The position numbers and the translations under genes are program-made. From Escherichia coli (GTDB taxonomy: Bacteria; Pseudomonadota; Gammaproteobacteria; Enterobacterales; Enterobacteriaceae): a stretch of DNA of 64,000 nucleotides. Within the stretch, counting starts at the first letter, position 1; the number at the start of each line of letters is the position of its first letter. The stretch is from assembly GCF_029227855.1 (NCBI RefSeq), contig NZ_CP074356.1; one strand, given 5' to 3'. The notes below the pieces were generated by a model, which was not told the DNA's origin, searched no databases, and saw only the letters and a list, made by a program, of their open reading frames with translations. Below are positions 1 through 64,000 of this stretch, one piece after another.

Positions 1-293
1 CGAAACAGATTTTGTGCTTTGGTGACCGCGGTATTGACGCCTTTTTCCAGCAGACAAATTTCGCCGATTAATGCACCGAGTAAGGTTGCTAAAACCATCG
101 CCGGAAGGTTGGCGCATTTCACCACCAGTAAAATACCAATCCCCAGCGATGCCAGACCAAAAATTGATGTCATGGAGACGCGGATACGTTCCGGTAAGCG
201 TTGGCTAAGCAGTGCACCGAGCACGCCACCCAGTAATACTGCACTTGCGTTGATAAAAGGACCGATGACCACAAGAGTTCCTGTTAGCTGCAT
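1..293 (-). CDS. yqgA: DUF554 inner-membrane protein YqgA, N-terminal part; gene continues beyond window start
   Basis: Reverse-complement translation from ATG (complement of 291-293) reads [38 protein letters not shown]... with no stop before the window edge, so it is absent from the ORF track. Sits divergent from speC as in K-12. Confidence 0.7.
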
Positions 294-669
294 TGTCTGA
301 TTTTCTTATTATGAACTTTTGCCGCCGTCGATGGCTTGTTTGTTCGCAAAGTCCTGGCTTGCACGCTTTAGCGAAAGGTGCCATGATTGCGCGAATTTTC
401 TCCTCTCTGTACGGAGTTTGCCCGATGCACGCCATCTCCTTACATTCTCTCGCTTATCGCCGTTTCGCGCGAAACGTTTCCCTTTCTATGTTACTACTCA
501 TGCGGTGAAGTTAACGCACGCTCACTGCAGGACAACAGTAAAATCAGAGCGTTTCTGCTTTTACTGATGTCTGGCGGTCGGAGCTGGTGACCAGTTTGAC
601 CCATATCTCATGGGGCAGGGTTTTCCACCTTGTCCGGTATTCTTACTTCCCCGAAACGGGTTTGCGCTT

Positions 670-2805
670 ATGAAATCAATGAATATTGCCGCCAGTAGTG
701 AACTGGTATCCCGACTTTCTACTCATCGCCGCGTGGTGGCGTTGGGAGATACTGATTTTACGGACGTCGCGGCAGTCGTCATTACCGCTGCGGATAGTCG
801 CAGTGGCATTCTTACGTTGCTTAAGCGCACCGGTTTTCATCTACCGGTGTTTTTGTATTCCGAACATGTTGTTGAATTACCTGCGGGCGTTACGGCGGTA
901 ATCAACGGCAACGAGCAGCAGTGGCTGGAGCTGGAATCCGCAGCCTGTCAGTATGAAGAGAATTTGCTGCCACCGTTTTATGACACGCTGACGCAGTACG
1001 TTGAGATGGGCAACAGCACCTTTGCTTGCCCTGGACATCAACATGGTGCGTTCTTTAAAAAGCATCCTGCCGGACGCCATTTTTACGATTTCTTTGGTGA
1101 GAACATCTTTCGCGCCGATATGTGTAACGCTGACGTAAAATTGGGCGATCTGCTTATTCATGAAGGATCGGCGAAAGATGCGCAGAAATTCGCAGCCAAA
1201 GTCTTTCATGCCGATAAAACCTATTTTGTCCTGAACGGCACATCGGCAGCGAATAAAGTGGTGACGAATGCGCTGTTAACGCGTGGCGATCTGGTGCTCT
1301 TCGACCGTAACAACCATAAGTCGAATCATCACGGCGCGCTGATTCAGGCGGGGGCGACGCCGGTCTATCTGGAAGCTTCACGTAACCCGTTTGGTTTCAT
1401 TGGCGGTATTGATGCGCACTGTTTTAATGAAGAGTATCTGCGCCAGCAAATTCGCGACGTTGCGCCAGAAAAAGCTGAGTTGCCGCGCCCGTTTCGCCTG
1501 GCGATTATTCAGCTGGGAACCTATGACGGCACTGTCTATAACGCCCGCCAGGTGATCGATACCGTTGGGCATCTGTGTGATTACATTCTGTTTGATTCCG
1601 CGTGGGTCGGTTACGAACAATTTATACCGATGATGGCGGATAGCTCGCCGCTGCTGTTAGAACTTAACGAAAACGATCCGGGGATTTTTGTGACCCAGTC
1701 GGTGCACAAACAGCAGGCGGGATTCTCACAGACGTCGCAGATCCATAAAAAAGATAACCATATCCGCGGACAGGCGCGTTTTTGCCCGCATAAGCGGTTG
1801 AATAATGCCTTTATGCTCCATGCTTCTACCAGCCCGTTCTATCCGCTGTTTGCTGCACTGGACGTTAACGCCAAAATTCATGAAGGGGAGAGTGGGCGTC
1901 GGCTGTGGGCGGAGTGTGTTGAGATAGGGATTGAAGCGCGCAAGGCTATTCTTGCGCACTGTAAGCTGTTCCGCCCGTTTATCCCGCCCGTTGTTGATGG
2001 CAAATTGTGGCAGGATTATCCGACATCAGTGTTAGCCAGTGACCGTCGTTTTTTCAGTTTTGAGCCGGGGGCGAAGTGGCACGGCTTTGAAGGATATGCC
2101 GCGGATCAGTATTTTGTTGATCCGTGCAAGCTGTTACTCACTACACCAGGTATTAATGCCGAAACTGGCGAATATAGCGACTTTGGCGTTCCGGCGACGA
2201 TTCTGGCGCACTATCTGCGTGAGAACGGCATTGTGCCGGAGAAGTGCGATCTCAACTCCATTCTGTTCTTATTAACTCCGGCGGAAAGCCACGAGAAGCT
2301 GGCGCAACTGGTGGCGATGCTGGCGCAGTTTGAACAGCATATTGAGGATGACTCGCCGCTGGCTGAGGTGTTGCCGAGCGTTTATAACAAATATCCGGTG
2401 CGCTATCGCGACTACACCCTGCGCCAGTTGTGTCAGGAGATGCACGATCTGTATGTCAGTTTCGACGTCAAAGACCTACAAAAAGCGATGTTCCGCCAGC
2501 AGAGTTTCCCGTCAGTGGTGATGAACCCCCAGGATGCGCATAGCGCTTATATTCGCGGTGAAGTGGAGTTGGTGCGGATTCGTGATGCCGAAGGGCGAAT
2601 TGCGGCAGAAGGGGCGTTGCCTTATCCACCAGGCGTGCTTTGCGTGGTACCCGGAGAAGTCTGGGGTGGGGCGGTTCAACGTTATTTCCTTGCGCTGGAA
2701 GAAGGGGTGAATTTGTTGCCGGGATTTTCGCCGGAGCTGCAAGGTGTCTATAGCGAAACCGATGCAGATGGCATGAAACGATTGTACGGTTATGTGTTGA
2801 AGTAA
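670..2805 (+). CDS. speC: Ornithine decarboxylase, constitutive (711 aa)
   Basis: ORF 610..2805; protein from MKSMNIAASSELVSRL matches SpeC. Start trimmed to the internal Met that gives 711 aa. Confidence 0.93.
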   Translation: MKSMNIAASSELVSRLSTHRRVVALGDTDFTDVAAVVITAADSRSGILTLLKRTGFHLPVFLYSEHVVELPAGVTAVINGNEQQWLELESAACQYEENLLPPFYDTLTQYVEMGNSTFACPGHQHGAFFKKHPAGRHFYDFFGENIFRADMCNADVKLGDLLIHEGSAKDAQKFAAKVFHADKTYFVLNGTSAANKVVTNALLTRGDLVLFDRNNHKSNHHGALIQAGATPVYLEASRNPFGFIGGIDAHCFNEEYLRQQIRDVAPEKAELPRPFRLAIIQLGTYDGTVYNARQVIDTVGHLCDYILFDSAWVGYEQFIPMMADSSPLLLELNENDPGIFVTQSVHKQQAGFSQTSQIHKKDNHIRGQARFCPHKRLNNAFMLHASTSPFYPLFAALDVNAKIHEGESGRRLWAECVEIGIEARKAILAHCKLFRPFIPPVVDGKLWQDYPTSVLASDRRFFSFEPGAKWHGFEGYAADQYFVDPCKLLLTTPGINAETGEYSDFGVPATILAHYLRENGIVPEKCDLNSILFLLTPAESHEKLAQLVAMLAQFEQHIEDDSPLAEVLPSVYNKYPVRYRDYTLRQLCQEMHDLYVSFDVKDLQKAMFRQQSFPSVVMNPQDAHSAYIRGEVELVRIRDAEGRIAAEGALPYPPGVLCVVPGEVWGGAVQRYFLALEEGVNLLPGFSPELQGVYSETDADGMKRLYGYVLK

Positions 2806-2807
2806 GA

Positions 2808-2841
2808 AAAAAACGGGTCACCTTCTGGCGACCCGTTTTTC
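2808..2841. terminator. Bidirectional rho-independent terminator between convergent speC and nupG
   Basis: Hairpin aaacgggtc-N10-gacccgttt flanked by an A-run and a T-run. Confidence 0.7.
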
Positions 2842-2850
2842 TTTGCGTAA

Positions 2851-4107
2851 TTAGTGGCTCACCGTCTGTGTGCCTGTCGGGACACGAACGTGTTTATATT
2901 TGAACATCGCCATGAACGCGAAGGCCAGAACCACGGAGTAACCAGCGAAAATCAACCATACGGTCTGCCAGTCGGTAATGCCGTTTTGGGTGTACATCTC
3001 AACAACTTTACCGCTCACGATGCCGCCAAGGATACAGCCGAAGCCGTTAGTCATCATCAGGAACATCCCCTGCGCACTGGCGCGAATTGCCGGGCTAACT
3101 TCTTTTTCGACAAACACCGAACCAGAGATGTTGAAGAAGTCGAATGCGCAACCGTAAACGATCATCGACAGTACCAGCAGTACAGTACCGAACGGAGTCG
3201 GGTCGCCGTAAGCAAACAGCGCAAAACGCAGGATCCACGCCACAATACTGATCATCATTACGTTCTTAATACCGTAGCGGCTTAAGAAGAACGGGATAGT
3301 CAGAATGAACAGGGTTTCAGAGATCTGCGAAATCGACATGATGATTGACGCATGCTGCACAATAAAGCTGCTGGCAAACATCGGATCTTTGTCGAAGCTG
3401 TGCAGGAAGGTATTACCGAACATGTTGGTAATCTGCAGTTCCGCGCCCAGCAGCATTGAGAAGATGAAGAAGATTGCCATACGCTTGTTTTTAAACAGCG
3501 CGAATGCATCGAGGCCCAGCAGGGTTGTCCAGCTCTGATTCGCTTGCTGTTTAGCAACCGGAATATGCGGCAGAGTCAGGGTAAACAGAACCAGAATGGC
3601 GGAAAGTGCTGCGCCAATATACAGCTGCATGTGGCTTAATTCGAAGCCAGACAGGCTCACCACCCACATTGCCATGATAAAGCCGATGGTGCCCCAGATA
3701 CGGATTGGCGGGAAGTCAGTAACGATATCCATCCCGGCATTTTGCAGGCGATAGTAAGAGATGGTGTTGATTAACCCAAGCGTTGGCATATAAGCAAACG
3801 AGTTAATCAATATCACAAGGAACATCGCCTCCGGCGTCGTGACCTGTGCCGCCATGAACAGCGTGATAGCGCCAATGGTGTGGCAAATGGCATATACCCA
3901 TTTCGCACTTAACCATTTGTCGGCCACAATCCCCAGCAGCGCAGGCATAAATACCGCGGCGATACCCAGTGAGCTATAAACTGCGCCGATAGAAGCACCG
4001 TCAAACTTCAGGGTAACAAACATATAGGAGCCGAGGGTCGTCAGCCAACTTCCCCACAGACAGAACTGCAGAAAAGAGAGGATTTTCAGCTGCAGCTTAA
4101 GATTCAT
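2851..4107 (-). CDS. nupG: Nucleoside:H+ symporter NupG (418 aa)
   Basis: ORF 2851..4155; protein from MNLKLQLKILSFLQFCLWGSW matches NupG; start trimmed. Confidence 0.92.
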   Translation of the reverse strand: MNLKLQLKILSFLQFCLWGSWLTTLGSYMFVTLKFDGASIGAVYSSLGIAAVFMPALLGIVADKWLSAKWVYAICHTIGAITLFMAAQVTTPEAMFLVILINSFAYMPTLGLINTISYYRLQNAGMDIVTDFPPIRIWGTIGFIMAMWVVSLSGFELSHMQLYIGAALSAILVLFTLTLPHIPVAKQQANQSWTTLLGLDAFALFKNKRMAIFFIFSMLLGAELQITNMFGNTFLHSFDKDPMFASSFIVQHASIIMSISQISETLFILTIPFFLSRYGIKNVMMISIVAWILRFALFAYGDPTPFGTVLLVLSMIVYGCAFDFFNISGSVFVEKEVSPAIRASAQGMFLMMTNGFGCILGGIVSGKVVEMYTQNGITDWQTVWLIFAGYSVVLAFAFMAMFKYKHVRVPTGTQTVSH

Positions 4108-4308
4108 GTTAATTTCCTCACATCGTGATGCGGATGAGTGTTTGAAAAAGCACATTTGACCGTGCGAGATGATGGGATTCTATCAACTTCGCGGACTGTT
4201 TTTTTGTTACCTGCGGCAAATAATTGCAAACATTCCCAATTTGCAAAACGAAATTGTGATGCGGATAACATTTTTGCCCCTGAGCATCGTCAGGGGCGGT
4301 TAGTGGAA

Positions 4309-5415
<1,107 letters not shown>

Positions 5416-5452
5416 TTATGCAAGTTGCCGGAGGCGTGCTCCGGCACTGTTT

Positions 5453-5731
<279 letters not shown>

Positions 5732-5755
5732 TCATCCTCTTTATCGACTCACGCG

Positions 5756-6808
5756 CTAAACCGGCGCGCCAGTGCGTAACTGCTGTAACAAACGCTCCAC
5801 GGGAGCCGCCAGGCCAACTGACGGCGGTTGCGCTAAGTTATACCAGAGCGCATTGCCTTCATCCATGCAGCCGGTGAATGACGACACGGGAAGCCACATA
5901 GGCACAATATCTAAGTGGAAATGGCTGAAGGTATGCCGAAACGCGGTCAGCTGCGTCAGGTTATCGGCAGAAATCTGTCGTTGCGCCAGCCACTGCCGCA
6001 AACTTTCTTCATCGGCAAACTGCGGGAAACAGTATAAACCGCCCCACAATCCGCTCGGCGGACGCTGCGCCAGCAATACTTCATCTTCGTGCTGTAACAG
6101 CAAAAAGTAGCCGGTGCGCTCTGGCAGCGTCTGTTTCGGTTTTTTGCCCGGATAAAGCGACCAGCTATTGTTGGCGGCGGCAATACATCCGTTTTGTAGC
6201 GGACAGAGCGAACATTTCGGCTTAGAGCGCGTACAAATCATCGCGCCCAAATCCATCATCGCCTGATTAAACCGTTCCACGCCAACCGCGGGCGTCACCT
6301 GCTCGCTCAAACTCCATAGTTTATTCTCGACCTCTTTTTTCCCAGGCCAGCCGCTTACAGCATAGCAGCGCGCCAGCACCCGTTTGACGTTACCGTCGAG
6401 AATCGGAAAGTGCTTACCCAGAGAAAGCGAGAGAATCGCGCCTGCGGTGGAACGCCCGACGCCCGGTAACGCCGCGACTTCTTCAAAGGTTTCCGGGAAT
6501 TTACCACTGTGTAAGGTGGCCACTTGCTGTGCCGCTTTATGCAGATTGCGCGCGCGGGCGTAATAGCCAAGCCCGGTCCACAAGTGGAGAACTTCGTCGA
6601 GCGGCGCATTGGCGAGATCGGTCACCGTCGGGAAGCGCGCCATAAAGCGTTCAAAATAGGGGATAACGGTCGCAACCTGAGTTTGTTGCAACATCACTTC
6701 TGAGAGCCATACTTTGTAGGGCGTCTTGTCAATTTGCCAGGGCAGAGTTTTTCGCCCGTATTTATCGTACCAGTCCAGAACCTGGGCTGAAAATTGCGAC
6801 GCTTGCAT
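5756..6808 (-). CDS. mutY: Adenine DNA glycosylase MutY (350 aa)
   Basis: ORF 5756..6838; protein from [25 protein letters not shown] matches MutY; start trimmed. Confidence 0.92.
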
Positions 6809-6968
6809 GGTCACCGAATTCACTGTTGTTGGGGGCAAGATTGCAGCACAGCGACGGCAGGGTGTAAACCGGAACTTTCCGCAGCCACGGCCTTATCATG
6901 CTTGCATCCGGCAACTAACTTTGGATAATGCCCGTTTTCAGAACACTTTCACAAGCGACTAAATCTTT

Positions 6969-7688
6969 ATGAAAAACGACGTCATCTCACCGGAATTTGA
7001 TGAAAACGGCCGCCCACTGCGCCGTATCCGTAGTTTTGTGCGCCGCCAGGGGCGACTGACCAAAGGCCAGGAACATGCGCTGGAAAACTACTGGCCGGTG
7101 ATGGGCGTTGAGTTCAGCGAAGATATGCTGGATTTCCCTGCGCTTTTTGGCCGTGAAGCGCCGGTGACGCTTGAGATTGGTTTCGGCATGGGGGCGTCGC
7201 TGGTGGCAATGGCTAAAGATCGCCCCGAGCAGGACTTCCTCGGCATTGAAGTGCATTCACCGGGTGTTGGTGCGTGCCTGGCTTCTGCGCATGAAGAGGG
7301 CTTAAGCAACCTGCGCGTGATGTGTCACGATGCGCTTGAAGTGCTGCATAAAATGATTCCTGACAATTCATTGCGCATGGTGCAGCTCTTTTTCCCTGAC
7401 CCGTGGCACAAAGCGCGCCATAATAAACGCCGTATCGTTCAGGTGCCGTTTGCCGAACTGGTAAAAAGCAAACTGCAACTGGGGGGCGTATTCCATATGG
7501 CGACCGACTGGGAACCTTATGCGGAACATATGCTTGAAGTGATGTCTTCTATTGACGGGTATAAAAACCTGTCAAAGAGCAATGATTACGTACCGCGTCC
7601 GGCATCACGTCCGGTGACGAAATTTGAACAACGTGGTCATCGTCTTGGTCACGGAGTATGGGACTTAATGTTCGAGAGGGTGAAATAA
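6969..7688 (+). CDS. trmB: tRNA (guanine-N7)-methyltransferase
   Basis: 239-aa [46 protein letters not shown]... Confidence 0.92.
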
Positions 7689-8014
7689 TGGCAAAGAACC
7701 GTAGCCGTCGTCTGCGTAAAAAAATGCACATCGACGAATTCCAGGAATTAGGATTTTCGGTGGCATGGCGATTCCCGGAAGGTACATCGGAAGAACAGAT
7801 TGATAAAACCGTTGATGACTTTATTAACGAGGTTATCGAACCGAACAAACTGGCCTTTGACGGCAGCGGTTATCTGGCCTGGGAAGGTCTGATCTGCATG
7901 CAGGAAATCGGCAAATGCACCGAAGAACATCAGGCGATTGTGCGTAAGTGGCTGGAAGAGCGCAAACTGGGCGAGGTACGCACCAGCGAACTTTTCGACG
8001 TTTGGTGGGACTAA
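7688..8014 (+). CDS. yggL: DUF469 protein YggL (108 aa)
   Basis: ORF 7658..8014; protein from [23 protein letters not shown]; start overlaps trmB stop by 1 nt (taATG). Confidence 0.88.
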   Translation: MAKNRSRRLRKKMHIDEFQELGFSVAWRFPEGTSEEQIDKTVDDFINEVIEPNKLAFDGSGYLAWEGLICMQEIGKCTEEHQAIVRKWLEERKLGEVRTSELFDVWWD

Positions 8015-8042
8015 GAAAGCATACGGGCGATGACAAATGCAA

Positions 8043-8128
<86 letters not shown>

Positions 8129-8197
8129 GATGACATGTACTTTGTTATCAATCTGGGGCCAGCAAATGCTGGCCTGATTTGTTCTTGAGGGAAGACT

Positions 8198-8917
8198 ATG
8201 ATGCGCAAAATGCTGCTGGCGGCAGCACTTTCAGTGACGGCAATGACCGCTCACGCCGACTACCAGTGCAGCGTCACGCCGCGTGACGATGTGATTGTCA
8301 GCCCGCAAACCGTGCAGGTGAAGGGCGAAAACGGCAATCTGGTGATCACGCCAGACGGCAACGTGATGTATAACGGTAAGCAATATTCCCTGAACGCCGC
8401 CCAGCGCGAGCAGGCGAAGGATTATCAGGCTGAACTGCGTAGCACCCTGCCGTGGATTGATGAAGGCGCGAAAAGCCGCGTCGAGAAAGCCCGTATTGCG
8501 CTGGATAAAATTATCGTTCAGGAGATGGGCGAAAGCAGCAAAATGCGCAGCCGTCTGACCAAACTTGATGCGCAGCTGAAAGAGCAGATGAACCGCATTA
8601 TCGAAACGCGCAGCGATGGCCTGACGTTTCACTATAAAGCCATTGATCAGGTTCGCGCCGAAGGCCAGCAATTAGTGAATCAGGCAATGGGCGGAATTTT
8701 ACAGGACAGCATTAATGAAATGGGCGCGAAAGCGGTGCTGAAAAGCGGTGGTAACCCATTACAGAATGTGCTGGGAAGCCTGGGCGGTCTGCAATCCTCA
8801 ATCCAAACCGAATGGAAAAAGCAGGAAAAAGATTTCCAGCAGTTTGGCAAAGATGTTTGTAGCCGCGTTGTGACTCTGGAAGATAGTCGCAAAGCCCTGG
8901 TCGGGAATTTAAAATAA
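8198..8917 (+). CDS. yggN: DUF2884 periplasmic protein YggN
   Basis: 239-aa ORF with signal peptide MMRKMLLAAALSVTAMTAHADYQCSV... Confidence 0.88.
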   Translation: MMRKMLLAAALSVTAMTAHADYQCSVTPRDDVIVSPQTVQVKGENGNLVITPDGNVMYNGKQYSLNAAQREQAKDYQAELRSTLPWIDEGAKSRVEKARIALDKIIVQEMGESSKMRSRLTKLDAQLKEQMNRIIETRSDGLTFHYKAIDQVRAEGQQLVNQAMGGILQDSINEMGAKAVLKSGGNPLQNVLGSLGGLQSSIQTEWKKQEKDFQQFGKDVCSRVVTLEDSRKALVGNLK

Positions 8918-8956
8918 TCCTCTATTTTAAGACGGCATAATACTTTTTTATGCCGT

Positions 8957-9672
8957 TTAATTGTGCACAGAAAACCCCCAGCTAGGCTGGGGGTTCCGGA
9001 AAGCTTTCAGCTTTGAGCCAGTTATTAAAACCCCTTTTGATTTGTTAAAACACTTTGCGGTCTGGCAACTGCAAGTGTCAAACAAGAAATCAAAAGGGGG
9101 TCCCAATGGGGAACGAAAAGAGCTTAGCGCACACCCGATGGAACTGTAAATATCACATAGTTTTTGCGCCAAAATACCGAAGACAGGTGTTCTACAGAGA
9201 GAAGCGTAGAGCAATAGGCAGTATTTTGAGAAAGCTGTGTGAGTGGAAAAGCGTACGGATTCTGGAAGCTGAATGCTGTGCAGATCATATCCATATGCTT
9301 GTGGAGATCCCGCCCAAAATGAGCGTATCCGGGTTTATGGGATATCTGAAAGGGAAAAGCAGTCTGATGCTTTACGAGCAGTTTGGTGATTTGAAATTCA
9401 AATACAGGAACAGGGAGTTCTGGTGCAGAGGGTACTACGTCGATACAGTGGGTAAGAACACGGCGAAGATACAGGATTACATAAAGCACCAGCTTGAAGA
9501 GGATAAAATGGGAGAGCAGTTATCGATTCCCTATCCGGGCAGCCCGTTTACGGGCCGTAAGTAACGAAGTTGGATGCAAATGTCAGATCGTGTGCGCCTG
9601 TTAGGGCGCGGCTGGTAAGAGAGCCTTATAGGCGCATTTGAAAAACCTCCGGCTATGCCGGAGGATATTTAT
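8957..9672 (+). mobile_element. IS200 insertion sequence (IS200/IS605 family), about 0.7 kb; ends approximate
   Basis: Contains a 152-aa Y1 transposase essentially identical to IS200 TnpA as I recall it. Left-end terminator hairpin cccccagc-tag-gctggggg (about 8973-8993), long-range pairing ccccttttg/caaaagggg that would occlude the tnpA RBS, and right-end hairpin cctccggc-tat-gccggagg (about 9647-9665). Confidence 0.8.
9106..9564 (+). CDS. tnpA: IS200 transposase TnpA (HuH Y1 tyrosine transposase, 152 aa)
   Basis: ORF 9055..9564; protein from MGNEKSLAHTRWNCKYHIVFAPKYRRQVFY...HIHMLVEIPPK...YIKHQLEED matches IS200 TnpA (HuH motif HIH). Confidence 0.9.
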   Translation: MGNEKSLAHTRWNCKYHIVFAPKYRRQVFYREKRRAIGSILRKLCEWKSVRILEAECCADHIHMLVEIPPKMSVSGFMGYLKGKSSLMLYEQFGDLKFKYRNREFWCRGYYVDTVGKNTAKIQDYIKHQLEEDKMGEQLSIPYPGSPFTGRK

Positions 9673-9803
9673 TCTTCGTTTTGTTACCTGCCTCTAACTT
9701 TGTAGATCTCCAAAATATATTCACGTTGTAAATTGTTTAACGTCAAATTTCCCATACAAAGCTAAGGGATAATGCGTAGCGTTCACGTAACTGGAGGAAT
9801 GAA

Positions 9804-10850
9804 ATGGAGTTTTTCAAAAAGACGGCACTTGCCGCACTGGTTATGGGTTTTAGTGGTGCAGCATTGGCATTACCCAATATCACCATTTTAGCAACCGGCG
9901 GGACCATTGCCGGTGGTGGTGACTCCGCAACCAAATCTAACTACACAGCGGGTAAAGTTGGCGTAGAAAATCTGGTTAATGCGGTGCCGCAACTGAAGGA
10001 CATTGCGAACGTTAAAGGCGAGCAGGTAGTGAATATCGGCTCCCAGGACATGAACGATAATGTCTGGCTGACACTGGCGAAAAAAATTAACACCGACTGC
10101 GATAAAACCGACGGCTTCGTCATTACCCACGGTACCGACACGATGGAAGAAACCGCTTACTTCCTCGACCTGACGGTGAAATGCGACAAACCGGTGGTGA
10201 TGGTCGGCGCAATGCGCCCGTCCACGTCCATGAGCGCAGACGGTCCATTCAACCTGTATAACGCGGTAGTGACCGCAGCTGATAAAGCCTCTGCTAATCG
10301 TGGCGTGCTGGTGGTGATGAACGACACCGTACTGGACGGTCGCGATGTCACCAAAACCAACACCACCGACGTAGCGACCTTCAAGTCTGTTAACTACGGT
10401 CCTCTGGGTTACATTCACAACGGTAAGATTGACTACCAACGTACCCCGGCACGTAAGCATACCAGCGACACGCCGTTCGATGTCTCTAAGCTGAATGAAC
10501 TGCCGAAAGTCGGCATTGTTTATAACTACGCTAACGCATCCGATCTTCCGGCTAAAGCACTGGTAGATGCGGGCTATGATGGCATTGTTAGCGCTGGTGT
10601 GGGTAACGGCAACCTGTATAAAACCGTATTTGACACTCTGGCGACCGCCGCGAAAAACGGCACTGCAGTCGTGCGTTCTTCCCGCGTACCGACGGGCGCT
10701 ACCACTCAGGATGCTGAAGTGGATGATGCGAAATACGGCTTCGTCGCCTCTGGCACGCTGAACCCGCAAAAAGCGCGCGTTCTGCTGCAGCTTGCTCTGA
10801 CGCAAACCAAAGATCCGCAGCAGATCCAGCAGATCTTCAATCAGTACTAA
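9804..10850 (+). CDS. ansB: L-asparaginase 2 (periplasmic, 348 aa)
   Basis: MEFFKKTALAALVMGFSGAALALPNITILATGGTIAGGG...; the TGGTIAG asparaginase motif. Confidence 0.93.
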   Translation: MEFFKKTALAALVMGFSGAALALPNITILATGGTIAGGGDSATKSNYTAGKVGVENLVNAVPQLKDIANVKGEQVVNIGSQDMNDNVWLTLAKKINTDCDKTDGFVITHGTDTMEETAYFLDLTVKCDKPVVMVGAMRPSTSMSADGPFNLYNAVVTAADKASANRGVLVVMNDTVLDGRDVTKTNTTDVATFKSVNYGPLGYIHNGKIDYQRTPARKHTSDTPFDVSKLNELPKVGIVYNYANASDLPAKALVDAGYDGIVSAGVGNGNLYKTVFDTLATAAKNGTAVVRSSRVPTGATTQDAEVDDAKYGFVASGTLNPQKARVLLQLALTQTKDPQQIQQIFNQY

Positions 10851-10855
10851 TCACC

Positions 10856-10885
10856 TCGCCCCGGTATCGTGCCGGGGCTTTTCAC
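10856..10885 (+). terminator. Rho-independent terminator after ansB
   Basis: gccccggtatcgtgccggggc followed by ttttc. Confidence 0.65.
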
Positions 10886-10965
10886 TTCAGACTTACGTCC
10901 ATTGCCAATTTTCATTATCCTGATGATAATCACCGGGATAAATTATTCCTCGTGAGGGTTTTCGG

Positions 10966-11973
10966 GTGAAAAAGCAATGGATTGTTGGCACGGCGCTGCT
11001 TATGTTGATGACTGGTAATGTCTGGGCAGATGGCGAACCGCCAACTGAAAATATTTTAAAAGATCAATTCAAAAAGCAGTATCACGGCATTCTCAAGCTT
11101 GATGCCATCACCTTAAAAAATCTTGATGCTAAGGGTAATCAGGCCACCTGGTCAGCGGAAGGCGATGTCTCTTCCAGTGACGATCTCTATACCTGGGTCG
11201 GTCAGTTGGCAGATTACGAACTGCTCGAACAGACCTGGACGAAAGATAAACCGGTAAAATTCTCGGCGATGTTAACCAGTAAAGGAACGCCCGCGTCTGG
11301 CTGGTCGGTGAACTTTTACTCTTTTCAGGCGGTAGCCAGCGATCGTGGGCGGGTGGTCGACGATATCAAAACGAATAATAAATATCTGATCGTGAATAGC
11401 GAAGATTTCAATTATCGCTTTAGTCAGCTTGAGTCTGCGTTGAATAACCAGAAGAACTCGATTCCTGCGCTGGAAAAGGAAGTGAAAGCGCTTGATAAGC
11501 AAATGGTGGCGGCGCAGAAAGCAGCGGATGCATATTGGGGAAAAGATGCAAACGGTAAGCAAATGACCCGCGAAGACGCCTTTAAAAAAATTCACCAACA
11601 GCGTGATGAGTTTAATAAACAGAACGATAGCGAGGCTTTCGCGGTTAAATATGACAAAGAGGTTTATCAACCGGCGATTGTGGCATGTCATAAACAGAGT
11701 GCAGAGTGTTATGAAGTGCCAATTCAGCAGAAGCGAGATTTCGATATCAACGAACAACGGCGACAGACTTTTCTGCAATCACAAAAACTTAGCCGTAAAT
11801 TGCAGGATGACTGGATAACGCTCGAAAAAGGGCAATATCCGTTAACGATGAAAGTTTCAGAAATAAACAGTAAAAAAGTCGCGATTTTGATGAAAATTGA
11901 TGATATCAACCAGGCTAATGAACGCTGGAAAAAAGATACCGAACAATTGCGGCGCAATGGAGTGATTAAGTAA
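10966..11973 (+). CDS. yggM: DUF1202 periplasmic protein YggM (GTG start)
   Basis: 335-aa ORF MKKQWIVGTALLMLMTGNVWADGEPP... starting at gtg. Confidence 0.85.
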   Translation: MKKQWIVGTALLMLMTGNVWADGEPPTENILKDQFKKQYHGILKLDAITLKNLDAKGNQATWSAEGDVSSSDDLYTWVGQLADYELLEQTWTKDKPVKFSAMLTSKGTPASGWSVNFYSFQAVASDRGRVVDDIKTNNKYLIVNSEDFNYRFSQLESALNNQKNSIPALEKEVKALDKQMVAAQKAADAYWGKDANGKQMTREDAFKKIHQQRDEFNKQNDSEAFAVKYDKEVYQPAIVACHKQSAECYEVPIQQKRDFDINEQRRQTFLQSQKLSRKLQDDWITLEKGQYPLTMKVSEINSKKVAILMKIDDINQANERWKKDTEQLRRNGVIK

Positions 11974-11989
11974 CTCATGTTAAGTACCT

Positions 11990-12030
11990 TTGCCGGATAA
12001 TATAAAAAGTTATCCGGCAAATTATTTTTT
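11990..12030. terminator. Bidirectional terminator between convergent yggM and TRAP permease gene
   Basis: tgccggataa-tataaaaag-ttatccggca followed by attatttttt. Confidence 0.6.
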
Positions 12031-13330
12031 ACATTAGCCCTAGTAGCTGTGGAATGAACAAGGATATTTGCGGGATGTAAGTGATCATCATCAACGCGAT
12101 TAACAATGCGGCATAAAATGGCAGCAATGGTTTGATCAAATGTTGAATCTTCACACCTGAAATAGAACAACCAACAAATAGCGCACTACCCACCGGCGGT
12201 GTTAACAGCCCAATACAAAGGTTGGCCACCATCATAATACCGAAATGTACCGGATCCATTCCCAGCTCTTGTGCAATCGGCAAGAAGATTGGTGTGAAGA
12301 TTAGTACAGCCGGTGTCATGTCCATAAAGATGCCGACAATTAATAAGACGATATTAATCAGCAGCAATATGATCAGTGGGTTATCAGAAATCCCCATCAA
12401 CGCGTCGCTGATCATATAAGGAATATCAGCATTGGTCATTGACCAGGACATGCCCACGGAAAAACCGATCAACAGTAATACAATCGAAGTGGTAACAACC
12501 GATTCCAGAATCAGTTTGGGTAAATCGCGCCATTTTACTTCCCGGTAAATCAGCACCGAGAGAATAAATGTGTAGACAACGGCAATCGCAGACGCTTCAG
12601 TTGCGGTAAAAATGCCGCCCAGAATGCCGCCCATTACAATGAACACCAGAAGCAAACTTGGTAAGGCATCCAGAAACGCTTTACAGGCCTGAGCAAAGGT
12701 TGCTCTTTCTGAAAGTGGGTAGCCACGGCGTTTAGCAATAATGCCGCAGACTATCATTACCGCAAGACCCATTAAGATCCCTGGCAAATATCCCGCCATA
12801 AATAGCGATGCTACAGAAACGCCGCCAGCTGTCAGGGAAAACACAATTAACACGTTTGAGGGCGGTATCAGTAATCCAGTAATACAGGATGAGACGTTTA
12901 CAGCGGTAGAAAATGCCGGATCATAACCTTGTTTGGTCTGAATGGGATTCAGTGTGCCACCAACGGCAGCAGCTGCCGCAACGGCTGAACCAGAAATGGA
13001 ACCAAACATCATATTCGCCAGGACGTTCACATGACCAAGTGAACTAGGAACCCGACCAACCATTACCTGGGCGAGGTTAATCAAACGTATCGCAATACCG
13101 CCGCTGTTCATCAGCGTTCCGGCAAAGATGAAAAAGGGGATTGCCAATAGGGCAAAGTTATCCAGTCCATTAGCCAGTCGCTGCGAAACAGTGATTGCCG
13201 CGATATCCCAGGGAAACATCAACAGCATTGAAGCTACAGTGGCAATACCGATTGAGAACGAAATGGGCACACCAATAAAGACCAGCACAAAAAAACAGCC
13301 AAATAGTGTAAGCGCAATATAACTATCCAT
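12029..13330 (-). CDS. TRAP transporter large permease subunit (DctM family, 433 aa)
   Basis: Highly hydrophobic 433-aa ORF, MDSYIALTLFGCFFVLVFIGVPISFSIGIATVASMLLMFPWD...; typical DctM architecture. Start overlaps the stop of the upstream small permease. Confidence 0.85.
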   Translation of the reverse strand: MDSYIALTLFGCFFVLVFIGVPISFSIGIATVASMLLMFPWDIAAITVSQRLANGLDNFALLAIPFFIFAGTLMNSGGIAIRLINLAQVMVGRVPSSLGHVNVLANMMFGSISGSAVAAAAAVGGTLNPIQTKQGYDPAFSTAVNVSSCITGLLIPPSNVLIVFSLTAGGVSVASLFMAGYLPGILMGLAVMIVCGIIAKRRGYPLSERATFAQACKAFLDALPSLLLVFIVMGGILGGIFTATEASAIAVVYTFILSVLIYREVKWRDLPKLILESVVTTSIVLLLIGFSVGMSWSMTNADIPYMISDALMGISDNPLIILLLINIVLLIVGIFMDMTPAVLIFTPIFLPIAQELGMDPVHFGIMMVANLCIGLLTPPVGSALFVGCSISGVKIQHLIKPLLPFYAALLIALMMITYIPQISLFIPQLLGLM

Positions 13331-13842
13331 TAACTGGCCTCCTGCGCAGGTTGTTTCAGTTGTTGAATGCTTTGATTAATAAAACACAAGGCATAAAACA
13401 TCATCACCACTCCACTTAATGGCAGAATGATATATACGTATCCCATCGGTATTTGCATCGCGGCAGATACTTGTGATGTTGCCAGCGTTTTATCAATTAA
13501 TTTCAGGCCACCAGTCACAATGACCGAACCGGCAAAACCTAAAATGAGAATGTTAATGACTATACTAAGAAGTAATTGCTTGCGCTTATTCAGGGCGAGA
13601 GCAAATAAATCGATAGAGAGATGTCTCTGCGCGCCGACGGTATATGCAGCACCTAATAATCCTACCCAGATCATCAAAAAGCGTGCCAGCTCATCGGTTA
13701 ATGTACTTGGCTGGTTAAGTACGTAGCGGCTAAATACTTGCCAGACTACGCATACAACCAGAGCAAGCATTACGGCGACAGAAAACGCGGCAATGACGCG
13801 GTCTACCGCAAGTTTCAGGCGGTTAAATATCATTGTAAGCAT
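13330..13842 (-). CDS. TRAP transporter small permease subunit (DctQ family, 170 aa)
   Basis: 170-aa four-TM protein MLTMIFNRLKLAVDRVIAAFSVAVMLALVVCVVWQVFSRYVLNQPSTLTDELARF..., between the SBP and the large permease. Confidence 0.8.
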   Translation of the reverse strand: MLTMIFNRLKLAVDRVIAAFSVAVMLALVVCVVWQVFSRYVLNQPSTLTDELARFLMIWVGLLGAAYTVGAQRHLSIDLFALALNKRKQLLLSIVINILILGFAGSVIVTGGLKLIDKTLATSQVSAAMQIPMGYVYIILPLSGVVMMFYALCFINQSIQQLKQPAQEAS

Positions 13843-13877
13843 CCTGGAAAATCAGGGCCAGAGACTGGCCCGAAATA

Positions 13878-14864
13878 TTATTGAGCAGCGTTGTCGAATT
13901 TCTCTAACAAAGCAGCTTGTTTTGGATCTTTTTTGAAGTCGTCAAACAGAGGTTGAACTGCGGCACGGAATGGGGCTTTATCAACCTTAACGATTTCACC
14001 ACCCATAGCTTTCGCTTGAGCACGTGTGTCAGCGTCAATTTTTTCCCACAATTTTTGTTGATAAGCTTCGGATTTCTTCGCCGCTGTTTCGAGGATTTGT
14101 TGCTGTTCTGGGGTTAATTTATTCCATGTTTTGGTGGAGATAACCAAAAAGTCAGGAATTGAGGCATGTTCATCTTCAGAAAAGACTTTGGCAATTTCGA
14201 TATGTCGAGTCTGCACCCAGGAAGGCACGTTATTTTCTGCGCCATCTACTACACCTTGCTGCATCGCAGTATAAACTTCGCCAAATGAAATTGGAGTGGG
14301 TGAGCCACCCATCAGTTCAATCATTTTGATGGTGGTCGGGCTTGGCTGAACACGAATTTTCAGCCCTTTAAGATCTTCTGGCTTAGTAATCGGTTTTTTC
14401 GCATAGAAACTGCGTGTACCCGCTACATAAGCTGATAAAGCAAAAAAGCCTTTATCTTTTGTTGAATCCATAATTTCTTTACCAACTTCACCAAAAACCA
14501 CTTTGTTGAAGTGCGCCTGATCTTTAAATAAGAACGGCAAATTATAGATAGCATAAATATTATCAAAAGACTCCAGATCACTGGCGGAACCTTTGGTCAT
14601 ATCCAGTGCACCATTTTGCAACAACTCCATAGTTTCTCGCGCATTACCCATCTGGCTGCTGGGGTAAATACGGATCACCATATTACCTTTTGACAGCTGT
14701 TTTACTTCTTTCGCCAGCTTTTCAAAACTCTGATGTACAACATGACTTCTTTCCAGGTTGTGTGCTAACTTTAACGTCACTTTTTCTGCGGCGTTTACGC
14801 CAGTGCTAACCAGAGCCAGCAAGGATGCGCAGACTAATGAGCGGGTAAATGACCTCATTTTCAT
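13878..14864 (-). CDS. TRAP transporter periplasmic substrate-binding protein (DctP family, 328 aa)
   Basis: Signal peptide MKMRSFTRSLVCASLLALVSTGVNA, DctP-family fold; a conserved Arg (AGTRSFY) is consistent with carboxylate binding. Substrate unknown. Confidence 0.85.
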   Translation of the reverse strand: MKMRSFTRSLVCASLLALVSTGVNAAEKVTLKLAHNLERSHVVHQSFEKLAKEVKQLSKGNMVIRIYPSSQMGNARETMELLQNGALDMTKGSASDLESFDNIYAIYNLPFLFKDQAHFNKVVFGEVGKEIMDSTKDKGFFALSAYVAGTRSFYAKKPITKPEDLKGLKIRVQPSPTTIKMIELMGGSPTPISFGEVYTAMQQGVVDGAENNVPSWVQTRHIEIAKVFSEDEHASIPDFLVISTKTWNKLTPEQQQILETAAKKSEAYQQKLWEKIDADTRAQAKAMGGEIVKVDKAPFRAAVQPLFDDFKKDPKQAALLEKFDNAAQ

Positions 14865-15178
14865 AAAAAAACTCCCTGTTGAAGAATGGAAATTGGTTGA
14901 TATCTAATTGTGCTTATCAGTGCTTTGTGCGACAAATTGGTTAACCTGTCTGACAACTTGTCTATGTTTATCACAACTTGAAATAAAGTCAGAAATTAAA
15001 TATTAATTTTGTGCGCCAGGTTGTACATGTTTATAATCAATAAATGATGAGTAAATATTCAGTAAATATATATAATAAATATCGTCGATATTTATTCAGT
15101 AAGAAATATATTTTTGCCGAAGTTAATTAACGGGGGGGTTAAAAGAAGTGATTAATGCGCCCGCAGGCGCATTAATGA
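14865..15178 (-). promoter_or_regulatory. AT-rich promoter/operator region of the TRAP operon, with direct repeats and a 10-bp-arm palindrome at the hemW 3-prime end
   Basis: Very AT-rich by eye; repeated TATTCAGTAA (about 15054 and 15089) and ACAACTTG (about 14957 and 14979); palindrome attaatgcgc-ccgcag-gcgcattaat at about 15152-15177. Confidence 0.45.
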
Positions 15179-16315
15179 TTACTCAGCGAGGAATAATTCA
15201 AGAAGTGAGTTTAAGAATAATTTACCATGCTTGGTTATCTGCCAGTAATCCGCACATTCTGTGAGATAACCTTGAGCGATAGCCTCGTCTAACTGAGAGC
15301 GAATAACTTCTTCAGAAAGGCCAGTATATTGGCTAAACTCCACGCGCGGCGCGGCCTCAAGCAGACGGAAGCGATTCATAAAGAACTCAAACGGTTTATC
15401 TGCAGCTTCGACATCACGCTGGCTTTCCAGATATCTTCCCTGCATAAAACCACGCGGATGACGCGTTTTGGTGGTACGCAGAATGCGACCATCCGGGAAG
15501 GTGACTTTGCCGTGCGCGCCGCAGCCAATACCAATGTAGTCGCCAAATCGCCAGTAGTTGAGATTGTGCTGGCACTGATAACCTGGTTTGGCGTAAGCGG
15601 ATGTTTCATACTGCTGATAGCCCGCTGCGGTTAATAACTGATGCCCCTGTTCGAATATATCCCACAACGCATCGTCGTCCGGCAGCACCGGCGGGCGAGA
15701 GCCAAACAGCGTATTAGGTTCGATGGTCAGTTGATACCAGGAAAGATGCGGCGGATTCAGTTCAATAGCCTGGCGCAGATCGCCTAGCGCCTCTTCCAGT
15801 GATTGATCCGGCAGCCCATGCATCAAATCAAGGTTAAAGCTACGTAACCCTAAACCGCTCGCCAGCTTTGCCGCTCGTTTCGCTTCTTGCGGGCCATGAA
15901 TGCGCCCAAGTCGTTTCAGCTTTTCTTCGCTAAAACTCTGCACACCAATAGAGATGCGGTTCACACCAGCACGCTGATAATCGACAAAGCGATCGGCTTC
16001 AACCGTACCAGGGTTCGCTTCCATAGTAATTTCTGCATCCGCTGCCAGCGGCAAACGCGCACGCACGCCGTCCAGCAGCGTTTGCATCGCCGGGCCGGAA
16101 AGCAGGCTCGGCGTACCACCGCCAATAAAGATTGTCTGCACTTCACGGCCCTGAGCGTAAGCCACGTCGTTGTCCAGATCGTTAAGCAGATGCTGAACAT
16201 AATCGTCGTGCGGCACTTCTCCTTTCAACGCGTGAGAGTTGAAATCGCAGTACGGGCATTTCTGCACGCACCACGGGATGTGAATGTAGAGACTCAGCGG
16301 CGGTAATTTAACCAT
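15179..16315 (-). CDS. hemW: Radical-SAM heme chaperone HemW (YggW, 378 aa)
   Basis: [28 protein letters not shown]... CxxxCxxC radical-SAM motif. Confidence 0.92.
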
Positions 16316-16901
16316 TACGTAAAGCGTCCAGCAGCAGTTTCAACGCCTGACCACGGTGGGAAATGGCGCTTTTTTCTTCGCGGGTCAGTTCGGCAGCGGT
16401 TTTCCCTTCGGAAGGAACGAAGAAAATTGGATCATAACCAAAGCCACCAGTGCCCGCTGGTTCACGAGTAATCACGCCCGGCCAGCTACCGTGGCACACC
16501 AGCGGAGTGGGATCTTCCGCGTGACGCAGATATACCAGCACGCAGTGGAAACGCGCCTGACGTTGGTCGTCCGGTACGTCTTTCATTGTTTCCAGCAGTT
16601 TTTGCAGATTCTTTTGATCGGTCGCGTCTTCACCGGAATAACGCGCGGAGTAAATCCCCGGTGCACCGCCAAGTACATCTACCGCCAGACCGGAGTCGTC
16701 GGCAATTGCCGGTAAACCGGTCACTTTTGCCGCATGGCGCGCTTTCAGAATCGCGTTTTCGATAAAGGTCAGGCCAGTTTCTTCAGCGGAATCTACACCG
16801 AGGTCTGTTTGGGCCACGATATCAAGACCGAAGTCGCTAAGCAGCGACGCCAGCTCACGCACTTTACCGGCATTGCCGGTTGCGAGGACAACTTTTTGCA
16901 T
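16308..16901 (-). CDS. rdgB: dITP/XTP pyrophosphatase
   Basis: 197-aa [24 protein letters not shown]...; overlaps hemW start by 8 nt. Confidence 0.92.
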
Positions 16902-16908
16902 AGGATAC

Positions 16909-17199
16909 CTAATTAATTAACGCCGCGATTTCTGGCGGGATTTGTTGCGGATTAATGATTTTAATTTGTTTGTGGCGGCCAAGTTCGCCTTTTTCAATCA
17001 CCACCTGGCTTTTGGCAACCCGGAATTGCTTACCGAGAAACTTCACCAGATGGCTGTTGGCCTGGCCGTCAACCGGCGGCGCGGTAATGGCGACTTTTAC
17101 CTCGTCGCCATGTAAACCGACAATAGAATCACGGCTGGCTTTCGGCTGAATATAGAGCCGTAAAACCAGACCGCCATCATTCACTGTTACGGCACTCAT
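16909..17199 (-). CDS. yggU: DUF167 protein YggU (96 aa)
   Basis: ORF 16909..17211; protein from [24 protein letters not shown]; start trimmed. Confidence 0.85.
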
Positions 17200-17762
17200 A
17201 ACGCCATCCACAGCCCCGGCAGCAGCATATTTCCGGTCGCCTGCAAGACTTCTGCGACACCCATATTGATGACATACAGCAGCAGAACGAGGATCATCGG
17301 CGAGAAATCAATCCCACCCATTGCCGGTAGCAGGCGGCGAATCGGGCGCAGCAGCGGATCGGCCAGCTGAATCAGCACGTATTCAATCGGGCTACGCCCC
17401 TGGCTTACCCAGCTCATAATCGCCATCACCAGCAGGACCCAGAAAATCAGCAGGCCGATGGTTTTCAGCAGAATCAGTAAACCGGCAATCCAGATGATTG
17501 GCAGGAAGGTCACCACTTTAAACAGCACGATGGCTTTGATGAAACTGAGAATGTACGCAACCAGCAGTGAGGCGCTATCAATGGGACCCATAGCCGGAAT
17601 AACGCGGCGCAGTGGCCCGATAATTGGCTGCGTTACCTTCACTACAAACTGTGAGAAGGGGTTGTAAAAATCACAATGAGCCCACTGCATCCAGATGCGT
17701 AATAACAGCACCATGGTATACAGCTCAATGACCGTTGAAAGCAGGAAAGTCAACGTATTCAT
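17196..17762 (-). CDS. yggT: YggT family inner-membrane protein
   Basis: 188-aa hydrophobic [32 protein letters not shown]... Confidence 0.88.
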
Positions 17763-17779
17763 GGCGTTCCTTTAATTCC

Positions 17780-18484
17780 TTATTTTTTAGAGTAATCACG
17801 CGCACCAAAAATTGCAGTGCCGATACGAACCATCGTGCTACCTGCCGCAATGGCGGCTTCCATATCGTCCGACATTCCCAGAGAGAGCGTGTCGATATGC
17901 GGGTAGCGCGTTTTCAGTCCGGCAAATGCTACAGCCATTTGGCGTGCAACTTCAAACTGCCTTACATATTCTGACTCAGGCGCAGGGATTGCCATCAGCC
18001 CGCGCAGACGTAAACGCGGTAGTTCAGCGACCGCAGCTGCCAGCTCGTCCAGCTCAGCCAGTTGAATCCCGGACTTACTGTTTTCGTCACTAATATTAAT
18101 TTGAATCAGTACGTTAAGAGGGGGAAGTTCTGCCGGGCGCTGATCGTTGAGGCGGGTAGCAATGCGCAAACGGTCGATGGTATGACACCAGTCGAAATGC
18201 TCTGCCACCAGGCGGCTTTTATTAGACTGCAACGGGCCAATAAAATGCCATTCTAATCCTGTTACGCCCAGTTCCTGAAAGTGGCGAATTTTATCTACCC
18301 CTTCCTGAACGTAGTTTTCACCAAATTGACGCTGCCCGGCATCAATGGCTTCTGCGATGGCGCTCGCAGGTTTTGTTTTACTGACTGCAAGCAGCGTAAT
18401 TTCTTCTGGAGAACGGCCGCAACGCGTTGCAGCCGCTGAGATTTTGTCCCGGACCTGTGCCAGGTTATGCGCAATATCGTTCAT
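17780..18484 (-). CDS. yggS: PLP-homeostasis protein YggS (234 aa)
   Basis: MNDIAHNLAQVRDKISAAATRCGRSPEEITLLAVSKTKP... Confidence 0.9.
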   Translation of the reverse strand: MNDIAHNLAQVRDKISAAATRCGRSPEEITLLAVSKTKPASAIAEAIDAGQRQFGENYVQEGVDKIRHFQELGVTGLEWHFIGPLQSNKSRLVAEHFDWCHTIDRLRIATRLNDQRPAELPPLNVLIQINISDENSKSGIQLAELDELAAAVAELPRLRLRGLMAIPAPESEYVRQFEVARQMAVAFAGLKTRYPHIDTLSLGMSDDMEAAIAAGSTMVRIGTAIFGARDYSKK

Positions 18485-18501
18485 TTTCCGAGGATCTTAG
18501 T

Positions 18502-19482
18502 ATGAATATGGAAGAAATTGTGGCCCTTAGTGTAAAGCATAACGTCTCGGATCTACACCTGTGCAGCGCCTGGCCCGCACGATGGCGTATTCGCGGGCGA
18601 ATGGAAGCTGCGCCGTTTGATGCGCCGGACGTCGAAGAGCTACTGCGGGAGTGGCTGGATGACGATCAGCGGACAATATTGCTGGAGAATGGTCAGCTGG
18701 ATTTTGCTGTGTCGCTGGCGGAAAACCAGCGATTGCGCGGCAGTGCGTTCGCGCAACGGCAAGGTATTTCTCTGGCATTACGGTTGTTACCTTCGCACTG
18801 TCCACAGCTCGAACAGCTTGGTGCGCCACCGGTATTGCCGGAATTACTCAAGAGCGAGAATGGCCTGATTCTGGTGACGGGGGCGACGGGGAGCGGCAAA
18901 TCTACCACGCTGGCGGCGATGGTTGGCTATCTCAATCAACATGCCGATGCGCATATTCTGACGCTGGAAGATCCTGTTGAATATCTCTATGCCAGCCAGC
19001 GATGTTTGATCCAGCAGCGGGAAATTGGTTTGCACTGTATGACGTTCGCATCGGGATTGCGTGCCGCATTGCGGGAAGATCCCGATGTGATATTGCTCGG
19101 AGAGCTGCGTGACAGCGAGACAATCCGTCTGGCACTGACGGCGGCAGAAACCGGGCATTTGGTGCTGGCAACATTACATACGCGTGGTGCGGCGCAGGCA
19201 GTTGAGCGGCTGGTGGATTCATTTCCGGCGCAGGAAAAAGATCCCGTACGTAATCAACTGGCGGGGAGTTTACGGGCAGTGTTGTCACAAAAGCTGGAAG
19301 TGGATAAACAGGAAGGACGCGTGGCGCTGTTTGAATTACTGATTAACACTCCCGCGGTGGGGAATTTGATTCGCGAAGGGAAAACCCACCAGTTACCGCA
19401 TGTTATTCAAACCGGGCAGCAGGTGGGGATGTTAACGTTTCAGCAGAGTTATCAGCAGCGGGTGGGGGAAGGGCGTTTGTGA
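18502..19482 (+). CDS. yggR: PilT-like type IV pilus retraction ATPase homologue YggR (326 aa)
   Basis: ORF 18427..19482 (TTG start in track); protein from MNMEEIVALSVKHNVSDLHL with Walker A GATGSGKST; start trimmed to the ATG at 18502. Confidence 0.88.
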   Translation: MNMEEIVALSVKHNVSDLHLCSAWPARWRIRGRMEAAPFDAPDVEELLREWLDDDQRTILLENGQLDFAVSLAENQRLRGSAFAQRQGISLALRLLPSHCPQLEQLGAPPVLPELLKSENGLILVTGATGSGKSTTLAAMVGYLNQHADAHILTLEDPVEYLYASQRCLIQQREIGLHCMTFASGLRAALREDPDVILLGELRDSETIRLALTAAETGHLVLATLHTRGAAQAVERLVDSFPAQEKDPVRNQLAGSLRAVLSQKLEVDKQEGRVALFELLINTPAVGNLIREGKTHQLPHVIQTGQQVGMLTFQQSYQQRVGEGRL

Positions 19483-19512
19483 GGCTAAAGTGATTGATTA
19501 TTTTAGTAAATA

Positions 19513-19575
19513 TGCCTGATGCGCTACGCTTATCAGGCCTACAAACGTAGTCATTCACGCCGCATCCGGCAATAA
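19513..19575. repeat. REP element
   Basis: gcctgatgcgctacgcttatcaggcctac ... cgccgcatccggca, in the yggR-ruvX intergenic region. Confidence 0.7.
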
Positions 19576-19596
19576 GGAGCGATGACGTAAATCGCC

Positions 19597-20013
19597 TTAA
19601 TATCCCTGCTCGAAATAACTTTCGAGAATGATAACCGCAGAGGCAGAGTCAACTTTGCCTTTGTTGAGCGCCCGATAGCCGCCCTGTTCAAACAGACCGG
19701 AACGGGCTTCCACAGTGCTAAGACGCTCGTCATGGAGCTTTACTTCAACACCGAAACGACCATGAATACGGTTGGCAAATTTACGCGCTCTGGCGGTTAA
19801 CGGCTGTTCGGTGCCGTCCATATTCAGCGGCAAACCGACGATGATTTCGTCCGGCTGCCACTCTTTCAGTAAACGCTCGATAATGTTCCAGTCCGGCGTA
19901 CCGTCCTGCGCTTTAATTGCAGGCAAAGGACGAGCGGTGCCGGTAATGCGTTGGCCGACCGCTACGCCAATGCTTTTGGTGCCGAAGTCGAAGGCGAGTA
20001 AGGTTCCACTCAT
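19597..20013 (-). CDS. ruvX: Holliday-junction resolvase-like / pre-16S rRNA nuclease (138 aa)
   Basis: ORF 19597..20139; protein from [21 protein letters not shown]; start trimmed. Confidence 0.9.
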
Positions 20014-20576
20014 CAGGCGTGTCCTGCCACACCAGGCATGGTGAGAATATCCACACCAATCAGTTTTGCCGCCTCGCGCCAGCGGTCGGCAATCGGTGTT
20101 TTGAACAGAATATTCAGATCCGCCGGGGCCGTTAGCCACGCGTTGTCGAGAATCTCTTGTTCAAGTTGGCCTTTCTCCCAGGAGGCATAACCCAGAGCCA
20201 CCAATACGTCAGACGGTTGTTTATCGGTGCCGAGCGTTTCCAGCACATCGCGGGAAGTGGTCATCACCGTGTTGTCTGAAATGCGAATGCTGGAAGCAAA
20301 ATTGGAGGGCGGAGTATGCAAAATAAACCCGCGATCTTCAGCCAGCGGACCGCCGAGCATAACCGGTTTATCCAGACGGATTGATTCATCACGCGGCTCC
20401 GGCGTGATCTTCAGCTTTTCCAGAATCCCTTCAATTTTGAGATTTTCCAGCGGCTTGTTGACGATGATCCCCATTGCACCATTGGTATTATGTTCGCAAA
20501 TGTAGACCACGGAACGACGGAAAATCGGATCCTGGAGAGCAGGCATGGCAATAAGAAAGTGATGCTGTAAATTCAT
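20013..20576 (-). CDS. yqgE: UPF0301 protein YqgE (187 aa)
   Basis: ORF 20013..20648; protein from [29 protein letters not shown]; start trimmed; 1-nt overlap with ruvX start. Confidence 0.88.
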
Positions 20577-20684
20577 TGTCAGAGGTTCTGTTTCCTGGTT
20601 CAAAAAAGCAACAGCGCCCAGTATGCGTGGAAAGAAGGGCGCTGTCACTCAGAGTCTCAACGAGATCCTTCTCGCTAAGGTGGG

Positions 20685-21635
20685 TTACTGCTGCTGTAAA
20701 CGTGCTTCGATGGCATCCATTAACATTCCGGTGATCGACACCGGAAACTCTGCTTCAATCTCACGAATACAGGTTGGGCTGGTGACGTTAATTTCAGTCA
20801 GACGGTCGCCGATGATATCCAGACCAACAAAAATCAGCCCTTTTTCTTTCAGCGTCGGCCCGATCTGACGGGCGATTTTCCAGTCACTTTCCGTCAGCGG
20901 ACGAGGTTCACCGCGACCACCGGCAGCCAGATTGCCACGGGTTTCGCCCCCCTGCGGAATACGCGCCAGGCAATATGGCACCGGCTCGCCATCCACTACC
21001 AGCACGCGTTTGTCGCCATCTTTAATGGCTGGCAGGTAATTTTGCGCCATGCAGTAGCGAGTGCCATGCTCAGTCAGGGTTTCGGCAATCACGCCGAGGT
21101 TTGGATCGCCTTCTTTCACGCGGAAAATCGACGCGCCGCCCATACCGTCCAGTGGCTTAAGAATGATGTCGCTGTGTTTCTCCCAGAACGCTTTTAGCTG
21201 CGCTTTATTGCGCGTAACCAGCGTTTCTGGCGTTAAGTCAGAGAACCAGGCAGTAAACAATTTCTCGTTACAGTCGCGCAGGCTCTGCGGCTTGTTAACG
21301 ATCAGCGTCCCTTTCTCTTCGGCACGTTCCAGAATATAGGTCGCGTAGATAAACTCGGTATCAAACGGCGGGTCTTTACGCATCAGGATCACATCGAGAT
21401 CGGCCAGCGGCAGATCCTGTTCACCGACGAACGAAAACCACTCTTCGTAGTTCTGCTTCACGTTCAGCGTGCGGGTATGGGCGCGGGCTTCGCCATTGAT
21501 CAGATACAGATCGCCCATCTCCATATAGTGAAGTTCGTAACCACGACGCTGTGCTTCCAGCAACATAGCGAAACTGGAATCTTTCTTGATGTTGATGCTT
21601 GCGATGGGGTCCATCACGATGCCGAGCTTGATCAT
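20685..21635 (-). CDS. gshB: Glutathione synthetase
   Basis: 316-aa ORF MIKLGIVMDPIASINIKKDSSFAMLLEAQRRGYELHYMEM... Confidence 0.93.
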   Translation of the reverse strand: MIKLGIVMDPIASINIKKDSSFAMLLEAQRRGYELHYMEMGDLYLINGEARAHTRTLNVKQNYEEWFSFVGEQDLPLADLDVILMRKDPPFDTEFIYATYILERAEEKGTLIVNKPQSLRDCNEKLFTAWFSDLTPETLVTRNKAQLKAFWEKHSDIILKPLDGMGGASIFRVKEGDPNLGVIAETLTEHGTRYCMAQNYLPAIKDGDKRVLVVDGEPVPYCLARIPQGGETRGNLAAGGRGEPRPLTESDWKIARQIGPTLKEKGLIFVGLDIIGDRLTEINVTSPTCIREIEAEFPVSITGMLMDAIEARLQQQ

Positions 21636-21647
21636 TATTCTTCTCCG

Positions 21648-22379
21648 TTAGCCCAAATCGCCAAATCGTACTTGTAGCGCGGTAATGGCGGTGAGCGCAG
21701 TTGTCTCTGTACGCAAAACGCGAGGTCCCAACAGGATATCAGTAAATTGATAGCGGGCAGTCATGGCAATTTCATCTGCCGATAAACCGCCTTCCGGGCC
21801 AATCAGCAGGCGGACGCGTTCAACCGGTAACGGCAACGTATTGATGCTGTTACTGGCGCGCGGGTGAAGATTCAGTTTCAGTCCTTCATCCTGCTCTGCA
21901 CACCAGGCTTCCAGATCCATCGCTGGACGGATTTCCGGCACCCGGTTACGACCACACTGCTCACAGGCAGCAATTGCAATCTTCTGCCACTGCTGGAGCT
22001 TCTTGTTCAGACGTTCACTATCCAGTTTAACGCCGCAGCGCTCAGAAAAAAGTGGCGTAATGAGGCTTACACCGAGTTCGATCGATTTCTGGATAGTAAA
22101 TTCCATTTTTTCACCACGCGACATCACCTGACCAAGGTGAATATGCAGCGGAGATTCGCGATCGTCGATCTGGCCTTCCAACACCTTCACTTCCACGCTT
22201 TTTTTGCTGGCGCTGGTAATTTCGGCGTCAAAGACCTGGTTGCTGCCGTCAAACAATTGCAACGCCTGCCCCGGCCCCATGCGCAGTACGCGCCCGATAT
22301 GGTTGGCAGCATCTTCGCAAAGCGCGATGTGAGAATGGCTGGTCAGTGGTTCAGGATGATAAATGCGGGGGATACGCAT
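21648..22379 (-). CDS. rsmE: 16S rRNA m3U1498 methyltransferase (243 aa)
   Basis: ORF 21648..22406; protein from [27 protein letters not shown]; start trimmed. Confidence 0.88.
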
Positions 22380-22458
22380 AGTTAAAAATCCGCGTCGTCT
22401 CCCCACGCGGTTGTACGCGTGGGGTAGGGGTTAACAAAAAGAATCCCGCTAGTGTAGG

Positions 22459-23166
22459 TTAGCTCTTTCGCGCCTGGCAAGCGCGTTGCACATACGGGTT
22501 ATGATTGCCCTGCACCTTCGCGATGCGTTCATCGCGCTCGCACTCCCAGTCGGTAACCGGATACATCTTGTTCCATGCGTTGAACAGCTGCGTTTGCTGG
22601 CGAGAGAGTGTCAGGTTGTATTGGTCGCGCATATAGAAGTAGGTGCGCGCAATGGCACCGCGTGCACGCGCTGGTGGTTCGGCAGCTTTTTCTTTGAAAT
22701 CGACCTTCATGGCGCATTGACCGTACTGGCCTTCGCCGCCATTCCACTGGCTGTACATAAAGTTGCCGCGATCGCCATTCACCTCGCCGACTGACGGTTG
22801 CAGGTTATGCATATCGCTTTCCATCTTGCGATAGACCGGATCTTTAGCACAGTTTTTACGTCCACCGTCCTGCCAGCACTGGCGCTGGTGACCGAATTGC
22901 CAGGCGGGAACGACGTGTTCCCACTCTACGCGGCTGGCGCGGTTTTCATTTTTGCGCACCTGATAGCTGCACGATTGCAGATCGACAACGCCTTTTTTGC
23001 CCTGCCAGTTAATTTTACATCCGCAATAAAACGTACCGGGCGCGTCAGCGTGGACTTTTACCGCCGCGGCTTTCGCCTGAGAAAAACTATTGATACCTTC
23101 GGCCAACGCCGGGCCGGAAAATGCTGCGCTCAGTACCACCGCAGCAATAGACAAATAACGGTACAT
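22459..23166 (-). CDS. endA: Periplasmic endonuclease I (235 aa)
   Basis: [50 protein letters not shown]... Confidence 0.92.
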
Positions 23167-23260
23167 CACTTACTCCGTGTTAAAACGAGCCAGCAACGTA
23201 GCGAAAGTTGTTTTGGTATGCAATCAGCCAGATCAGGAAAGTTCCTGATAGTTCAGATGG

Positions 23261-23758
23261 TTATTTTGCGACCAGTTGTTCGCCGCAGTGAACACAGCGA
23301 TAGACGGCTTCGCCACGAACTACGCGATTATGGCGGCGTACGGTAAGCTGATGCTCCTGGCACTTGCAGCGGTAGGGGAAGGTGTTGCGACGCACGGATT
23401 GCAGTTCAAATTGATGCGTACGACGGGCGGGAACGCCCAGCACGCTTTCCATCATCCACTTCCACTCTTTGCCATGTGGCGCTACGCGGCCGAAATGTTT
23501 CCATACCAGCAAATGTGCCAGTTCGTGCGGCACCACTTCTTCAATAAAGGCTTCACTGTTTTCCAACAGCAAAACGGGATTGAGGCGAATTTCATAGCTT
23601 TCCAGCCAGGCTGTTCCGGCGGAGGTTCCGCGCTGGGTATAAGAGAGTTTTGGCTCCGGGTAGTTACGCCCTAGCTTCAGGTTGGCCTGGGCGAGTTTTT
23701 CCCGCAGGCGACGCATAACGGCCTGTTGGATGGCGATAGGGAGACGGGATGTTTTCAT
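23261..23758 (-). CDS. sprT: SprT family zinc-metalloprotease-like protein (165 aa)
   Basis: [45 protein letters not shown]... HELAH motif. Confidence 0.9.
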
Positions 23759-23834
23759 AGCGGCAGAGGATAGAGCGAAGAAAAGATGACTGCAAGAGGC
23801 GGCTTCCTCCGCGACGGGAGGAAGCCTGAGGAGA

Positions 23835-25229
23835 TTAATCGTGAGCGCCGATTTCGCGCAGTTTACGACCTTTCATCAGATTACGTTCAATATGTTCCAG
23901 CGAAACGTGTTTGGTTTCCGGTACCAGCCACAATGTCAGCAGGATAAACAGTACGTTCAGAGCCGCATACACCCAGAAGGTGTTGGCGTTACCCAGCGTG
24001 TTGAGCATGGTCAGGAACGTTGCGCCAACGATCATATTGGCAATCCAGTTGGTGGCGGTGGAGCAGGTGATGCCAAAATCGCGGCCTTTCAGCGGCTGAA
24101 TTTCGGAGCACAGTACCCAAATCAGCGGACCGGCACTCATGGCAAAGCCAACAATAAACATCAGCAGCATGGCGATGGCGAAATACTGCGCCGACGGAGA
24201 GTGGATACCGATATGCATCATTGTACCGAGTACGCCCATGCCAGCAGCCATCACCAGGAAGCCCAGCGTTAGCGTTGGTTTACGTCCCCAGCGGTCAACA
24301 AGGCCGATTGCGATAAAGGTGGCAAGTACGTTGGTCAGGCCGACAATCACTGTCCCCCACATTTGCTCGGTAGTGTTGGTATAACCCGCCAGTTCGAAGA
24401 TTTTCGGCGCGTAATACATGATGACGTTCATCCCGGTGAATTGCTGCATTACCTGCAACAGTACGCCAAGGAACACCGCGCGGCGGAAGTTGCTGTTCTC
24501 TTTAAACAGCGCCCAGCCACTCTGTTTAACCTGCAAACTTTCACGGATTTCATCCAGTTCACGTTTCGCTTCCGCGCTGGTGTCACGCAGGCGTAGCAGC
24601 ACGCGTTCGGCATCAACAAAACGGCGTTTGGCGGCAAACCAACGAGGGCTGTCTGGCAGGAAGAAGACACCAATCAGCAGCAAAATTGCCGGGATGATAA
24701 TCACACCCAGCATCCAGCGCCATGCACCGGTGTAGCTGAAGGCGGTATCAGAAAGATAAGCACCGAGGATCCCGATAGTGATCATCAACTGATACATCGA
24801 GATCATACTGCCGCGAATTTTTTCCGGCGCAATTTCTGACAGGTACAGTGGTGCGGTATAAGAGGCCACACCCACCGCCAGCCCCAGCAGAACGCGGGAA
24901 AGAATCAGTACTTCAACGTTTGGCGCAGCCGCAGAGAACAGTGAACCGGCAACAAACAGGATTGCGCCGATCATCAGGCTCTTTTTGCGCCCGAGTTTAA
25001 AGGAGAGCCAGCCGCTGCCCACCGCACCGACTGCCGCACCGAACATCATGGAGCTTACGACCCATTCTTGCGTGTGCGAAGTAATCTGGAATTCATCTGC
25101 AATAAACGGCAGTGCGCCAGCAATTACACCGATATCCAGGCCAAAGAGTAATCCCGCCAGAGCGGCAAGGAAGCAGACGAAAAACGTCATTGCCTTGTTT
25201 GACCGCCCCTGTTTTTTAGCGTCAGGCAT
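23835..25229 (-). CDS. galP: Galactose:H+ symporter (MFS, 464 aa)
   Basis: ORF 23835..25241; protein from [38 protein letters not shown]; start trimmed. Confidence 0.93.
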
Positions 25230-25311
25230 GATGCCCTCCAATATGGTTATTTTTTATTGTGAATTAAGATAGGTGAGTACGACGTAAAAAGATGTGAAGC
25301 AAATCACATCA

Positions 25312-25327
25312 GTGTAATCGCTTACAC
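25312..25327. promoter_or_regulatory. Candidate GalR/GalS operator upstream of galP
   Basis: GTGTAATCGCTTACAC fits the gal operator pattern GTGnAAnCGnTTnCAC, about 85-100 bp upstream of the galP start in an AT-rich promoter region. Confidence 0.5.
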
Positions 25328-25616
25328 TAACATTTATCTTGGTTATGATTTAAGTGCATGAAAATAATTGAGTTATATCATCATAGATTAAACGCTGTGA
25401 TCTGCAATTAAGACTTTACTGAAAAGAAATGTAACAACTATGAAATCCGAATAATAATATGAAAATATTACAAATATTTGGCTGGTGTGGTTGGTGTAAT
25501 CGGTTTCAGTCTTGATGATAATTTGCGGTAAAACGTGTTGAGGAAGAATGATGTTATTGTGCGGGCGGTTTTTTGCCGGATGCGGCGTGAATGTCTATCC
25601 ACCGCGGTGAGGTAAA

Positions 25617-25645
25617 AGAAAAAGGCCAGCGCGAGGCTGGCCTTT
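25617..25645 (-). terminator. Rho-independent terminator of metK
   Basis: On the minus strand: ggccagcctcgcgctggcc followed by ttttt, just downstream of the metK stop. Confidence 0.7.
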
Positions 25646-25664
25646 GAAAGCAGGTGAAGAAAGA

Positions 25665-26819
25665 TTACTTCAGACCGGCAGCATCGTGCAGCAGCTGCGC
25701 TTTGTCGGTTTTTTCCCACGGGAAATGTTCGCGACCAAAGTGACCGTATGCTGCGGTTTCTTTGTAGATCGGGTGCAGCAGATCCAGCATCTGAATCAGA
25801 CCGTATGGACGCAGGTCAAAGAACTCACGTACCAGCAGAGTCAGTTGTTCAGAAGGCACTTTCTCGGTACCGAAAGTTTCCACCATGATAGAGGTCGGTT
25901 CAGCCACGCCGATTGCGTAGGAAACCTGAATTTCACAACGATCGGCCAGGCCAGCAGCAACGATGTTTTTCGCGACATAACGTGCTGCGTAGGCTGCGGA
26001 ACGGTCCACTTTTGATGGATCTTTACCAGAGAATGCACCACCACCGTGACGTGCCATGCCGCCGTAGGTATCAACGATAATTTTACGACCAGTCAGACCG
26101 CAGTCACCCATCGGGCCACCGATAACAAAACGACCGGTCGGGTTGATGAAGAATTTGGTGGCAGAAGTCAGCCATTCAGCCGGCAGAATTGGCTTGATGA
26201 TCTCTTCCATTACCGCTTCTTGCAGCGATTTCTGGTCGATCTCTTCAGAGTGCTGAGTGGAAAGCACGACAGCATCAATACCAACGATTTTGTCGTCGTC
26301 ATACTGGAAAGTCACCTGGCTTTTCGCGTCCGGGCGCAGCCACGGCAGAGTGCCGTTTTTACGCACTTCAGCCTGACGCTGTACCAGACGGTGTGCATAG
26401 GTGATAGGTGCTGGCATCAGCACGTCGGTTTCATTGGTTGCGTAGCCAAACATCAGACCCTGGTCACCCGCGCCCTGTTCCAGCGGATCGGCACGGTCAA
26501 CGCCCTGGTTGATGTCAGGAGACTGTTTGCCGATAGCGCTCAGAACCGCACAGGAGTTAGCGTCAAAGCCCATGTCGGAATGCACATAGCCAATTTCGCG
26601 AACGGTGTTACGGGTGATCTCTTCGATGTCTACCCAGGCGCTGGTGGTGATTTCGCCGCCAACTAAAACCATGCCGGTTTTTACGTAGGTTTCGCAAGCA
26701 ACGCGTGCTTTCGGATCCTGTTCGAGGATCGCGTCTAAAACGGCATCAGAAATTTGGTCAGCAATTTTGTCAGGATGCCCTTCAGAGACGGACTCGGACG
26801 TAAAAAGGTGTTTTGCCAT
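25665..26819 (-). CDS. metK: S-adenosylmethionine synthetase (384 aa)
   Basis: ORF 25665..26831; protein from [43 protein letters not shown]; start trimmed. Confidence 0.95.
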
Positions 26820-27122
26820 ATTTAATATCACCTAAAGAGAATTTGGTTAGCTCAAACTGTTGTGTGGATTTTCTGTGGTAGCGGATCCTACCACGACTCT
26901 GCAGGTTAAAAACACTGGCAGTCTGAGTGTTAATCGGTATGGATGGATTAACATCTGGATGGCTATTTTAGGTCAATTCTTCACCCGATTTCCACTTTTT
27001 TTTGAATCGTGTCTCATTCTGTTAAAAACGTGGCTGGAAATTTTTCCTGACAATGCTGGCATTCTGCGTATTTATCTTTTGCAATTTTCTGCCATTGTGG
27101 GGTATAAAACGCGGCGCGCGGC

Positions 27123-27338
27123 TTAAATAAAAAGCACACGACGTTTCTTTCGTGTTGCCACTTCCAGCCGGGTTGAAATCAGAGTTTTGGCTTGTGGGTT
27201 CGTCTTAACAGGCGGCCGTGGAGGTGATACGAAATAATGAACCGTTGTCTGCTGCTTAACCTGTCTCACCGTTCTGGTGAAGATTCGTTCCCCGCACTCT
27301 GCATCTCTGCTTTGCATACCTGCCGATGTTATACCCAT
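27123..27338 (-). CDS. Small ORF (71 aa), candidate YqgC-like protein in the metK-speA intergenic region
   Basis: 71-aa [29 protein letters not shown]...; length and position match what I recall of K-12 yqgC, but I cannot verify the sequence from memory. Confidence 0.35.
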
Positions 27339-27473
27339 CTCGGCGCTTCTCAGGATTCAAGAGCTGGTTACAGTTACTGAGGACTGAACAAGGGCGCTCT
27401 TGTAAAAACAAGAGTTTTCTCGTGGTTTCGCCGAACTGTCACACTTACGTTCGGTTATGTGCTTAATAATGTT

Positions 27474-27605
27474 ATGAAAAAGAAACCGGTTGCGCAGTTG
27501 GAGCGTCAGCATTCACTGCTGGAAAATCCATGTGCTTATGGGTTGTTATCGCAGTTCCAGGCTGCGATAGTCGTTAACTGTTTTACACTTAATAAAATAA
27601 TTTGA
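27474..27605 (+). CDS. yqgB: Small protein YqgB (43 aa), immediately upstream of speA
   Basis: Hand-translated: [43 protein letters not shown]; below the ORF-track length cut-off; stop lies 8 nt before the speA ATG. Confidence 0.8.
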
Positions 27606-27613
27606 GGTTCGCT

Positions 27614-29590
27614 ATGTCTGACGACATGTCTATGGGTTTGCCTTCGTCAGCGGGCGAACACGGTGTACTACGCTCCATGCAGGAGGTTGCAATGAGCTCC
27701 CAGGAAGCCAGCAAGATGCTGCGTACTTACAATATTGCCTGGTGGGGCAATAACTACTATGACGTTAACGAGCTGGGCCACATTAGCGTGTGCCCGGACC
27801 CGGACGTCCCGGAAGCTCGCGTCGATCTCGCGCAGTTAGTGAAAACTCGTGAAGCACAGGGCCAGCGTCTGCCTGCACTGTTCTGTTTCCCACAGATCCT
27901 GCAGCACCGTTTGCGTTCTATTAACGCCGCGTTCAAACGTGCGCGGGAATCCTACGGCTATAACGGCGATTACTTCCTCGTTTATCCGATCAAAGTTAAC
28001 CAGCACCGCCGCGTGATTGAGTCCCTGATTCATTCGGGCGAACCGCTGGGCCTGGAAGCCGGTTCCAAAGCGGAGTTGATGGCGGTGCTGGCACATGCTG
28101 GCATGACCCGTAGCGTCATCGTCTGCAACGGTTATAAGGACCGCGAATATATCCGCCTGGCATTAATTGGCGAGAAGATGGGCCACAAGGTCTATCTGGT
28201 CATTGAGAAGATGTCAGAAATTGCCATTGTGCTGGATGAAGCAGAACGTCTGAATGTCGTTCCTCGTCTGGGCGTGCGTGCACGTCTGGCTTCGCAGGGC
28301 TCGGGTAAATGGCAGTCCTCCGGCGGGGAAAAATCGAAGTTCGGCCTGGCGGCGACTCAGGTACTGCAACTGGTTGAAACCCTGCGTGAAGCCGGGCGTC
28401 TCGACAGCCTGCAACTACTGCACTTCCACCTCGGTTCGCAGATGGCGAATATTCGCGATATCGCGACAGGCGTTCGTGAATCCGCGCGTTTCTATGTTGA
28501 GCTGCACAAGCTGGGCGTCAATATTCAGTGCTTCGACGTCGGCGGCGGTCTGGGCGTGGACTATGAAGGCACCCGTTCGCAGTCCGACTGTTCGGTGAAC
28601 TACGGCCTCAATGAATACGCCAACAACATCATCTGGGCGATTGGTGATGCGTGTGAAGAAAATGGTCTGCCGCATCCGACGGTAATTACCGAATCGGGTC
28701 GTGCGGTGACTGCGCATCACACCGTGCTGGTGTCGAATATCATCGGCGTGGAACGTAACGAATACACGGTGCCGACCGCGCCTGCAGAAGACGCACCGCG
28801 CGCCCTGCAAAGCATGTGGGAAACCTGGCAGGAGATGCACGAACCGGGAACTCGCCGTTCTCTGCGTGAATGGTTACACGACAGCCAGATGGATCTGCAC
28901 GACATTCATATCGGCTACTCTTCCGGCACCTTTAGCCTGCAAGAACGTGCATGGGCAGAACAACTCTATCTGAGCATGTGCCATGAAGTGCAGAAGCAAC
29001 TGGATCCGCAAAACCGTGCGCATCGTCCGATTATCGACGAACTGCAGGAACGTATGGCGGACAAAATGTACGTCAACTTCTCGCTGTTCCAGTCAATGCC
29101 GGACGCATGGGGGATCGACCAGTTGTTCCCGGTTCTGCCGCTGGAAGGGTTGGATCAAGTGCCAGAGCGCCGCGCTGTGCTGCTGGATATTACCTGTGAT
29201 TCTGACGGTGCTATTGATCACTACATCGATGGTGATGGTATTGCCACGACAATGCCAATGCCGGAGTACGATCCAGAGAATCCGCCGATGCTCGGTTTCT
29301 TCATGGTCGGCGCATATCAGGAGATCCTTGGCAACATGCACAACCTGTTCGGTGATACCGAAGCGGTTGACGTGTTCGTCTTCCCTGACGGCAGCGTAGA
29401 AGTAGAACTGTCTGACGAAGGCGATACCGTGGCGGACATGCTGCAATATGTACAGCTCGATCCGAAAACGTTGTTAACCCAGTTCCGTGATCAAGTGAAG
29501 AAAACCGATCTTGATGCTGAACTGCAACAACAGTTCCTGGAAGAGTTCGAGGCAGGTTTGTACGGTTATACCTATCTTGAAGATGAATAA
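27614..29590 (+). CDS. speA: Biosynthetic arginine decarboxylase (658 aa)
   Basis: ORF 27602..29590; protein from [56 protein letters not shown]; start trimmed. Confidence 0.94.
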
Positions 29591-29606
29591 TTAAGATTAT
29601 TCCGCT

Positions 29607-29648
29607 GGCGGGTCGATTTATTTACGTAAATCGGCCCGCTTTCTTTTT
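29607..29648 (+). terminator. Rho-independent terminator after speA
   Basis: gcgggtcgattta-tttacg-taaatcggcccgc followed by tttcttttt. Confidence 0.65.
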
Positions 29649-29735
29649 ATATATTCTTAAAAATAATCTAGCTGCTTTTCTTATTAAATAATCTCCCTAC
29701 AATCGCTGCATTAATTAAATGCAGAGGGAACGGTT

Positions 29736-30467
29736 ATGAAAAAATGGAAAGTACGTAGCGCGTTGATAGCATTAGCCGTGCTGCTGGCCGGTTGTTCCAG
29801 TAATGCGCAGTATAATAGCAGTGCATCAGGCAATGTCGGCACCGCCTGGGGTGGGGATGTACACTCATCGGTTCAGGGCGTATCTGCTGAACGAGTCTGG
29901 CGCGATCCGGCAGAGATGATCGTTATTAGTTATTCGACTACTGTTCCTTCGGGCTACGACCGCGTTTATAGCATTCGTATTAACGAACTTGAATATGCTA
30001 TTCGCGATGGTAATTTTAATTCTCTACCTATTACGCGGGTTTATGATTCGTCAAATAATGAACCACGCTATATTGTCCATGCCAGAGTAGGAATGAATTA
30101 TCAATTATATGTCCGCAATTACAGTCGTAACACCAACTACGAGATCGTTGCTACGGTTGATGGCCTGGATGTGCTGAACGGCAAACAAGGTTCGCTGAAT
30201 AACAACGGCTATATTGTGAATGCCGGAGATTCGTTAGCGATTAAAGGATTCCGCAAAGATAAACATACCGAAGCGGCTTTTCAGTTCGCCAACGTTGCTG
30301 ATTCCTACGCAGCCAATTCGGCGCAAGGCGATGTGCGTAATACCGGGGTAATCGGCTTTGCCGCCTTTGAATTACAAGGCTCGGCGCAAAACGCGATGCC
30401 GCCGTGCTCTGGACAAGCCTTTCCGGCAGATAACAATGGCTATGCGCCGCCACCGTGTCGGAAATAG
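29736..30467 (+). CDS. Uncharacterised lipoprotein (243 aa), not recognised as a K-12 gene
   Basis: Signal peptide with lipobox MKKWKVRSALIALAVLLAG-C-SSNA; Ser/Asn/Tyr/Gly-rich mature part; good RBS (gaggga) 7 nt upstream; AT-rich codon usage; own upstream AT-rich promoter region and downstream terminator. Confidence 0.75.
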   Translation: MKKWKVRSALIALAVLLAGCSSNAQYNSSASGNVGTAWGGDVHSSVQGVSAERVWRDPAEMIVISYSTTVPSGYDRVYSIRINELEYAIRDGNFNSLPITRVYDSSNNEPRYIVHARVGMNYQLYVRNYSRNTNYEIVATVDGLDVLNGKQGSLNNNGYIVNAGDSLAIKGFRKDKHTEAAFQFANVADSYAANSAQGDVRNTGVIGFAAFELQGSAQNAMPPCSGQAFPADNNGYAPPPCRK

Positions 30468-30533
30468 CAACCTCGCTTGATGCCTCGTCCATTTAAGGCG
30501 ATAATTAGCACAAACTTGTGTTTCGCAAATCCA

Positions 30534-30575
30534 ACCCTTCCTCGTCGGGCCTAACGACGCGGAAGGGTTTTTTTA
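30534..30575 (+). terminator. Rho-independent terminator after the lipoprotein gene, upstream of speB
   Basis: cccttcctcgtcgggcctaacgacgcggaaggg followed by tttttttat. Confidence 0.7.
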
Positions 30576-30602
30576 TATCGACTTTGTAATAGGAGTCCAT
30601 CC

Positions 30603-31523
30603 ATGAGCACCTTAGGTCATCAATACGATAACTCACTGGTTTCCAACGCCTTTGGTTTTTTACGCCTGCCGATGAACTTCCAGCCATATGACAGCGATGC
30701 TGACTGGGTGATTACTGGCGTGCCGTTCGATATGGCCACTTCTGGTCGTGCGGGTGGACGCCACGGTCCGGCTGCTATCCGTCAGGTTTCGACGAATCTG
30801 GCCTGGGAACACAACCGCTTCCCGTGGAATTTCGACATGCGTGAGCGCCTGAACGTGGTGGACTGCGGCGATCTGGTATATGCCTTCGGCGATGCCCGTG
30901 AGATGAGCGAGAAGCTGCAGGCGCACGCCGAGAAGCTGCTGGCTGCCGGTAAGCGTATGCTCTCCTTCGGTGGTGACCACTTTGTTACGCTGCCGCTGCT
31001 GCGTGCTCATGCGAAGCATTTCGGCAAAATGGCGCTGGTACACTTTGACGCCCACACCGACACCTATGCGAACGGTTGTGAATTTGACCACGGCACCATG
31101 TTCTATACCGCGCCGAAAGAAGGTCTGATCGACCCGAATCATTCCGTGCAGATTGGTATTCGTACCGAGTTTGATAAAGACAACGGTTTTACCGTGCTGG
31201 ACGCCTGCCAGGTGAACGATCGCAGCGTGGATGACGTTATCGCTCAGGTGAAACAGATTGTAGGTGATATGCCGGTTTACCTGACTTTTGATATCGACTG
31301 TCTGGATCCTGCTTTTGCACCAGGCACCGGTACCCCGGTAATTGGCGGCCTGACCTCCGATCGCGCTATTAAACTGGTACGCGGCCTGAAAGATCTCAAC
31401 ATCGTTGGGATGGACGTAGTGGAAGTGGCTCCGGCATACGATCAGTCGGAAATCACCGCTCTGGCTGCGGCGACGCTGGCGCTGGAGATGCTGTATATTC
31501 AGGCGGCGAAAAAGGGCGAGTAA
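30603..31523 (+). CDS. speB: Agmatinase (306 aa)
   Basis: [56 protein letters not shown]... Confidence 0.94.
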
Positions 31524-31570
31524 GCGCCGGATAAGATGCGTTATGCGTCAAATCCGGCGTAATAAAATGC

Positions 31571-32329
31571 TTACTTAACTCCATCCGCGCTCATACGATC
31601 GCGAATATGCTGGGCGCGTTCGGCGGATGCAGGATGGTCGTCAAACATTGAGCTTTGACGGCCTTCTTCCAGCTTCGCCAGTTTTTCAAAGCTGGTGGCA
31701 AGACCTGCCAGGCTGATGCCGCGTTGGCGCAGAAGATCGTAAGAATAATCATCGGCTTCTGCTTCCTGGCGCTGGGAGAATTGCGAATTAACTAATTTCT
31801 CGCCCAGATCACCGAGTTGTGATTGAGATAAACTGCCGACAATCCCGCCCGCAGAGTCCGCAGCTACTCGCACGGCATTTGTACCAAGTGCCACCTGCAT
31901 CCCTTTCTTCACATGGCCTAACGCCACGTGCCCCATCTCGTGACCGATCACCGCTTCGACTTCGTTATCCGTCATCATATCCATCAGCCCGCTATAGACG
32001 CGGATACAACCGTTAGCCATTGCAAAGGCGTTCACATCCTTCGCCATATACACTTTGTAATTCACCGGCTGACCGTTGATATTGTTGCCTAGCGCATTGG
32101 CAATAGTTGTCAGACGTTTAGCGTATTCGCTATTGGCTGGCGCAATCGTCGCCTTGCTGTCCATCTCCTGACATGCCTGATCGCTCAGGGTTTTCACCTG
32201 CGCATCACTCAAACTGTAAGCCTGAAAAGCTTCCGCTCCTGATGAGAGCAGTCCGTTGGAGTCCATATTCTGGCAACCGGTCAGTACCGTTGCCACGCTC
32301 ATTGCTACCAATAAGGCGCGAATTTTCAT
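31571..32329 (-). CDS. loiP: Metalloprotease LoiP (YggG, M48 family lipoprotein, 252 aa)
   Basis: ORF 31571..32548; protein from MKIRALLVAMSVATVLTGCQNMD with HEMGH zinc motif; start trimmed. Confidence 0.9.
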   Translation of the reverse strand: MKIRALLVAMSVATVLTGCQNMDSNGLLSSGAEAFQAYSLSDAQVKTLSDQACQEMDSKATIAPANSEYAKRLTTIANALGNNINGQPVNYKVYMAKDVNAFAMANGCIRVYSGLMDMMTDNEVEAVIGHEMGHVALGHVKKGMQVALGTNAVRVAADSAGGIVGSLSQSQLGDLGEKLVNSQFSQRQEAEADDYSYDLLRQRGISLAGLATSFEKLAKLEEGRQSSMFDDHPASAERAQHIRDRMSADGVK

Positions 32330-32606
32330 GTTTTCTCTTCCGCACAAGGTCAGGATTATTCTAAAAATGCGCCGTTTGCAGGTGAATCGACGCTTAGTCT
32401 CAGTATAAGGAAAAGCGCAGCGGACGGGCGAGTAGATTGCGCAACATGCGAGCATGATCCAGAGATTTCTGAAGCAGCAAAAGGATGTTCCATGTACATG
32501 ACGCGCGGCTTGCGGTAAATTGTTGGCAAATTTTCCGGCGTAGCCCAAAACGCGCTGTCGTCAAGTCGTTAAGGGCGTGCCCTTCATCATCCGATCTGGA
32601 GTCAAA

Positions 32607-34598
32607 ATGTCCTCACGTAAAGAGCTTGCCAATGCTATTCGTGCGCTGAGCATGGACGCAGTACAGAAAGCCAAATCCGGTCACCCGGGTGCCCCTATGG
32701 GTATGGCTGACATTGCCGAAGTCCTGTGGCGTGATTTCCTGAAACACAACCCGCAGAATCCGTCCTGGGCTGACCGTGACCGCTTCGTGCTGTCCAACGG
32801 CCACGGCTCCATGCTGATCTACAGCCTGCTGCACCTCACCGGTTACGATCTGCCGATGGAAGAACTGAAAAACTTCCGTCAACTGCATTCCAAAACGCCG
32901 GGCCACCCGGAAGTAGGTTATACCGCTGGTGTGGAAACCACTACTGGTCCGCTGGGTCAGGGTATTGCCAACGCAGTCGGTATGGCGATTGCAGAAAAAA
33001 CGCTGGCGGCGCAGTTTAACCGTCCGGGCCACGACATTGTCGACCACTACACCTACGCCTTCATGGGCGACGGCTGCATGATGGAAGGCATCTCTCACGA
33101 AGTTTGCTCTCTGGCGGGTACGCTGAAGTTGGGTAAACTGATTGCGTTCTACGATGACAACGGTATCTCTATCGATGGTCACGTTGAAGGCTGGTTCACC
33201 GACGACACCGCAATGCGTTTCGAAGCTTACGGCTGGCACGTTATTCGCGGCATCGACGGTCATGACGCGGCATCCATCAAACGCGCAGTAGAAGAAGCGC
33301 GCGCAGTGGCTGACAAACCGTCCCTGCTGATGTGCAAAACCATCATCGGTTTCGGTTCACCGAACAAAGCCGGTACGCACGACTCCCACGGTGCGCCGCT
33401 GGGCGACGCTGAAATCGCCCTGACCCGCGAACAGCTGGGCTGGAAATATGCACCGTTCGAAATCCCGTCTGAAATCTATGCTCAGTGGGATGCGAAAGAA
33501 GCAGGCCAGGCGAAAGAATCCGCATGGAACGAGAAATTCGCGGCTTACGCCAAAGCTTATCCGCAGGAAGCCGCTGAATTTACCCGCCGTATGAAAGGCG
33601 AAATGCCGTCTGACTTCGACGCCAAAGCGAAAGAGTTCATCGCTAAACTGCAGGCTAATCCGGCGAAAATCGCCAGCCGTAAAGCGTCTCAGAATGCTAT
33701 CGAAGCTTTCGGTCCGCTGTTGCCGGAATTCCTCGGCGGCTCTGCTGACCTGGCACCGTCTAACCTGACCCTGTGGTCTGGTTCTAAAGCAATCAACGAA
33801 GATGCTGCGGGTAACTACATCCACTACGGTGTTCGCGAGTTCGGTATGACCGCGATTGCTAACGGTATCTCCCTGCACGGTGGCTTCCTGCCGTACACCT
33901 CCACCTTCCTGATGTTCGTGGAATACGCACGTAACGCCGTACGTATGGCTGCGCTGATGAAACAGCGTCAGGTGATGGTTTACACCCACGACTCCATCGG
34001 TCTGGGCGAAGATGGCCCGACTCACCAGCCGGTTGAGCAGGTCGCTTCACTGCGCGTGACCCCGAACATGTCTACATGGCGTCCATGTGACCAGGTTGAA
34101 TCTGCAGTGGCATGGAAATACGGTGTTGAGCGTCAGGACGGCCCGACTGCGCTTATCCTCTCCCGTCAGAACCTGGCGCAGCAGGAACGTACTGAAGAGC
34201 AGCTGGCAAACATCGCGCGCGGTGGTTATGTGCTGAAAGACTGTGCCGGTCAGCCGGAACTGATCTTCATTGCCACCGGTTCTGAAGTTGAACTGGCGGT
34301 TGCTGCCTACGAAAAACTGACTGCCGAAGGCGTGAAAGCGCGCGTGGTTTCCATGCCGTCTACCGACGCATTCGACAAGCAGGATGCGGCTTACCGTGAG
34401 TCTGTACTGCCGAAAGCGGTTACTGCACGCGTTGCGGTGGAAGCTGGCATTGCTGACTACTGGTACAAGTATGTTGGCCTGAACGGTGCTATCGTCGGCA
34501 TGACCACCTTCGGTGAATCTGCTCCGGCAGAACTGCTGTTTGAAGAGTTCGGCTTCACCGTTGACAATGTTGTTGCGAAAGCCAAAGCGCTGCTGTAA
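32607..34598 (+). CDS. tktA: Transketolase 1 (663 aa)
   Basis: ORF 32577..34598; protein from [41 protein letters not shown]; start trimmed. Confidence 0.95.
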
Positions 34599-34618
34599 TC
34601 GGTAAGATGCTTTGTGAG

Positions 34619-34645
34619 AAGGGCCGCGAAAGCGGCCCTTTTTTT
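34619..34645. terminator. Rho-independent terminator after tktA, shared with the convergent SPFH gene
   Basis: gggccgc-gaaa-gcggccc followed by ttttttt; the SPFH gene stop overlaps the T-run. Confidence 0.7.
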
Positions 34646-35552
34646 ACTTAGTAGAGATAAACGGAACTGTACTGCCGGGGATCATGGTATCGGGTAGCTT
34701 ACCGTCCCAACGCTCAGCAGTGGTGAGGGCAACAAGTCCGGGATTATCCCGCAGAGCTTCACCGCGCAGGCGGATCGCTTCTGCTTCAGCCGCACTTTTT
34801 AAACGAATAGTTTCAGCCTCTGCCGCGCCTCTTACGCGAATAGTCTCAGCTTCTGCTTTGGCTGCCGCCAGTTTACTGTCTGCTTCTGCCTGGGCCTGAG
34901 TTACCGCTATTTGCGCCTGGATTTTCTCTGTTTCCAGATTTTGCTTACGTGTGGCAATGGCGACTTCTGCTTTCATTCGATCTTCAATCGATTTTTCATA
35001 AGCGTCAGAAAAATCAATATTTTCAATCTGAACACCATCAATCACCACCGGGCCAACAACGGCTTTACGCATTGCATTTTGCAGATCCTGAACCAGTTTT
35101 GTACGATCCTGTACCGCGCTAATGGCTGTATATTGCCCGAAAACGTTCTCCAGTTGGGTTGGCAGCTGGCGGACGATCAGACGCTCTTTTAAAGATTCAA
35201 TGGTGTTGTAGGTGGTATAAACCGCGCCTGCTTCTGAAGGTTTAATGTGGAAGCTGACTGATACTGTCATTTGTGCCGGTTGCTGGTCGCGGCTGTAGGC
35301 CTGTAATCCCTGATAAACCACAGCCTGATTACGCGTGGAAATTTTCTCCACGCTTTCCATAAAAGGGATCTTAAAACCCAGACCCGGCTCGGCAACTTTT
35401 ACGATTTTTCCGTAGCGCAGCAAAATGCCGCGTTCACCTTCATTAACGGTGTAATACGAGAGAAATGGCAGCACAACCACGGCAAGCACGCCAATGACGA
35501 TAGCAATAGATTTTTGTGGGCGAAATGAGGTTATTGAAACAGGTGCTTTCAT
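34644..35552 (-). CDS. SPFH/band-7 (prohibitin/HflC-like) membrane protein with C-terminal coiled-coil repeats (302 aa from MKAPV)
   Basis: ORF 34644..35588; N-terminal TM helix (IAIVIGVLAVVVLPFL), SPFH-like core, then Ala/Glu-rich repeats AEAETIRVRGA/AEAETIRLKSA/AEAEAIRLRGE. Start set at the Met preceded by the AGGAAG RBS. Not recognised as a K-12 gene at this position. Confidence 0.75.
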   Translation of the reverse strand: MKAPVSITSFRPQKSIAIVIGVLAVVVLPFLSYYTVNEGERGILLRYGKIVKVAEPGLGFKIPFMESVEKISTRNQAVVYQGLQAYSRDQQPAQMTVSVSFHIKPSEAGAVYTTYNTIESLKERLIVRQLPTQLENVFGQYTAISAVQDRTKLVQDLQNAMRKAVVGPVVIDGVQIENIDFSDAYEKSIEDRMKAEVAIATRKQNLETEKIQAQIAVTQAQAEADSKLAAAKAEAETIRVRGAAEAETIRLKSAAEAEAIRLRGEALRDNPGLVALTTAERWDGKLPDTMIPGSTVPFISTK

Positions 35553-35928
35553 ATGAATCTTCCTTGAGTAAAGTGGGGAATATGTCACATGAGGTGAGGA
35601 GAAAATAGCCGACAGGTGAGAATTCAGAATCTATAAAGGGGGATAGCGAAAAAACATTGCATTAGAAAAGTATGCTTTCGGATATTCAATAAATAAATGG
35701 CGATATGCATCACAAATACAATAACAAACAAAATATTGATTTTGTGATAAACATACCAAATACAAAGTTGACTTTAAAAATATCAATTTCATGTTGTTGT
35801 TATTTAAAGTTTTATTATTTTGACTAATGAGGTTTTTCTTCTCGCATGCCCAATTGCTTTCATTAAACCGCACGAGTATTTTATTTTTACCGCCGGACGG
35901 TACCCTAAAAATAAAATAAGGATAATTT

Positions 35929-36372
35929 ATGCGGCTTATTGATTATTTTCCAGAATCATCAATCTCAGTTATACATTCAGCAAAAGATTGGCAGGAAGCT
36001 ATCGATTTCTCGATGGCATCATTGCTGGATAAAAACTATATCAGCGAGAATTACATTCAGGCAATTAAAGATTCCACCATTAACAATGGCCCTTATTATA
36101 TTCTCGCGCCAGGTGTGGCAATGCCTCATGCGCGACCGGAATGTGGGGCGCTTAAAACCGGGATGTCTTTGACGTTACTTAAACAAGGCGTTTATTTTCC
36201 GGGGAATGACGAACCGATTAAATTACTCATCGGGCTTTCTGCTGCCGATGCCGATTCGCACATTGGCGCTATTCAGGCGTTAAGTGAATTACTGTGCGAA
36301 GAAGAAATACTCGAACAACTCTTAACAGCATCATCAGAAAAACAATTAGCGGACATTATCAGCCGCGGATAA
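35929..36372 (+). CDS. cmtB: Cryptic mannitol-type PTS enzyme IIA component
   Basis: 147-aa ORF MRLIDYFPESSISVIHSAKDWQEAIDFSMASLL... PTS EIIA(Mtl) fold with active-site His region. Confidence 0.88.
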   Translation: MRLIDYFPESSISVIHSAKDWQEAIDFSMASLLDKNYISENYIQAIKDSTINNGPYYILAPGVAMPHARPECGALKTGMSLTLLKQGVYFPGNDEPIKLLIGLSAADADSHIGAIQALSELLCEEEILEQLLTASSEKQLADIISRG

Positions 36373-36399
36373 TTACTCTCTCCTCTACAGGATAATATT

Positions 36400-37788
36400 A
36401 TGGAAAACAAGTCTGCTCGTGCAAAGGTCCAGGCTTTTGGGGGCTTTTTGACGGCAATGGTCATCCCCAATATCGGCGCTTTTATAGCCTGGGGTTTTAT
36501 AACGGCGTTATTTATTCCCACCGGCTGGCTGCCGAATGAGCATTTCGCCAAAATTGTCGGCCCGATGATTACCTATTTATTGCCCGTGATGATTGGTTCT
36601 ACTGGTGGTCATCTGGTCGGCGGTAAACGCGGGGCGGTCATGGGCGGAATAGGTACTATTGGTGTGATCGTTGGCGCAGAGATCCCGATGTTCCTTGGTT
36701 CGATGATTATGGGGCCGCTCGGTGGGCTGGTCATAAAATATGTCGATAAGGCACTGGAAAAACGCATACCTGCCGGTTTTGAGATGGTTATCAATAACTT
36801 CTCATTAGGTATTGCGGGGATGCTCCTTTGTCTGCTGGGTTTTGAAGTGATCGGCCCGGCGGTGTTAATTGCCAATACTTTCGTCAAAGAGTGTATTGAG
36901 GCGTTGGTACATGCGGGTTATCTGCCTCTGCTGTCAGTCATCAATGAACCGGCGAAAGTGCTTTTCCTCAATAACGCGATCGATCAGGGCGTCTATTATC
37001 CGCTGGGAATGCAACAGGCTTCGGTTAACGGTAAATCCATCTTCTTTATGGTGGCGTCCAATCCTGGGCCTGGATTAGGGCTGCTGCTGGCTTTTACCTT
37101 GTTTGGTAAAGGGATGAGTAAACGTTCTGCGCCAGGGGCGATGATTATTCACTTCCTCGGTGGGATCCACGAACTGTATTTCCCGTATGTGCTGATGAAG
37201 CCGCTGACCATTATTGCCATGATTGCGGGCGGTATGTCTGGCACCTGGATGTTTAACTTACTGGACGGTGGTCTGGTGGCTGGCCCAAGTCCGGGGTCTA
37301 TCTTTGCTTACCTGGCGCTGACGCCGAAAGGCTCATTCCTGGCGACAATTGCTGGTGTTACGGTAGGTACCCTGGTGTCCTTTGCTATCACTTCGCTGAT
37401 ACTGAAGATGGAAAAAACGGTGGAAACGGAGAACGAAGATGAGTTTGCTCAGTCAGCCAATGCGGTTAAGGCGATGAAACAAGAGGGTGCATTCTCGTTA
37501 AGCCGGGTTAAGCGTATCGCCTTTGTTTGCGATGCGGGGATGGGCTCCAGCGCGATGGGCGCGACCACCTTCCGTAAACGCCTGGAAAAGGCGGGGCTGG
37601 CAATAGAAGTAAAACATTACGCGATAGAAAACGTGCCTGCGGATGCCGATATCGTCGTTACTCATGCCAGTCTGGAAGGGCGCGTGAAACGTGTGACGGA
37701 TAAACCGCTGATATTGATTAATAACTATATTGGCGATCCAAAACTCGACACTTTATTTAATCAATTAACCGCCGAACATAAACACTGA
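36400..37788 (+). CDS. cmtA: Cryptic mannitol-type PTS enzyme IICB component
   Basis: 462-aa ORF MENKSARAKVQAFGGFLTAMVIPNIGAFIAWGFITALF...; EIIC membrane domain plus C-terminal EIIB (CDAGMGSS). Confidence 0.88.
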   Translation: MENKSARAKVQAFGGFLTAMVIPNIGAFIAWGFITALFIPTGWLPNEHFAKIVGPMITYLLPVMIGSTGGHLVGGKRGAVMGGIGTIGVIVGAEIPMFLGSMIMGPLGGLVIKYVDKALEKRIPAGFEMVINNFSLGIAGMLLCLLGFEVIGPAVLIANTFVKECIEALVHAGYLPLLSVINEPAKVLFLNNAIDQGVYYPLGMQQASVNGKSIFFMVASNPGPGLGLLLAFTLFGKGMSKRSAPGAMIIHFLGGIHELYFPYVLMKPLTIIAMIAGGMSGTWMFNLLDGGLVAGPSPGSIFAYLALTPKGSFLATIAGVTVGTLVSFAITSLILKMEKTVETENEDEFAQSANAVKAMKQEGAFSLSRVKRIAFVCDAGMGSSAMGATTFRKRLEKAGLAIEVKHYAIENVPADADIVVTHASLEGRVKRVTDKPLILINNYIGDPKLDTLFNQLTAEHKH

Positions 37789-37802
37789 TTACAGAGGTAA
37801 AA

Positions 37803-39080
37803 ATGAAAACCAAAGTTGCTGCTATTTATGGCAAGCGGGATGTCCGTCTGCGCGAATTTGAACTGCCAGAAATTACCGATAATGAACTGTTAGTGAGTGT
37901 AATTTCTGACAGCGTCTGTTTATCGACCTGGAAAGCGGCGTTACTCGGTAGTGAACATAAACGCGTACCCGACGATTTAGAAAATCATCCGGTCATTACC
38001 GGGCATGAATGTGCCGGGGTTATTGTTGAAGTGGGTAAAAATCTCACCGACAAATATAAAAAAGGCCAGCGTTTTGTATTGCAACCGGCGATGGGGTTAC
38101 CAAGCGGATATTCAGCGGGCTACAGCTACGAATATTTTGGCGGTAACGCCACCTATATGATTATTCCCGAAATCGCCATTAATTTGGGCTGCGTATTACC
38201 GTATCACGGCTCTTATTTTGCTGCGGCGTCGCTGGCAGAGCCTATGTGCTGCATTATTGGCGCTTATCATGCCAATTATCACACCACGCAATATGTTTAT
38301 GAGCATCGCATGGGCGTTAAACCTGGCGGCAATATTGCGCTGCTGGCATGTGCTGGTCCGATGGGCATTGGCGCTATCGATTATGCTATTAACGGCGGCA
38401 TACAACCGTCGCGGGTGGTGGTGGTCGATATCGACGACAAACGCCTGGCGCAGGTACAAAAGCTGCTGCCGGTGGAACTGGCGGCCAGTAAAGGCATTGA
38501 GCTAGTGTATATGAATACCAAAGGGATGAGCGATCCGGTCCAGACGCTGCGGGCGCTGACGGATGATGCCGGATTTGATGACGTATTTGTCTATGCAGCG
38601 GTGCCTTCAGTCGTCGAGATGGCTGATGAATTACTGGCGGAAGATGGCTGCCTGAACTTCTTTGCCGGGCCGACGGATAAAAACTTCAAAGTGCCGTTTA
38701 ATTTCTACAACGTCCATTACAACAGCACGCATGTCGTCGGTACTTCCGGCGGTTCAACGGACGACATGAAAGAGGCGATTGCGCTTAGCGCCACAGGGCA
38801 GTTGCAGCCGTCGTTTATGGTGACCCATATCGGTGGGCTGGATGCGGTGCCTGATACCGTGCTCAATCTGCCGGATATCCCCGGCGGTAAAAAACTCATT
38901 TATAACGGCGTCACCATGCCGCTCACTGCCATTGCCGATTTTGCCGAAAAAGGCAAAACCGATCCGCTGTTTAAAGAGCTGGCGCGGCTGGTTGAGGAAA
39001 CGCACGGCATCTGGAATGAGCAGGCCGAGAAATATCTGCTGGCGCAATTTGGCGTTGATATCGGGGAGGCCGCACAATGA
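37803..39080 (+). CDS. yggP: Zn-dependent alcohol/polyol dehydrogenase-like protein YggP
   Basis: 425-aa ORF MKTKVAAIYGKRDVRLREFELPEITDNELLV...GHECAGVIVEVG (MDR family). Confidence 0.85.
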   Translation: MKTKVAAIYGKRDVRLREFELPEITDNELLVSVISDSVCLSTWKAALLGSEHKRVPDDLENHPVITGHECAGVIVEVGKNLTDKYKKGQRFVLQPAMGLPSGYSAGYSYEYFGGNATYMIIPEIAINLGCVLPYHGSYFAAASLAEPMCCIIGAYHANYHTTQYVYEHRMGVKPGGNIALLACAGPMGIGAIDYAINGGIQPSRVVVVDIDDKRLAQVQKLLPVELAASKGIELVYMNTKGMSDPVQTLRALTDDAGFDDVFVYAAVPSVVEMADELLAEDGCLNFFAGPTDKNFKVPFNFYNVHYNSTHVVGTSGGSTDDMKEAIALSATGQLQPSFMVTHIGGLDAVPDTVLNLPDIPGGKKLIYNGVTMPLTAIADFAEKGKTDPLFKELARLVEETHGIWNEQAEKYLLAQFGVDIGEAAQ

Positions 39081-40042
39081 TGTCCCTGGCGTGGCCATTA
39101 TTTCGCGTTACGGAACAGGCAGCGTTGGCTGCCTGGCCGCAAACCGGATGTGGCGACAAAAATAAAATTGATGGCCTGGCGGTCACCGCGATGCGCCAGG
39201 CATTAAACGACGTCGCTTTTCGTGGGCGAGTGGTTATCGGCGAGGGAGAGATTGACCATGCGCCGATGCTGTGGATTGGCGAAGAGGTGGGCAAAGGCGA
39301 TGGGCCAGAAGTCGATATCGCGGTTGACCCGATTGAAGGTACGCGGATGGTGGCGATGGGGCAGAGCAATGCGCTGGCGGTCATGGCTTTCGCCCCTCGA
39401 GATAGCCTGTTACACGCGCCCGATATGTATATGAAAAAACTGGTTGTTAATCGGCTGGCGGCGGGCGCGATTGATCTGTCCATGCCTCTGGCGGACAACT
39501 TGCGCAACGTGGCGAAAGCGTTAGGCAAACCGCTGGACAAGCTGCGTATGGTTACGCTGGATAAACCGCGCCTGAGTGCCGCAATTGAGGAAGCAACACA
39601 GCTGGGCGTGAAGGTTTTTGCCCTGCCGGATGGCGATGTCGCCGCCAGCGTGCTGACCTGCTGGCAGGATAATCCTTACGATGTGATGTACACCATCGGC
39701 GGTGCGCCAGAAGGCGTGATTTCTGCCTGTGCCGTTAAAGCATTAGGCGGGGATATGCAGGCCGAGCTGATTGACTTTTGTCAGGCTAAAGGGGATTACA
39801 CGGAAAATCGGCAGATTGCAGAGCAGGAGCGCAAGCGTTGCAAGGAAATGGGCGTTGACGTTAACCGTGTGTACTCGCTCGATGAACTGGTGAGGGGGAA
39901 CGATATCCTCTTTAGCGCTACGGGCGTGACGGGCGGCGAGCTAGTGAACGGTATCCAACAGACGGCGAATGGGGTGCGGACGCAGACATTACTGATCGGC
40001 GGCGCGGACCAAACGTGTAATATAATAGACTCCCTGCATTGA
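39077..40042 (+). CDS. yggF: Fructose-1,6-bisphosphatase class II (GlpX-like) YggF
   Basis: 321-aa ORF MMSLAWPLFRVTEQAALAAWPQTGCGDKNKIDGLAVTAMRQAL...; 4-nt overlap with yggP. Confidence 0.88.
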   Translation: MMSLAWPLFRVTEQAALAAWPQTGCGDKNKIDGLAVTAMRQALNDVAFRGRVVIGEGEIDHAPMLWIGEEVGKGDGPEVDIAVDPIEGTRMVAMGQSNALAVMAFAPRDSLLHAPDMYMKKLVVNRLAAGAIDLSMPLADNLRNVAKALGKPLDKLRMVTLDKPRLSAAIEEATQLGVKVFALPDGDVAASVLTCWQDNPYDVMYTIGGAPEGVISACAVKALGGDMQAELIDFCQAKGDYTENRQIAEQERKRCKEMGVDVNRVYSLDELVRGNDILFSATGVTGGELVNGIQQTANGVRTQTLLIGGADQTCNIIDSLH

Positions 40043-40063
40043 TGGTGATCTATCGGAAGACCA

Positions 40064-40573
40064 ATGGCGACGCTGACAGAAGATGATGTGCTTGAGCAAC
40101 TGGAGGCACAGGACAATTTATTTTCATTTATGAAAACTGCGCATACCATTTTGCTCCAGGGGATACGCCAGTTTCTGCCGTCGCTGTTTGTCAATAACGA
40201 TGAAGAGATCGTGGAATATGCAGTGAAGCCGTTACTCGCCCAAAGCGGCCCGCTTGACGATATTGATGTTGCGCTGCGTTTGATTTATGCGCTGGGGAAA
40301 ATGGATAAATGGCTGTACGCCGATATCACGCATTTTTCCCAGTTCTGGCATTACCTGAACGAACAGAATGAAATGCCCGGATTTGCCGATGACATGACCT
40401 GGGATTTTATTAGCAACGTCAATAGCATAACCCGCAATGCGACTCTCTATGACGCGTTGAAAGCGATGAAGTTCGCCGATTTCGCCGTCTGGTCAGAGGC
40501 GCGTTTTAGCGGGATGGTCAAAACGGCGCTGACGCTGGCAGTAACGACAACCTTAAAGGAATTAACGCCGTGA
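40064..40573 (+). CDS. yggD: MtlR-like transcriptional regulator YggD
   Basis: 169-aa ORF MATLTEDDVLEQLEAQDNLFSFMKTAHTILLQG... Confidence 0.85.
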   Translation: MATLTEDDVLEQLEAQDNLFSFMKTAHTILLQGIRQFLPSLFVNNDEEIVEYAVKPLLAQSGPLDDIDVALRLIYALGKMDKWLYADITHFSQFWHYLNEQNEMPGFADDMTWDFISNVNSITRNATLYDALKAMKFADFAVWSEARFSGMVKTALTLAVTTTLKELTP

Positions 40574-41283
40574 AAATCGAACTGACGGTGAATGGACTAA
40601 AGGTACAGGCGCAGTACTCTGATGATGAAATTGAGAATGTTCATAAACCGCTACTGCGTATGCTGGCGGCCTTACAGACGGTAAATCCGCAGCGGCGTAC
40701 GGTGGTTTTTCTTTGCGCTCCGCCTGGTACAGGAAAATCGACTCTGACCACCTTCTGGGAATATCTTGCGCAACAAGACCCCGAACTGCCCGCTATTCAG
40801 ACGCTGCCGATGGATGGTTTTCATCATTACAATAGCTGGCTGGATGCGCATCAATTGCGCCCCTTCAAAGGCGCACCAGAGACATTTGACGTTGCGAAAC
40901 TGGCGGAAAATCTGCGCCAGGTAATGGAAGGGGATTGTACGTGGCCGCAGTACGATCGACAAAAGCATGATCCTGTTGAAGATGCGCTGCACGTTACCGC
41001 ACCCCTCGTCATCGTCGAAGGAAACTGGCTATTACTGGATGATGAAAAGTGGCAGGAGTTGGCATCTTTCTGCGATTTTTCTATTTTTATTCATGCACCT
41101 GCTCAAATTCTGCGGGAGCGCTTGATTAGTCGTAAAATTGCGGGAGGATTATCGCGGCAAGAAGCCGAAGCTTTTTATGCCCGAACCGATGGTCCCAATG
41201 TCGAGCGTGTGCTGGTGAATAGTCGTCAGGCCAATCTGATATTAGAGATGACCGAAGAAGGCAGATATCACTTCAAAAGCTGA
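40570..41283 (+). CDS. yggC: P-loop nucleoside/pantothenate-kinase-like protein YggC
   Basis: 237-aa ORF with Walker A APPGTGKST; 4-nt overlap with yggD. Confidence 0.85.
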   Translation: MKIELTVNGLKVQAQYSDDEIENVHKPLLRMLAALQTVNPQRRTVVFLCAPPGTGKSTLTTFWEYLAQQDPELPAIQTLPMDGFHHYNSWLDAHQLRPFKGAPETFDVAKLAENLRQVMEGDCTWPQYDRQKHDPVEDALHVTAPLVIVEGNWLLLDDEKWQELASFCDFSIFIHAPAQILRERLISRKIAGGLSRQEAEAFYARTDGPNVERVLVNSRQANLILEMTEEGRYHFKS

Positions 41284-41567
41284 CAATTTATTCCAGTTAT
41301 TGCAGGGGTATTATTACGCCAGCCTGGAATAAAGCCCCCTACAAAAGGGGATAAAAGTGTGATGTAAGTCAGATAAATGTCTTCTTCGGCTGGACAATCA
41401 TTCCTTTTATTCCACGTTTCGCTTATCCTAGCTGAAGCGTTTCAGTCGATTAAATGTTCGACAATTAACCAATCAGTCGCAGTTTGCGACAGGTAAGGTT
41501 TCCCCGGACGATTTGCTGGATTACTCTGTCTGGCAAATTTGCTCAGGGAAAACCTTGCAGGAGATCT

Positions 41568-42587
41568 ATGACCGTACGCGTAGCGATAAATGGCTTCGGT
41601 CGCATCGGGCGTAATGTGGTTCGTGCTTTGTATGAATCCGGACGCCGGGCGGAAATTACCGTGGTGGCAATCAACGAACTGGCGGATGCTGCGGGCATGG
41701 CGCATTTGTTGAAATATGACACCAGCCATGGCCGTTTTGCATGGGAAGTACGACAGGAACGCGATCAACTTTTTGTTGGTGATGACGCCATCCGCGTATT
41801 GCATGAACGTTCACTGCAATCGCTCCCCTGGCGTGAACTTGGCGTTGATGTAGTCCTCGACTGCACCGGCGTATATGGCTCCCGCGAGCATGGCGAAGCG
41901 CATATTGCCGCCGGGGCCAAAAAAGTGCTCTTTTCACATCCTGGCAGTAACGATCTCGACGCGACCGTTGTTTACGGCGTCAATCAGGATCAACTTCGTG
42001 CGGAACACCGCATCGTTTCTAACGCTTCCTGTACCACGAATTGCATAATTCCCGTCATCAAATTGTTAGATGATGCGTACGGTATTGAGTCCGGCACTGT
42101 GACCACAATTCACTCCGCCATGCACGATCAACAGGTTATTGATGCATACCATCCTGACCTGCGTCGCACCCGGGCAGCCAGCCAGTCGATCATTCCGGTC
42201 GATACTAAACTGGCCGCCGGTATCACACGATTTTTTCCGCAATTTAACGATCGCTTTGAAGCGATTGCGGTACGTGTGCCAACCATAAATGTGACGGCAA
42301 TCGATTTAAGCGTGACGGTGAAGAAACCTGTAAAAGCCAATGAAGTCAACCTGTTGCTGCAAAAAGCAGCACAAGGTGCATTTCATGGTATAGTTGACTA
42401 TACGGAATTGCCGTTGGTCTCTGTAGATTTTAACCACGATCCGCACAGTGCCATTGTCGATGGCACCCAAACCCGGGTCAGTGGCGCACACCTGATCAAA
42501 ACGTTGGTCTGGTGCGATAACGAATGGGGCTTTGCTAACCGAATGCTCGACACGACGTTAGCTATGGCTACTGTTGCTTTCAGGTAA
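41568..42587 (+). CDS. epd: D-erythrose-4-phosphate dehydrogenase (339 aa)
   Basis: ORF 41484..42587; protein from [37 protein letters not shown]; start trimmed. Confidence 0.93.
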
Positions 42588-42636
42588 GACGCAAGCAGCG
42601 TCTGCAAAACTTTTAGAATCAACGAGAGGATTCACC

Positions 42637-43800
42637 ATGTCTGTAATTAAGATGACCGATCTGGATCTTGCTGGGAAACGTGTATTTATCCGTGCGGATC
42701 TGAACGTACCAGTAAAAGACGGGAAAGTAACCAGCGACGCGCGTATCCGTGCTTCTCTGCCGACCATCGAACTGGCCCTGAAACAAGGCGCAAAAGTGAT
42801 GGTAACTTCCCACCTGGGTCGTCCTACCGAAGGCGAGTACAACGAAGAATTCTCTCTGCTGCCGGTTGTTAACTACCTGAAAGACAAACTGTCTAACCCG
42901 GTTCGTTTGGTTAAAGATTACCTCGACGGCGTTGACGTTGCTGAAGGTGAACTGGTTGTTCTGGAAAACGTTCGCTTCAACAAAGGCGAGAAGAAAGACG
43001 ACGAAACTCTGTCCAAAAAATACGCTGCACTGTGTGACGTGTTCGTAATGGACGCATTCGGTACTGCTCACCGCGCGCAGGCTTCTACTCACGGTATCGG
43101 TAAATTTGCTGATGTTGCGTGCGCAGGTCCGCTGCTGGCAGCTGAACTGGACGCGCTGGGTAAAGCACTGAAAGAACCTGCTCGCCCGATGGTGGCTATC
43201 GTTGGTGGTTCTAAAGTATCTACCAAACTGACCGTTCTGGACTCCCTGTCTAAAATCGCTGACCAGCTGATTGTTGGTGGTGGCATCGCTAACACCTTTA
43301 TCGCGGCACAAGGCCACGATGTGGGTAAATCTCTGTACGAAGCTGACCTGGTTGACGAAGCTAAACGTCTGCTGACCACCTGCAACATCCCGGTTCCGTC
43401 TGATGTTCGCGTAGCAACCGAGTTCTCTGAAACTGCACCGGCTACCCTGAAATCTGTTAACGATGTGAAAGCTGACGAGCAGATCCTGGATATCGGTGAT
43501 GCTTCCGCTCAGGAACTGGCTGAAATCCTGAAGAATGCGAAAACCATTCTGTGGAACGGTCCGGTTGGCGTGTTCGAATTCCCGAACTTCCGCAAAGGTA
43601 CTGAAATCGTGGCTAACGCTATCGCAGACAGCGAAGCGTTCTCCATCGCTGGCGGCGGCGACACTCTGGCAGCAATCGACCTGTTCGGCATTGCTGACAA
43701 AATCTCCTACATCTCCACTGGCGGCGGTGCATTCCTCGAATTCGTGGAAGGTAAAGTACTGCCTGCAGTAGCGATGCTCGAAGAGCGCGCTAAGAAGTAA
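42637..43800 (+). CDS. pgk: Phosphoglycerate kinase (387 aa)
   Basis: ORF 42574..43800; protein from [39 protein letters not shown]; start trimmed. Confidence 0.95.
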
Positions 43801-44014
43801 AAAAATCACAGGGCAGGGAAACCTGCCCTTGTTGCAGCGCGCTTTTAAAGCACGCACTTTTTCATACTCTAAATAATTCGAGTTGCAGGAAGGCGACAAG
43901 AGAGTGAATCCCATGAGCTTACATAAGTAAGTGACTGAGGTGAGCGAACGCAGACGCAGCACATGCAACTTGAAGTATGACGAGTATAAGGCCCGACGAT
44001 ACAGGACAAGAGAC

Positions 44015-45094
44015 ATGTCTAAGATTTTTGATTTCGTAAAACCTGGCGTAATCACTGGTGATGACGTACAGAAAGTTTTCCAGGTAGCAAAAGAAAACAA
44101 CTTCGCACTGCCAGCAGTAAACTGCGTCGGTACTGACTCCATCAACGCCGTGCTGGAAACCGCTGCTAAAGTTAAAGCGCCGGTTATCGTTCAGTTCTCC
44201 AACGGTGGTGCTTCCTTTATCGCTGGTAAAGGCGTGAAATCTGACGTTCCGCAGGGCGCTGCTATCCTGGGCGCGATCTCTGGTGCGCATCACGTTCACC
44301 AGATGGCTGAACATTATGGTGTTCCGGTTATCCTGCACACCGACCACTGCGCGAAGAAACTGCTGCCGTGGATCGACGGTCTGCTGGACGCGGGTGAGAA
44401 ACACTTCGCTGCTACCGGTAAGCCGCTGTTCTCTTCTCACATGATCGACCTGTCTGAAGAATCTCTGCAAGAGAACATCGAAATCTGCTCTAAATACCTG
44501 GAGCGCATGTCCAAAATCGGCATGACTCTGGAAATCGAACTGGGTTGCACCGGTGGTGAAGAAGACGGCGTAGACAACAGCCACATGGACGCTTCTGCAC
44601 TGTACACCCAGCCGGAAGACGTTGATTACGCATACACCGAGCTGAGCAAAATCAGCCCGCGTTTCACCATCGCTGCGTCCTTCGGTAACGTACACGGTGT
44701 TTACAAGCCGGGTAACGTGGTTCTGACTCCGACCATCCTGCGTGATTCTCAGGAATATGTTTCTAAGAAACACAACCTGCCGCACAACAGCCTGAACTTC
44801 GTATTCCACGGTGGTTCCGGTTCTACTGCTCAGGAAATCAAAGACTCCGTAAGCTACGGCGTAGTGAAAATGAACATCGATACCGATACCCAATGGGCAA
44901 CCTGGGAAGGCGTTCTGAACTACTACAAAGCGAACGAAGCTTACCTGCAGGGTCAGCTGGGTAACCCGAAAGGCGAAGATCAGCCGAACAAGAAATACTA
45001 CGATCCGCGCGTATGGCTGCGTGCCGGTCAGACTTCGATGATCGCTCGTCTGGAAAAAGCATTCCAGGAACTGAACGCGATCGACGTTCTGTAA
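44015..45094 (+). CDS. fbaA: Fructose-bisphosphate aldolase class II (359 aa)
   Basis: ORF 43931..45094; protein from MSKIFDFVKPGVITGDDVQKVFQVAKENNFALPAVNCVG; start trimmed. Confidence 0.95.
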   Translation: MSKIFDFVKPGVITGDDVQKVFQVAKENNFALPAVNCVGTDSINAVLETAAKVKAPVIVQFSNGGASFIAGKGVKSDVPQGAAILGAISGAHHVHQMAEHYGVPVILHTDHCAKKLLPWIDGLLDAGEKHFAATGKPLFSSHMIDLSEESLQENIEICSKYLERMSKIGMTLEIELGCTGGEEDGVDNSHMDASALYTQPEDVDYAYTELSKISPRFTIAASFGNVHGVYKPGNVVLTPTILRDSQEYVSKKHNLPHNSLNFVFHGGSGSTAQEIKDSVSYGVVKMNIDTDTQWATWEGVLNYYKANEAYLQGQLGNPKGEDQPNKKYYDPRVWLRAGQTSMIARLEKAFQELNAIDVL

Positions 45095-45117
45095 GTCATT
45101 CCTTTCTGCTTATCTCA

Positions 45118-45142
45118 AGGCCCGCTCTGCGGGTCTTTTTTT
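45118..45142 (+). terminator. Rho-independent terminator after fbaA
   Basis: ggcccgc-tct-gcgggtc followed by ttttttt. Confidence 0.7.
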
Positions 45143-45284
45143 CGCCAAAAGCAAGGTGATGCAGATGAGAAATCTGTGATCTATTTGGCAAAATTATGCT
45201 TTATTGTTTACCCTTGTCAGACTGCCCGTCATAAGGCGGCGGAGTGTATTTCTCCATTTTGAGTCAGTTGAAAAGGAATATTGA

Positions 45285-46145
<861 letters not shown>

Positions 46146-46283
46146 TCAACGCTGAGGCCAGATAATACTCTCTGGCCTCTCTCTTATTAGTTTTTCTGAT
46201 TGCCAATTAATATTATCAATTTCCGCTAATAACAATCCCGCGATATAGTCTCTGCATCAGATACTTAATTCGGAATATCCAAC

Positions 46284-46919
46284 GTGTTTTCTTATTACTT
46301 TCAAGGTCTTGCGCTTGGCGCAGCTATGATCCTACCGCTCGGTCCACAAAATGCTTTTGTGATGAATCAGGGCATTCGTCGTCAGTACCACATTATGATT
46401 GCCTTACTTTGCGCTATCAGCGATTTGGTCCTGATTTGCGCCGGGATTTTTGGTGGCAGCGCGTTATTGATGCAGTCGCCGTGGTTGCTGGCGCTGGTCA
46501 CCTGGGGCGGCGTAGCCTTCTTGCTGTGGTATGGTTTTGGCGCTTTTAAAACAGCGATGAGCAGTAATATTGATTTAGCCAGTGCCGAAGTCCTGAAGCA
46601 AGGCAGATGGAAAATTATCGCCACCATGTTGGCAGTGACCTGGCTGAATCCGCATGTTTACCTGGATACTTTTGTTGTACTGGGCAGCCTTGGCGGGCAA
46701 CTTGATGTGGAACCAAAACGTTGGTTTGCGCTCGGGACTATTAGCGCCTCTTTCCTGTGGTTCTTTGGTCTGGCTATTCTCGCAGCCTGGCTGGCACCGC
46801 GCCTGCGCACGGCAAAATCACAACGCATTATCAATTTGGTTGTGGGATGTGTTATGTGGTTTATTGCCTTGCAGCTGGCGAGAGACGGTATTGCTCATGC
46901 ACAAGCCTTGTTCAGTTAG
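46284..46919 (+). CDS. argO: Arginine exporter (LysE family, GTG start)
   Basis: 211-aa [45 protein letters not shown]... starting at gtg. Confidence 0.9.
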
Positions 46920-47011
46920 GCGCTATCTGATGGAAAAATAAAACAGAGGCGCTAAGCTTGCCTCCAGAGGTCCTGAATTTTAGGCAAGTCAATTAACACG
47001 GAGAGACTAAC

Positions 47012-47752
47012 GTGAAGTTCAAAGTTATCGCCCTGGCGGCATTAATGGGTATTAGCGGGATGGCAGCGCAGGCTAACGAATTGCCGGATGGACCGCATAT
47101 TGTCACCTCCGGTACGGCAAGCGTGGATGCGGTGCCAGACATTGCCACTCTTGCGATTGAAGTCAACGTGGCCGCGAAGGATGCCGCTACTGCCAAGAAA
47201 CAGGCGGATGAGCGCGTCGCACAATACATTTCCTTCCTTGAACTCAATCAGATCGCGAAAAAAGATATCAGCTCAGCGAACTTACGCACCCAGCCAGATT
47301 ATGATTATCAGGATGGTAAAAGTATCCTGAAAGGCTACCGTGCTGTGAGAACGGTGGAAGTCACGCTCCGTCAGTTAGACAAACTGAATTCCTTGCTGGA
47401 TGGCGCGCTGAAGGCGGGTCTTAACGAAATTCGTTCTGTGTCGCTGGGCGTGGCGCAGCCGGATGCCTATAAAGACAAAGCGCGTAAGGCTGCGATTGAT
47501 AACGCGATTCATCAGGCGCAGGAACTGGCGAACGGCTTTCATCGTAAACTGGGGCCGGTATATAGCGTGCGCTACCATGTTTCCAACTATCAGCCCAGCC
47601 CAATGGTGCGGATGATGAAAGCCGATGCCGCGCCGGTGTCCGCCCAGGAAACTTACGAGCAGGCCGCTATTCAGTTTGATGATCAGGTCGATGTGGTCTT
47701 CCAGTTAGAACCTGTGGATCAACAACCCGCTAAAACACCTGCAGCACAATAA
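47012..47752 (+). CDS. yggE: DUF541 / SIMPL-domain periplasmic protein YggE (GTG start)
   Basis: 246-aa ORF with signal peptide MKFKVIALAALMGISGMAAQA. Confidence 0.88.
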   Translation: MKFKVIALAALMGISGMAAQANELPDGPHIVTSGTASVDAVPDIATLAIEVNVAAKDAATAKKQADERVAQYISFLELNQIAKKDISSANLRTQPDYDYQDGKSILKGYRAVRTVEVTLRQLDKLNSLLDGALKAGLNEIRSVSLGVAQPDAYKDKARKAAIDNAIHQAQELANGFHRKLGPVYSVRYHVSNYQPSPMVRMMKADAAPVSAQETYEQAAIQFDDQVDVVFQLEPVDQQPAKTPAAQ

Positions 47753-47759
47753 TATTTAT

Positions 47760-47790
47760 AGCCCGACGTATTCGTCGGGCTAATGCCTTT
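47760..47790 (+). terminator. Terminator-like hairpin after yggE
   Basis: agcccgacg-tatt-cgtcgggct followed by a weak T-tract. Confidence 0.5.
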
Positions 47791-47919
47791 ACCCGATATT
47801 GCCTCCTTTTTCTGTAATTTTCTGTAAAACCATGACGTAATCACCTATCTTTGCTCGCGGTTTCATCAAGGATAGGCTGACTGAAACGGTTAAGCGGACA
47901 AGGATGCGGGGGAGCGGGG

Positions 47920-48816
47920 ATGGACATTTTTATTTCGAAAAAGATGCGCAATTTCATTTTATTAGCGCAAACCAATAATATTGCCCGGGCGGCAGAAAAA
48001 ATCCATATGACGGCTTCGCCATTTGGTAAAAGCATTGCCGCGCTGGAAGAACAAATTGGCTATACGCTATTTACCCGCAAAGATAATAATATCAGCCTCA
48101 ATAAAGCCGGACAGGAACTGTATCAAAAACTGTTCCCGGTTTATCAACGGCTTTCTGCGATTGATAATGAAATCCATAACTCAGGGCGTCGTTCACGAGA
48201 AATTGTGATTGGCATAGATAATACTTATCCGACCATTATTTTTGATCAGTTGATTAGTCTCGGAGATAAGTACGAAGGCGTGACCGCCCAGCCAGTTGAG
48301 TTCAGCGAAAACGGCGTTATCGATAATCTTTTTGACCGTCAGTTAGATTTTATAATCTCCCCACAGCATGTATCTGCACGAGTTCAGGAACTGGAAAACC
48401 TGACTATCAGTGAACTACCACCGCTGCGATTGGGCTTTCTCGTTTCTCGCCGTTATGAAGAGCGACAAGAGCAAGAGCTGCTTCAGGAGCTACCCTGGCT
48501 GCAAATGCGCTTTCAGAACCGGGCCAACTTCGAAGCAATGATTGATGCGAATATGCGACCTTGTGGGATCAATCCAACCATTATTTATCGTCCCTACAGT
48601 TTTATGGCCAAAATCAGCGCCGTGGAGCGCGGACATTTTCTGACGGTGATCCCGCATTTTGCCTGGCGACTGGTGAATCCGGCAACGCTGAAATATTTTG
48701 ATGCGCCGCACAGGCCGATGTATATGCAGGAATATCTTTATTCAATCAGAAATCATCGTTATACCGCCACGATGCTTCAGCATATTGCTGAAGATCGTGA
48801 CGGGACGAGTCATTAA
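47920..48816 (+). CDS. ygfI: LysR-family transcriptional regulator YgfI (298 aa)
   Basis: N-terminal HTH (NIARAAEKIHMTASPFGKSIAALEEQIGYTLFTR) and LysR substrate-binding domain; position next to scpC as in K-12. Confidence 0.85.
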   Translation: MDIFISKKMRNFILLAQTNNIARAAEKIHMTASPFGKSIAALEEQIGYTLFTRKDNNISLNKAGQELYQKLFPVYQRLSAIDNEIHNSGRRSREIVIGIDNTYPTIIFDQLISLGDKYEGVTAQPVEFSENGVIDNLFDRQLDFIISPQHVSARVQELENLTISELPPLRLGFLVSRRYEERQEQELLQELPWLQMRFQNRANFEAMIDANMRPCGINPTIIYRPYSFMAKISAVERGHFLTVIPHFAWRLVNPATLKYFDAPHRPMYMQEYLYSIRNHRYTATMLQHIAEDRDGTSH

Positions 48817-50291
48817 CCCAGCATCGAGCCGGTTGCAATTAAATTACGGTGTAAATCGAAGACGTGGCTAAGATCGTGGTGAATATGTCCGCCGGGCGCA
48901 TTTTCCAGATAGCGATGCAGATAATCCCGATACATAGGATGTGCACAATTATCAATGATAGTGCGGGCGCGTTGAAGCGGGGAAAGACCACGCAGATCGG
49001 CGATGCCTTGTTCGGTGATGATCACTTTGACGCTGTGTTCGCTGTGATCAACATGGCTGCACATTGGCACGACGGTTGAGATCTTGCCTTCTTTAGCAAT
49101 CGACGGGGCCATAAAGATCGACAGATACGCGTTGCGTTCAAAATCACCGCTGCCACCGATGCCGTTCATCAGATCGACCCCGGCTACGTGCGTTGAGTTG
49201 GCATGCCCGTAAATATCAAACTCCAGGCCGACGTTCAGAGCGATGACGCCCAGACGACGGATGATTTCCGGGTTATTGGAAATTTCCTGCGGACGCAACA
49301 CAATGCGGCTGGCAAAGTAATCCATATTGTCGTAAATCTTGCGCAGGGAATCGGCCGAGATAGTCAGGCTGGAGGCGCTGGCCCCGCTGATTTTGCCGGT
49401 TTCCAGTAAATGCACCACCGATTCCTGTAGCACTTCCGAATACATCATAAACGGAGGAATTTCCGGGTTTTCCCCTAGTCGCGCCATGACTGCATTATTG
49501 ATGTTGCCTACGCCACTTTGCAGCGGCAGAAATTCCGGCGGAATACGCCCATGCGCCATTTCCTGCAACAAGAACGTGACCACGTTATCGGCAATCTGCT
49601 GGCACATGGGATTTTGCTTATCCAGCATATTACCGGCGTCAGGCAAGTTGGTTTCCACGACGGCGACAATCTTTTTCGGATCGATTTGCACATAGCGGGT
49701 ACCGACGCGATCCATTGCATGGAAGATCGACACGCTATTGCGCCGCGGTGGCGCGCCAGGAATCACAATATCTGCCAGTTCTGCAACGCGCGGATCGTGA
49801 TAGTGATTAAGTTCAATGATCACTTTCTTCGCTCGCAGCAGCCAGGTCGGCGCATTACCGATCCCGCTGGTTAACCAGACTCGACCATCCGGTGCCAGTG
49901 CCGATGCTTCGATGACGGCAACATCAATGTCGCCGAAGAAACCGTAATTGACCATTTGCGCCACTTCGCTCAAATGCAGGTCAACGAAACTCACCGCGCC
50001 CTGATTGATCTTTTTACGTAAACCGGACGATGTTTGATATGGCGCACGCCAGGAAACAGCATCGGCGTCAGAAAGTACATCGTCAGCGGCGGCGCTGATT
50101 GACGCCCCCGTCAGCAGGCGAATTTGATACGGCTTTTTGGCCTCATGCTGTTCGTTAGCTCTGCGGGCAATCGCGGTGGGTAAGGCTTTCGGCGAACCCG
50201 CTGGGGTAAAGCCGCTAAATGCCACCATGTCGTTATGCTGGATAATTTCTGCCGCTTCATCGGCGGTCATCCTTGTCCACTGAGTTTCCAT
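48813..50291 (-). CDS. scpC: Propionyl-CoA:succinate CoA-transferase (492 aa)
   Basis: METQWTRMTADEAAEIIQHNDMVAFSGFTPAGSPKALPTAIARRA...; convergent 4-nt overlap with ygfI. Confidence 0.9.
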   Translation of the reverse strand: METQWTRMTADEAAEIIQHNDMVAFSGFTPAGSPKALPTAIARRANEQHEAKKPYQIRLLTGASISAAADDVLSDADAVSWRAPYQTSSGLRKKINQGAVSFVDLHLSEVAQMVNYGFFGDIDVAVIEASALAPDGRVWLTSGIGNAPTWLLRAKKVIIELNHYHDPRVAELADIVIPGAPPRRNSVSIFHAMDRVGTRYVQIDPKKIVAVVETNLPDAGNMLDKQNPMCQQIADNVVTFLLQEMAHGRIPPEFLPLQSGVGNINNAVMARLGENPEIPPFMMYSEVLQESVVHLLETGKISGASASSLTISADSLRKIYDNMDYFASRIVLRPQEISNNPEIIRRLGVIALNVGLEFDIYGHANSTHVAGVDLMNGIGGSGDFERNAYLSIFMAPSIAKEGKISTVVPMCSHVDHSEHSVKVIITEQGIADLRGLSPLQRARTIIDNCAHPMYRDYLHRYLENAPGGHIHHDLSHVFDLHRNLIATGSMLG

Positions 50292-50314
50292 TTTAACTCC
50301 TTCGTTCGCAGGGA

Positions 50315-51100
50315 TTAATGACCAACGAAATTAGGTTTACGTTTTTCGAGGAAAGCGTTCATCCCTTCCTGGTAATCTTCGCTGTCATAAACCGCGCGGC
50401 GCATCCCCTGAATACGTTCAAATTCATCGGAGTTCATGGTGTGTGCTTCGCCCAGTACACGCAGCTCTTCTTTGATAACGGCAATGGCTAACGGCGCTTT
50501 CTCAGAGATGTGGTGCGCCATTTGTAAGGTGAAATCTTCCAGTTCTTCCACTTCCACAACATGGTTGAGGATGCCGACAGCCAGCGCGCGCTGGGCGGTG
50601 ATTGGCGAAGCGGTAAAAATCAGCTCTTTGACAATGTGGAAGCCCGCGTCGCGGGTCAGGTTGTGAATGCCGACCAGGTTATACGGGACGCCGAGGTTTA
50701 CAGGTGTCATTGAGAAGGTTGAGGTACTGGCGGCGATGATCAGATCGGAACTCATGATCATTTCAAATGCGCCACCCCAGACACTACCTTCCACCATCGA
50801 AATGATCGGTTTCGGGAATTTTTGGATCATGCGGGTGATTTGACGCAATGGATCATCATAGGAGAGCGGATCGCGACCGCCAGACGGCAGTTCGTGAATA
50901 TCGTGACCTGCGGAGAAGACTTTGGATCCACTCGGCGCGCGCAAAATGATACAGCGAATTTCCGGCCGGTTGAGATCGCTTAACGCCTGCATAAGATCAT
51001 CAATAAAGACTTTACTTAAGGCATTAAGTTTTCGGCCATAGTTAAACTCAATGACCGCCACTTTGTTGATAGTGACAACGTTCACATACTGATAAGACAT
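50315..51100 (-). CDS. scpB: Methylmalonyl-CoA decarboxylase (crotonase fold, 261 aa)
   Basis: ORF 50315..51142; protein from MSYQYVNVVTINKVAVIEFNYGRKLNALS; start trimmed. Confidence 0.9.
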   Translation of the reverse strand: MSYQYVNVVTINKVAVIEFNYGRKLNALSKVFIDDLMQALSDLNRPEIRCIILRAPSGSKVFSAGHDIHELPSGGRDPLSYDDPLRQITRMIQKFPKPIISMVEGSVWGGAFEMIMSSDLIIAASTSTFSMTPVNLGVPYNLVGIHNLTRDAGFHIVKELIFTASPITAQRALAVGILNHVVEVEELEDFTLQMAHHISEKAPLAIAVIKEELRVLGEAHTMNSDEFERIQGMRRAVYDSEDYQEGMNAFLEKRKPNFVGH

Positions 51101-51110
51101 AAAAATTCCT

Positions 51111-52106
51111 TTAATCAAAATATTGCGTCTGGATAAATTCACTGAGCTGCCGCAGGCCGGTGCGCGGTGAGAGCGTATTGTTTTTGACCGCTAAAAGCGT
51201 CTGGCGGTAATAGCGATCGAAATCTTCATTCGCGAACAGGTGATTCAGTACTTCTTCTTCGGTTTGTTTACGCAGCCATTCCACCGATTGTTGTTGCCGC
51301 ACTTGTTGTAATCGACCACTGGCAGTTAGCGCGGTTTTGAAGTCGATGATGGCGTGCCAGATCTCATCGATTCCACGTTTTTCCAGTGCGCTACAAGTCA
51401 GAACCCGTGGCTGCCATTCGTCGTATTTACGTCGCAGAATATGCAGAGCACTCTCGTACATATGCCGGGCAATGGCGACATTGGTATGGTTATCGCCATC
51501 GTCTTTGTTGATAACGATCAGATCTGCCACTTCCATCAGCCCCTTTTTAATGCCCTGCAGATCATCGCCGCCACCGGCAATTTGCAACGAGATAAAACAG
51601 TCCACCATGCGGGCGACTTCCGTTTCTGACTGCCCGACGCCAACCGTTTCGACAATCACTACGTCATAACCCGCCGCTTCGCATAACAGCATTAATTCCC
51701 GCGCTCGCTGACTGGCACCGCCCAGATGGCCGGAGGAGGGTACCGGGCGAATAAACGCCGCCTCGGCACGCGCAAGGTCATTCATGCGGGTTTTATCCCC
51801 GAGAATGCTACCGCCAGTGACCAGGCTGCTGGGATCGACCGCAATAACAGCAACCTTTAGTCCCTCACGAATCAACAACATGCCAAAGGCTTCAAGAAAG
51901 GTACTTTTCCCCGCGCCGGGTGTTCCGGTAACGCCCAGTCGCAGGGCGTTACCACAGAACGGCATAATGGCATCAAGCAGCTGCGTACTTAGCGCCTGAT
52001 GATGCGGGTGACGGCTTTCCACCAACGTCATGGCCTGGGCGAGCGTGGCACGCTCACCCTGACGTAAGCGGCGAATACTTTCTGCCAGTGTGGCTTCATT
52101 AATCAT
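51111..52106 (-). CDS. argK: Methylmalonyl-CoA mutase-associated GTPase (MeaB/ArgK, 331 aa)
   Basis: P-loop GTPGAGKST; [36 protein letters not shown]...; 8-nt overlap with scpA. Confidence 0.9.
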
Positions 52107-54243
52107 GATGCTGGCTTATCAGATTCAGTACGTCGCGCACGCTGTCGAGCATAGGCGTACCTGGACCATAAATCGCCGCCACGCCGCGCTCTTGCAGGAA
52201 GGCGTAATCCTGCGGCGGAATGACGCCACCGGCGACCACGCAGATATCTTTGCGTCCCCATTTTTTCAGCGCTTCGACCAGTTCCGGGATCAGCGTTTTA
52301 TGACCGGCAGCCAGTGAGGATGCGCCCACTACGTGAACGTCGTTTTCTACGGCCAGGCGGGCGATCTCTTCAGGTGTAGAGAACATCGGGCTTAAATCTA
52401 CGTCGAAACCGAGATCGGAATAGGCGCTGGCGATCACTTTCGCGCCGCGATCGTGCCCATCCTGGCCCATTTTGGCGATCAGAATGCGCGGACGACGACC
52501 ATTGTCGGCAAGGAACTGCTCCGTTTGCGCAACAATGGCATCGAACTCGGAGGCCGATTTCTCAGACTGATGATAGCTTTGCGCAATCACGCCGGTAACA
52601 CACTGGCTTGGCACCAGATAACGGTCGAAAGCGGCTTCCAGCGCATCGGAAATTTCACCCAGGGTGGCGCGAACGCGAGCAGCATTAACAGCGGCAGCCA
52701 GCAGGTTTTCGTTATGCTGTGCGGCGTGAGTCAGGGCGTTCAACGCGGCGGTTACGGCGGCATCATCACGGGTGGCGCGAATGCGTTCCAGCGAAGCAAT
52801 TTGCTCGTTACGCACCATCACGTTGTCGATCTCAAGTACATCGGTTTCGTCTTCGTGATCCAGTTTGTACTTGTTGACACCAACGATGACACGCTTGCCC
52901 TGGTCGATCAGCGACTGTTCGCGCGCTGAGGCCTCTTCGATCATTCGTTTTGGCAGACCTGCTTCGATCGCTTTCGCCATACCACCGGCTTCGTCGATCT
53001 GTTGGATAATAGCTCTGGCTTGTTTGACGATTTGATCGGTCAGCGACTCAACGTAATAGGATCCGGCCAGTGGATCGACGGTGCGGCAGAGTTCTGATTC
53101 TTCCTGAATGATGATCTGGGTATTGCGGGCAATGCGTGCTGAGAAATCGGTAGGCAAACCAAGCGCTTCATCAAAGGCGTTGGTATGCAGTGACTGAGTA
53201 CCGCCCAGCGTTGCAGCCAGTGCTTCAATGGTGGTGCGGATAACGTTGTTATACGGATCCTGTTCAGTCAGGCTCCAGCCTGAGGTCTGGCAGTGGGTAC
53301 GCAGCGCCAGTGATTTCGGATCCTGTGCGCCAAATCCACTGACCGCTTCGCTCCATAAATAACGTGCCGCACGCAACATGGCGACGTTCATAAACAGATC
53401 CATGCCAATGCCGAAGAAGAACGACAGGCGAGGAGCGAAGTCATCAATTTTCAGCCCAGCGGATATTGCTGCTTTGATGTACTCAATCCCATCGGCGAGC
53501 GTAAATGCTACCTGCTGCACGCAGTTGGCACCCGCTTCACCCATGTGGTAACCGCTGATACTGATGGTATTAAATCGCGGCATGTTGCCGGAACACCAGG
53601 CGATGATGTCGGCGATAATGCGCATTGACGGTTTTGGCGGGTAAATATAGGTGTTGCGGCAGAGGTACTCTTTGAGGATATCGTTTTGAATGGTGCCGGT
53701 CAGTTTATCAGGTGTAACACCTTGCTCTTCCGCGGCGACGATATAAAACGCCAGTACTGGTAGCACTGCGCCATTCATGGTCATCGAAACCGACATTTTA
53801 TCCAGCGGGATCTGGTCGAACAGGACTTTCATATCTTCCACGGTGTCGATAGCGACGCCCGCTTTGCCGACGTCGCCCGCCACGCGTGGGTTATCGGAGT
53901 CGTAGCCTCGGTGGGTGGCAAGGTCAAACGCAACGGAAAGACCTTTTTGCCCGGCGGCCAGGTTACGGCGATAAAAAGCGTTGGACTCTTTTGCTGTTGA
54001 AAAACCAGCATACTGACGGATGGTCCACGGTTGGGCGGTATACATAGTGGCACGCGGGCCACGAACGTAGGGAGGCAAACCAGGAAGGGTACCTGTCACC
54101 TCCAGATTATCGAGATCGGCTTCGGTATACAGCGGCTTGATGGCGATCCCTTCCGCGGTTTGCTGAACCAGCGAGTCGACAGTTTTCTCCCGACGGCTCA
54201 ATTCCTTGTTGGCAAGCTGTTGCCACTCCTGCACGTTAGACAT
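52099..54243 (-). CDS. scpA: Methylmalonyl-CoA mutase (Sbm/ScpA, 714 aa)
   Basis: ORF 52099..54264; protein from [25 protein letters not shown]; B12-binding C-terminal domain; start trimmed. Confidence 0.92.
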
Positions 54244-54446
54244 TATTTGCTCCGTAAAACGCAATCAAAATGAGGGTATTTGCGCCTACGGTGAGCTTTT
54301 TACGTGGGTTTGTCGCCAGCAAAAAAAATGCATTCAGACGTCGTTTTTTGCCGCCTGAGATTTGTCTATTTTGTGATGTGATTCAAGGAATACAAAAAGA
54401 AGTGAGGACAACGCCTGATATGTGCTATCAGGCATTATTTGATGGA

Positions 54447-55340
54447 TTAATCCTGACGAAGGACTTTGTGACCATAATCGAGTAACGCATCAGTGACTTT
54501 ACGCATCATGCGGCTTTCAGGAGCAAAGCGGTGCCAGTAGAGCATCCGTCGTTGAAATAGCCCAGGCGTTAAGTCAATCAGTTCACCGCTGGCCAGCTCT
54601 TTCTCGATTTGCAGGTGCGGGATCATACAGCAGGTGGTGCCCTGGCGAGCAAGTTGCACGAACGCTTCTGAAGAATTAACAATATGGCACGGTACGCTGC
54701 CTGGGGGCAGATCGAAGTTTTGCTGCAAAAAGGCCTGGTGCATATCGTCAAGATGGTCAAAGGCGACCACTGGCGCTTTTAGCAGAGCCGAACGCGTTAC
54801 GCCGTTAGGGAAATATTTTTCGGCAAACGGTTTTGAGCTGACGAATAGATAGTCGAGCGCACCGAGCTTATCGACAAGACAACTCGGCAGCGCCTGATGT
54901 TGAATACTCACCGCGCCGACCACTTCGCCGCGGCGCAGACGTTCCTGAGTGCGGGTTTCATCTTCTACCTGCAAGTTGAGGCGGATAGGCGAATCAGCTA
55001 ACACAGGAGCCAGCGCCGGAAGCAACCACGTCGCCAGACTGTCTGCGTTGACCGCCAGTGAAAGCAGCAGCGGAGTCGAACCGGTTTGTTCATCGCCCAG
55101 CCACTCTTCTTCCAGCAACTCCACCTGGCGCAGCAGTGCCAGCAGTTTTTGCCCTTGTTCTGTCGGGCGCGGCGGTACGGTACGCACCAACAGCGGCTGC
55201 CCGAACATATTTTCCAGTTGCTTAATGCGCTGTGAGACGGCTGATTGTGTAATGCACAGCTTTTGTGCCGCGCGCTCAAATCCTCGTTCACGTATCACCG
55301 CATCCAGTGCCTGTAATGTTCTGTAGTCCGGGCGTTTCAT
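54447..55340 (-). CDS. argP: LysR-family regulator ArgP (IciA, 297 aa)
   Basis: ORF 54447..55406; protein from [43 protein letters not shown]; start trimmed. Confidence 0.92.
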
Positions 55341-55722
55341 TGCTGTTGTCTGCTCCTGGTAAATGCTTTTTCCTGCACTATGACACAATTTTGTGTCAGG
55401 TTGCATATACCGAAGCCGTCGGCGGGTAACATTTGTATCAATGGTTAAACGCGCAGCTTAAAAGATCAGGGATTTGCGCTATTGCATTTCGCTTAGCGAC
55501 TTCGCGCCCTGGTTATGTTGAATGGCGTGGCGTTATTGCCTCTGTTCGCACCGTGGAGCGGCATACCCAGACCGTTGTATGCTTTATTTGCCGGGCGAAA
55601 GGGGATGCCCGCCATTGCGCGATATTTTATGGATGAGTTAACCACGCGGCTTGCCAACGGGGTCTGAATCGCTTTTTTTGTATATAATGCGTGTGAAATT
55701 TCATACCACAGGCGAAACGATC

Positions 55723-56382
55723 ATGACGCAGGATGAATTGAAAAAAGCAGTAGGATGGGCGGCACTTCAGTATGTTCAGCCCGGCACCATTGTTGGTGTA
55801 GGTACAGGTTCCACCGCCGCACACTTTATTGACGCGCTCGGCACGATGAAAGGCCAGATTGAAGGGGCCGTTTCCAGTTCGGATGCTTCCACTGAAAAAC
55901 TGAAAAGCCTCGGCATTCACGTTTTTGATCTCAACGAAGTCGACAGCCTTGGCATCTACGTTGATGGCGCAGATGAAATCAACGGCCACATGCAAATGAT
56001 CAAAGGCGGCGGCGCGGCGCTGACCCGTGAAAAAATCATTGCTTCGGTTGCGGAAAAATTTATCTGTATTGCCGACGCTTCCAAGCAGGTTGATATTCTG
56101 GGCAAATTCCCGCTGCCAGTAGAAGTTATCCCGATGGCACGTAGTGCAGTGGCGCGCCAGCTGGTGAAACTGGGCGGTCGTCCGGAATACCGTCAGGGCG
56201 TGGTGACCGATAACGGCAACGTGATCCTCGACGTCCACGGCATGGAAATCCTTGACCCGATAGCGATGGAAAACGCCATAAATGCGATTCCTGGCGTGGT
56301 GACTGTTGGCTTGTTTGCTAACCGTGGCGCGGACGTTGCGCTGATTGGCACACCTGACGGTGTCAAAACCATTGTGAAATGA
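55723..56382 (+). CDS. rpiA: Ribose-5-phosphate isomerase A (219 aa)
   Basis: ORF 55651..56382; protein from [39 protein letters not shown]; start trimmed. Confidence 0.94.
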
Positions 56383-56637
56383 TCTGACGGGGGAACCTCC
56401 CCCGTTAAAAAAATTCTCTTCATTAAATTTGGTGACATGTGTCACGTTTTTACCTGGCTATTGTCGATTGCTCTAAATAAACCCTCTAAACCAGCATATT
56501 CATCCAAGAAATACCTTTGCGTGATATTTCCTCAACATCGCGACGCAAACGTTCATATTGCCGCAATATTATTTTTTGATATGTTGAAAGGCGGATGCAA
56601 ATCCGCACACAACATTTCAAAAGACAGGATTGGGTAA

Positions 56638-57870
56638 ATGGCAAAGGTATCGCTGGAGAAAGACAAGATTAAGTTTCTGCTGGTAGAAGGCGTGCACCAA
56701 AAGGCGCTTGAAAGCCTTCGTGCAGCGGGTTACACCAACATCGAATTTCACAAAGGCGCGCTGGATGATGAACAATTAAAAGAATCCATCCGCGATGCCC
56801 ACTTCATCGGCCTGCGATCCCGTACCCATCTGACTGAAGACGTGATCAACGCCGCAGAAAAACTGGTCGCTATTGGCTGTTTCTGTATCGGAACAAACCA
56901 GGTTGATCTGGATGCGGCGGCAAAACGCGGTATCCCGGTATTTAACGCACCGTTCTCAAATACGCGCTCTGTTGCGGAGCTGGTGATTGGCGAACTGCTG
57001 CTGCTATTGCGCGGCGTGCCGGAAGCCAATGCTAAAGCGCACCGTGGCGTGTGGAACAAACTGGCGGCGGGTTCTTTTGAAGCGCGCGGCAAAAAGCTGG
57101 GTATCATCGGCTACGGTCATATTGGTACGCAATTGGGCATTCTGGCTGAATCGCTGGGAATGTATGTTTACTTTTATGATATTGAAAACAAACTGCCGCT
57201 GGGCAACGCCACTCAGGTACAGCATCTTTCTGACCTGCTGAATATGAGCGATGTGGTGAGTCTGCATGTACCAGAGAATCCGTCCACCAAAAATATGATG
57301 GGTGCGAAAGAGATTTCACTAATGAAGCCCGGCTCGCTGCTGATTAATGCTTCGCGCGGTACTGTGGTGGATATTCCGGCGCTGTGTGACGCGCTGGCGA
57401 GCAAACATCTGGCGGGGGCGGCAATCGACGTATTCCCGACGGAACCGGCAACCAATAGCGATCCATTTACCTCTCCGCTGTGTGAATTCGACAACGTCCT
57501 TCTGACGCCACACATTGGCGGTTCGACTCAGGAAGCGCAGGAGAATATCGGCCTGGAAGTTGCGGGTAAATTGATCAAGTATTCTGACAATGGCTCAACG
57601 CTCTCTGCGGTGAACTTCCCGGAAGTCTCGCTGCCACTGCACGGTGGGCGTCGTCTGATGCACATCCACGAAAACCGTCCGGGCGTGCTAACTGCGCTGA
57701 ACAAAATCTTCGCCGAGCAGGGCGTCAACATCGCCGCGCAATATCTACAAACTTCCGCCCAGATGGGTTATGTGGTTATTGATATTGAAGCCGACGAAGA
57801 CGTTGCCGAAAAAGCGCTGCAGGCAATGAAAGCTATTCCGGGTACCATTCGCGCCCGTCTGCTGTACTAA
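56638..57870 (+). CDS. serA: D-3-phosphoglycerate dehydrogenase (410 aa)
   Basis: MAKVSLEKDKIKFLLVEGVHQKALESLRAAGYTNIEFHKGALDDEQLKE...; C-terminal ACT domain. Confidence 0.95.
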   Translation: MAKVSLEKDKIKFLLVEGVHQKALESLRAAGYTNIEFHKGALDDEQLKESIRDAHFIGLRSRTHLTEDVINAAEKLVAIGCFCIGTNQVDLDAAAKRGIPVFNAPFSNTRSVAELVIGELLLLLRGVPEANAKAHRGVWNKLAAGSFEARGKKLGIIGYGHIGTQLGILAESLGMYVYFYDIENKLPLGNATQVQHLSDLLNMSDVVSLHVPENPSTKNMMGAKEISLMKPGSLLINASRGTVVDIPALCDALASKHLAGAAIDVFPTEPATNSDPFTSPLCEFDNVLLTPHIGGSTQEAQENIGLEVAGKLIKYSDNGSTLSAVNFPEVSLPLHGGRRLMHIHENRPGVLTALNKIFAEQGVNIAAQYLQTSAQMGYVVIDIEADEDVAEKALQAMKAIPGTIRARLLY

Positions 57871-57888
57871 TTCCCCTTCTCTGAAAAT

Positions 57889-57922
57889 CAACGGGCAGGT
57901 CACTGACTTGCCCGTTTTTTTA
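57889..57922 (+). terminator. Rho-independent terminator after serA
   Basis: acgggcaggtca-c-tgacttgcccgt followed by ttttttt. Confidence 0.75.
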
Positions 57923-58029
57923 TCCCTTCTCCACACTGTTGCCGCGTTGCGCATTCTACTTTGCGAGTCTGCTCCAGAAAATAAATCAAAGTCAGATCAA
58001 TGCATTGTGTTTATTTAATGGGGATTTAC

Positions 58030-58180
58030 GATGGCAGGACAGCACAGGGCTGTAACGGTAAAGCCCTCACCGAAGCGAGGGCTTGAAGGAGAAGGGTTAT
58101 GATGCGACTTGCCATCATACTGATTGTACTGTTACTCATAAGTTTCCCAGCTTATTAACAGTCAGTCACAGGGGAGGAGT
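58030..58180 (-). ncRNA. sibC: SibC antisense sRNA (type I antitoxin) overlapping ibsC; ends approximate
   Basis: Inferred from the ibsC ORF and flanking hairpins (aagccctc-accgaagc-gagggctt upstream; gggagga-gtaat-tcctccc downstream). Sib RNAs are encoded fully antisense to ibs ORFs. Boundaries not determinable by eye. Confidence 0.45.
58099..58158 (+). CDS. ibsC: Type I toxin IbsC (19-aa hydrophobic peptide)
   Basis: Hand-translated: MMRLAIILIVLLLISFPAY*, preceded by a strong SD (gaaggagaa); Ibs-family peptide in the serA-fau intergenic region where K-12 carries ibsC/sibC. Confidence 0.8.
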   Translation: MMRLAIILIVLLLISFPAY

Positions 58181-58258
58181 AATCCTCCCTTACCCTTACT
58201 CACTAAATTAGGTCAAAGAATCAACGATGTCAATCAGGGCGATGCAGGTGTGTCGCCC

Positions 58259-58807
58259 TCACCACTCCCAGACTTTCGACGGGGTAACCACCGCAGGCAG
58301 TGGGATATCCCACTCTTGAACGGGGAGTTTTTCCACCAACTGACAATCATGCGCATAACCCACCGGTTGCATTTTATAGTGCTGCCAGTTTTGTAAGGTC
58401 CGATCATAAAAACCACCGCCCATTCCCAGGCGCTGACCGTACTCATCAAAGGCGACCAGCGGTGTGATCAACACGTCTAATCGGGATAGGGGTAGCACGT
58501 CACGCACATCCAGTTTTGGCTCATGGATCTTCAACCTGTTCATCACCAGTTCGCTTTGCGGATGGTAATTCAGGAACAGCAAATTACCGGCACTAAAGGG
58601 ATGCAAAACTGGAAGATATACGCGCTTACCGGCGCGCCAGAGTTGTTCTATGAGTGGCTGGGTGTCGAGTTCGCCATCAAAAGAGAGGAATACAGCGACC
58701 GTATGTGCCATCACCACCGGGGGGTAAGTCATCATCCGGGTAGCGGCTTGTTGACCCATTTCCTGCTGTTGTTCCGGCGTTAACGCACGACGACGTTGCC
58801 GAATCAT
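58259..58807 (-). CDS. fau: 5-formyltetrahydrofolate cyclo-ligase (182 aa from MIRQRRR)
   Basis: ORF 58259..59005; protein from MIRQRRRALTPEQQQEMGQQAATRMMTYPPVV; the longer track ORF runs into ssrS, so the start is trimmed to the Met giving the 182-aa form. Confidence 0.85.
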   Translation of the reverse strand: MIRQRRRALTPEQQQEMGQQAATRMMTYPPVVMAHTVAVFLSFDGELDTQPLIEQLWRAGKRVYLPVLHPFSAGNLLFLNYHPQSELVMNRLKIHEPKLDVRDVLPLSRLDVLITPLVAFDEYGQRLGMGGGFYDRTLQNWQHYKMQPVGYAHDCQLVEKLPVQEWDIPLPAVVTPSKVWEW

Positions 58808-58879
58808 TTTGCGGATTTCTTGTCGGGATAATGTCTGTGGGAGTTCTGGTAGTTGCGTCATGGCTGGTGCCAGATAAGA

Positions 58880-59065
58880 AGGGAATCTCCGAGATGCCGC
58901 CGCAGGCTGTAACCCTTGAACCCTTGGTTCAAGGTGAATGTGTCGTCGCAGTTTTAAGGCTTCTCGGACGGACCGAGCATGCTCACCAACCGCGGAGCGC
59001 CACATTCTTGTGGTATGAAATATCGGCTCAGGGGACTGGCCCGCTTGCGAACATCTCAGAGAAAT
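58880..59065 (-). ncRNA. ssrS: 6S RNA (RNA polymerase sigma70-holoenzyme regulator)
   Basis: Reverse complement reads AUUUCUCUGAGAUGUUCGCAAGCGGGCCAGUCCCCUGAGCCGAUAUUUCAUACCACAAGAAUGUGGCGCUCCGCGG...GGAGAUUCCC, which matches the E. coli 6S RNA sequence as I recall it; lies between zapA and fau as in K-12. Confidence 0.88.
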
Positions 59066-59106
59066 TTTGTCTTCACGGTTACTCTACCACAGTAAACCGA
59101 AAAGTG

Positions 59107-59502
<396 letters not shown>

Positions 59503-59603
59503 CTATAGCTACCCTGATGAGAAGAGACAAGCCCTTTTCTGGTCCACCAGGGCCCAAAGTGGTAGCATATCATGAATATTCCTCCCTTTGACGACGAATG
59601 CTT

Positions 59604-60182
59604 ATGTCTATACAGAACGAAATGCCTGGTTACAACGAAATGAACCAGTATCTGAACCAACAAGGGACGGGTCTGACCCCTGCTGAGATGCATGGTTTAA
59701 TCAGTGGGATGATATGTGGCGGTAACGATGACAGCTCATGGCTGCCGCTACTTCACGACCTGACGAACGAAGGCATGGCTTTCGGTCATGAGCTGGCACA
59801 GGCACTGCGTAAAATGCACTCTGCCACCAGCGATGCCCTGCAGGATGACGGCTTCCTTTTTCAGCTTTATCTGCCTGATGGCGATGATGTCAGCGTTTTC
59901 GATCGGGCTGATGCGCTGGCAGGTTGGGTCAATCACTTCCTGCTTGGTCTTGGCGTTACGCAACCGAAGCTGGACAAAGTGACCGGCGAAACCGGTGAAG
60001 CCATCGACGATCTGCGTAACATCGCGCAGCTGGGCTACGACGAAGACGAAGATCAGGAAGAGCTTGAAATGTCGCTTGAAGAGATCATCGAATACGTTCG
60101 TGTTGCCGCGCTGTTATGCCACGACACCTTTACTCATCCGCAACCGACCGCGCCAGAAGTACAAAAACCGACTCTACACTAA
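59604..60182 (+). CDS. ygfB: UPF0149 protein YgfB (192 aa)
   Basis: ORF 59598..60182; protein from [40 protein letters not shown]; start trimmed. Confidence 0.88.
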
Positions 60183-60207
60183 AAACAAAAAACGTAAGGA
60201 GAGTGTT

Positions 60208-61533
60208 ATGAGTGAGATATCCCGGCAAGAGTTTCAGCGTCGCCGTCAGGCCCTGGTGGAGCAAATGCAACCCGGCAGCGCCGCGCTGATTTTTGCTGCA
60301 CCAGAAGTAACACGTAGCGCCGACAGCGAATACCCCTATCGTCAGAACAGTGACTTCTGGTACTTCACCGGCTTTAACGAACCGGAAGCGGTGCTGGTGC
60401 TGATTAAAAGCGATGACACTCATAACCACAGCGTTTTGTTTAACCGCGTTCGCGACCTGACGGCAGAGATCTGGTTTGGTCGTCGCTTAGGTCAGGATGC
60501 CGCGCCAGAGAAACTGGGTGTTGATCGCGCTCTGGCATTCAGCGAAATTAATCAGCAACTTTATCAACTACTTAATGGTCTGGATGTGGTTTACCACGCC
60601 CAGGGCGAATATGCATATGCTGATGAAATCGTGAACAGTGCGCTGGAAAAACTGCGTAAAGGCTCGCGGCAAAATCTTACCGCACCGGCAACGATGATCG
60701 ACTGGCGTCCCATTGTTCATGAAATGCGCCTGTTCAAATCGCCGGAAGAGATTGCCGTACTTCGCCGCGCGGGGGAAATTACCGCCTTGGCGCATACCCG
60801 GGCGATGGAAAAATGCCGTCCGGGAATGTTCGAGTACCATCTGGAAGGCGAAATTCACCACGAATTTAACCGCCACGGTGCGCGTTATCCGTCCTACAAC
60901 ACCATCGTCGGCAGCGGTGAAAACGGCTGCATTCTGCACTACACCGAAAACGAGAGTGAACTGCGCGACGGTGACCTGGTGTTGATTGACGCGGGTTGTG
61001 AATACAAAGGTTACGCGGGCGATATTACCCGCACCTTCCCGGTCAACGGCAAATTCACTCAGGCCCAGCGTGAAATCTACGACATTGTGCTGGAGTCTCT
61101 TGAAACCAGCCTGCGCCTGTATCGTCCGGGAACTTCCATGCAGGAAGTCACTGGTGAAGTGGTGCGTATCATGGTTAGCGGCCTGGTAAAACTCGGCATC
61201 CTGAAAGGTGATGTTGATGAACTGATCGCTCAGAACGCCCATCGTCCTTTCTTTATGCATGGCCTTAGCCACTGGTTAGGACTGGATGTCCATGACGTTG
61301 GCGTTTATGGTCAGGATCGCTCGCGCATTCTGGAACCTGGGATGGTACTGACCGTAGAGCCTGGTCTGTATATCGCGCCGGATGCGGATGTGCCAGAACA
61401 ATATCGCGGTATCGGCATTCGTATTGAAGACGACATTGTGATTACCGAAACCGGCAACGAAAACCTCACCGCCAGCGTGGTGAAAAAGCCGGAAGAAATC
61501 GAAGCGTTGATGGCTGCTGCGAGAAAGCAATGA
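60208..61533 (+). CDS. pepP: Xaa-Pro aminopeptidase (441 aa)
   Basis: ORF 59995..61533; protein from MSEISRQEFQRRRQALVEQMQPGSAALIFAAPEVTRSADSEYPYRQNSDFWYFTGF; start trimmed. Confidence 0.93.
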   Translation: MSEISRQEFQRRRQALVEQMQPGSAALIFAAPEVTRSADSEYPYRQNSDFWYFTGFNEPEAVLVLIKSDDTHNHSVLFNRVRDLTAEIWFGRRLGQDAAPEKLGVDRALAFSEINQQLYQLLNGLDVVYHAQGEYAYADEIVNSALEKLRKGSRQNLTAPATMIDWRPIVHEMRLFKSPEEIAVLRRAGEITALAHTRAMEKCRPGMFEYHLEGEIHHEFNRHGARYPSYNTIVGSGENGCILHYTENESELRDGDLVLIDAGCEYKGYAGDITRTFPVNGKFTQAQREIYDIVLESLETSLRLYRPGTSMQEVTGEVVRIMVSGLVKLGILKGDVDELIAQNAHRPFFMHGLSHWLGLDVHDVGVYGQDRSRILEPGMVLTVEPGLYIAPDADVPEQYRGIGIRIEDDIVITETGNENLTASVVKKPEEIEALMAAARKQ

Positions 61534-62708
61534 GCGTAATCATCGTCGGTGGCGGCATGGCGGGCGCGACGCTGGCGCTGGCTATTTCCCGGTTAAGTCA
61601 CGGGGCGCTGCCGGTACATTTGATTGAAGCGACTGCGCCAGAGTCACATGCTCATCCGGGCTTTGATGGACGAGCTATTGCGCTGGCGGCGGGTACCTGT
61701 CAGCAACTGGCGCGCATCGGCGTTTGGCAATCTCTGGCGGATTGCGCAACCGCCATCACCAGCGTGCATGTCAGCGATCGTGGTCATGCCGGATTCGTCA
61801 CCCTCGCCGCAGAAGATTACCAACTGGCGGCGCTGGGGCAGGTTGTCGAATTGCATAATGTCGGGCAACGGCTGTTTGCATTGCTGCGCAAAGCACCTGG
61901 CGTAACGCTGCATTGTCCTGATCGCGTGGCTAGCGTTGCCCGTACTCAGAGTCACGTTGAAGTGACGCTGGAGAGTGGCGAGACGCTGACGGGCCGCGTG
62001 CTGGTAGCAGCTGATGGCACCCATTCAGCGTTAGCCACCGCGTGCGGCGTTGACTGGCAGCAGGAGCCTTACGAACAACTGGCCGTGATTGCCAACGTTG
62101 CGACTTCCGTTGCGCACGAAGGCCGCGCTTTTGAACGCTTCACGAAACATGGCCCGCTGGCGATGTTGCCGATGTCTGACGGACGCTGTTCGCTGGTCTG
62201 GTGTCATCCACTGGAACGGCGCGAAGAGGTGCTGTCGTGGAGCGACGAGAAGTTTTGCCGTGAACTCCAGTCTGCCTTTGGCTGGCGACTGGGGCAAATT
62301 ACCCACGCCGGTAAACGCAGTGCTTATCCGCTGGCATTAACCCGCGCCGCCAGACCGATTACCCATCGCACTGTGCTGGTGGGCAATGCGGCGCAAACTC
62401 TGCACCCCATCGCCGGGCAAGGGTTCAACCTCGGTATGCGTGATGTGATGAGCCTTGCAGAAACCCTGACTCAGGCGCAGGAGCGCGGAGAAGACATGGG
62501 TGATTACGGCGTATTGTGCCGTTATCAGCAGCGTCGACAGAGCGATCGCGAAGCAACCATCGGCGTCACGGACAGCCTTGTACATCTTTTTGCCAACCGT
62601 TGGACCCCGCTGGTTGTCGGGCGCAACATCGGGCTGATGACGATGGAATTATTTACCCCGGCACGCGATGTGCTGGCGCAGCGCACCCTCGGTTGGGTGG
62701 CGCGTTGA
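61530..62708 (+). CDS. ubiH: 2-octaprenyl-6-methoxyphenol hydroxylase (FAD monooxygenase, 392 aa)
   Basis: MSVIIVGGGMAGATLALAISRLSHGALPVHLIEATAPESHAHPGFDGRAIALA...; 4-nt overlap with pepP stop. Confidence 0.93.
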   Translation: MSVIIVGGGMAGATLALAISRLSHGALPVHLIEATAPESHAHPGFDGRAIALAAGTCQQLARIGVWQSLADCATAITSVHVSDRGHAGFVTLAAEDYQLAALGQVVELHNVGQRLFALLRKAPGVTLHCPDRVASVARTQSHVEVTLESGETLTGRVLVAADGTHSALATACGVDWQQEPYEQLAVIANVATSVAHEGRAFERFTKHGPLAMLPMSDGRCSLVWCHPLERREEVLSWSDEKFCRELQSAFGWRLGQITHAGKRSAYPLALTRAARPITHRTVLVGNAAQTLHPIAGQGFNLGMRDVMSLAETLTQAQERGEDMGDYGVLCRYQQRRQSDREATIGVTDSLVHLFANRWTPLVVGRNIGLMTMELFTPARDVLAQRTLGWVAR

Positions 62709-62730
62709 AGGCGGTTTTAAGGAATAAACA

Positions 62731-63933
62731 ATGCAAAGTGTTGATGTAGCCATTGTTGGTGGCGGCATGGTGGGGCTGGCGGTTGCCTGCGGCTTACAGG
62801 GGAGCGGCTTACGCGTTGCCGTACTGGAGCAGCGCGTACCGGAACCTCTGGCGGCGGATGCACCACCACAACTGCGCGTTTCGGCTATCAATGCCGCCAG
62901 CGAAAAATTACTCACCCGTCTTGGCGTCTGGCAGGACATTCTCTCTCGTAGGGCCAGCTGTTATCACGGCATGGAAGTGTGGGATAAAGACAGCTTTGGT
63001 CACATTTCGTTTGACGATCAAAGCATGGGCTATAGCCATCTTGGGCATATCGTTGAAAATTCAGTGATTCACTACGCGCTGTGGAACAAAGCGCAGCAGT
63101 CGTCAGATATCACTCTGTTGGCCCCCGCAGAATTACAGCAGGTTGCCTGGGGAGAAAATGAAACCTTCCTGACGCTGAAAGATGGCAGCATGTTAACGGC
63201 GCGTCTGGTGATTGGCGCGGACGGCGCTAATTCCTGGTTGCGCAACAAAGCCGATATTCCGCTGACTTTCTGGGATTATCAGCATCACGCGCTGGTAGCG
63301 ACCATTCGCACGGAAGAACCGCATGATGCGGTGGCGCGGCAGGTTTTCCATGGCGAAGGCATTCTGGCCTTTTTACCGCTTAGCGATCCGCATCTTTGCT
63401 CGATTGTCTGGTCACTGTCGCCAGAGGAAGCGCAGCGTATGCAGCAGGCAGGGGAAGACGAATTTAATCGCGCGTTAAATATCGCTTTTGATAATCGCCT
63501 GGGCTTATGTAAGGTTGAGAGTGAGCGCCTTGTGTTCCCACTGACGGGGCGTTATGCGCGCCAATTTGCCGCGCACCGTCTGGCGTTGGTGGGCGACGCC
63601 GCGCATACCATTCACCCGCTGGCGGGGCAGGGCGTTAATCTCGGCTTTATGGATGCTGCAGAGCTGGTTGCTGAACTGAAACGGTTGCATCGTCAGGGGA
63701 AAGACATCGGGCAGTACATTTATCTGCGTCGCTATGAGCGTAGCCGCAAGCACAGTGCGGCGCTGATGCTGGCTGGTATGCAGGGATTCCGCGATCTGTT
63801 TTCCGGTACCAATCCGGCGAAAAAACTGCTGCGTGATATTGGTTTGAAACTGGCCGACACGCTTCCTGGCGTTAAACCACAACTTATCCGCCAGGCAATG
63901 GGATTAAACGATTTGCCTGAATGGCTGCGTTAA
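62731..63933 (+). CDS. ubiI: 2-octaprenylphenol hydroxylase (FAD monooxygenase, VisC, 400 aa)
   Basis: MQSVDVAIVGGGMVGLAVACGLQGSGLRVAVLEQRVPEPLAADAPPQLRVSAINAASE... Confidence 0.92.
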   Translation: MQSVDVAIVGGGMVGLAVACGLQGSGLRVAVLEQRVPEPLAADAPPQLRVSAINAASEKLLTRLGVWQDILSRRASCYHGMEVWDKDSFGHISFDDQSMGYSHLGHIVENSVIHYALWNKAQQSSDITLLAPAELQQVAWGENETFLTLKDGSMLTARLVIGADGANSWLRNKADIPLTFWDYQHHALVATIRTEEPHDAVARQVFHGEGILAFLPLSDPHLCSIVWSLSPEEAQRMQQAGEDEFNRALNIAFDNRLGLCKVESERLVFPLTGRYARQFAAHRLALVGDAAHTIHPLAGQGVNLGFMDAAELVAELKRLHRQGKDIGQYIYLRRYERSRKHSAALMLAGMQGFRDLFSGTNPAKKLLRDIGLKLADTLPGVKPQLIRQAMGLNDLPEWLR

Positions 63934-64000
63934 AAATTTCTCTTCTGCTGTTTATTTGATACCCATCACACTTTCATCTCCCGGTTTTTTCGCCGGGAGA

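Follow-up and report, generated by a model that had tools for sequence, protein, structure and literature searches.

Between yggN and ansB, the 64,000-nucleotide stretch of Escherichia coli DNA analyzed here (from here on, the window) carries a mobile element at a position where K-12 has none. This locus raises the questions of what the element is, why it lies at this exact position, and whether its presence matters for ansB, the gene immediately downstream.

Identity and extent of the element

The element is flanked by the following features and has the same orientation as ansB, as the initial annotation had proposed.

8198-8917, plus strand: yggN (DUF2884), the upstream neighbor (ORF; NCBIfam PRK10626, 443.5 bits; RefSeq)
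8930-8958, plus strand: intrinsic-terminator hairpin of yggN, with G+C-rich core arms at 8932-8940 and 8948-8956
9804-10850, plus strand: ansB, encoding L-asparaginase II, the downstream neighbor (ORF, profile matches, and RefSeq)

Alignment of 8880-9810 with the matching K-12-type interval gave a clean 711-bp insertion. The register of this insertion is ambiguous by 3 nt (8963-9673 back to 8960-9670), as the left flank and the insert both end in ATT; we adopted 8963-9673 because, in this family, the target is as a rule found beside the left end. The empty site in K-12 reads ...ATGCCGTTTAATT/CTTCGTTTTG... (in short form, ATGCCGTTTAATT/CTTCG, in which the slash marks the insertion point), while the junctions in the window read ...ATGCCGTTTAATT-GTGCACAG...GGAGGATATTTATT-CTTCGTTTTG...; taking out the 711 bp restores the K-12 empty site exactly, and there is no target duplication. 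In an inverted-repeat search, no inverted repeat was found to join the two termini, which have hairpins near them instead. Of the boundaries initially given to the element (8957-9672), the right one was accurate to within 1 nt, while the left one has to be moved inward, as it included 6 nt of flanking DNA (TTAATT). The proposal that K-12 lacks IS200 agrees with our finding that K-12-type genomes match the flanks only and have an empty site. The comparison with the K-12 intergenic sequence, which had been suggested at the same time, places the insertion point 4-6 nt past the yggN hairpin and 9 bp before a CRP-like site that is described below.

Within its 711 bp, the element has tnpA as the single long sense ORF and no tnpB. 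We mapped the following features to it.

8973-8995, plus strand: left-end hairpin with a perfect 10-bp stem and a 3-nt loop, corresponding to IS200 nt 12-34
8973-9096, plus strand: match to Rfam RF01405 (STnc490) over the full model length, covering the left-end hairpin and the 5'UTR stem-loop
9025-9115, minus strand: putative antisense small RNA art200, ~90 nt, with a start at IS nt 153/154, near 9114/9115 (by homology only)
9031-9099, plus strand: tnpA 5'UTR stem-loop with arms at 9031-9046 and 9084-9099, corresponding to IS200 nt 69/70-138
9106-9564, plus strand: tnpA, encoding a 152-aa Y1 HUH transposase (product WP_000526135.1)
9646-9664, plus strand: right-end hairpin with an 8-bp stem, followed by the tail ATATTTATT (together 9646-9673)

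The tnpA ORF matched the Pfam family Y1_Tnp (PF01797; E=3.8e-38) and the NCBIfam family transpos_IS200 (NF033573; 147.7 bits against a cut-off of 55). TnpA has the HUH motif (H61-I-H63) as well as the catalytic tyrosine Y125, as expected from the 152-aa Y1 HUH transposase that had been read from the ORF; the Y125F substitution gives a catalytically dead IS200 TnpA (PMC4513863). Its closest solved relatives are 2ec2, 2f4f, 2a6m (IS608 TnpA), and 2xm3 (ISDra2 TnpA), with 2ec2, 2a6m, and 2xm3 matching at E values of 4e-23 to 1e-14. The TnpA product is identical in the annotated copies of 12 other E. coli genomes.

The published IS200 map contains a terminator at nt 12-34, which acts bidirectionally against transcription from outside, and, at nt 69-138, a stem-loop by which the ribosome-binding site (RBS) is occluded (PMC4513863). 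Numbering the window copy with nt 1 at 8962 puts its structures at nt 12-34 and 70-138, matching this map. The 5'UTR stem is a 16-nt inverted repeat with 94% complementarity (fold z=-4.3), and its 3' arm covers bases 9094-9099, i.e., the first six of the Shine-Dalgarno sequence AAGGGGGT (9094-9101). The right-end hairpin together with its T-rich tail scored as terminator-like on both strands. Thus, the left-end hairpin, the RBS-hiding stem, and the right-end hairpin that had been noted earlier are all present, at 8973-8995, 9031-9099, and 9646-9664, respectively. The Rfam match reached 144.6 bits (gathering score, 56; E=8e-31). We note that the STnc490 model matches the strand that carries tnpA, whereas STnc490/art200 has been described as antisense to the tnpA 5'UTR (PMC4513863); in strand and extent, the sense 5'tnpA region seems to be a better fit for the model than art200. 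The art200 coordinates given above were carried over from PMC4513863 by the IS numbering.

In E. coli strain MRSN346647, which shows no difference from the window in the stretches compared (including all 1,201 bases of 8700-9900), the RefSeq product between yggN and ansB is named 'IS200/IS605-like element IS200C family transposase' (WP_000526135.1). The window copy shares 99.7-100% identity with the best-matching IS200C copies listed for other E. coli genomes. Using the 716 bases of 8957-9672 as a query, we found matches with at least 80% coverage in 2,063 of 5,426 complete E. coli genomes, at up to 35 places per genome and roughly 10,700 places overall; a chance resemblance can thus be set aside. 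The 64-kb window itself has no second IS200 copy, and the left-end hairpin is present in it once. That the element is a complete IS200, as had been annotated, is borne out by the 711-bp insert, the intact tnpA, the Pfam, NCBIfam, and Rfam matches, and the RefSeq assignment to IS200C. We consider it very likely that the element is an intact, ordinary IS200C of the IS200 group in the IS200/IS605 family, a grading that applies jointly to the whole explanation developed here (identity, targeting, silencing, and near-neutrality for ansB). This kind of element is already known and annotated, and the IS200C copy itself is unremarkable.

Upstream of this locus, a REP-type palindrome lies between yggL and yggN (8037-8177, with a REP-like hairpin at 8092-8140). 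Its match to naRNA4 is below threshold (42.6 bits against a gathering score of 59.5). The palindrome lies inside a 46-aa ORF that RefSeq lists as a hypothetical protein (WP_001296361.1) in some genomes and not in others; this ORF is probably an over-call. Within the window, G+C content is lowest in the 8-kb bin at 8001-16000 (0.464), where the AT skew is also unusually high at +0.097, compared with -0.03 to 0 in the other bins.

Carriers of the insertion at the yggN-ansB site

Among the 5,426 complete E. coli genomes, 5 carry the insertion between yggN and ansB (MRSN346647, MLI106K1, JNEC-KY178, GN06156, and F5446). The junctions and the insert length (711 bp) are the same in all five, as they are in 8 copies at other loci. 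Relative to the window, the four carriers other than MRSN346647 differ as follows.

MLI106K1: 2 SNPs in the 6 kb to the left; 1 difference in the IS
JNEC-KY178: 2 SNPs in the 6 kb to the left; 0 differences in the IS
GN06156: 77 SNPs in the 6 kb to the left; 6 differences in the 711 bp of the IS
F5446: 109 SNPs in the 6 kb to the left; 1 difference in the IS

For comparison, a genome with an empty site differs from the window at 75 positions, and the flanks of GN06156 and F5446 are as diverged as this. The empty site of F5446, when reconstructed, gives a 1,222-nt sequence that is 100% identical, in one piece, to many genomes with an empty site, and the closest relatives of GN06156 at the locus (99.8% identity) also have an empty site. 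The carriers therefore fall into three diverged backgrounds, the nearest relatives of which have an empty site, and this distribution points to the yggN terminator site as a recurrent hot spot for IS200C. On the simplest reading of the sequences, the same nucleotide was hit independently, and in the same orientation, in two E. coli lineages at a minimum and probably in three. The initial annotation did not extend to a terminator-linked recurrent hot spot, which is our addition.

The identical junctions in all five carriers would also be expected from one ancient insertion that was inherited vertically and then lost by precise excision in nearly all lineages, in which case there would be no hot spot; excision in the family is indeed precise (PMC5027513), and the empty sites are scarless. 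Such a history would require very many separate losses, as 5,420 of 5,425 genomes are empty, including the nearest relatives of F5446 and GN06156, and it fits badly with an element described as barely mobile (PMC4513863; 10.1101/2024.06.26.600842). Moreover, the IS copies are at most 6 nt in 711 apart, while their flanks are diverged like E. coli lineages generally. We consider this explanation highly improbable. Somewhat less so, and still improbable, is a single insertion followed by homologous recombination of a short IS-bearing segment between lineages. E. coli recombines often, and around the IS, GN06156 matches the window without a single difference for 213 nt on the left and 618 nt on the right. 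Nevertheless, the six differences in the GN06156 copy lie next to ~830 nt of identical flank, the opposite of what co-transfer would leave, and in F5446, where the closest SNPs on either side of the IS are at distances of 76 nt (left) and 83 nt (right), the transferred tract would have to be shorter than 870 bp. Thousands of losses or a tract of <870 bp are much less economical than independent insertions.

Recent work described IS200 as apparently immobile (10.1101/2024.06.26.600842). The recurrent insertions at the yggN-ansB site, as read from the sequences, argue that IS200C still moves on evolutionary time scales. The insertion in the window marks a small non-K-12 clade (MRSN346647, MLI106K1, and JNEC-KY178) and could be useful as a typing marker. 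We also observed a lineage-variable island beside the IS locus: three TRAP-transporter genes follow yggM (from ~12029 onward in the window, minus strand) in the window lineage, GN06156, and strain 4/1-1, while F5446 lacks them and has hemW directly after yggM.

Terminator hairpins at the left flank

The insertion target in the window is the tail of the yggN terminator, TTAATT (8957-8962), and the IS starts 4-6 nt past the hairpin. A similar arrangement was found at other copies. All nine E. coli IS200C copies examined have a G+C-rich hairpin and a T-rich tail directly to the left, and eight of them are at unrelated loci (lysS-idi, pqqU-mcbR, yiaA-wecH, mscL-trkA, yehD-yehC, and others). These copies had been selected as the best matches of a query extending 6 nt into the flank; the hairpins were outside the query and are, therefore, unbiased. 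The conserved ATT to the left of the nine copies was considered as a target motif and rejected because the query that selected them contained that flank.

To look beyond E. coli, we scanned 100,044 species genomes for exact matches to the 23-nt left-end hairpin and obtained at least 120 stretches. The matches listed include Yersinia pestis (IS1541), Vibrio, Brenneria, Dickeya, Mailhella/Desulfovibrio, and Oxalobacter, as well as Bacillota and other metagenome-assembled genomes, and among them a G+C-rich hairpin followed by a T-run lies directly to the left of the element in almost every case. We then used a strict definition of a hairpin with a T-tail, i.e., a stem without mismatches that is 5 bp or longer, includes no fewer than 3 G-C pairs, ends 2-20 nt before the boundary, and is followed by a tail with at least 60% T. 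By this definition, 68 of the 118 unique left flanks among the matches listed (of which approximately half are from one Y. pestis genome) had a hairpin with a T-tail, compared with 12 of 4,520 random positions at the same loci. The remaining 50 flanks did not pass, and many of these visibly have imperfect stems. Among the same listed matches, T occupies flank position -2 in 116 and position -1 in 105 of the 118 flanks.

In Y. pestis NCTC5923, four of the stretches contain tandem IS1541 copies, which are arranged head-to-tail ~710 bp apart and are joined at hairpin-ATATTTATT/GTGCCC. Because these copies abut exactly at the right end, the element's own right end behaves like a target. The right end of IS200C, too, looks like the target sites of the element. 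With regard to the strand, the GC skew of the plus strand is positive in all eight 8-kb bins of the window, and from the skew, our only indication of replication direction, the IS top strand is predicted to be on the lagging-strand template; a bias for the lagging-strand template has been reported for the family (PMC5027513).

These observations suggest how the window copy may have reached its position. Elements of this group transpose through a single-strand 'peel and paste' pathway, in which TnpA binds the hairpins near both ends of one strand, excises this strand as a circle, and reinserts it into single-stranded DNA without target duplication. The window copy landed in the T-rich tail 4-6 nt past the yggN hairpin, with its top strand predicted to be on the lagging-strand template. 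We infer that the group preferentially targets a hairpin followed by a T-run with TT at its end. A site of this type resembles the element's own right end, in which a hairpin is followed by ATATTTATT; a preference of this kind would lead to independent hits on the same nucleotide in at least two, and probably three, lineages. More speculatively, base pairing could occur between the T-run and the A-run immediately 5' of each IS hairpin, in the manner of the IS608 guide sequences. With confidence little above even, we favor the general rule that IS200-group transposases choose their targets by structure, with a terminator hairpin and a T-run ending in TT serving as a stand-in for the right end, exposure on the lagging-strand template, and integration 3' of TT. 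If true, this rule would explain the recurrent hit at yggN, the tandem IS1541 copies, and the near-universal post-terminator position across distant phyla, and also why the element is both harmless and transcriptionally silent.

The enrichment of terminators could partly reflect the survival of harmless insertions rather than targeting. An excess of terminator-like sequences immediately upstream of insertion sequences, strongest for IS200/IS605, was reported in a 2025-26 preprint, the authors of which read it as a limit on transposase expression (10.1101/2025.07.22.666184). The enrichment as such is, therefore, already known, and our reading in terms of target choice differs from the expression-control reading. 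In the open literature on IS1541 and terminators and on HUH phylogenomics, we found no paper stating a target rule for IS200 or IS1541; the preprint was the one relevant source. The recurrent hits and the post-terminator position across genera make for a concrete target hypothesis, while the wider point is modest; if true, target choice would explain how IS200-group elements persist at almost no cost to the host.

The scan also returned exact matches to the 23-nt hairpin in very distant genomes, such as Vibrio ruber and Mailhella/Desulfovibrio, and in metagenome-assembled genomes of Oxalobacter, Bacillota, Peptococcaceae, Elusimicrobia, and Saccharibacteria, many of them at contig ends. This distribution implies either a wide horizontal spread or that some contigs are mis-binned. 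In the stretch from Dickeya undicola (positions ~697-719), the arrangement is TTTTTTGTCTATAGAA-hairpin-TTCTATAGACAAAAAAA, in which the hairpin is followed by the reverse complement of its own left flank. This palindrome is long and perfect, lacks tnpA, and may be a solo-end or miniature derivative.

Consequences for ansB and comparison with related elements

Downstream of the IS, we identified two candidate activator sites by reading the sequence.

9682-9697, plus strand: CRP-like site TGTTA-N6-TCTAA, centered at 9689.5
9733-9746, plus strand: FNR-like site TTGTT-N4-GTCAA, centered at 9739.5

The two sites are 50.0 bp apart from center to center. Based on this spacing, we take them to be the putative sites at -91.5 and -41.5 of the ansB promoter; Jennings and Beacham reportedly described in 1993 an architecture for ansB with CRP at -91.5 and FNR at -41.5. 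The transcription start of ansB would then be near 9781, with GATAAT at 9768-9773 as the predicted -10 element. Co-activation of ansB by CRP and FNR has been documented (as cited in PMC3688515). The composite CRP/FNR pattern is unique in the window; as it was built post hoc from the same sequence, we rejected its uniqueness as an independent test. With its right end at 9673, the IS stops 9 bp short of the CRP-like half-site, at approximately -108 relative to the predicted start, and the placement of the IS directly upstream of the ansB regulatory region, as originally suggested, is thus correct.

The insertion probably is near-neutral for ansB, judging from the sequence. Between the IS end and the ansB ATG, there is one SNP relative to K-12, and the CRP-like and FNR-like sites, the -10 element, and the leader are unchanged. 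On the other side, the yggN hairpin and the first six bases of its tail (TTAATT) are the same as in K-12, and the predicted RNA fold of the terminator has an energy of -14.3 kcal/mol in both; the yggN terminator is the only thing displaced by the insertion. In a consensus scan of 8800-9850, no promoter-like site was found on either strand, and the idea of an outward or hybrid promoter at the right end of the IS was rejected on the same scan. Little effect on ansB is expected because the activator sites and core promoter are intact, the right-end hairpin is terminator-like, and there is no promoter-like site in the scanned region. The IS adds two hairpins between yggN and ansB, i.e., the one at the left end, a reported terminator (PMC4513863), and the terminator-like one at the right end, and read-through from yggN would, if anything, be lower with the IS than without it. 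The right-end hairpin would restore a terminator-like barrier just upstream of ansB, with the IS ending at approximately -108. With regard to the element itself, we infer that several reported mechanisms keep the window copy silent, which would include the yggN terminator ahead of it, the terminator hairpin at its left end, the RBS-hiding stem, art200, and Hfq.

Two other views of the insertion give it more weight for the host. It could matter for ansB by altering CRP/FNR activation or read-through from yggN and, in this way, change the expression of asparaginase II in this lineage, a possibility raised by the initial annotation. Only 9 bp separate the IS from the CRP-like half-site, which puts the IS end at the margin of the segment expected to be bent by CRP, and all upstream DNA has been shifted 711 bp away. 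Against this stand the K-12-like state of both activator sites, the -10 element, and the leader, the intact yggN hairpin with the first six bases of its tail, and a right-end hairpin that is terminator-like on both strands with no outward promoter-like site; we consider such an effect unlikely, and although a regulatory effect is possible, it would probably be small. It is also conceivable, although doubtful, that the copy is kept as a source of the regulatory small RNAs 5'tnpA and art200 and not as a mobile element. The 5'UTR region matches the Rfam model almost perfectly, and small RNAs derived from it act on host genes in Salmonella (PMC5435999; 10.1101/2024.06.26.600842). What makes us doubt it is that tnpA is intact, with an identical product in the copies from 12 other E. 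coli genomes, that the recurrent insertions show movement on evolutionary time scales, and that no E. coli target of 5'tnpA or art200 is known. A role for small RNAs is compatible with our main explanation, i.e., an intact IS200C that inserted after the yggN terminator and is near-neutral for ansB.

Among the closest known systems is IS200 of Salmonella enterica, with which IS200C of E. coli shares a lone tnpA for a 152-aa Y1 HUH transposase, the hairpin at nt 12-34, the stem at nt 69/70-138 that hides the Shine-Dalgarno sequence AAGGGGGT, the right-end hairpin, and the lack of inverted repeats and target duplication. Apart from size (711 bp for the window copy versus the 707 bp quoted for Salmonella IS200), we found no difference between the two. 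IS1541 of Y. pestis and Y. pseudotuberculosis has the identical 23-nt left-end hairpin, the same position after a hairpin and T-run, and an identical right end (hairpin CCTCCGGCTATGCCGGAGG and tail ATATTTATT); it differs from the window copy in the first bases of the left end (GTGCCCAGAA against GTGCACAGAA) and, in Y. pestis, is present at very high copy number and in tandem copies. IS608 of Helicobacter pylori and ISDra2 of Deinococcus radiodurans, the family members that have been studied biochemically, have a homologous TnpA, hairpins close to their ends, duplication-free insertion 3' of a short target, and a bias for the lagging-strand template. However, they carry tnpB and use defined 4-5-nt targets (TTAC and TTGAT), whereas the target of IS200C is apparently structural, namely a hairpin and a T-run with TT at its end. 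Insertion directly behind intrinsic terminator hairpins is also seen in bacterial class C (IIC) group II introns, which are unrelated retroelements with an RNA-based mechanism; their likeness to IS200C is an analogy in target choice only.

Follow-up and report, generated by a model that had tools for sequence, protein, structure and literature searches.

A TRAP transporter operon between yggM and hemW of Escherichia coli, probably an ancestral sugar-acid importer under predicted ExuR/UxuR control

The window analyzed here, a 64 kb (64,000-nucleotide) stretch of E. coli DNA, contains between yggM and hemW three intact, co-oriented genes on the minus strand (12029–14864) that encode a TRAP transporter. 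The first, dctP (13878–14864), specifies a periplasmic substrate-binding protein of 328 aa (Pfam DctP, E 1e-84; TIGR00787, 286 bits against a cut-off of 175), whose signal peptide ends, by inspection, at VNA/AEKV. It is preceded by the Shine-Dalgarno sequence AGGGAG (14872–14877, minus strand; by inspection), 7 nt before the ATG. The small membrane subunit is encoded by dctQ (13330–13833, 167 aa; Pfam DctQ, E 1.5e-30); its longest open reading frame, 13330–13842, would give 170 aa, and both RefSeq, in which the gene measures 504 nt in other E. coli strains, and the orthologues take the 167-aa form. The large permease of 433 aa is encoded by dctM (12029–13330; TIGR00786, 467 bits against a cut-off of 268), with the stop of dctQ and the start of dctM sharing base 13330. 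Family models and intact reading frames thus confirm the complete DctP/Q/M operon of the preliminary description, including its translational overlap, which amounts to one base. The three frames contain no frameshift or premature stop, and their lengths equal those of the Salmonella, Kluyvera and Klebsiella orthologues and those given by RefSeq for other E. coli. The operon is unbroken across every lineage examined, and a dN/dS of 0.01–0.18 within E. coli indicates strong purifying selection; the uptake system is intact and under selective constraint.

Several structural elements border these genes. Between the stop codons of yggM and dctM lies a hairpin of 13 pairs (11989–12021; stem TTGCCGGAT/ATCCGGCAA) with a T-run after it on the plus strand only, which makes it a good terminator for yggM; of the bidirectional terminator first described, the yggM side stands and the dctM side, with no T-run, does not. 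An identical stem occurs in the REP-like hairpin of genomes in which the site is empty. Between dctP and dctQ, a GC-rich hairpin (GGGCCAG-UCU-CUGGCCC; 13855–13871, minus strand) scored as terminator-like, and its stem is retained, and is longer, in Salmonella, Kluyvera and Klebsiella. It probably acts as a partial terminator or mRNA stabilizer, giving an excess of binding protein over membrane subunits. On the other side of dctP, the spacer to hemW (14865–15178) measures 314 bp at a GC content of 0.35–0.38, in agreement with the AT-rich region of roughly 300 bp noted earlier, and ends in the hemW terminator hairpin (ATTAATGCGCC/GGCGCATTAAT; 15151–15176, minus strand), which is also found after Salmonella hemW. 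The AT-rich distal part of this spacer (14990–15150), with two copies of TATTCAGTAA and an 11-bp perfect inverted repeat (15074–15096), differs between E. coli lineages.

The operon is accessory in E. coli, as had been supposed. Counting as present any genome in which at least 80% of the operon query was covered, 1461 of 5426 complete E. coli genomes (27%) carry it at the yggM–hemW site, nearly always as a single chromosomal copy, and carriers were found in phylogroups D, B2 and B1. MG1655 has at this site only hemW, a 154-bp spacer and yggM, with no transporter genes, which bears out the claimed absence from K-12; in another E. coli with an empty site the hemW–yggM spacer is 68 bp. The low GC content had been taken to suggest horizontal acquisition, and the operon (0.42–0.46) does lie below hemW, rdgB and ansB (0.52–0.55), with a GC3 (0.39–0.48) that is likewise below that of the flanking genes and much lower than that of Salmonella (0.51–0.68). 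An island that recently entered some E. coli lineages from outside could account for these values, for the patchy distribution, for a synonymous divergence from Salmonella that is saturated and above that of the flanks, and for the mosaic 3' end of hemW in one lineage (90.8% identity). We nevertheless regard such an origin as unlikely: the core gene yggM is equally GC-poor (0.44), four genera have the operon at the same site (just downstream of hemW in Salmonella enterica, Kluyvera and Klebsiella variicola), and inspection of the operon borders revealed no integrase, IS, tRNA or direct repeats, nor any mobility genes. Moreover, none of the genuine plasmids checked carries the operon, its divergence between E. 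coli and Salmonella is similar to that of the flanking core genes, and between E. coli lineages its divergence follows that of the flanks. The shared hemW-proximal site, the lack of mobility genes, the flank-tracking divergence and the low dN/dS point to an old enterobacterial locus that has been repeatedly lost, with its absence from K-12 better read as loss. The saturated synonymous divergence and low GC3 leave room for a more complicated history. Within the species, the operon may also have spread through homologous recombination acting across its flanks, which would not amount to foreign acquisition.

The affinities of the binding protein were assessed by both sequence and fold. Foldseek searches with its AlphaFold model (pLDDT 94.9) returned TRAP binding proteins as top PDB matches at an rmsd of 1.2–1.5 Å, and the leaders were broadly those of the sequence search (4ovr, 4n15/4n17, 4ln5, 4mhf/4mij, 4x8r, 4n91, 4n8y and 4xfe; E 1e-58 to 4e-68). 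For most of these structures, among them those of Bamb_6123 (4N15/4LN5), Xanthobacter (4OVR) and their relatives, the hexuronate ligands were reportedly identified in the 2015 screen of Vetting and colleagues. The protein of 4N91 (Apre_1383) is a D-glucuronate binder and that of 4MHF (Bpro_3107; also 4MIJ) binds glucuronate and galacturonate (PMC7660916). These solved hexuronate binders, the best matches by both sequence and fold, come from distant phyla and share only 30–38% identity with the E. coli protein, which keeps their Arg-Arg-Asn carboxylate/sugar-binding triad but differs in the N-terminal and GSE-loop contact residues. Of its conserved residues Arg151, Arg171, Asn211 and Asp238, the two arginines do not vary across a family alignment of 126 sequences, and R171 is the carboxylate-binding arginine that the preliminary description had recognized as typical.

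Classification places the protein nearest to the hexuronate group and far from C4-dicarboxylate DctP (about E 1e-33) and SiaP (about 1e-40), whose structures match 25–35 orders of magnitude worse. The generic family names "DctP/DctM" could invite assignment as a C4-dicarboxylate (DctPQM), sialic-acid (SiaPQM) or 2,3-diketo-L-gulonate (YiaMNO) transporter, which we consider highly improbable. YiaMNO, the only TRAP system of K-12, has the same three-component architecture but occupies another locus, and the yggM–hemW genes miss the NCBIfam equivalog cut-offs widely (YiaM, 38 against 260; YiaN, 294 against 800); the operators and homologue contexts described below also indicate hexuronates.

A further point of comparison is STM3169–STM3171 of Salmonella Typhimurium, a D-glucuronate TRAP transporter (Herman et al., 2020; PMC7660916) that is likewise a tripartite DctP/Q/M system of the Enterobacteriaceae absent from K-12, and whose binding protein belongs with ours to the sugar-acid branch of the family. 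Arg150, Arg170, Asn210, Asp237 and Asn35 of STM3169 correspond to R151, R171, N211, D238 and N36, whereas two of the seven ligand-contact positions are changed, Gln36 to Leu37 and Glu74 to Ala75, the motif reading GNARE where the STM3169 type has GSE(K/R)(D/E). In contrast to the STM3169-type system, the yggM–hemW operon has no adjacent GntR regulator or dehydrogenase genes. Orthology with STM3169 was rejected, the yggM–hemW protein being a paralogue with 46% identity to the ygiQ–ftsP protein of EC958. The latter is the E. coli B2 orthologue of STM3169: its Asn35, Gln36 and Glu74 fall exactly where they were published for STM3169, and the C-termini match. That ygiQ–ftsP system lies at a different chromosomal site with different promoter motifs, and its island was not found in the window's own strain.

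Evidence on regulation comes from the region upstream of dctP, which was scanned with ExuR-type and UxuR-type matrices derived solely from ten sites of the K-12 hexuronate regulon, which had been selected by eye in promoters known to belong to it. A functional UxuR site from the literature (AAATTGGTATACCAATTT; PMC8092373) is consistent with the UxuR-type matrix. The top matches of the whole window lie 70–96 bp upstream of the dctP start. One is a predicted UxuR-type operator with 8+2+8 spacing (AAATTGGTTAACCTGTCT; 14934–14951) that scores 20.9 bits, against just 10.7 bits for the second-best match in the window, and whose score was reached by none of 3000 spacer shuffles. It matches 13 of the 18 positions of the published site, contains a 13-mer, GGTTAACCAATTT, that occurs unchanged in the uxuA promoter of K-12, and is specific to E. 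coli, not being kept elsewhere. Overlapping it by 10 bp is a predicted ExuR-type operator with 8+3+8 spacing (TAACCTGTCTGACAACTTG; 14942–14960; 18.9 bits), the best match in the window to its matrix, with a score equaled in 1 of 3000 shuffles. Its core, box 1 (TGTCTGACA; 14947–14955), is kept near −97 in Salmonella, Kluyvera and Leclercia, and Klebsiella has a form of it with two changes (TGTACGACA); the 12-mer AGTTGTCAGACA recurs in the exuR–dctP spacer of L018. In some 205 kb of E. coli DNA from elsewhere (118 kb + 86 kb), no match attained 15 bits. A second TGT-N3-ACA core, box 2 (TGTGCGACA, or TGTCGCACA on the gene strand; 14926–14934), lies 21 bp from box 1, a spacing also seen by eye in Salmonella, Kluyvera, Klebsiella and Leclercia. 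Counting against the assignment, a core of this kind is recognized by many GntR regulators of the FadR subfamily. An isolated half-site (AAATTGGT, or ACCAATTT on the gene strand; 14890–14897), 26 bp upstream of the start codon, sits inside the block GATATCAACCAAT, which is shared with Salmonella (direct repeat D4). A regulator elsewhere in the genome had been proposed as worth seeking, and these operators allow one acting in trans to be named.

The closest homologue clusters have a related context. P0122 (53% identity) runs from an exuR-like gene (50% identity to ExuR) through dctPQM to uxaA, a uxaB-like gene and uxaC, and its spacer holds ExuR-type sites; P0124 (52%) adjoins uxuA and a GntR regulator gene and has two UxuR-type sites, scoring 25.0 and 23.2 bits; and P0123 (52%) overlaps a mannitol-dehydrogenase-family (UxuB/UxaB) gene. 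From the operators, together with this physical linkage to exuR/uxaABC or uxuA, we infer a substrate of the hexuronate class, contrary to the earlier view that none could be inferred. On balance, we favor a functional TRAP importer of sugar acids, with D-galacturonate and/or D-glucuronate the likeliest, encoded at an old locus and controlled in trans by ExuR/UxuR. The two changed contact positions mean that the ligand could be a different sugar acid, and a system with the same transporter and regulon dedicated to a related compound (fructuronate, tagaturonate, an aldonate such as L-galactonate or mannonate, or an unsaturated or host-derived uronate) is a less probable alternative. Leu37 and Ala75-Arg76 depart from the glucuronate-specific signature, the "x-R-E" variant of the GSE loop is common only to the nearest clusters P0121 and P0122, and GntP, annotated in K-12 as a fructuronate transporter, is also under UxuR. 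Against this, the variant-bearing P0122 clusters include uxaA, uxaB and uxaC, a complete galacturonate route, and the best solved-structure relatives all fall in the group that includes documented hexuronate binders.

As a hexuronate importer, the system would operate as follows. In the periplasm, the secreted DctP-family protein would capture a sugar acid with a carboxylate group, D-galacturonate and/or D-glucuronate being the likeliest candidates, and the DctQ–DctM pair would take the ligand from it and import it via an ion gradient, with the conserved hairpin after dctP probably favoring production of the binding protein over that of the membrane subunits. Lacking its own regulator, the operon is probably tied in trans to the chromosomal hexuronate regulon; the overlapping operators lead us to expect repression when hexuronates are absent and induction when they are present. 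It would share predicted substrates, predicted repressors and operator types with ExuT and the K-12 ExuR/UxuR regulon. ExuT is a core transporter of the MFS, whereas the TRAP system is accessory, binding-protein-dependent and presumably of higher affinity, and may serve beside it as a scavenger, one that appears to have been lost from K-12 and from some 73% of the E. coli sequenced.

Whether the operon is well expressed bears on this reading. A sigma-70 promoter scan of the spacer on the gene strand found none with at least 9 of 12 matches; box 2 overlaps a weak −35-like TTGTCG, where a promoter may be tentatively placed, and E. coli has another sequence in place of the GATAAT −10-like element that lies between boxes 1 and 2 in Kluyvera, Klebsiella and Leclercia. 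Together with a GC3 below that of Salmonella and the loss of the operon from most strains, this would suit a cryptic or poorly expressed remnant, with intact genes, a decayed promoter and little contribution to the cell. We consider this improbable, given the strong purifying selection within E. coli (dN/dS 0.01–0.18) and a nearly invariant operator and ribosome-binding region, in contrast to the variable distal spacer: carriers from phylogroups D, B2 and B1 all have the same operator boxes, and positions −120 to −1 of dctP show one substitution (near −20). Furthermore, catabolite-controlled sugar-acid genes usually have weak, activator-dependent promoters. Inspection by eye suggested, with low confidence, a CRP half-site at 14960–14975 (TGTGA-N6-TAGAC, read along the gene strand), the TGTGA of which is kept in four of the five other genera.

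Between yggM and hemW, the window carries three minus-strand genes that are predicted to form a TRAP uptake system, driven by an ion gradient and independent of ATP. The dctP gene (13878-14864) encodes a DctP-family periplasmic binding protein of 328 aa (PF03480, E 1e-84; TIGR00787, 286 bits against a cut-off of 175), dctQ (13330-13833) a small membrane subunit of 167 aa, a length that follows the annotation in other strains (PF04290, E 1.5e-30), and dctM (12029-13330) a permease of 433 aa (TIGR00786, 467 bits against a cut-off of 268). With all three products passing family models, the preliminary description of a three-gene TRAP operon proved accurate, as did its report of an overlap between dctQ and dctM, where the stop codon of the former and the start codon of the latter have one base in common. 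All three genes are full length relative to their orthologues. On one side lie the plus-strand genes ansB (9804-10850) and yggM (10966-11973), the latter followed by a terminator made up of a hairpin and a T-run (11989-12021); on the other lie hemW (15179-16315, minus strand), with a hairpin terminator at 15151-15176, and then rdgB, yggU, yggT and yggS. The AT-rich region previously noticed next to hemW is indeed present as a 314-bp spacer upstream of dctP. The gap that separates dctP from dctQ holds a GC-rich hairpin, kept in four genera, which probably determines how much binding protein is made relative to the membrane subunits. The RefSeq annotation of the operon is generic only, literature searches found no paper on the operon or its binding protein, a PADLOC search found nothing, and an Rfam search returned only a chance sub-threshold match. 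The operon is a paralogue, as yet uncharacterised, within a known kind of transporter.

It had been held that the substrate could not be inferred. This has been superseded by structure matches, by the gene context of homologues and by ExuR/UxuR-type sites, which point to hexuronates, and the operon is predicted to import these under ExuR/UxuR control. The best matches among solved structures, both by sequence and by fold (Foldseek with an AlphaFold model, pLDDT 94.9, built on an alignment of 126 diverse sequences), are TRAP binding proteins, including the glucuronate binder Apre_1383 and Bpro_3107, which binds glucuronate and galacturonate (PMC7660916). The C4-dicarboxylate protein DctP, SiaP and YiaMNO are far more distant; unlike YiaMNO, which takes up 2,3-diketo-L-gulonate, the operon fails the corresponding NCBIfam equivalogs (YiaM 38 against a cut-off of 260, YiaN 294 against 800). 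The carboxylate-pairing arginine claimed earlier is there as R171, which aligns with Arg170 of the Salmonella glucuronate-binding protein STM3169 and, together with R151, is invariant in the family alignment (126 sequences). R151, R171 and N211 have a spacing that matches Arg150-Arg170-Asn210, a triad that the known glucuronate binders share (PMC7660916). Of the seven STM3169 contact residues, five are kept. The set specific for glucuronate (Asn35, Gln36, Glu74, Asp237) is only partly present, with N36 and D238 retained, Leu37 in place of Gln and Ala75 in place of Glu; in Bpro_3107, a binder of both hexuronates, alternative residues likewise serve as contacts (PMC7660916).

The nearest clusters in a library at 50% identity are only 50-54% identical to the binding protein, and hexuronate genes stand beside three of the four whose context could be read. 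The P0122 locus (52-53% identity) starts with an ExuR-like regulator (50% identical to ExuR, 39% to UxuR), after which come dctPQM, then uxaA, a gene resembling uxaB, and uxaC; P0124 (52-53%) adjoins a GntR regulator and uxuA, and P0123 (52-53%) overlaps a gene of the mannitol-dehydrogenase family. The enterobacterial orthologues of the operon have no uxa or uxu neighbours. Because P0122 shares with the operon protein an unusual loop that lacks Glu, galacturonate is mildly favoured as the ligand.

Salmonella has a hemW-linked copy of the operon as well. STM3169 binds D-glucuronate with a Kd of ~0.2 uM (PMC7660916), and its N- and C-terminal peptides can be derived from primer sequences (PMC3022708). 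These peptides do not match the hemW-linked proteins, which rules out the hemW-linked Salmonella protein as STM3169. The published STM3169 mass is 35,741.96 Da, from which the three Salmonella orthologues examined directly (P0005, P0006 and P0008) and the operon binding protein deviate by 250-540 Da. Agreement to 1.5 Da was seen for a small number of further proteins in the cluster, and then only if they were cut at arbitrary sites. Two primer-derived STM3169 DNA patterns had no match in the genome contigs, nor had the peptide fragments any in the PDB. In EC958, a second accessory TRAP cluster lies between ygiQ and ftsP (L024, the EC958 comparison locus, 11750-19223), in a region that has been named GR 21 (PMC12928451). 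It comprises dctPQM, a GntR regulator and three dehydrogenase genes (mannitol-dehydrogenase-family, Zn-dependent alcohol dehydrogenase and Ldh-family oxidoreductase). Since the positions of Asn35, Gln36, Glu74, Arg150, Arg170, Asn210 and Asp237 in its binding protein are exactly those published for STM3169, and the C-terminus matches as well, sequence comparison identifies this cluster as the E. coli orthologue of Salmonella STM3169-71. The operon binding protein is 46% identical to the EC958 ygiQ-ftsP protein and is therefore a paralogue of STM3169, a documented virulence-associated glucuronate binder. The window's strain is without the ygiQ-ftsP island, ygiQ and ftsP being 110 bp apart (L013, the locus from that strain). 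The TRAP promoter of the EC958 island has repeated TTGGTCTA motifs that are unlike ExuR/UxuR sites.

The operon occurs at the hemW-yggM site in 27% of the complete E. coli genomes searched (1461 of 5426). K-12 MG1655, as had been stated, is without it, hemW and yggM being 154 bp apart with no gene inside; in another E. coli strain this gap is 68 bp. Strain MRSN346647, an ST38 isolate (PMC8454413), is 100% identical to the window over the operon locus, the only part compared. Further carriers include EC958 (ST131; 99.0% identity) and strains of O103 and O111:H8 (97.8%). Given these ST38, ST131, O103 and O111:H8 carriers, the operon is accessory in E. coli yet not limited to one phylogroup; ST38 belongs to phylogroup D, EC958 to B2, and the O103 and O111:H8 strains to B1. 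Plasmid carriage was rejected: of the two high-identity matches labelled as plasmids, one is a mislabelled chromosome and the other a 103-kb record. For Salmonella LT2, Herman et al. give only three TRAP systems, and the hemW-linked operon is not among them (PMC7660916); the locus therefore seems to be present or absent between Salmonella strains too. In the major pathogenic lineages ST131, ST38, O103 and O111, the operon represents a second, predicted sugar-acid TRAP system that K-12 does not have. E. coli in the gut and urinary tract has an important source of carbon in the hexuronates that come from mucus, from the diet and from glucuronide turnover, and the operon would be an unstudied, strain-specific trait of nutrient scavenging.

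Control of the operon was addressed with two palindromic matrices, differing in half-site spacing, that were built from ten operator-like K-12 sites (two at uxuA, one at uxuR, two at uidA, one each at exuT and uxaC, two at uxaB and one at exuR) picked by eye, with the known make-up of the hexuronate regulon as a guide, from its promoters. The functional UxuR site in the literature, AAATTGGTATACCAATTT (PMC8092373), is in agreement with the 8+2+8 matrix. Across the whole window, the top match of this matrix lies at 14934-14951 (20.9 bits; runner-up 10.7) and that of the other matrix at 14942-14960 (18.9 bits; runner-up 14.5), both upstream of dctP, where TGTCTGACA and GGTTAACC (within 14880-14980) are the putative ExuR/UxuR operator sequences. 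In leave-one-out scoring, nearly all of the known K-12 sites score no higher than these two. The two scores were reached by 0/3000 and 1/3000 shuffles of the spacer, and no match of 15 bits or more occurred in control E. coli DNA (118 kb and 86 kb, ~205 kb in all). The dctP spacer has an exact 13-mer in common with the uxuA promoter and a 12-mer that is found also between exuR and dctP at the P0122 locus. The matrices find strong sites beside the P0122 and P0124 genes and no strong site at the ygiQ-ftsP TRAP promoter. In carriers of phylogroups D, B2 and B1, the operator boxes are identical and the region from operator to RBS has one substitution (near -20); the distal spacer varies. Taken at the level of sequence, the operon is probably a trans-regulated member of the ExuR/UxuR regulon, and as such a new predicted one.

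Salmonella, Kluyvera, Klebsiella and Leclercia have two TGT-N3-ACA boxes, 21 bp apart, at the same position. The orthologous promoters score lower with the matrices (5.5-14.6 bits), and the UxuR-type palindrome between the boxes is found in E. coli only. A sigma-70 scan of the gene strand of the spacer gave no match of 9/12 or better; speculatively, the promoter could consist of a -35 element TTGTCG (14930-14935) and a -10 element CACAAT (14907-14912), an 8/12 match. Farther upstream than the boxes lies a conserved TGTGA that might, equally speculatively, be a CRP half-site. The AT-rich upstream repeats that had been noticed earlier are real: TATTCAGTAA occurs in two exact copies 37 bp apart in the AT-rich distal spacer (15056-15102), where there is also a perfect 11-bp inverted repeat, AATAAATATCG/CGATATTTATT. 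Neither is kept in the most divergent E. coli lineage, and we rejected these repeats as an operator because they vary between lineages.

One reading of this promoter is that the E. coli lineage remodelled an ancestral TRAP promoter under ExuR control, in which a UxuR-type palindrome overlapping the ExuR box would have taken the place of a -10-like GATAAT between the two ancestral boxes. The outcome would be a high-affinity uptake system that varies between strains and answers to both ExuR and UxuR; its altered pocket (Leu37, Ala75-Arg76) might accept a uronate outside the classical pair, such as a keto-uronate or one derived from host glycosaminoglycans. If so, carriers (ST131, ST38, O103 and O111 EHEC) would gain a niche advantage over K-12-like strains. 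That remodelled dual control, an altered pocket for another uronate and a niche advantage all hold jointly strikes us as unlikely.

Horizontal acquisition had been proposed on the basis of low GC. The low GC is real (0.42-0.46), and with the patchy distribution in 27% of genomes it is what a horizontal island would present. Acquisition does not stand: Salmonella enterica, Kluyvera and Klebsiella variicola also carry the operon directly downstream of hemW, and its borders show neither a mobility gene nor a tRNA or direct repeat. Leclercia and Buttiauxella have the operon at other sites, and binding-protein orthologues across Enterobacteriaceae are 84-90% identical. Between E. coli and Salmonella, nucleotide identity is 73-80% for dctPQM, 79-83% for neighbouring core genes and 70% for yggM, and between E. 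coli lineages the operon and its flanks diverge in parallel. Within E. coli, dN/dS is 0.01-0.18; against Salmonella, it is 0.02-0.05 for dctP and dctQ (dctM not being computable, as dS is saturated). GC3 is 0.39-0.48 in the E. coli operon (12029-14864) and 0.51-0.68 in the Salmonella copy (L002, 8001-10839) with identical synteny, and operon dS against Salmonella is saturated and above that of flanking genes. This GC3 shift and high dS leave some room for allele replacement by recombination and none for a foreign island. The operon is best read as an old locus undergoing loss, not a new gain; low GC and absence from K-12 do not imply acquisition.

Several minor observations concern the surroundings of the locus. 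The last ~280 bp of hemW at its 3' end are 90.8% identical between the O103 strain RM8385 (L016, 3747-4036) and the window (15179-15464), whereas the same lineages are 97-98% identical across the operon, which suggests a recombination breakpoint at the hemW-operon junction. After yggM, genomes with the operon (window 11989-12021) and without it (the empty site L001, 2590-2630) have hairpins that agree in the stem (TTGCCGGAT/ATCCGGCAA) and differ in the loop, that of the empty site being REP-like; this may mark a deletion boundary. Between yggN (8198-8917) and ansB, which starts at 9804, the window has an IS200/IS605-family transposase ORF (9055-9564, plus strand; NCBIfam IS200 equivalog, E 2.6e-43), and an IS200 insertion of ~0.7 kb fits the difference in this spacer, since it measures 886 bp here and 175 bp in K-12. 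Finally, E. coli GF124.3 has a 335-bp dctQ fragment (L014, 4002-4373), a pseudogene 99% identical to the operon dctQ, which lies at a distant site from hemW, beside an IS66 element and a fragment of fhuD.

Follow-up and report, generated by a model that had tools for sequence, protein, structure and literature searches.

The gap between hemW and the TRAP transporter operon beside it appears to be an ordinary control region, in which a stem-loop most likely ends the hemW transcript and is followed by the predicted promoter of a hexuronate-uptake operon. We consider it probable that the two parts are a terminator-type stem-loop for hemW and a TRAP promoter under control of the hexuronate repressor ExuR. 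This reading draws on an ExuR motif match that is unique in the window (the whole 64,000-nucleotide stretch of Escherichia coli DNA analyzed), its conservation in orthologous promoters, the homology of the transporter, and gene context in Aeromonas, from which we infer ExuR/UxuR binding, the position of the promoter, and inducibility.

Gene Neighborhood and Composition

12029-14864, minus strand: TRAP operon, comprising P (binding protein, 13878-14864), Q (small permease, 13330-13842), and M (large permease, 12029-13330)
15179-16315, minus strand: hemW (TIGR00539, 471.8 bits), last gene of a yggS-yggT-yggU-rdgB-hemW run

Positions 14865-15178 (314 bp) are exactly the gap from the ATG of the TRAP binding-protein gene (14864, minus strand) to the hemW stop codon (15179-15181). 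The earlier note had described the interval as the control region of the TRAP operon, and so it appears to be, except that the palindrome closest to hemW belongs to a stem-loop at the 3' end of hemW. Its description as AT-rich is borne out, with a GC content of 0.275-0.31 over ~200 bp in the gap vs. about 0.52-0.55 in hemW and rdgB; the TRAP genes are ~8-12 GC points lower than their flanks. The HemW protein is 98% identical in amino acids to that of K-12, and the last 57 nt of the gene carry 17 nucleotide differences from K-12 (counted by eye), almost all of them synonymous. An Rfam E-value scan of 14700-15400 gave nothing near the gathering score, and the top match, STnc130 (24.9 bits against a threshold of 55), was treated as chance.

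A Terminator-Type Stem-Loop Most Likely Follows hemW

15151-15176, minus strand: terminator-like hemW stem-loop, with an 11-bp stem (AUUAAUGCGCC/GGCGCAUUAAU) and the loop UGCG
15141-15150, minus strand: T-rich tail CACTTCTTTT; CACTTCTTCC in B1-type alleles
15132-15138, minus strand: poly-C tract, C7 here and 7-11 long among E. coli alleles

The palindrome ATTAATGCGC-CCGCAG-GCGCATTAAT that had been noted beside hemW is present at 15151-15176, 2 nt past the stop codon. It had been said to lack an adjacent T-tract, but on the hemW-sense strand CACTTCTTTT comes straight after the stem. A terminator scan requiring at least 5 T in 8 bases, a rule that the window allele's CACUUCUUUU passes, calls the stem-loop with 11 pairs (5 of them G-C) and a loop of 4. 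The T-tract is interrupted in the window allele, with CAC coming first so that it begins 3 nt past the stem; it degenerates to CTTCTTCCCC in many alleles, and the B1-type tail CACTTCTTCCCC is weaker than that of the window allele, with 4 T in any 8-base window of CACUUCUUCCCC by our own count. Because of this interruption and degeneration, the hairpin may terminate weakly or chiefly protect the 3' end. The surrounding positions 15128-15150 vary in 48% of columns among 11 alleles.

Folding the palindrome as RNA, a check that the earlier note had named, yields a strong stem-loop: the hairpin alone folds at -18.5 kcal/mol, and in a 101-nt context the folding z is -4.35, with 0/200 shuffles folding as well. 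Just 1 of its 26 columns is variable among 11 alleles, and that sole natural stem variant, a C to T change, keeps pairing as G-U on the hemW-sense RNA only. All 16 syntenic species in which the hemW end was located (16/16) have a stable hairpin no more than ~15 nt from the hemW stop codon; the stem sequences differ among them, so that structure is conserved and sequence is not, and the hemW-TRAP intergenic length in syntenic species is constant at 293-315 nt. Citrobacter braakii has at the equivalent place a canonical GC stem followed by UUUUCUUCU.

These observations bear on whether the palindrome might instead be the DNA site of a protein, as had been proposed earlier, or purely an RNA-stability hairpin and not a terminator. 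Its arms do form a perfect 10-11 bp palindrome of a kind rare by chance (P = 0.007; dinucleotide shuffles of the 314 bp give perfect inverted repeats with arms of at least 10 in 0.7% and of at least 11 in 0.3%), and the 3-nt offset of the T-tract from the stem, together with its weakness in B1-type alleles, would suit such a reading. Hairpins of unrelated sequence at the equivalent position in other genera, however, indicate structure and not sequence recognition, and the T-rich tail, the strong fold, the G-U wobble kept on the sense RNA, the GC stem of C. braakii, and the call of the terminator scan all speak against it, leaving it improbable in our judgment.

A stem-loop of the intrinsic-terminator type is thus the most likely identity of the element, as predicted from its sequence. 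Like intrinsic (Rho-independent) terminators, it has a GC-cored stem directly after the last stop codon of a gene run, then a U-rich tail, and its position and structure are kept across genera; unlike them, it has an interrupted U-tract (CACUUCUUUU), replaced by C-rich sequence in many alleles, and a lower stem of A-U pairs. The 11-bp stem-loop and its tail would end or stabilize the transcript of the run that hemW terminates.

The palindrome also recalls REP/BIME elements, which are imperfect or perfect palindromes after convergent gene ends and which, at the matching chromosomal position, fill the hemW-yggM gap of K-12. Unlike those, it lacks the K-12 REP sequence (by eye). Had it been a REP-like element it should recur genome-wide, a possibility raised previously; it is found at one locus per genome, solely in genomes that carry the TRAP operon (1480-1484 of them; the two "places" counted in each are presumably both strands of one palindrome), and the REP-like reading was rejected.

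A Predicted ExuR Operator Array Precedes the Binding-Protein Gene

14962-14980, minus strand: O0, weak ExuR-like box CAAGTTGTGATAAACATAG (5.8 bits), with the second ACAACTTG copy and a conserved TGTGA (14971-14975)
14942-14960, minus strand: O1, predicted strong ExuR-type operator CAAGTTGTCAGACAGGTTA (17.4 bits), with the first ACAACTTG copy
14934-14951, minus strand: U1, UxuR-like palindrome AGACAGGTTAACCAATTT with core GGTTAACC and a 2-nt spacer, E. coli-specific, overlapping O1 and O2
14921-14939, minus strand: O2, box CAATTTGTCGCACAAAGCA with core TTGT-CGC-ACAA (5.6 bits), 21 bp from O1
14907-14935, minus strand: best predicted sigma-70 promoter, -35 TTGTCG (14930-14935), 17-nt spacer, -10 CACAAT (14907-14912)
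14889-14907, minus strand: conserved box TTAGATATCAACCAATTTC; AGATATnnACCA in other genera
14872-14876, minus strand: Shine-Dalgarno sequence GGGAG, the same in all genera compared

Two copies of ACAACTTG, previously reported ~22 bp apart, are present at 14953-14960 and 14973-14980 with a spacing of 20 bp. The pair is unremarkable as a mere repeat, because 32% of dinucleotide shuffles of the 314 bp give an 8-mer repeat within 40 bp. What sets the copies apart is that each is the right half of a predicted operator of FadR/GntR type, O1 and O0, respectively. The suggestion in the earlier note that repeats here are operator half-sites of an unlinked regulator therefore finds support for this pair, with ExuR as the best-fitting candidate.

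We scored the region with an ExuR matrix trained on 45 unique curated 19-mers from the PMC4494728 supplement, on which the training sites reach 7.8-25.1 bits (median 18.6) and K-12 sites 13.5-23.6. O1, at 17.4 bits, is the best of 63,982 window positions (runner-up, 13.4), and 0.4% of shuffles of the region reach its score. It has the central 13-mer AAGTTGTCAGACA in common with the matrix consensus, and as AAGTTGT-CAG-ACAGGTT it conforms to the published motif definition of TKGT/ACMA, a 3-nt GT-AC spacing, and A/T-rich flanks (PMC4494728). In a divergent E. coli allele, the flank of O1 is shifted toward the consensus and the score rises to 19.7 bits. O0 and O2 (5.6-5.8 bits) score lower than the weakest curated site (7.8). 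The UxuR-like box AAATTGGTTAACCTGT resembles the K-12 gntP, uxuA, and uxuR sites and scores 14.4 bits on a six-site matrix, on which chance matches in the window reach 14.3-14.9. The box at 14889-14907 is much like the K-12 uxaC ExuR site AAAGTTATCACACCAATTTCC with a spacer one base shorter, and has just 2.4 bits on the ExuR matrix, which assumes a 3-nt spacer. A 9-mer repeat, AAATTGGTT (14890-14898 and 14934-14942), had been overlooked.

Like the K-12 ExuR operators of the uxaB, exuT, uxaCA, and exuR promoters, O1 is a palindrome of 19 bp in which A/T flanks surround a TTGT-N3-ACAA core. The central GTC-N-GAC of O1 (CAAGTTGTCAGACAGGTTA) recurs in the uxaB sites GAAGTTGTCTGACATCTTT and AAGGCTGTCTGACAACTTA, and a TGTGA element stands just upstream of the box here, an arrangement seen also at exuT. 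Unlike the K-12 operators, O1 fronts an accessory TRAP transporter that is absent from K-12, belongs to an array that also comprises weaker in-phase boxes and a pair with 2-nt spacers, and lies outside the curated site list (PMC4494728), being predicted from sequence only.

The predicted sigma-70 promoter is the top match, at 8.4 bits with 8/12 positions matched, and would start transcription near 14900; a stricter promoter scan did not call it at 14907-14935. We propose that the last ~120 bp before the binding-protein gene contain the promoter of an accessory hexuronate TRAP uptake operon, controlled by the unlinked repressor ExuR, possibly with its paralogue UxuR. O1 would serve as the strong operator and O0 and O2 as weaker in-phase boxes at intervals of 20-21 bp. 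Together with the two 2-nt-spacer boxes (14934-14951 and 14889-14907), they would overlap or flank the -35, the -10, and the start, such that bound repressor could occlude RNA polymerase until released by hexuronate-derived inducers.

Conservation of the Boxes across Species

ExuR-like boxes occur at ~-95 and/or -74 upstream of nearly all of the 40+ orthologous TRAP loci, and both are present in most syntenic loci. Equivalent ExuR-type boxes are thus kept in >20 species, among them members of Citrobacter, Klebsiella, Kluyvera, Buttiauxella, Pluralibacter, Phytobacter, and others, and in a 21-species alignment the columns of both box cores are invariant. O2 is the positional equivalent of the TAATATGTCATACAGAAA box conserved in other genera. 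The boxes of Klebsiella pneumoniae reach only 8.7 bits on the ExuR matrix, and the curated ExuR site list (PMC4494728) has no site at the TRAP locus for that species.

The Transporter Probably Takes up Hexuronates

The binding protein belongs to the DctP family of TRAP receptors. Among its best solved relatives (E = 1e-59 to 1e-68) are 4X8R (glucuronate-bound) and 4N8Y (galacturonate-bound), the ligands of both confirmed indirectly, and 4N15. The last was the template for modeling the glucuronate-binding STM3169 protein of Salmonella Typhimurium, which binds D-glucuronate with a Kd of ~0.2 uM and shows a thermal shift with galactonate (PMC7660916). That study makes no mention of ExuR or UxuR. 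The E. coli operon resembles STM3169-STM3171 in pairing a binding protein of DctP type with Q and M permeases and in having 4N15 as a common solved relative (PMC7660916). Genes for catabolism or regulation are not linked to either operon. The Salmonella operon presumably occupies a different chromosomal locus, not beside hemW, judging from the LT2 gene numbering.

Gene context points the same way. The orthologous operon of Aeromonas rivuli is flanked by uxaC, uxaB, a gene for a UxaA-like dehydratase, and exuR, and carries ExuR boxes of 15.3-15.8 bits. The TRAP loci of Aeromonas and Pantoea sp. IMH are like that of E. coli in having an orthologous binding protein (60% identical) and upstream ExuR-type boxes of 15-16 bits; they differ in that the annotated regulator and catabolic genes of A. 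rivuli are physically linked, whereas in E. coli and its relatives the operon stands alone downstream of hemW. A hexuronate of the D-glucuronate/D-galacturonate type is the probable substrate class, as predicted from these sequence relationships.

The motifs of FadR-subfamily regulators are alike, having TKGT/ACMA cores in common (PMC4494728), and from sequence alone another family member is possible. On this alternative, the TGT-N3-ACA boxes would be operators of LgoR, DgoR, or an uncharacterized GntR regulator, and the operon would respond to another sugar acid. The galactonate shift of STM3169, the weak Klebsiella boxes, and the resemblance of the second box in other genera (ATGTCATACAG) to the DgoR-type TTGTCATACAA are in its favor. 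O1, however, scores near the curated ExuR median and has a core almost identical to that of the ExuR sites upstream of uxaB (CTGTCTGACAACTT), it does not fit the E. coli DgoR core TGTAnTACA, and the operon is physically linked to exuR and uxaCBA in Aeromonas; we regard another regulator of this subfamily as distinctly unlikely. FadR itself was rejected, its matrix giving 4.0 bits at O1 against a training minimum of 7.4, as were E. coli DgoR, GlcC, LldR, and PdhR, whose cores differ from O1 (inspection only). Paired or complete sites for ArgR (around TGAAT motifs), Fur, KdgR, IHF, or sigma-54 were not found by eye.

The Distal AT-Rich Half Evolves Rapidly

15056-15065, plus strand: first TATTCAGTAA copy; TATTCACTAA in most other sampled alleles and more diverged in two
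15093-15102, plus strand: second TATTCAGTAA copy, overlapping the right arm of the AT palindrome
15074-15096, no strand assigned: perfect 11-bp-arm AT palindrome AATAAATATCG-n-CGATATTTATT (P = 0.003), missed by the earlier note

The two copies of TATTCAGTAA reported previously at a spacing of ~35 bp are present at 15056-15065 and 15093-15102, 37 bp from start to start. The exact pair is private to the window allele through one SNP, 10/10 other alleles differing at one copy, and the repeat is absent from the other genera compared, which argues against its proposed role as an operator. Among dinucleotide-shuffled versions of the 314 bp, 2.2% contain an exact 10-mer direct repeat within 40 bp and 12% contain one at any distance within the region. 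The repeat is probably meaningless. It sits in the most variable segment of the region, the distal AT-rich part, where 26% of columns vary among 11 alleles. The AT palindrome there is broken in 4/11 alleles, is not conserved in the other genera compared, and has chance-level matches only elsewhere in E. coli genomes. We take the repeat and the AT-rich distal half for a fast-evolving spacer, in which H-NS binding is possible.

From its composition, it had been suggested that the gap as a whole might be a horizontally acquired, AT-rich promoter subject to H-NS silencing; direct repeats and palindromes would then serve for nucleation or binding. The low GC content of both the gap and the TRAP genes is in keeping with this. 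Each arm of the AT palindrome (15074-15096) carries CGATATTTA, an 8/10 match to the high-affinity proV H-NS site TCGATATATT, giving two inverted copies; such matches are weak evidence in AT-rich DNA, where the motif is low in information content, and the palindrome that carries them is broken in some alleles and lies in the most variable part.

The operon is found in just 1480/5426 complete E. coli genomes, with REP elements where it would be in K-12, and the TRAP and K-12 haplotypes meet within hemW at ~30% nucleotide divergence. Because of that divergence, lineages may have exchanged the locus by homologous recombination, and the presence/absence polymorphism and the diverged junction are compatible with allelic exchange of this kind. 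The order rdgB-hemW-P-Q-M is, however, conserved in 12 other species (Enterobacteriaceae), with TRAP protein identities tracking those of HemW, and no mobility genes were seen at the operon junctions, which counts against horizontal acquisition. H-NS binding would also be compatible with ExuR control. Overall, we consider silencing of an acquired promoter unlikely as the main explanation, if the least unlikely of the alternatives.

It is very improbable, finally, that only a promoter is functional and that the repeats and palindromes all arose by chance in AT-rich DNA. The shuffling frequencies of the 8-mer and 10-mer repeats and the single private SNP behind the exact TATTCAGTAA pair agree with chance, but the score of O1 and its uniqueness in 64 kb, the rarity of perfect inverted repeats with arms of at least 10, and the boxes and hairpin position kept across genera do not.

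Possible Rewiring of the Spacer in E. coli

15108-15120, minus strand: frame of a TCG-N7-CGA box conserved in other genera; E. coli keeps the left half (CTTCGG) only
15007-15016, minus strand: box GCGCACAAAA, 152 nt before the ATG, nearly invariant across genera

In other Enterobacteriaceae, the spacer holds a TCG-N7-CGA box (T-N11-A type), two CRP-like boxes exactly 50 bp apart, and two ExuR boxes. Relative to the promoter predicted in those genera, the CRP-like boxes would be located near -41.5 and -91.5. The GCGCACAAAA box, always 50 bp upstream of the TGTGA box, is a CRP-like right half-site in these genera (with low confidence on function). A rough CRP matrix gives matches at the conserved positions in other genera and <2.5 bits in E. 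coli, where both CRP-like boxes are weak and the TCG-N7-CGA box is minus one half. The position of the predicted E. coli promoter also differs from that predicted in Klebsiella and Kluyvera. We consider it unlikely, though conceivable, that the ~300-nt spacer is a multi-input regulatory module rewired in E. coli. The ancestral -10 would then have been replaced by the UxuR-type palindrome GGTTAACC, and the AT palindrome with its H-NS-like motifs would have appeared. If true, this would document turnover of both promoter and regulators at an accessory hexuronate transporter of ExPEC lineages such as ST131.

Significance

Under the preferred reading, O1 is a newly predicted target of the known ExuR regulon. 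The annotation gains a probable substrate class and regulator for the operon and an explanation of the palindrome as the hemW 3' hairpin; the current understanding of how such regions work is unchanged. Hexuronates (glucuronate and galacturonate) are gut and host-derived carbon sources, and ExuR has already been implicated in colonization by EHEC and Citrobacter rodentium. If the prediction is true, roughly one in four complete E. coli genomes, those of ST131 and further clinical lineages among them, would encode a second hexuronate uptake system, one of high-affinity type, that shares its repressor with exuT and uxaCA and is missed entirely by K-12-based regulon maps.

Locus and Distribution

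The 314-bp gap between hemW and the TRAP operon is an ordinary intergenic region, in which a terminator-type hairpin is joined to a promoter probably under repressor control. The minus-strand gene order is yggS-yggT-yggU-rdgB-hemW, followed by the gap and the three-gene TRAP operon, with which yggM is convergent:

12029-13330, minus strand, TRAP large permease (M)
13330-13842, minus strand, TRAP small permease (Q)
13878-14864, minus strand, TRAP binding protein (P)
14865-15178, hemW-TRAP gap, 314 bp
15179-16315, minus strand, hemW

The region is 100% identical to that of E. coli strain MRSN346647; of 5426 complete genomes of E. coli, 1480 carry it, in one copy each. K-12 has no TRAP operon, and REP/BIME palindromes fill its hemW-yggM interval. 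Directly 3' of the M stop codon, an inverted repeat (ttgccggataa...ttatccggcaa, ~11990-12025) is probably a terminator common to M and the convergent yggM. Between yggN and ansB this haplotype has a gene for an IS200C transposase (~9106-9564; 3242-3700 in comparison segment L001), and in strain 582 an IS1 element (L002 3740-5114) stands in place of P, Q, most of M, and the promoter to ~15065, leaving only the hemW-proximal 114 bp of the region.

The operon had been described as horizontally acquired, a view at odds with its distribution: the order rdgB-hemW-P-Q-M is kept in 12 other species, and identities to E. coli track those of hemW (84-95% for P and M, 88-93% for hemW). The operon lies about 8-12 GC points under the neighboring hemW and rdgB in every host genus examined, and we found no mobility genes at its junctions. 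This is what one would expect of an operon long resident in the family and lost from K-12-like lineages, rather than of a foreign island that arrived recently. Between the TRAP-positive haplotype and K-12 there are 17 differences in the final 57 nt of hemW (15179-15235; 5348-5404 in the K-12 haplotype, L003), of which 16 are synonymous; this places the presence/absence boundary inside hemW. In Escherichia sp. L008 the junction has another breakpoint. Evidently, allelic exchange occurred here by homologous recombination.

A Terminator-Type Hairpin at the hemW 3' End

All the motifs named in the earlier note are found in the region, as is its AT-richness (GC down to 0.275-0.31). The palindrome lies at 15151-15176, 2 nt past the hemW stop; inverted repeats whose perfect arms reach 10 or more arise in 0.7% of region shuffles. 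It was said to have no adjacent T-tract, but on the sense strand the stem runs into CACTTCTTTT, and a terminator scan calls the element, with 11 pairs and a 4-nt loop. As hemW-strand RNA it folds into a stem of 11 bp capped by a UGCG loop (-18.5 kcal/mol; folding z = -4.35 for the 101-nt context). Only 1 of 26 hairpin columns varies among 11 diverse Escherichia alleles, and this sole variant, a C-to-T change, keeps pairing on the sense RNA, as G-U, and would leave an A-C mismatch on the opposite strand.

A stable hairpin within about 15 nt of the hemW stop is present in all 16 syntenic species in which the end of hemW was located, including Citrobacter, Kluyvera, Klebsiella, Pseudocitrobacter, and Phytobacter, with stem sequences that are unrelated from genus to genus; in C. 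braakii the same position holds a classic GC stem with UUUUCUUCU after it. The E. coli palindrome is confined to one locus, solely in TRAP-positive genomes, and is therefore not REP-like, as the earlier note had allowed it might be. We conclude that it is a 3' terminator-type hairpin of hemW. Because the hairpin tail in B1-type alleles is weaker (CTTCTTCCCC, then a poly-C run of variable length), termination efficiency may be modest, and protection of the hemW 3' end is a possible alternative role. The poly-C run 3' of the hairpin (15132-15138, G7 on the plus strand) is 7 to 11 bases long, depending on the E. coli allele, and the T-tract beside it varies together with run length.

Substrate Class and a Candidate ExuR Operator

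Among solved structures, the binding protein has its closest relatives in a group of DctP receptors (E = 1e-59 to 1e-68) that includes 4X8R (glucuronate-bound), 4N8Y (galacturonate-bound), and 4N15, the modeling template for the glucuronate-binding Salmonella STM3169 (PMC7660916). The operon is thus a probable hexuronate transporter, and this homology led us to hexuronate regulators for the ACAACTTG repeats. ExuR and UxuR are FadR-type GntR proteins that recognize palindromes flanked by A/T, in which the cores are TKGT/ACMA and the GT-to-AC spacing is 3 nt (ExuR) or 2 nt (UxuR); several curated comparative-genomics ExuR sites end in ...ACAACTTG or ...ACAACTTA (PMC4494728 and its supplement).

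The ACAACTTG pair lies at 14953 and 14973, spaced 20 bp apart (about 22 in the earlier note), and an 8-mer repeat within 40 bp arises in 32% of region shuffles. The boxes containing the two copies, together with a third box and the predicted promoter, are as follows:

14907-14912, predicted -10, CACAAT
14921-14939, O2, third box, core TTGT-CGC-ACAA, 5.6 bits, 21 bp from O1 on the side opposite O0
14930-14935, predicted -35, TTGTCG
14942-14960, O1, strong ExuR-type box, minus-strand CAAGTTGTCAGACAGGTTA, 17.4 bits
14962-14980, O0, weak box with the second ACAACTTG copy, 5.8 bits

Scores are from an ExuR matrix built on 45 unique curated sites (training median 18.6 bits; K-12 sites 13.5-23.6). 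O1 is the top match among 63,982 window positions (runner-up 13.4), and its score is attained in 0.4% of region shuffles. With copies in O1 and O0, ACAACTTG is a recurring right half-site of in-phase candidate operators, so the proposal that the repeats are operator half-sites is supported for ACAACTTG; it is not supported for TATTCAGTAA, whose exact pair is private to this allele.

Other regulators were considered for O1: a FadR matrix gives it 4.0 bits, and by inspection the cores of E. coli DgoR, GlcC, LldR, and PdhR do not fit. Elsewhere in the window, the top match of a small UxuR-type matrix (AATTTGGTCAGCAATTTT, 26751-26768, 14.9 bits) is probably due to chance, given that the matrix holds 6 sites.

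The best sigma-70-like match in E. coli, TTGTCG-17-CACAAT (8/12 positions), is the top of a weighted scan and is missed by a stricter one. O2 and an E. coli-specific GGTTAACC box overlap its -35, O1 lies just upstream of the -35, and a conserved box at 14889-14907 lies over the predicted start; the latter closely resembles the K-12 uxaC ExuR site, although its spacer is one base shorter. A AAATTGGTT repeat that had been overlooked occurs at 14890 and 14934. Klebsiella, Kluyvera, and Phytobacter have another predicted promoter, TTAAAG-17-TAATAT, with O1 inside the spacer and O2 over the start. At these predicted positions, both geometries are those of a repressor-occluded promoter.

Conservation of the Promoter Boxes

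Among 44 orthologous loci, one genome per species, most have upstream ExuR-like boxes at about -95 (consensus AAAGnTGTCnGACAACCAG) and, 21 bp away, about -74 (TAATATGTCATACAGAAA). An alignment of 21 species shows no variation in either box core, nor in a TGTGA element, a GCGCACAAAA box, a AGATATnnACCA box, or the Shine-Dalgarno sequence. In E. coli itself, conservation is good over the proximal 116 bp (5-12% of columns variable), and a divergent allele has the O1 flank shifted toward the consensus, which brings the O1 score to 19.7 bits. The orthologous operon of Aeromonas rivuli (binding protein 60% identical) has ExuR boxes of 15.3-15.8 bits, and its neighbors on the flanks are uxaC, uxaB, a UxaA-like dehydratase, and a gene above the NCBIfam ExuR equivalog cutoff.

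The GCGCACAAAA (15007-15016) and TGTGA (14971-14975) elements, nearly invariant across genera, anchor CRP-like sites that are always 50 bp apart, center to center; with a rough CRP matrix, both are hit in many genera (up to 12 bits) but not in E. coli (below 2.5). In other Enterobacteriaceae a palindromic frame, [CT]TCG-N7-CGA[AG], of the T-N11-A (LysR-box) type, keeps a fixed spacing, about 25-40 nt past the hemW hairpin in L009-L038; at the corresponding E. coli position (15108-15120) the left half alone is left. In Edwardsiella a divergent LysR-family gene lies beside the TRAP operon.

The AT-Rich Distal Half

The TATTCAGTAA pair lies at 15056 and 15093, spaced 37 bp apart (about 35 in the earlier note); a 10-mer repeat arises in 2.2% of region shuffles within 40 bp and in 12% anywhere in the region. 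All 10 other alleles sampled differ at 15056 (most have TATTCACTAA, two are more diverged), so the exact pair is peculiar to this allele and depends on a single SNP that separates it from the common one. Segment 15024-15127 has 26% variable columns and gave no convincing alignment between genera; in the neighboring T-tract and poly-C stretch the figure is 48%. The segment contains a second feature that had been overlooked:

15074-15096, perfect AT palindrome with 11-bp arms

Most E. coli genomes have this palindrome intact (1347 with a 100% match); it is disrupted in 4 of the 11 diverse alleles and absent from the other genera aligned. Each arm holds CGATATTTA, which has 8 of 10 bases in common with the high-affinity H-NS site of proV; H-NS binding at the distal half is plausible, but the motif is weak evidence in such DNA.

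Implications

The combined explanation, hairpin and ExuR-type promoter, seems to us fairly probable, with the hairpin part rated higher and the identity of the regulator lower. The TRAP operon probably belongs to the ExuR regulon and possibly also to the UxuR regulon, as a target absent both from K-12 and from the curated ExuR site list in the PMC4494728 supplement. The useful outcome is a specific, testable assignment of transporter substrate class and regulator.

Follow-up and report, generated by a model that had tools for sequence, protein, structure and literature searches.

Two upstream open reading frames in the leader of Escherichia coli speA, probably controlling arginine decarboxylase in cis, and the doubtful antisense gene yqgC

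The small gene yqgB, located immediately upstream of the arginine decarboxylase gene speA in Escherichia coli, is best interpreted as a translated but weakly constrained upstream open reading frame (uORF) that acts mainly in cis on speA, with the antisense frame yqgC being an artefact; we hold this combined interpretation with somewhat better than even confidence. Jointly with yqgG, a translated second uORF located further 5', yqgB most likely controls speA in cis; it is with speA that the arginine route to putrescine begins.

In the window, i.e., the entire 64,000-nucleotide stretch of contig NZ_CP074356.1 that was analyzed, the two small ORFs reported in the earlier note are found where it had placed them: an open frame at 27459..27605 (plus strand) includes the 43-codon ORF that starts from the ATG at 27474, and a 71-aa ORF occupies 27123..27338 on the minus strand. 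The 8-nt gap that the note described between the former ORF and speA (27614..29590, plus strand; biosynthetic arginine decarboxylase according to the ORF list and annotation) is likewise present, with the TGA at 27603-27605, the spacer at 27606-27613 and the speA ATG at 27614. Between metK and speA, the sequence shows 100% identity to E. coli strain 118UI; compared to K-12 MG1655, three positions are different (26987, 27057, and 27438), all outside yqgB, yqgC, and yqgG. The names yqgB and yqgC that the note assigned are correct, both ORFs aligning with their K-12 counterparts without differences. The K-12 annotation of this interval includes yqgB (b2939), yqgG (b4784), yqgC (b2940), and yqgD (b2941); yqgB, yqgC, and yqgG are all previously known, and gene discovery itself is not new here.

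The comparative set consists of 79 Enterobacteriaceae loci (80 of 518 speA relatives were sampled). In-frame stops were counted in aligned subsets (76 loci for yqgB and 67 for yqgC) and compared to a null model in which the variable alignment columns were permuted (5000 permutations). Distant assemblies (GCA_002858825.1, GCA_001153365.1, and GCA_020523985.1) were also compared, with divergence expressed as SpeA identity.

yqgB and the start site of speA

The product of yqgB (27474..27605, plus strand; 43 aa), the second uORF of the leader, matches the Pfam family PF11036 with 113.3 bits (cut-off 24) and the NCBIfam equivalog NF033844 (small_YqgB) with 90.1 bits (cut-off 35). In all 79 loci, yqgB lies directly 5' of speA on the same strand and starts with ATG, and not one in-frame stop is found in the 76 aligned loci, compared to a permutation mean of 59.6, with none of the 5000 permutations reaching zero; that the frame is kept open across Enterobacteriaceae, which the earlier note had left to be checked, is thereby established. 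Initiation at 27,474, also left to be checked, is documented in the literature: the start codon was detected in vitro by INRI-seq, and an in vivo initiation peak was not detectable, which the same source attributes to low abundance. The expectation that standard pipelines would drop yqgB turned out to be wrong, the gene being annotated in each of 15 RefSeq genome rows taken from different parts of the ranking. A word-indexed protein search with YqgB as the query retrieved Escherichia and Shigella sequences and one Klebsiella fragment, and is uninformative on taxonomic breadth.

The yqgB stop is located 8 nt before speA in 56 loci and 8 nt into speA in the other 23, and yqgB is never fused to speA. 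The same placement of the end holds for variants of 38, 45, 55, 60, 68, 87, 90, and 91 codons; in the variants of 87, 90, and 91 codons, the frame used is the only one that stays open across the insertion. Furthermore, the C-terminal frame switches between close relatives through length differences of 1 or 4 nt. Two of the three frames stop no more than 8 nt from the speA ATG anyway, which makes the fixed end less striking; the telling point is the openness of yqgB through variable and inserted sequence, more than its fixed end.

Constraint on the encoded peptide is weak. The yqgB alignment lacks codon periodicity (entropy 0.60/0.69/0.62 over the three codon positions), dN/dS is 0.52 vs 0.03 for speA, and it is in RNA stems that the conserved "residues" are found, with variable residues falling in loops. 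In hairpin H9 (27546..27570, plus strand), for example, 7 pairs are paired in 100% of the cells and the loop columns are variable; the invariant stems encode 'LLS' and 'AAI'. In a distant locus (L083), the YqgB peptide is replaced by a 25-codon uORF in a different frame, the UGA of which overlaps the speA AUG, and in two others (L085 and L086), an ATG-less open frame ends in speA codons 2-3, so that the layout of an ORF ending at speA persists in distant genomes though the peptide does not. Judging from these alignments, yqgB behaves as a cis-acting uORF rather than as a conserved protein, and its conservation is largely at the RNA level.

Alternatively, YqgB could be mainly a trans-acting small protein ('acid stress response protein') with other targets, the adjacency to speA reflecting operon organisation. 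This interpretation agrees with the family names (NF033844, 'acid stress response protein YqgB'; PF11036, 'virulence promoting factor'), with a dN/dS below 1, with the acid- and colistin-related phenotypes of a yqgB deletion, for which drug binding is also claimed (PMC13159126), and with the induction of heat-shock proteins by YqgB overexpression (PMC11890864), from which it follows that the peptide accumulates. Given the lack of codon periodicity, the distribution of conserved residues over RNA stems, the C-terminal frame that varies among close relatives and the peptide replaced or left without an ATG in distant ones, we consider a mainly trans-acting YqgB unlikely. Moreover, the deletion takes out a part of the speA leader, and in Salmonella it lowers speA and speB mRNA and arginine decarboxylase; the words 'complement' and 'polar' are absent from the main text of that report (PMC13159126). 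The reported deletion phenotypes may thus represent cis effects on speA. If so, the "acid stress protein" YqgB is to be reinterpreted as probably a cis-acting uORF, which bears on the 2026 study that used YqgB as a drug target. As published, these phenotypes are not separated from effects on speA (PMC13159126). With a dN/dS value of 0.52, below 1, and the inclusion of YqgB among the experimentally validated small proteins by Adams et al. (PMC7815308), the peptide may nevertheless have some function in trans.

The arrangement at the 3' end of yqgB is compatible with a cis-acting role. Its TGA (27603-05) overlaps the speA Shine-Dalgarno (SD) sequence GAGG (27604-07), forming UGAGG, and the sequence immediately 5' of the speA ATG is TGAGGTTCGCT in 76 of the 79 loci; yqgB itself has no recognisable SD. 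The speA ribosome-binding site (RBS) is predicted to be less accessible than that of yqgB in all 79 loci (median unpaired probability 0.27 vs 0.53). Local RNAalifold prediction yields a candidate occluding helix (27570..27615, plus strand) with arms at 27570-79 (yqgB codons 33-36) and 27606-15 (speA SD/AUG), which is modeled to hide the speA RBS. This helix is nearly invariant and shows no covariation, its single-sequence z is -1.5, and an alternative long-range pairing is also predicted; holding the 3' end of the uORF single-stranded raises the predicted accessibility of the speA RBS only from 0.27 to 0.40.

Premature termination in the speA leader has been demonstrated to be Rho-dependent by reporter fusions, northern blots and Rho scores, and yqgB-speA was listed among candidate uORF pairs (Adams 2021, PMC7815308). 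When the coordinates in the supplementary files of that study are converted through the K-12-to-window relation, the published Rho-termination region starts at 27470 on the plus strand (K-12 3086055, minus strand; score 3.69, p 8.7e-20), 4 nt 5' of the yqgB start codon, and a Rho-dependent RNA 3' end flagged 'uORF' maps to 27671 on the plus strand (K-12 3085854; Rho score 3.09), 57 nt into speA. Beyond these two findings of Adams (2021), our literature search found nothing on the mechanism of the speA leader.

Under the cis-acting scenario, ribosomes would translate yqgB up to the speA RBS, since the UGA of yqgB lies within the speA SD. Such translation would shield the transcript from Rho termination (from ~27470, with the 3' end at 27671) and deliver or unmask ribosomes at the structured speA start, by translational coupling; it would thus both counteract Rho and drive speA initiation. 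The coupling or leader-like role that the earlier note had suggested for yqgB is upheld by the conserved start, the openness of the frame, the stop abutting speA, the overlap with the SD and the Rho-dependent termination, and the mechanism is what we infer from this arrangement.

Extent, promoter, and folding of the speA leader

The primer used to clone the speA 5' UTR starts with GCGCGGCTTAAATAAAAAGC, which corresponds to window position 27116 (Adams 2021, PMC7815308), so the leader comprises ~498 nt (27116..27613, plus strand) and includes both yqgG and yqgB. Its identity to E. coli among 58 non-Escherichia loci is 76%, vs 57.5% at the fourfold-degenerate sites of speA. An Rfam scan of 26500-28000 on both strands (E<=1) returned no match. 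A candidate distal promoter of speA (27079..27108, plus strand), which consists of a putative -35 hexamer TTGCAA (27079-84), an 18-nt spacer and a putative -10 hexamer TATAAA (27103-08), precedes by 8 nt the position that Adams et al. took as the 5' end of the leader. The promoter bases are nearly invariant in the 79 loci, and a GC-rich discriminator follows the -10; this hexamer assignment is ours, and the consensus promoter scan did not return it. The scan gave another match at 27574-27601. A promoter or leaderless start for yqgB, considered on the basis of a conserved TACAAT a short distance 5' of the gene, was rejected, the spacing placing the transcript start after the ATG.

The leader is maintained as a folded RNA. 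Across 59 base pairs tested with RNAalifold and pair counts, 96.3% of the cells are paired; double-change cells number 217, compared to 75.5 +/- 9.4 after shuffling (0/500) and 35-65 in slid controls. Altogether, 20 base pairs show compensatory changes, and helices are found inside both yqgG and yqgB. From the 5' end (all on the plus strand), these elements are hairpin H1 (27134..27158), near the leader 5' end, with 2 compensatory pairs and 97% of the cells paired (alignment A1); H2 (27200..27215), directly 5' of the yqgG SD, with 5 of 6 pairs changed on both sides; H3 (27266..27280), in yqgG codons 10-15, with the conserved loop CGUUCUG and 4 of 5 pairs changed on both sides; H5 (27388..27423), 8 nt after the yqgG stop, with UA<->CG compensation in 22 sequences and 99.5% of the cells paired; H6 (27431..27454), with 3 of 5 pairs changed on both sides; and the nested helices H7/H8 (27494..27535), in yqgB codons 7-21, with 4 pairs changed on both sides.

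The conservation of this region could, in principle, reflect DNA-level signals, such as promoters and transcription factor sites of the divergently oriented genes metK and speA, rather than an RNA leader: the region is a divergent intergenic one, with the promoter-like site at 27079-27108 and the consensus match at 27574-27601, and for its many invariant blocks, covariation cannot assign the constraint to RNA or DNA. Such an explanation is very unlikely, given the compensatory changes far above both kinds of controls, the yqgB and yqgG frames kept open against expectation, the peptide-level selection on the YqgG C-terminus (see below), and the transcription of the region as the speA 5' UTR with Rho-dependent 3' ends mapped in it.

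Two more specific models of the fold were also rejected. Hairpin H5, which the scan flagged as terminator-like (27396-27415), was considered as an intrinsic terminator or trp-type attenuator, but it has no Term-seq 3' end listed at it (in K-12 3085900-3086299, none is listed besides 3086295), and the distant loci lack a hairpin of this form. A three-segment antiterminator (CAAGAGC at 27358-64 vs GCUCUUG at 27396-402) shows no covariation by eye in alignment A1; in Klebsiella, for example, the proposed segments read CAGGGC and CUCUUG.

YqgG and comparison with known leader systems

The first uORF, yqgG (27237..27380, plus strand; 47 aa; K-12 b4784), was overlooked in the earlier note, where only its antisense partner yqgC was reported. 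This uORF was discovered by initiation-complex ribosome profiling and SPA-tagged (10.1101/511675), and its product matches PF23505 with 129.9 bits (cut-off 27). The ATG is conserved in 77 of the 79 loci and the frame contains no in-frame stops, a result equaled in 1 of 5000 permutations. The C-terminal part of YqgG (coding region 27318..27368, plus strand) carries the motif RCxxxxGx[ST]QDSRAG, with 0-7 further residues before the stop codon. For codons 28-44, dN/dS is 0.06 (dS 0.39) vs 0.54 for codons 1-27, and synonymous switching is extensive (Arg AGA/CGA/CGG/AGG, Ser TCA/TCT/TCG/TCC), extending to the distant loci L083, L085, and L087. The motif is kept in distant relatives with unrelated N-termini, and the YqgG relatives in distant genomes are located between metK and speA. 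The codon-level evidence thus indicates that selection acts on the peptide at the C-terminus of YqgG; conservation of this kind, which is absent in YqgB, characterizes one of the two uORFs only.

In addition, yqgG is the sole C>G (rut-like) stretch in the leader (C/G ratio 1.4-1.7 in E. coli and >1 in 77 of 77 loci). Its SD arm UGGAGGUG (27219..27226, plus strand) is predicted to pair with an anti-SD, CACUUCCA (27159..27166, plus strand; columns 117-124 with 232-239 of alignment A1). The MFE fold of the E. coli sequence includes this helix (z -2.7), which can form in 63 of 63 sequences, its bases being invariant throughout and showing no covariation; among the 79 loci, the SD sequence TGGAGGTGA is found in 77 and the anti-SD sequence CCACTTCCAGCCGGG is exact in 72.

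Taken with the C-rich composition of yqgG, the conserved C-terminus suggests a so far uncharacterised regulator resembling speFL and mdtU. A tentative elaboration, to which we assign a distinctly lower probability than to the cis-acting role of yqgB as such, is that the speA leader is a two-uORF riboregulator in which YqgG, not YqgB, is the sensor. The invariant anti-SD:SD helix would gate the yqgG start, ribosomes on yqgG would mask the only rut-like stretch in the leader, and the C-terminal nascent peptide would stall or release the ribosome depending on an arginine/polyamine pathway metabolite; the outcome would then decide between Rho termination at 27470-27671 and yqgB-coupled passage into speA. 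Arginine decarboxylase is repressed by polyamines. No mechanism for this repression was found in the literature searched, and the YqgG-sensor model, if true, would supply a molecular one; YqgG and its covarying, Rfam-less leader represent a concrete, testable candidate for polyamine feedback control, alongside speFL and mdtU.

Several known systems share features with the speA leader, and the combination of a uORF with Rho termination that typifies speFL and mdtU is found in it. The mdtU-mdtJI leader, that of the E. coli spermidine exporter, resembles it in the long 5' UTR of a polyamine-related operon and in the uORF conservation that is focused on the C-terminus, in MdtU as in YqgG (PMC7815308). 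Both combine a translated uORF with Rho-dependent termination and a 3' end just inside the first gene, and each contains a region with predicted pairing to the RBS of the following gene. The speA leader differs in having two uORFs and in the position of the last uORF stop, which for yqgB falls within the speA SD; the mdtU stop precedes mdtJ by 106 nt. Unlike mdtJI, speA is biosynthetic, and polyamines are expected to repress rather than induce it.

In speFL-speF, an ornithine-sensing arrest peptide precedes ornithine decarboxylase; here too, a leader peptide is encoded upstream of a polyamine decarboxylase and the output involves Rho and mRNA structure. The layout of YqgG, with a conserved C-terminal peptide near the stop codon, resembles that of speFL; there is no sequence similarity between the two. 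In contrast to speFL, the yqgG SD is predicted to be sequestered by an anti-SD, and yqgB intervenes before speA. Compared to classical translational coupling, yqgB-speA shows the same uORF stop within a few nt of the start (in 79 of 79 loci) and a downstream RBS predicted to be structured, although the classical cases involve a full-length upstream gene and yqgB is a 43-codon uORF lacking a recognisable SD. The trp and pyrBI attenuators, like yqgG, have a leader ORF followed (in yqgG, after 8 nt) by a conserved hairpin whose 3' side is rich in U, but end at an intrinsic terminator, whereas the speA leader is Rho-dependent and has no RNA 3' end at H5. Finally, the SecM arrest motif, …GIRAGP, is superficially similar to the YqgG terminus, …SQDSRAG (Arg-Ala invariant and Gly nearly so); given that YqgG has no Pro after RAG and a different spacing, we regard this as a lead and not as a relationship.

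The antisense frame yqgC

The minus-strand ORF of 71 codons at 27123..27338 is yqgC by name and position, as the earlier note had suggested; its status as a gene is another matter. The frame is stopped in 53 of the 74 non-Escherichia loci and is broken in most genera, and the ORF that starts from the homologous ATG has fewer than 50 codons in 54 of the 79 loci. Within the first 34 codons, an in-frame stop occurs in 46 of the 67 aligned loci, a frequency that the permuted alignments reproduce (p ~0.2), and no codon periodicity was detected in the yqgC alignment. Weaver et al. observed neither ribosome density nor a tagged protein for yqgC (10.1101/511675), and no annotation of it is present in any of the 15 RefSeq genome rows listed or in strain 118UI.

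A real 71-aa protein produced in special conditions, with yqgC and yqgG forming a sense/antisense pair, would agree with the K-12 annotation (b2940), with the dedicated Pfam family (PF17430; 133.9 bits, cut-off 25), with the ORF being intact in Escherichia loci and with the inclusion of yqgG-yqgC among divergent excludons on the basis of RNA-seq overlap (PMC12288877). Set against the broken frame, the stop frequency expected by chance and the lack of any detected product, such a protein is hardly credible, and yqgC is almost certainly an annotation artefact, an open frame antisense to a conserved leader. The gene claim as first noted would have propagated the doubtful yqgC, and the present analysis provides independent grounds to retire it, and probably yqgD too. 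Its ATG is simply what the conserved codon for His34 of YqgG gives when read in reverse complement.

Small ORFs between metK and speA

In this E. coli window, the interval between metK (minus strand, start codon at 26817-26819) and speA (plus strand, ATG at 27614, end at 29590), taken as a 791-nt query, is 100% identical to that of E. coli strain 118UI and was found in 5425 of 5426 complete genomes, in each at no less than 95% identity; K-12 MG1655 differs from the window at three positions, none within the small ORFs. The K-12 record annotates yqgB (b2939; 27474-27605, plus strand, 43 codons, TGA at 27603-27605, then 8 nt to the speA ATG), yqgC (b2940; 27123-27338, minus strand, 71 codons), yqgG (b4784; 27237-27380, plus strand, antisense to yqgC) and yqgD (b2941; 26875-27126, plus strand, 83 aa). 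Family models also cover yqgB, yqgC and yqgG; yqgD is also annotated by RefSeq and has no match in Pfam or NCBIfam. The ORFs of this interval are known already, and the literature names yqgB-speA as a candidate pairing. The earlier note had correctly recognized yqgB, which has no differences from b2939 inside the ORF, and the 71-aa minus-strand ORF as yqgC, but had overlooked yqgG, which was discovered via ribosome profiling of stalled initiation complexes in a study that tagged both yqgG and yqgC and saw neither ribosome density nor a tagged protein for yqgC (Weaver et al., bioRxiv 10.1101/511675). The expectation that annotation pipelines drop both yqgB and yqgC holds for yqgC, which is absent from the RefSeq annotation of 118UI and from each of 15 genome rows drawn from along the ranking, but not for yqgB, which is annotated, together with yqgG, in 118UI and 15 of 15 rows; yqgD is present in 118UI and the same rows, save one with a hypothetical protein instead.

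Selection on the reading frames

Conservation was assessed in 80 loci from species-representative genomes (80 of 518 speA relatives, with the N-terminal 300 residues of SpeA as the query), all from Enterobacteriaceae and sharing 95-100% SpeA identity across the query; 79 of these include enough upstream sequence, and metK-speA synteny is found in 65, with a spacing of 718-1036 nt. In the best match per ORF, in-frame stops occur in none of the 74 non-Escherichia loci for yqgB and yqgG, in 53 for yqgC and in 36 for yqgD. The ATG is present in 79 of 79 loci for yqgB and in 77 of 79 for yqgG, where it is preceded by the near-invariant GGAGGTGATA. When variable alignment columns were shuffled with composition and phylogeny preserved (5000 permutations), a mean of 59.6 rows acquired a stop in yqgB, compared to 0 of 76 observed (reached in 0/5000 permutations), and 39.5 in yqgG, compared to 0 of 63 (1/5000); for yqgC, 46 of 67 rows have a stop compared to 55.5 (p about 0.2). 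Given these stop counts and the permutation test, yqgB and yqgG are held open by selection whereas yqgC is not. The yqgB frame is conserved in these Enterobacteriaceae loci, as the earlier note had envisaged for a genuine gene. The ground on which that note would have given up an ORF applies to yqgC, which, with a frame broken in most loci in agreement with the permutation null, is a doubtful gene. From the homologous ATG, the yqgC frame spans 2-132 codons, with fewer than 50 in 54 of 79 loci and 71 in Escherichia only; its start codon is the reverse complement of the conserved yqgG His34 codon, and the codons of the two ORFs share one register. Probably, yqgD is a doubtful gene as well, and it lacks codon periodicity. 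The 3' end of yqgD overlaps the speA promoter and the leader start; 3' of its -10 element and ahead of the 5' end of the leader, the candidate promoter has the GC-rich discriminator ACGCGGC (27109-27116, plus strand), a feature typical of ppGpp/DksA-sensitive promoters.

In yqgB, coding periodicity is absent (column entropy 0.60/0.69/0.62 by codon position), and dN/dS relative to E. coli is 0.52, compared to 0.03 for speA. In the 13 conserved 'residues', all three codon positions are conserved and coincide with RNA stems, and the variable residues coincide with loops. The final few codons differ in frame among close relatives, via 1- or 4-nt length differences near the junction, so that the UGA lies in the Shine-Dalgarno (SD) sequence in 56 loci and in speA codons 2-3 (…EVRYV*) in 23; the Citrobacter forms …KI* and …KIEVRYV* are one T apart in the T run that precedes GAGG. 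None of the 79 loci uses the third frame, in which yqgB would be fused to speA. Indel variants of 38, 45, 55, 60, 68, 87, 90 and 91 codons are all open to the junction, and the three longest contain 1-2 stops in each of the other two frames. Because two of the three frames would in any case reach a stop no more than 8 nt from the ATG, it is this openness, not the exact distance to speA, that is informative. Among the distant genomes reached through YqgG relatives (SpeA 85-86% identical), one locus has a different 25-codon upstream ORF (uORF) in another frame, with a UGA overlapping the speA AUG (UGAUG), and another group has no ATG-started yqgB, only an open frame of 35 codons that contains TTG codons and ends in speA codons 2-3. 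Judging by these sequences, the feature that is kept is an ORF ending at the ribosome-binding site of speA, not the YqgB peptide. The yqgB start, which has no recognizable SD, is overlapped by a mini-ORF of two codons, AUG-UUA-UGA (27469-27477, plus strand; AUGUUAUGA); most of the 79 loci, though not every one, have an AUG-NNA-UGA equivalent, which in many genera reads AUGAUAUGA.

Codons 1-27 of yqgG evolve like yqgB (dN/dS 0.54), and codons 28-44 have a dN/dS of 0.06 with a dS of 0.39. Synonymous switching at Arg42 (AGA/CGA/CGG/AGG), Ser41 (TCA/TCT/TCG/TCC) and Ala43 (GCT/GCG/GCC) extends to distant loci. When 1.84 billion representative proteins were searched with a profile, 19 YqgG relatives emerged, of which the most divergent retain only …RC(Y/H)xxxG(A/T)[ST]QDSRAG followed by 0-6 residues; those that were located, 3 of 3, lie between metK and speA. 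Antisense yqgC cannot account for this C-terminal conservation because yqgG codons 35-44 are outside yqgC.

The speA leader as a structured RNA

The leader of speA (about 500 nt, 27116-27613, plus strand) is an RNA that is both conserved and structured. Identity to the E. coli leader is 76% in non-Escherichia loci (80-94% in blocks), compared to 57.5% at speA fourfold-degenerate sites in the same genomes. For 63 leaders, RNAalifold predicted 95 pairs, 23 with compensatory changes. Among 59 of the local pairs, which were assigned to 9 named helices and counted, 96.3% of cells are paired (91.8% in the shuffled control, 39-48% in slid controls), a fraction inflated by taking the structure from the same sequences; more telling, 217 cells are changed on both sides, compared to 75.5 +/- 9.4 after shuffling (0/500 reach the observed value) and 35-65 after sliding. 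Such changes affect 20 of the 59 pairs. The covarying helices are H1 (27134-27158) and H2 (27200-27215) 5' of yqgG, H3 (27266-27280) in yqgG, H5 (27388-27423) and H6 (27431-27454) between the ORFs, and H7/H8 (27494-27535) in yqgB; H9 (27546-27570) combines invariant stems with a variable loop. The yqgG SD arm UGGAGGUG (27219-27226) has its complement in an invariant CACUUCCA (27159-27166), and the resulting helix is part of the minimum-energy fold computed for E. coli (z -2.7); because it is invariant, we infer rather than observe the anti-SD:SD helix. No Rfam family matched the leader, and it does not qualify as an attenuator with an intrinsic terminator, no Term-seq 3' end being listed at H5.

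Lineage-specific insertions of ~50-65 nt occur at three fixed spots. One comes once 8 nt of leader have passed, another lies 3' of the anti-SD and 5' of H2, and the last falls within the 3' end of yqgB, where the frame stays open; in A1, the leader alignment, the insertions occupy columns 9-76 (loci L012, L022, L031, L067), ~136-185 (loci L017, L035, L040, L043, L062, L064) and ~620-670 (Kosakonia and other loci). Invariant, mutually complementary motifs are located at 27240-27244, 27424-27429, 27482-27487, 27541-27544 and 27606-27610 (plus strand): GAACC 3' of the yqgG AUG, GAAACC 3' of the yqgB AUG, and GGUUUC, GGUU and GGUUC further along the leader, with GGUUC in the speA ribosome-binding site (RBS). 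Different folds join them in different combinations, which hints at alternative conformations that may link the three start sites.

Rho-dependent termination and the proposed roles of the uORFs

Transcription of the leader begins at about 27116, the position of GCGCGGCTTAAATAAAAAGC, from which the speA 5' UTR was cloned (Adams et al., eLife 2021, PMC7815308). Its premature termination depends on Rho, as reporter fusions and northern blots showed in the same study, and falls between about 27470 and 27671. At the former position (K-12 3086055; score 3.69, p 9e-20; PMC7815308), a Rho-termination region is listed 4 nt 5' of the yqgB ATG, and the latter (K-12 3085854), flagged 'uORF', is a Rho-dependent 3' end 57 nt into speA (PMC7815308). 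Just 3' of this end, a strong internal SD, AGGAGG, at 27681-27686 and an ATG at 27692 (site 27681-27694, plus strand) make up an alternative start that has been published for SpeA, 26 residues after the first. A Term-seq 3' end at K-12 3086295 (27230), between the yqgG SD and AUG (Adams et al.), would leave a structured 5' fragment of ~115 nt with H1, the anti-SD:SD helix and H2; it may stem from processing or pausing or be a stable by-product.

The leader contains two translated, selectively maintained ORFs along with several covarying helices. Initiation at 27474, for which the earlier note had pointed to ribosome profiling, was detected by INRI-seq in vitro, but according to the authors could not be detected in vivo. 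Deletion of yqgB lowers speA expression: in Salmonella, speA/speB mRNA and arginine decarboxylase were reduced in a 2026 study that treats YqgB as a drug target (PMC13159126), the main text of which does not contain the words 'complement' and 'polar'. Overexpression of YqgB induces heat-shock proteins, not an arrest signature (PMC11890864). On balance, we favor a role in which ribosomes translating yqgB as far as the speA SD would protect the transcript from Rho and promote speA initiation. If so, phenotypes credited to the YqgB protein would be largely speA phenotypes. The 'acid stress protein' label probably reflects a cis effect on speA.

The proposed coupled or leader-like role of yqgB agrees with the overlap of its stop with the speA SD (TGAGGTTCGCT-ATG exact in 76 of 79 loci) and with the maintained openness. 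In partition-function folds of 79 loci, the speA RBS is less accessible than the SD-less, A/U-rich yqgB start in every locus (median unpaired probability 0.27 vs 0.53), and when the 3' end of the uORF is forced to stay single-stranded, RBS accessibility rises to 0.40; these figures fit coupling by unmasking weakly. In local consensus folding, yqgB codons 33-36 (27570-27579) pair with the SD/AUG region (27606-27615), for which the global fold favors other partners.

The yqgG ORF is the only part of the leader with C>G (C/G 1.4-1.7 with 31-33% C in E. coli, >1 in 77 of 77 loci, <1 in the flanks), and this rut-like stretch lies ~100 nt 5' of the published Rho-termination region. More speculatively, and by analogy with SpeFL and MdtU, the anti-SD helix might gate yqgG translation, which would mask the rut-like region, with the conserved C-terminal nascent peptide of YqgG as a possible sensor. 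The closest systems are mdtU-mdtJI and speFL-speF, which combine a uORF with Rho in polyamine genes, and C-terminal conservation has been reported for MdtU; unlike these, the speA leader has two uORFs, an SD-overlapping stop, an anti-SD element and an effector that is only postulated.

Downstream of speA, a 243-aa ORF (29736-30467, plus strand) whose N-terminus (MKKWKVRSALIALAVLLAGCSS…) resembles that of a lipoprotein precedes a 306-aa ORF (30603-31523), presumably speB. Given that the speA-speB gap in K-12 is only 137 nt, this is an extra gene inside the speAB unit of the window strain; the 118UI annotation lists it as a hypothetical protein.
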